Assembly: GCA_051874735.1 (NCBI GenBank)
Contig: JBJEGD010000015.1
Location: forward strand, 1-12,029
DNA: 12,029 nt
DNA from: Candidatus Bruticola sp.
Lineage (GTDB): Bacteria > Vulcanimicrobiota > Xenobia > Xenobiales > Xenobiaceae
Direction: 5' to 3'
Below the pieces are notes generated by a model, which was given only the letters and a program-made list of their open reading frames with translations, was not told the origin of the DNA and did not search any database. The first letter of the stretch is position 1; each line of letters starts with the position of its first letter. Both the position numbers and the translations under genes were made by a program. Shown piece after piece: positions 1-12,029 of the stretch.

Positions 1-12
1 AAGTTTTTCAAT

Positions 13-54
13 AAAAAAAGAACGTTCTGTTAGAAAAACAGGGCGTTTTTTTTT
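13..54. terminator. Probable bidirectional intrinsic terminator
   Basis: AAAAAAAGAACGTTCTGTT (13-31) pairs with AACAGGGCGTTTTTTTTT (37-54) using G-U pairs; A-tract before and T-tract after the stem. Confidence 0.7.
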
Positions 55-207
55 GTTTTTTTCTGGTAAGCTAACGCCAATGAAACGAAAAGAGATCGGG
101 TCACTCACTTTCTGCCTCTTATATGATTGTATCCGTTTATTTGGAGGAGAGAAAATAATCTGCTGGAAAACGAAAAAAAATTTGTGGAGTAATACAAACT
201 AACGATC

Positions 208-1575
208 ATGCGCAGACTAACATTCTTAATTTTAATGTTGCTTTTCATCTGTTCGGCTGCACCTCTGGCTTCGCGTGCCAATACGGAGTCGGCAGCGTCT
301 TTAAATTATCATCCTTACAACGAGTTAGGAATAAAAGTTATGACTCGCGGCAATGCTTTCAACGTAGCTGAGCTGCTGGCCGATCCTTCAGTCCGTATCT
401 TTATACTTCAGGTACCTTTTGAACAGTTCGATCTCTCTTGTTGTCCTGATATTATCAATTGGGTGCGTCAGGGCCATTCTTTATGGTTTTACGATTCGCG
501 CTATGCGCCCTATTTCGGTATGAAGGCTTACGCTCTTTCCGGCCAGCAGTTTAAAGGGCGCGATGAATCTGGAGAGTTGGGTGAGCATAAATACAGCGGA
601 CGAGCTGCCGGCGTGCTTTGCTTGAGCAAGCAAAATGTAATGTCTGGCGTTGGTCAATGCACTGTCTTCCTTCCTTTAGTCGGTCAAGATAATTACAGTG
701 CCGTAGCTTTGGGAGGTGATACTCTGCCTTTACTCCAGTTCGCTTCCGATTCTCCAGCTTTGGCTGCTATGCGCCGTGATGGAAAAGGATTAGTGGTCTT
801 TAAGCCGCTGTTGTGGCCCGAATCTCTGTCTGGTAAACGTTTCCAGTATAATTTATTGGAGTACTCAGCCGGCTTTGGTGTGCCCGGCATAGGTGGCGAA
901 GGACGTATCGGCGAGTTTATCGGTCCTGAAGCCGATTATATTCAGACTAATTTTAAAGCAGAAGCCATGATTAAAGCCCCTCAAGAGAATATCACTGAAG
1001 CGGGCGGAGGGTACGTATACGCTAAGTCCGTCAAAGATAATCAGGTTTCGGCTGAGGCTGTAGCTGCGTCTCAGGTTGAAAAAAATAAGTCAGGTGCTAC
1101 AGATAGGCATAATACTTCCAGTGAGGGGCGTTGGTCCGATAAATTCTCAGAAGGAAGCCGCTTAAATGATGAGGCTGATACTAAATTAGAATCTAAAATT
1201 CTCACCGAATCAGCTCAAGCTGAGCCTGTGCCCTCAGTAGATACTCCCAATCTTGAAATGGCGGAAGGGAGCAATTTCGATATCGTAGTTTTGCGCGGTG
1301 GCGATACCTTTATCGGACGCTGCCATAACCGCGAAATTATGTTGGAAACTACCTCTGAAAGTGTGAAAGCTGCGCCTGCCGATTTCAAGAGCATTCTTTT
1401 CAGTACTGACAGCTGGAGTCTCGATAAATGTGAAATGGAAGATGGCCGCCATTTATCTGGCTATATGCTTACTAACGAGTTCTATTTCTCTAATGAAGTT
1501 GGCGATCGTACTTTCAAAAAAGAAGCGATTAAGAATATCCGTTTCCGAGTTCCTGCCGAGCAGATTAAACACTAG
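208..1575 (+). CDS. Secreted hypothetical protein: signal peptide, putative class I glutamine amidotransferase-like domain, acidic linker and two C-terminal 42-aa repeats
   Basis: 455-aa ORF. MRRLTFLILMLLFICSAAPLASRA has a basic, hydrophobic, small-residue Sec-signal pattern. IINWVRQGHSLWF and RRDGKGLVVF...YNLLEY resemble GATase1-like (ThuA/DUF4350-type) folds; the domain call is inference. Confidence 0.75.
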   Translation: MRRLTFLILMLLFICSAAPLASRANTESAASLNYHPYNELGIKVMTRGNAFNVAELLADPSVRIFILQVPFEQFDLSCCPDIINWVRQGHSLWFYDSRYAPYFGMKAYALSGQQFKGRDESGELGEHKYSGRAAGVLCLSKQNVMSGVGQCTVFLPLVGQDNYSAVALGGDTLPLLQFASDSPALAAMRRDGKGLVVFKPLLWPESLSGKRFQYNLLEYSAGFGVPGIGGEGRIGEFIGPEADYIQTNFKAEAMIKAPQENITEAGGGYVYAKSVKDNQVSAEAVAASQVEKNKSGATDRHNTSSEGRWSDKFSEGSRLNDEADTKLESKILTESAQAEPVPSVDTPNLEMAEGSNFDIVVLRGGDTFIGRCHNREIMLETTSESVKAAPADFKSILFSTDSWSLDKCEMEDGRHLSGYMLTNEFYFSNEVGDRTFKKEAIKNIRFRVPAEQIKH

Positions 1576-1590
1576 TTTTGTTTACTCATT

Positions 1591-1619
1591 TTGTAGCGTT
1601 TCAGCAGTTAGTCTATAAC
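1591..1619 (+). promoter_or_regulatory. Possible sigma70-type promoter for hslU
   Basis: TTGTAG (1591-1596), 17 bp spacer, TATAAC (1614-1619), upstream of the AGGAG RBS at 1640-1644. The match is imperfect. Confidence 0.3.
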
Positions 1620-1652
1620 TGCAGATGCGTTATTTTTTTAGGAGTGCCAATT

Positions 1653-3647
1653 ATGAGTTCAGATGATCCGCAAAATTTTGATGAGTTGTTTCAACGTATA
1701 AAGCAAGAATTGCACGGTTTATATGATATGGGAGAAAATCCAGCCCAGGTACAGCAGCTCATGGTTGAGGCTGTGCAGGACATGCTTAAACAGTCCGCTG
1801 ATCAGAGTCAAAAATTCCAAGAAAATATAAAAGCCTGCCAGGAGGCTATTTCCTCAATTTCTCCCCACTTAGAGGCTGAAGGTAATACGAGCAGTAGTTC
1901 TGCTCCTCAATTTCTGTTCGGGGCTGATTTAGAGAAATTCCGTCAAGAAATGGAAAAGAAACAGAAAGAAGTTACTAAAGTCGGCGAGCAGACGGAGACA
2001 GCAGACCATTTAGACAAAATCGGTTTGTCCAAGTCAGCGGAGCCTAAAAAAGAAAGGGAAGAGGACGACCACAGCTCTACAAAAGCTGAATCTAAAGCCG
2101 ATGGTAGCATAGGTTTAACTGAAAAAGAGAAAAACGAACCTAAAGCGACAGAAACAGACGAAAGCAAGCCCGATTTCACTGCTTATCCTCTGGAAAATTT
2201 ATTCAGCGGTTGTCAAGGAGAAGATCATGACCGCGCTGACAAAATCAATCTCGACGATCAGCTTACGCCTCGTCAGGTGGTTGAAGCTCTCGATCGCTAC
2301 ATCGTGGGCCAAGAACAAGCTAAAAAAGCGGTAGCTATATCGCTGCGCAACCGCTATCGCCGGGAAAAACTGCAGAGCGAGCTGCGGGAAGAAATTATTC
2401 CCAAAAACATTTTAATGGTCGGTCCTACCGGAGTTGGTAAAACGGAAATAGCCCGCCGTTTGGCTAAATTGATGGGCGCTCCTTTCCTTAAAGTAGAAGC
2501 TACTAAATATACTGAAGTTGGCTATGTAGGCCGCGATGTCGAATCGATGATTCGAGATTTGGCCTTAGTAGGGATGCGCATGGTAGAGCGCGAGCGTCTC
2601 AGCAAAGTCAAACATGAAGCTAGAGAGGCCGCTTTGGCGCGTCTTTTAGATAGCCTGCAAGGACGAAAACCTAATATTAAGAATACCGGCAATCGCTCTA
2701 TATTTGAAGAAGTCTTCGGCCGCAAAGGAGATAACAAACAAAGTGTCAATCTCAATCCCGATTTAGCTTCTTTGAGCCGAGCTGAACTTTACGAACGTCT
2801 TTACAAAGGTCAATTAGACGATCGCTTAGTGGAAATTGAACTGGAAGGGGAATCTTCTCCGGAAGTTCAGGTTATAACTGGAGATAGCGAAGAATTAGGC
2901 GTCAATTTCCAAGATATATTAGGTCCAATGTTACCTAAGAAATACTCGCACCATAAGTTGCCCGTGCAGAGAGCTTTCCAAATGCTGGAAGCTGAAGAAG
3001 CTAAAAAGCTGGTCGATGGCGACGACATTAAACAGGCTGCAGTAGAACTCATTGAAAATCAGGCAATTATATTCCTAGATGAACTTGACAAGATTGCCGA
3101 TCGCGAAGGAAGTAAAAGCGGTCCTGACGTCTCCCGAGAAGGTGTGCAGCGTGATATTTTGCCCATAGTAGAAGGTTGTTCCGTAAATACGAAAATCGGA
3201 CCGATCCGCACCGATCATATACTTTTTATTGCCGCCGGTGCTTTCCATGAAACTAAGCCCTCCGATTTAATACCCGAGTTGCAGGGGCGCTTTCCTATTC
3301 GTGTGACTTTAGACAGTTTAAAAAAAGAAGATTTCAAGCGGATACTCACTGAACCTAAAAATTCTCTGACTCGTCAATATAAGGAGCTGCTGAGCACCGA
3401 AGGAGTAGACGTCGAATTCACCGATGAGGCCATCGATGAATTAGCTTCTATGGCTTGTCAAGTAAACGAGCAAAACGAAAATATTGGCGCTCGCCGTCTG
3501 CACACACTTTTAGAGAGAGTTTTAGAAAAAATTTCTTTTGAAGCTCCGGAAATGGAAAAAGGTCAGTTCGTTATCGACCGTGATTATGTGCTGGCCGAGT
3601 TGAATGACATCTGCCAGAGCCGCGATCTGTCGCGCTTTATTTTATAA
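1653..3647 (+). CDS. hslU: ATP-dependent protease ATPase subunit HslU (ClpY) with about 200 aa N-terminal extension
   Basis: LTPRQVVEALDRYIVGQ, Walker A GPTGVGKT, pore loop KVEATKYTEVGYVGRDVESMIRDL, Walker B IIFLDELDK, VSREGVQRDILP, ELQGRFPIRV, ENIGARRLHT and C-terminal DLSRFIL. The start is moved from TTG 1578 to ATG 1653, which has AGGAG 8 nt upstream (664 aa). Confidence 0.96.
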   Translation: MSSDDPQNFDELFQRIKQELHGLYDMGENPAQVQQLMVEAVQDMLKQSADQSQKFQENIKACQEAISSISPHLEAEGNTSSSSAPQFLFGADLEKFRQEMEKKQKEVTKVGEQTETADHLDKIGLSKSAEPKKEREEDDHSSTKAESKADGSIGLTEKEKNEPKATETDESKPDFTAYPLENLFSGCQGEDHDRADKINLDDQLTPRQVVEALDRYIVGQEQAKKAVAISLRNRYRREKLQSELREEIIPKNILMVGPTGVGKTEIARRLAKLMGAPFLKVEATKYTEVGYVGRDVESMIRDLALVGMRMVERERLSKVKHEAREAALARLLDSLQGRKPNIKNTGNRSIFEEVFGRKGDNKQSVNLNPDLASLSRAELYERLYKGQLDDRLVEIELEGESSPEVQVITGDSEELGVNFQDILGPMLPKKYSHHKLPVQRAFQMLEAEEAKKLVDGDDIKQAAVELIENQAIIFLDELDKIADREGSKSGPDVSREGVQRDILPIVEGCSVNTKIGPIRTDHILFIAAGAFHETKPSDLIPELQGRFPIRVTLDSLKKEDFKRILTEPKNSLTRQYKELLSTEGVDVEFTDEAIDELASMACQVNEQNENIGARRLHTLLERVLEKISFEAPEMEKGQFVIDRDYVLAELNDICQSRDLSRFIL

Positions 3648-3679
3648 GTTCTTTTCTTTAGCAAAGGTCTTTTTGTTTA

Positions 3680-3709
3680 TTGACTGCATACAGTCGCAAA
3701 TGATAGAAT
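3680..3709 (+). promoter_or_regulatory. Sigma70-type promoter of the rpsB-tsf operon with extended -10
   Basis: TTGACT (3680-3685), 18 bp spacer, TG at 3701-3702 and TAGAAT at 3704-3709. Confidence 0.7.
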
Positions 3710-3715
3710 ACCCTT

Positions 3716-3950
3716 GCAATTTTCAGCCTGCCGTTTTTTGCCTAAGCTGAGGCAGAGCTGAACTTATAAGTCGCAGCAGTTTGTTCTTTAGTGCTCTGGG
3801 TGCCCCCGTTCAGAAATATATCCTTTGCTATTTTGAGCGTAGGCGAACGAGGGTGAGAGCGCTTTTTGGAAACTGCGAGGTGGCGCGGCTGCTTTTTAAC
3901 TTAAATAAACTACATAATAAAGCCGCGTCGGTAAAACCCAGGAGGATAAA
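3716..3950 (+). promoter_or_regulatory. Structured rpsB 5' leader (S2 autoregulatory element-like)
   Basis: Nested stems GCAGTTT/AAACTGC, GTGCTCT/AGAGCGC and CCCCGTTC/GAACGAGGG. GGGTG at 3798-3802, GAGG at 3877-3880 and AACCC at 3935-3939 lie before the SD AGGAGG, the arrangement known from S2-binding leaders. Confidence 0.65.
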
Positions 3951-4850
3951 ATGGCATTAATCAGCATGAAGCAGCTCTTAGAAGCCGGTGTTCACTTCGG
4001 TCACCAGACCCGCCGCTGGAACCCCAAGATGGCGAAATTCATCTTCACCCAGCGCAACGGTATCTATATTATCGACTTGCAGAAGACCGTAGCTAAACTT
4101 AAAGAGGCTTATGCTTTCTTGAAAGCCGTTGTCAAGGGGCAGTACGATTACGAGAACCGCCGTATCACCGAAGTTCCTATGTTTGACCCCCGCCCTGTTC
4201 TGTTTGTAGGAACCAAAAAACAGGCTCAGGATACTATCGCTGAAGACGCCGTGCGCTGCAACGAGTTCTTCGTAACTCAGCGTTGGCTGGGCGGCATGCT
4301 CACTAACTGGAAGACCATCCAGACCCGTATTGCTCGTCTGCGCGAATTGGAAAATATGCGTGAAGATGGCACCTACGACAGCCTCACCAAAAAAGAAGTT
4401 CTTCGCTTAGAAGATGAGCGCAAAAAGCTCGAGAAGTTCTTGGGCGGCATCAAGAACATGAAGAGCCTGCCCGGTGCTCTGTTTGTAGTCGATCCTCGCA
4501 AAGAGTATATCGCCGTCAACGAAGCCCGCAAGTTGGGTATCCCTGTTGTAGCTATTGTCGATACTAACTGCGATCCCGATGTAATCGACTATCCTATTCC
4601 CGGCAACGATGACGCTATCCGCGCTGTCCGTCTGCTTACCGGCAAGATCGCTGACGCCGTTATCGAAGGCAAGTCTGAGATGGAAGTAGTTATCGAGGAA
4701 GCCTCTGTTGAGTCTGCCGAAATCAGCGATGAAGCTGCCGAAGAGACCGTCGAAAATGCCGAAGCTATTACTAAGGAAGTAGCTAAGAGCTTCACTGAAG
4801 AGAAGAACGACAACGACATCCCCGGCGGCGTATGGCGCGCTGAAGACTAA
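3951..4850 (+). CDS. rpsB: 30S ribosomal protein S2 (uS2)
   Basis: [42 protein letters not shown] and DTNCDPD...[11 protein letters not shown]; SD AGGAGG at 3940-3945. Confidence 0.99.
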
Positions 4851-4865
4851 TCAGTAATTTTTACC

Positions 4866-4920
4866 AGGCGGAGGAGGCCTTAACAAGATAAGCTTAGTTT
4901 TAGTCTCTTCTGCTTTTTCT
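4866..4920 (+). terminator. Weak terminator or attenuator hairpin between rpsB and tsf
   Basis: GCGGAGGAGGC (4868-4878) pairs with GTCTCTTCTGC (4903-4913), followed by TTTTTCT; the loop is large. Confidence 0.5.
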
Positions 4921-4951
4921 GTGCGAATATTTTCAAGAGGTATACATTTTA

Positions 4952-5551
4952 ATGGCTACAGTTACTGCTGCTCAAGTAAAAGAACTCCGCGATCTTACCA
5001 GCGCTGGTATGATGGACTGCCGCAACGCTCTCAAAGAGTGCGACGGCGATATTAAAAAAGCTCAAGAGTGGCTGCGCCGCAAGGGCATGTCCAAGGCCGA
5101 GAGCAAGTCTTCCCGCAACGCTTCCGAAGGACGCGTAGGTTGCTACATGCACCACACTGGTAAAGTTGGTGTGTTGGTAGAGCTCTACTGCGAAACTGAC
5201 TTCGTAGCTAAAACCGAAGATTTCCAAGAGCTGCTCAAAGACATCTGCTTGCAGATCGCTTCCATGAATCCCAGCTACGTATCTCGCGAGCAAGTTCCCG
5301 CCGATTTCATTCAGAAAGAGATCGAAGGCTACAAGAAGAACGCCATTGAAAACGGCAAGCCTGAGCAGATCGCTGAAAAGATTGCCCAGGGTCAGGTGGA
5401 CAGCTTCCTTAAAGAGAGAGTGCTCCTCGAGCAGCCTTTCGTAAAAGATAATAGCGTTACCATTGGCGACAAAATTAAGCAAGTCATTGGCAAGCTCGGT
5501 GAGAACATCGTTGTCAAGCGCTTCTGCCGCATGGCTGTTGGTGAAGACTAA
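4952..5551 (+). CDS. tsf: Translation elongation factor Ts, short (about 200 aa) form
   Basis: VKELRDLTSAGMMDCRNAL, CETDFVA, LLEQPFVKD and KLGENIVVKRF; follows rpsB; SD AGAGGT upstream. Confidence 0.98.
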   Translation: MATVTAAQVKELRDLTSAGMMDCRNALKECDGDIKKAQEWLRRKGMSKAESKSSRNASEGRVGCYMHHTGKVGVLVELYCETDFVAKTEDFQELLKDICLQIASMNPSYVSREQVPADFIQKEIEGYKKNAIENGKPEQIAEKIAQGQVDSFLKERVLLEQPFVKDNSVTIGDKIKQVIGKLGENIVVKRFCRMAVGED

Positions 5552-5587
5552 TAATAGTTTTCGTTTTAAGTCGGTTTGATTATGAGA

Positions 5588-5635
5588 GCCTCGTTTTTTT
5601 AAACCTCGAGTTTGAAAAGGCGGGGCCTTTTTTTT
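5588..5635 (+). terminator. Intrinsic terminator after tsf
   Basis: GCCTCGTTTTTTTAAAC pairs with GTTTGAAAAGGCGGGGC, followed by a T8 tract. Confidence 0.7.
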
Positions 5636-5721
5636 CGCATCTGCACCGATTTGACCGAGATTAGCGTCGCTGGGCGAGCTGAGCCGGTCTGGCGCACTTA
5701 GATAGAGAGGTACTGGCTAAA

Positions 5722-6435
5722 TTGCGGTTTAAGCGTATTTTATTGAAATTGTCCGGCGAAGTGCTGGCTGGTCAGCGCGGTTTTGGTATTGAGCAAGAAG
5801 CTGTTTTCAGCTATGCTGAGCAGGTAGCTGAAGTAGCTGCTAGCGGAGTAGAAATAGGCATAGTTTTAGGTGGAGGTAACTTTTGGCGGGCGCGAATGGC
5901 TCCCTATATGGATCGCTGTCGTGCCGATTCTATGGGCATGTTGGCCACTATAATGAACGGTTTAGCTTTTGCCGATGCGCTTAGAGCTAAAGGATGCGAA
6001 GCTGTTGTTATGTCGGCTGTGCATGCTCCTCAGTTCGCCCAGCTTTTCGATGCCGAAGCTGCCCGCAAACATTTGGCAGCCAAGCGGATCGTTATTTTCG
6101 CCGGCGGTACAGGTAACCCTTATTTTACTACTGACTCTGGAGCCGCGTTGCGCGGTTTGCAAATTGAGGCCGATATCGTTATTAAAGGTACTCTGACTGA
6201 TGGAGTTTATGACAGCGATCCCCACAAGAATCCTGAGGCTAAGCGTTTTGACTCTCTGACTTTTACAGAGGCTCTCGAACGCGGTTTAAAAGTTATGGAT
6301 AGTACAGCTTTTTCTCTGTGCCGTGACAATGATTTACCCGTGTACGTGTTTAATATTACCGTACCTGGCAATTTGTACAAAGTTGTTGTTGACGGTGCCC
6401 AGTTAGGCACTTTAGTTAAGGAGGAACTCCAGTGA
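5722..6435 (+). CDS. pyrH: UMP kinase
   Basis: KRILLKLSGE, GGGNFWR, ADSMGMLATIMNG, GTGNPYFTTDSGAALR, DGVYDSDP and LKVMDSTA; TTG start with GAGAGG upstream. Confidence 0.98.
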   Translation: MRFKRILLKLSGEVLAGQRGFGIEQEAVFSYAEQVAEVAASGVEIGIVLGGGNFWRARMAPYMDRCRADSMGMLATIMNGLAFADALRAKGCEAVVMSAVHAPQFAQLFDAEAARKHLAAKRIVIFAGGTGNPYFTTDSGAALRGLQIEADIVIKGTLTDGVYDSDPHKNPEAKRFDSLTFTEALERGLKVMDSTAFSLCRDNDLPVYVFNITVPGNLYKVVVDGAQLGTLVKEELQ

Positions 6436-6983
6436 TAGATCCTAGTATACGCAAAAACGCTGAAGAGAAAATGAAAAAGACTCGTGAGAGTTTAGTGCGC
6501 AGTTTCTCTACTATCAGAACCGGTAGGGCTACTCCCGTTCTTTTAGATCGAATTTTGGTTGAAGCTTACGGTTCAGAAATGCCTATCAATCAGTTAGCTA
6601 CTGTCGGTATGCCTGAAGCTCGCATGCTCACTATTACTCCTTTCGATAAAAAGAATATTACCGCTATCGAGAAGGCTATTCAAAAATCTGATTTGGGCAT
6701 CAATCCGTCTAATGATGGCGTCATGATTCGCTTGGTGTTCCCTCCTTTAACCGAAGATCGCCGCAAAGAGCTAGTTAAGCAAGCTAAAAAAATGACTGAA
6801 GAAGCTAAGGTTTCTATGCGCAACATACGCCGTGAAGCTATGGAAGGCTTGAAAAAGCTTGACGGAGCCCCCGAAGACGAAGTCAAAAAGGCTCAAGACG
6901 AAATTCAGAAGATGCTCGACAAGTATATTGAAGAGCTCGGTAAAGTATTCTCGGGTAAAGAAAAAGAAATTATGGAAGTTTAG
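6432..6983 (+). CDS. frr: Ribosome recycling factor
   Basis: IRTGRATP, YGSEMPINQLA, SDLGINPSNDG, PPLTEDRRKELVK and RNIRR; GTGA overlap with the pyrH stop and AAGGAGG SD. Confidence 0.98.
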   Translation: MIDPSIRKNAEEKMKKTRESLVRSFSTIRTGRATPVLLDRILVEAYGSEMPINQLATVGMPEARMLTITPFDKKNITAIEKAIQKSDLGINPSNDGVMIRLVFPPLTEDRRKELVKQAKKMTEEAKVSMRNIRREAMEGLKKLDGAPEDEVKKAQDEIQKMLDKYIEELGKVFSGKEKEIMEV

Positions 6984-6988
6984 GCCAA

Positions 6989-7321
6989 ATGGGGTCTGTT
7001 AATCCTGATTGTCCCGGCTGCTGGCTGGGACAGGATTATGGCGAGGCGTTAGCTCAAGCTGTAAAGTTGGGGCTAGCTCCCCGCCATGTTGTTGTCACTC
7101 GTCCGCCCTTTAAGGGGCTGGCTCAGGGGCGTTTGCGCCTGTTAGCCGTGCGTCCTTATCCGTCGTTGGCTGCCGATTCTTTCTCCGATGAAAGCTTTTG
7201 GCAAAACTTAAATAGCGAGGCCAATCCTGCTTATTCTGAAAGTTGGAGCGGAGATTGGGAATGGATTTTAGCTTATCCTGTCTTCGAAAGAGCGCCCAGG
7301 GAGCAACGTAAGAAAAATTGA
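6989..7321 (+). CDS. Small hypothetical protein, possibly PASTA-like, between frr and uppS
   Basis: 110-aa ORF that fills the gap exactly: it starts 5 nt after the frr stop and its TGA overlaps the uppS TTG (TTGA 7318-7321). Confidence 0.65.
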   Translation: MGSVNPDCPGCWLGQDYGEALAQAVKLGLAPRHVVVTRPPFKGLAQGRLRLLAVRPYPSLAADSFSDESFWQNLNSEANPAYSESWSGDWEWILAYPVFERAPREQRKKN

Positions 7322-8091
7322 GCACTAGTAAATCAGATAATCAGGCCGATTTAGCGGGAAAGACTGCCGCTGAATTGTACTGCCTCATCGATTTGAATCG
7401 TTTACCCAACCACATAGCTGTTATTATGGACGGTAACAGACGCTGGGCTAAAAAGCGTTTTATGCCGGCTGCGGTCGGCCATAAAGCCGGGGTGGAAGCT
7501 TTTAGGACCGTTATGGAAACCTGCCGCAATTTAGGGGTAAAAGTATTGAGTGCTTACGCCTTTTCTGCTGAAAATTGGCAGCGCTCTCCGGCGGAAGTGG
7601 CTGTACTGATGCAGCTTTTTGAATATTATGCCAAGGCGGAGCGTCAAAAAATGCTCGATACTGGAGTGCGTTTGCGGGTTATAGGCGATAAAAGTGCTCT
7701 TCACCCTTCAGTGTGCCGCGAACTAGAAATATCTGAGCAAGTTACGGCGCACAATACCGATTTAACTTTAAATTTGGCTGTCAATTACGGAGGCCGGGAG
7801 GAAATTGTCCAGGCCGCACGCCGTTTAGCTGAACAGGTCAAGAGCGGCAGTTTGCAGCCTGAGGACATAGATCGAGACCATTTTGCTGCGCAGCTTTATA
7901 CTGCCGACTGTGGTGATCCTGATCTGCTTATCCGCACTAGTGGCGAGTTGCGTTTGAGTAACTTCTTGCTGTGGCAGTCAGCTTATACTGAGTTTTATTT
8001 CAGCGATATATATTGGCCCGATGTCAGCGAAGCCTTTTTGTATAGAGCTATTATTGAATATCAGCGGCGCGGCCGCCGTTACGGTACGTAG
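7318..8091 (+). CDS. uppS: Undecaprenyl diphosphate synthase (cis-prenyltransferase)
   Basis: PNHIAVIMDGNRRWA, YAFSAENWQR, LAVNYGGREEI, DPDLLIRTSGELRLSNFLLWQSAYTE and C-terminal RRYG. Confidence 0.97.
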   Translation: MSTSKSDNQADLAGKTAAELYCLIDLNRLPNHIAVIMDGNRRWAKKRFMPAAVGHKAGVEAFRTVMETCRNLGVKVLSAYAFSAENWQRSPAEVAVLMQLFEYYAKAERQKMLDTGVRLRVIGDKSALHPSVCRELEISEQVTAHNTDLTLNLAVNYGGREEIVQAARRLAEQVKSGSLQPEDIDRDHFAAQLYTADCGDPDLLIRTSGELRLSNFLLWQSAYTEFYFSDIYWPDVSEAFLYRAIIEYQRRGRRYGT

Positions 8092-8166
8092 GGCCCTGTT
8101 TTATTTAGGTTCAAGTTGAATGGGTTGTTTCTGTCTCAGTCGCTAGGCAATTAGAGAGCATAAAAT

Positions 8167-8209
8167 AGGAGCGCGGAAGGGAATAAGACCTTTCGAGCTC
8201 CCTTTTTTT
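8167..8209 (+). terminator. Intrinsic terminator closing the pyrH-frr-uppS unit
   Basis: GGAGCGCGGAAGG pairs with CCTTTCGAGCTCC (one mismatch), followed by a T7 tract. Confidence 0.75.
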
Positions 8210-8288
8210 GCCGCAGTTGTCTTGGGAAGGAGAGCGGACAGCAACAATATAGGGATAAGCGGTTCATTATAGAATCAGCAGCCGATTT

Positions 8289-9605
8289 GTGGAAAGTTAT
8301 ATTTATATGTTTGTTGGCATCTTAATAATTTTAGTCTTTTTTATATTCGCCGCTTTAATGATGAGCCGCAAAGTTCCCGCTTTGTTGGCTCTTCCCGCTA
8401 TGGCTGTAATAGTCGGCCTAATTTCCGGTTCAGTTTATCACTGGCCCGAGGGCAAGATCGGTTTAATTAATTTTATTGGCGATACTATTATTACCCAGGG
8501 AGCGGTGAAATTAGCTCAGGCTATTATGTTTACCGCTTTTGGTTCTATTCTTTCGCAAGTAGTTATGCGCAGTGGTATCGCCGCCCATTTAATTAGCTTG
8601 GCCGCCGAATATGCCGGCAAGCATAAAAGTTGGTTAGCCGCTGCTTTAACTTTGGCCACCGCCGTTTGTTTTACTTCCGTAACTGGCCTGGGGGCGGTGA
8701 TTATGATCGGGTCGCTAGTGTTGCCGATTTTAATAGGCGTTGGCCTATCTGCTGAGCTGGCTGCCGGTCTCATGCTCTTTTCCGTGGCCTTGGGCGGCAT
8801 TTTTAATCCGGCCAATTTGGGTTTTTATCTCGATGTGTTGCAGCTTTCCCAAGAAGTAGTGCAGCGGTATGCTCTAGTTTACGGAGGACTCTTCGCTTTG
8901 ACTACTGCCGTATTTTTGGCAGTGGGACTGCACCGGGAACGGGGCAGCTTTAACTGGGCCGAAGAAGTAGAGCTACCGAAAAATAAGGTTCCAGCTATCG
9001 CTCTGCTTACTCCTGTGTTGCCTATTGTGCTGATCTTCTGTTTGCATGTGCCCATTATTCCAGCTTTTATTGTCGGTATACTTTGGGGAGTGGTAACCGT
9101 AGAACCGCGCCGATGTATCAACAATTTAAGTGCCGCCGTCCTGGAAGGTTTAAAAGATATAGCTCCAGTTTTAGGTCTTTTTATCGGCTTAGGCATGTGT
9201 CTGAACGCTATGATGTCTGAGCCAGCTAAATTAGTTATGGCTCCCATTTTAGAGGCCGTCATTCCGCGCCAGCCCGTCTCTTTTGTGCTTACTTTCTTTA
9301 TTTTGGCTCCTTTAGCTCTTTACCGTGGCCCTTTAAATATGTACGGTTTGGGGGCGGGTATTGCCAGTGTGCTGCTCGGCAGTAAGTTGATGGCTCCAAC
9401 AGCTGTTTTAGCGGCGTTTTTCAGTGTCGGTCAAATTCAGGGTGTTTGCGATCCTACTAATACTCATAACGTATGGTTGGCCCAATTTACTAAAACAGGT
9501 GCGGAAAAGTTATTGAAAAATACGTTGCCTTATGTTTGGGTATTTGTTGGCTTAGCTTTGAGCTGGGCCGCTTTCGGAGCTGGGGCTCTTAATGGGACTC
9601 CTTAG
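8289..9605 (+). CDS. Multi-pass membrane transporter, ion transporter (IT) superfamily-like (CitMHS/GntP/DcuC-type); substrate unknown
   Basis: 438 aa with roughly 11-13 hydrophobic segments. FGSILSQVVMRSGIAAHLI and GAVIMIGSLVLPIL are typical IT-family patterns; GVCDPTNTHNVW near the C-terminus. The start is uncertain: GTG 8289 or ATG 8307. Confidence 0.8.
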   Translation: MESYIYMFVGILIILVFFIFAALMMSRKVPALLALPAMAVIVGLISGSVYHWPEGKIGLINFIGDTIITQGAVKLAQAIMFTAFGSILSQVVMRSGIAAHLISLAAEYAGKHKSWLAAALTLATAVCFTSVTGLGAVIMIGSLVLPILIGVGLSAELAAGLMLFSVALGGIFNPANLGFYLDVLQLSQEVVQRYALVYGGLFALTTAVFLAVGLHRERGSFNWAEEVELPKNKVPAIALLTPVLPIVLIFCLHVPIIPAFIVGILWGVVTVEPRRCINNLSAAVLEGLKDIAPVLGLFIGLGMCLNAMMSEPAKLVMAPILEAVIPRQPVSFVLTFFILAPLALYRGPLNMYGLGAGIASVLLGSKLMAPTAVLAAFFSVGQIQGVCDPTNTHNVWLAQFTKTGAEKLLKNTLPYVWVFVGLALSWAAFGAGALNGTP

Positions 9606-9710
9606 TTTTTTGGGTGGGGGCCGTCAGTATAAAAAAGATGCGCCTCTATTGAGGGGCTGCGATGGCAGTTAGTTTATATTTTTTTGATTCAATTTTAAGA
9701 GGTAAGCAAA

Positions 9711-11897
9711 TTGAGCAAATTTCGTGTTGGTATCGATGTCGGCGGTACTTTTACTCATGCAGTGGCGGTAGATAATGATACGCTGCAAGTGACAGCTCAC
9801 TGTGTCGCTCCCACTACTCACCAGCATGAGCAGGGGGTTGCTGCTGGAATTATTGATTCCTTCCGAGGCTTGTGTGATCAGTTGCCTCAAAATGCAGAAA
9901 TAGTTTTTTTAGCCCACAGCACTACCCAGGCCACTAATGCCTTATTGGAAGGCGACGTCTCCAAAGTAGGTATAATCGCTTTGGGTGGCGGCTTAGAAGG
10001 GGTAAAAGTTAAAAGTGATACTAACATTGGCAGCATAGAGTTAGCTCCCGGAAAGTTTCTGCATACTGGAACGGCGGTGCTCAATCCTAAGGAAACGGAC
10101 TTCGAGCAGCGCTTGGCTGAGCAGCTGCGCTCATTTAAGAGCGACGGAGTGGGAGCTCTGGTAGCAGCTGAAGGTTTTTCTGTCGATGATCCGCAGGGCG
10201 AATTAAAAGTGCTGTCAGCTTGTGCTGAAATTGAAATACCGGCTTGCGCTACCCACCAAATGTCGGGACTGTACGGTTTGAGTGCCCGCACTCAGACGGC
10301 TGTTTTCAACGCCAGTATACTGCCTAAAATGATCTCAACCGCTCTCATGACTAAGGGGGCTTTGGAAAGTCAGCAGGTCAAAGCTCCCTTGATGGTAATG
10401 CGGTCAGACGGCGGAGTTATGGACATCGATGAAGTGCAGCGCCGCCCTGTTTTGACGCTTTTATCTGGTCCAGCAGCCGGTATTGCCGCCTGCCTGATGT
10501 TTCTGAAAGCTTCCGATGCTCTATTTTTAGAGGTAGGCGGCACCAGTACTGATATTTGCATGATTAAAGACGGTCGGGCGGCGCTTAAGTCCGCTTCAAT
10601 AGGCGGGCGCGATACGTATTTGCGCACTTTAGACAGTCGCACTTTAGGTGTAGCTGGAGGCTCCATGATCGGTTGGCGCAACGGACTGCAGATTGGACCG
10701 CGCAGCGCCCATTTAGCTGGCTACACTTACTGCTCTTTTGCTCCTGTCGGGGAAACAGCAAGTCTGCAAGCTAGCGATCTAAAAATAAAGGAAGTTACTC
10801 CGTTAGCCGGTGATCAAGTCTACTTCATAGTGCAGACGCCGACGGGTCGAGAGTACGCGCTTACTTCTACCTGCGCGGCTAATATGCTCGGCTTCATCCC
10901 CGAGGGGAGTTATTCTTTTGGTAATGTACAATTTGTTACGGCAGCTTTTGAGGCTTTAGCTGCTTATCTCGAATTAAAAGGAGAGCGCCCGTCGTCGGAA
11001 GCATCTAATAAGGCCAGAGCGTGGGCTGAATCTGCTCTCAATAAAGCTGCTGATATTATTATTCCCACCCTTAAAAAGCTCATCAGCGATTACAAAATGG
11101 AAAATCGACGTTTAAAACTGATCGGCGGTGGGGGTGGATGCGCGGCGATAGTGCCTTTTACAGCTAAGCGTTTAGGTTTACCTTTTGAATTGGCTAAGCA
11201 GGCTGAGGTGATTTCGGCTATAGGAGCCGCTTTAGCTATGGTTCGCGAGTGTATAGAGCGCACCATTGTAGATCCTACGCCAGACGACTTGCAAAAATTG
11301 CGCCGCCAAGCTGAACAGGCGGTTATTAAAATGGGAGCTGAAGCTGACAGCGTAGAGGTTACCGTTGAAATAGACGCTCAGAAAAATTTGGTGCGGGCTG
11401 TGGCTCAGGGAGCTATAGCTTTCTCTAATAAGAGTTCCCTGCGGGCGGAACAGATCAGTGAAGAGGAGCGGTTAGCTGTACTGAAAACTTCGGGAGTGCC
11501 AGACAGTATTTATAAATTATTAGGCAGCACGGGTTTCAGTTACGTTTACCGCAGCGAGCGGGAACGGCGGGTCTTTTTCGGTTTATTTAAGAAAAAAGAA
11601 AGCATTATTTGGGTTACTGATGCTTTCGGCAGTGCTCGTCTGCAGCGTCCTGGTGCTGTAGTTAAAGAAGGACAAGTAGGTCAGCTGCGCTCTTTTATTG
11701 ATAGCATAATAAAAGAATATACTTCCTATGGCGATGCTGGCGCGCTGTTGCCGGCAGTTCATTTAGTTGCAGGTCACAAATTGTGCAATTTAAGTACTTT
11801 AATAAAGGCTGAACAGATGATTGAGTTGGCTTTAAGTGAGTTAGGCACTCTCTCAGCTGAGGAAAAAGTTTTTGCCATCATTGAACCTGGTGTTTAA
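9711..11897 (+). CDS. Hydantoinase A / 5-oxoprolinase family protein (ASKHA/actin-like ATPase)
   Basis: RVGIDVGGTFT, HSTTQATNALLEG, MRSDGG, TLLSGPAAG, EVGGTSTDI, TLGVAGGS, IGPRSA and VISAIGAALA; TTG start with AGAGGT SD at 9698-9703. Confidence 0.9.
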   Translation: MSKFRVGIDVGGTFTHAVAVDNDTLQVTAHCVAPTTHQHEQGVAAGIIDSFRGLCDQLPQNAEIVFLAHSTTQATNALLEGDVSKVGIIALGGGLEGVKVKSDTNIGSIELAPGKFLHTGTAVLNPKETDFEQRLAEQLRSFKSDGVGALVAAEGFSVDDPQGELKVLSACAEIEIPACATHQMSGLYGLSARTQTAVFNASILPKMISTALMTKGALESQQVKAPLMVMRSDGGVMDIDEVQRRPVLTLLSGPAAGIAACLMFLKASDALFLEVGGTSTDICMIKDGRAALKSASIGGRDTYLRTLDSRTLGVAGGSMIGWRNGLQIGPRSAHLAGYTYCSFAPVGETASLQASDLKIKEVTPLAGDQVYFIVQTPTGREYALTSTCAANMLGFIPEGSYSFGNVQFVTAAFEALAAYLELKGERPSSEASNKARAWAESALNKAADIIIPTLKKLISDYKMENRRLKLIGGGGGCAAIVPFTAKRLGLPFELAKQAEVISAIGAALAMVRECIERTIVDPTPDDLQKLRRQAEQAVIKMGAEADSVEVTVEIDAQKNLVRAVAQGAIAFSNKSSLRAEQISEEERLAVLKTSGVPDSIYKLLGSTGFSYVYRSERERRVFFGLFKKKESIIWVTDAFGSARLQRPGAVVKEGQVGQLRSFIDSIIKEYTSYGDAGALLPAVHLVAGHKLCNLSTLIKAEQMIELALSELGTLSAEEKVFAIIEPGV

Positions 11898-12029
11898 TGG
11901 AATATTCCCTTTCTAGTCTAGATCTGGCCCCCTATTTGGCTGTATTTTATGGTCGACCTTACGCTGCTGAGGAGCTCAAACTGGCTGAACTGGCAGCGTC
12001 GCTCTGCCTCCAGTTGGTTGACAAAGAGC
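11897..12029 (+). CDS. Partial hypothetical protein (5' end only)
   Basis: The ATG overlaps the preceding TAA (TAATG 11895-11899). The frame stays open to the window edge: MEYSLSSLDLAPYLAVFYGRPYAAEELKLAELAASLCLQLVDKE. Confidence 0.55.
   Translation, partial: MEYSLSSLDLAPYLAVFYGRPYAAEELKLAELAASLCLQLVDKE

Follow-up and report, generated by a model that had tools for sequence, protein, structure and literature searches.

An HslU with a long acidic, motif-bearing N-terminal arm in a small clade of uncultured bacteria

Introduction

HslU is the textbook Clp-type unfoldase that lacks an N-terminal accessory domain, and the accessible part of one review table places a dash beside HslU where other proteases have partner entries. 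The window analyzed here, a stretch of 12,029 nt from Candidatus Bruticola sp. (contig JBJEGD010000015.1), encodes an HslU that starts some 200 residues ahead of the canonical start, and this raises the question of whether such an extension is genuine, how it came about, and what it may do. No description of an N-terminal arm on a bacterial HslU, or of these particular proteins, was found in the literature searched, which covered few subscription journals. As judged from the sequences, the arm-bearing HslU is a variant of HslU confined to a small uncultured clade.

The hslU Reading Frame and Its Canonical Core

An earlier note on this DNA had claimed an in-frame N-terminal extension of about 200 residues, and the frame is indeed open: translation of 1653-3644 yields 664 aa (74.9 kDa) without an internal stop, of which the core (203-664) accounts for a calculated 52.3 kDa.

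1653..3647, + strand: hslU open reading frame, 664 aa including the 202-aa N-terminal arm; full-length in 12/12 genomes of the clade
1640..1644, + strand: Shine-Dalgarno sequence AGGAG, 8 nt before ATG 1653
1653..2258, + strand: N-terminal arm, residues 1-202; net charge -21, pI 4.6; predicted to be largely disordered
2259..3644, + strand: canonical HslU core, residues 203-664; dN/dS 0.04

The note had also proposed that ATG 1653 carries a good Shine-Dalgarno sequence and that no in-frame Met lies close to the canonical start, and both statements held. Upstream of the core, Met is present at residues 1, 26, 37, 44, and 100 only, the canonical start position itself is a Leu (CTT), and the GTG at V209 is devoid of a Shine-Dalgarno sequence. 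The same start is preceded by AGGA(G) in 10 of the 12 arm-bearing genomes and by GAGG or AAGG in the other two, and a scan within 1450-4000 gave no promoter-like site upstream of 1653.

The canonical protein begins at residue 203, as had been suggested: NCBIfam TIGR00390 (hslU) matches residues 204-664 with 595.6 bits (cut-off 362.45) and is covered over model positions 1-441, and the alignment with E. coli HslU starts at residue 3 of the latter, opposite residue 203 of the window protein, and extends to the C-terminus. Walker A (GPTGVGKT, residues 257-264), the GYVG pore motif (290-293), and Walker B (D476/E477) are in place, the I-domain insertion can be aligned to that of E. coli, and the C-terminal tail DLSRFIL, of the HslV-activating type, is identical to the E. 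coli one. The catalytic and HslV-docking motifs of the arm-bearing HslU are all intact, and by every sequence test the window protein is a bona fide HslU. Compared with bacterial HslU/ClpY of known structure (E. coli 1g4a and 6pxk; S. aureus 6kww), the core is alike throughout, and the differences lie in the 202 extra N-terminal residues, a basic I-domain loop 1 lacking its usual motif, and an hslV that is not adjacent.

The genome holds one copy of hslU, and its hslV, of normal length, is located on another contig (G000:C1:1840-2352; TIGR03692, 278.7 bits). hslV was found in all 12 arm-bearing genomes (partial in G012), and HslV in the clade has neither an extension nor an insertion. The gene (L031:1492-2019) is solitary and unlinked from hslU in the window genome and throughout the order. 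We considered the separation of hslV from hslU as the cause of the arm and rejected it, since the separation is order-wide and older than the arm. A read-through fusion of HslV to HslU was also discarded, there being no HslV (PF00227) match in residues 1-202.

Organellar targeting peptides are basic and cleaved. Organellar HslU has its core preceded by a long N-terminal extension, as in a mitochondrial presequence, according to the portion of the source available (PMC2674469). A targeting presequence was rejected for the present arm, which has a net charge of -21 to -30 across the clade and is encoded in a bacterial chromosome beside rpsB-tsf-pyrH-frr.

Composition and Predicted Structure of the Arm

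The arms are rich in D and E, and the window arm has only two cysteines (62 and 187). AlphaFold2 on the isolated arm (pTM 0.23) predicted helices at residues 7-25, 30-69, and 90-112, no strands, and disorder over 112-169. Together with two conserved motifs, this gives the following putative elements.

1671..1727, + strand: H1, predicted amphipathic helix, residues 7-25; pattern D/N-hydrophobic-x-E/D-hydrophobic-hydrophobic
1740..1859, + strand: H2, predicted helix, residues 30-69; neither its sequence nor its length is constant
1905..1931, + strand: M1, residues 85-93, motif P-[QS]-F-[ILM]-F-G-x-[DE]-L; a predicted helix runs on from it to 112
1986..2159, + strand: acidic disordered linker, residues 112-169; variable in length, pLDDT <50
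2169..2207, + strand: M2, motif PDF..YPLE.LF, residues 173-185

H1 has the highest hydrophobic moment in the arm and is, with M1 and M2, one of three conserved islands; its pattern is visible in 12/12 aligned arms as well as in the divergent protein P0139. Residues F87, F89, G90, and L93 of M1 are invariant in the 12 arms, giving them a common shape of F-x-F-G-x-x-L, and the motif occurs once among the 21,390 open frames of the window genome; neither M1 nor M2 was found elsewhere in that genome. M2 takes the form YP[LP][DE].LF in 9 of the 12 aligned arms, all of genus g1, and the linker in G006 is about 40 residues shorter.

The flexible tether of the earlier note is thereby borne out by the prediction over residues 112-169. 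The single helical or coiled-coil-like segment that it described is replaced by three separate predicted helices, and its built-in domain gives way to a different picture: by these models the arm consists of short motifs, M1 and M2 among them, which the note had missed, in a disordered acidic chain, and is not a compact domain. Family searches returned no Pfam family (best E 0.066) and no NCBIfam family (best E 0.014) for residues 1-202. PDB sequences matched by the arm were designed helical proteins only, at E 0.18 or worse, Foldseek gave no structural relative, and the ESM Atlas, entered via the homologue P0008, gave no feature match (TM <0.3). As far as the Pfam, NCBIfam, PDB, Foldseek, and ESM Atlas searches reach, the arm belongs to no known family.

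Distribution, Origin, and Selection

Related genomes share the extended HslU, which the note had proposed to check: the long form is present in 12 of 41 related genomes, comprising the sister genera g1 (10/10) and g4 (2/2), with arms of 146-228 aa. Among the others, 21 have 6-25 extra residues, a figure that depends on the start codon chosen in the analysis, one was unparsed, and seven gave no HslU-level match. A profile of the arm matched in 12 of 301 genomes of the phylum, these being the 12 used to build it, and had no match in the other 289. A tree of the core only groups the 12 arm-bearing HslUs as a single clade (100/99), to which g2 is sister (98/94), the branches being long; this agrees with one gain of the arm.

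The arms of the two genera are only 16-46% identical to the window arm, and the closest named homologue (P0003, an HslU of Candidatus Bruticola sp.) is 74% identical. Within the arm region the HslU frame has no stop in 12/12 genomes, and each other frame has 1-37. When three close pairs were pooled, dN/dS was 0.32 for the arm, 0.08 for the M1 region (83-100), 0.29 for M2, and 0.40 for the arm linkers, against 0.04 for the HslU core, indicating on sequence grounds that the arm is under purifying selection. A divergent HslU of the clade known from assemblies (P0046/P0139) has an arm of about 313 aa, with a net charge of -56 across 300 aa, which retains an H1-like start; M1 is not recognizable in it and is therefore not universal.

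It is hardly credible that hslU was joined to an upstream ORF by an indel or that the true start lies at the core. What could be said for such an artifact is that no sequencing run covers the arm of the window genome (in one DNA run, 0.06 of the words were present, and its contigs reached only into parts of the core and did not touch 1500-2387; no RNA run was listed) and that P0001 has been recorded from a single contig. Conservation largely refutes it, as the full-length form occurs not only in the twelve genomes but also in protein databases from many independently assembled contigs, including a 643-aa member on 120 contigs and a 75-member cluster. The note had named as a refuting case close relatives with a normal HslU and a separate upstream ORF, and none was found. 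Across the order, hslU is immediately preceded by a homologue of the ORF at 208-1575 in the window, which in some genomes overlaps the hslU start, and the gap between the two genes is 10-95 nt in arm-bearing relatives and -11 to 99 nt in arm-less ones. Because the same gene adjoins hslU with and without the arm, no separate ORF was absorbed. That window ORF encodes 455 aa with a signal-peptide-like start and has no Pfam or NCBIfam match. No stand-alone homologue of the arm was found among 1.84 billion representatives in a search that also missed the other members of the clade, so that this negative carries little weight. Its sole non-self match, P0007, joins residues 1-109 of the G002 arm to an unrelated tail on a single contig of 1.2 kb and was discounted as probably chimeric; we take this tail to resemble the end of a cobalamin-binding domain.

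To what extent other HslUs are extended was addressed with HslU-like proteins of at least 579 aa. Among the best 120 of 376, a script assigned 21 to this clade (with M1), 30 to HslV-HslU fusions, 12 to a group of other long N-termini, and 55 to other causes, with 2 unparsed; the 12 include P0046, frame artifacts, and two acidic/proline-rich tails of another lineage. Long disordered N-terminal tails on HslU thus seem to have arisen more than once, and among these best 120 of 376 a selected arm with several motifs appears in this clade only. Of the claim of a distinct HslU class, the clade-wide arm form stands (12/12, g1 and g4), but a long disordered N-terminal tail as such does not set these proteins apart from other HslUs.

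Changes in the I-domain and Elsewhere in the Core

Two segments of the I-domain are of concern here.

2658..2774, + strand: I-domain loop 1, residues 336-374; NP[FL]xxLFG absent; net charge +3
2859..2930, + strand: segment equivalent to the autoinhibitory plug, E. coli 183-206; hydrophobic and acidic positions kept

In E. coli, I-domain loops 130-159 and 175-209 have roles in substrate delivery, according to the accessible text of PMC10743992, and the I-domain plug gates HslU, with the plug residues described in the part available of PMC7849044. Scored as [NS]P[FLW]x{1,2}[FLIM][FL], a motif in loop 1 was present in 0/12 arm-bearing HslUs and 0/2 of the sister genus g2, compared with 16/16 other members of the order and 54 of the 67 HslUs that could be parsed among 76 loci outside the phylum. 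Since the arm-less g2 is also without the motif, its loss did not require the arm. In the form NP[FL][EQ]xLFG it is conserved within an otherwise variable loop 1 in 70/83 HslUs outside g1, g2, and g4 (L012-L028, L060-L135). No functional study of the motif came to light in the literature searched, as far as the texts were accessible, and the loss of a motif so widely conserved and apparently unstudied makes it testable. Loop 1 has a net positive charge in 11/12 arm-bearing HslUs, in 0/16 other order members, and in 0/2 g2, and the HslU of G010 (g2) has an enlarged acidic loop 1.

M2 and M1 bear some resemblance to this motif. They are the two best-scoring segments of the window arm when it is scanned with loop-1 profiles, M2 being the best, and are likewise the top two in 8/12 arms by all three profiles and in 9/12 by two. 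Against random 200-aa segments of the proteome, the pooled profile gave P 0.002 for the window arm, 0.01-0.06 for eight other g1 arms, and 0.2-0.8 for three basal arms, and a Xenobia-only profile was weaker (P 0.005-0.16 in nine g1 arms). The resemblance was noticed post hoc and reflects one evolutionary event, and we regard it as weak, a lead and not a result.

Plug positions E413/E414, L415, F419, I422, and L423 align to E. coli E193/E194, M195, L199, M202, and F203, while the PPG turn of the E. coli plug is not kept. Eighteen core positions are typical of the clade, several of them basic-to-hydrophobic, and the clade-specific changes include R442F, R466L, R469N, R434H, E212A, and H515I.

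An Acidic Arm on Lon and Other Tails in the Clade

Lon of the window genome (L171:150-2993; G000:C5:50949-53792, minus strand) is a protein of 948 aa whose N-terminus likewise forms an acidic arm, here about 175 aa long. Such an arm is present in 11/11 genomes of the clade in which the 5′ end of the gene is intact (it is truncated in G009), measuring about 135-220 aa, or about 80 in G012. Its core motif FVFVDSDAPEEP..LERLTE, also given as FVFVDSDAPE plus a helix, is under very strong selection (dN/dS 0.01, two pairs) and restricted to the clade that has the HslU arm. The Lon N-terminus comprises about 35 mostly basic residues in g5 and is, by inspection, short in four outgroups; genus g2 had no Lon match (0/2; G010 and G014, 95% and 71% complete), and a profile of the Lon arm found no matching tail in the other genomes of the order searched. 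Homology between the two arms was rejected (HHalign probability 0.1%), a three-residue pattern being all that they have in common.

How often such tails are gained was estimated from reciprocal best pairs between the window genome and 1.0 of about 3.5 Mb of the sister genome G010. An N-terminal overhang at least 80 aa longer in the window genome occurred in 6/301 pairs, only one of which (a helicase) had an acidic low-complexity tail, and a looser count over 360 pairs gave two gains in the window genome and four in G010. As Lon is one of about seven proteostasis genes inspected, the coincidence of arms on HslU and Lon is suggestive rather than proven. No long acidic N-terminal arm was seen on ClpX, ClpB, ClpC, FtsH, HslV, or canonical GrpE.

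Other proteins of the window genome have long tails of their own. The helicase-like protein (by its Walker A context; G000:C10:35203-38232) has a 220-aa acidic, proline-rich N-terminal tail that is absent from the G010 orthologue, and a formyltransferase paralogue of 456 aa (L176; G000:C10:41557-42924) has a 140-aa acidic one, the open frames of this paralogue being 381-464 aa in g1 and g4 vs. 332-397 in g2 and g3. A third Clp ATPase (G000:C6:52267-55713, minus strand) bears a long C-terminal tail of tyrosine/glycine/proline repeats, with a run of N inside the gene. The second GrpE paralogue (L173; G000:C34:17955-19280), of 442 aa, has a long N-terminal part, which was rejected as a clade-specific gain, being long in all genera of the family. 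The idea that the arm compensates for a lost chaperone was likewise dropped, as neither ClpB-type nor Lon genes are missing; Hsp20 occurs in only some of the genomes (4/12 arm-bearing, 0/2 g2) and does not track the arm.

A Possible Role of the Arm

The reading that we prefer, with a probability of roughly 0.45 and hence tentative, is that the arm serves as a flexible tethered capture device that would bring substrates or a partner protein to HslUV. From known HslU biology, six arms per ring would surround an otherwise normal HslU-HslV machine. Through H1, M1, and M2 the arms might make avid contacts with hydrophobic patches of clients, the acidic linkers would hold the arms extended and may favor basic clients, and the arm may have assumed the job of the decayed loop-1 motif. 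Binding motifs usually take the form of short aromatic or amphipathic islands, strongly selected, within an acidic linker that evolves fast. The contrast of dN/dS between M1 and the linkers points to capture for this reason, and so does the intact state of the catalytic and HslV-docking motifs in a clade where every arm-bearing genome has hslV. The loss of the loop-1 motif in 12/12, together with the likeness of M1 and M2 to it, would fit a relocation of this motif into the arm. On the other hand, this likeness is weak, g2 has lost the loop-1 motif without having an arm, and M1 cannot be recognized in the divergent P0046/P0139.

Capture also draws on known systems. Residue 66 of ClpX aligns to window residue 205, so the arm occupies the place of the ClpX zinc-binding domain, which binds the adaptor SspB, as stated in the part of PMC8138137 available. 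Each sits on a tether in front of the first AAA+ helix of a single-ring unfoldase, and the two unfoldases belong to the same clade, but the arm is three times longer, acidic, and without a C4 zinc motif, family match, or compact fold. A precedent may be ClpL, whose lineage-specific, partly folded N-terminal region binds clients and aggregates through aromatic residues, several at once, according to the accessible portion of PMC11006417. As far as that text goes, the HslU arm resembles this region in its lineage specificity, partial folding, exposed aromatic residues, amphipathic helix (transient in ClpL), and hexameric AAA+ motor. The likeness has its limits, since ClpL is a two-ring disaggregase without a peptidase and its region is about 60 aa, N/Q-rich, and has a small α/β core (PMC11006417, same portion), while the HslU arm is D/E-rich, is predicted to form helices only, and has no sequence or fold match to it. 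Such a naturally occurring HslU, whose selected arm carries motifs where ClpX has its N-domain, would offer a direct deletion test of how HslUV can gain specificity or regulation.

Three other functional or neutral explanations have to be weighed against capture. The arm may instead be autoregulatory, its acidic chain and motifs folding back on the I-domain funnel or plug to gate the ATPase and substrate entry and to tune the heat-melted plug, which we hold to be unlikely. The positive loop 1 peculiar to arm-bearing HslUs, core changes of the clade that could form docking surfaces, the similarity of QFLFG in M1 to the plug helix end QDIFG of these HslUs, and the known gating by the plug would all suit such a fold-back. 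Yet the plug residues are retained, so that no replacement of the plug is needed, and the co-varying core changes all lie on one branch and are thus beyond statistical test. In a full-length model, itself poor (pTM 0.52; 19 sequences), pLDDT for residues 81-90 falls to 39 from 59 in the isolated arm, and only residues 171-180 rise, from 68 to 78. The M1-M2 segment of the G006 homologue, when predicted in complex with its own core, scored 0.22 (mark 0.32), which favors neither side.

More doubtful still, in our estimate, is docking of HslU and Lon by acidic F-x-F-plus-helix arms to a common scaffold, site, or condensate. The regular occurrence of the Lon arm, the conservation of its core motif, and the single comparable gain in 301 orthologue pairs speak for it; the lack of homology between the two arms, the absence of such arms from the other proteostasis proteins inspected, and the fact that no candidate scaffold was found speak against it. 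Equally doubtful is accretion with little function, in which a lineage prone to growing disordered tails would tolerate the arm, use it as a solubility or stability tag, or clip it off. The tails on the helicase, the formyltransferase paralogue, and the third Clp ATPase agree with this, as do unrelated acidic/proline-rich N-terminal tails that precede the core by 66-125 aa on the bacterial HslUs P0113, P0130, and P0135; these tails are disordered, of low hydrophobicity, proline/alanine-rich, and without M1 (the core tree places P0113 and P0135 outside this clade). Furthermore, a Met stands at the canonical start in 6/12 arm-bearing HslUs, so that a short form could be co-produced in those six. 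The window gene has a Leu there, however, and accretion would hardly predict an M1 that stays invariant across two genera with otherwise poorly conserved arms and at so low a dN/dS.

Beyond capture by HslU, one may speculate that the ancestor of the clade rewired its ATP-dependent proteolysis, with independent motif-bearing disordered arms on HslU and Lon, that of HslU being a built-in adaptor in place of the lost loop-1 motif, and both bringing the proteases to a common partner or compartment; we consider this improbable as a whole. If true, the hub of HslU and Lon would have no described counterpart in the literature searched, within the texts accessible. The parallel Lon arm points to a clade-level change in proteolysis that is approachable with purified proteins even though the organism is uncultured.

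Further along the window, a 110-aa ORF without a family match (6989-7321) lies between frr and a uppS-like gene, and at 8289-11897 a membrane protein of 438 aa, for which no family match was significant, is followed by a 728-aa protein of the hydantoinase/oxoprolinase family.
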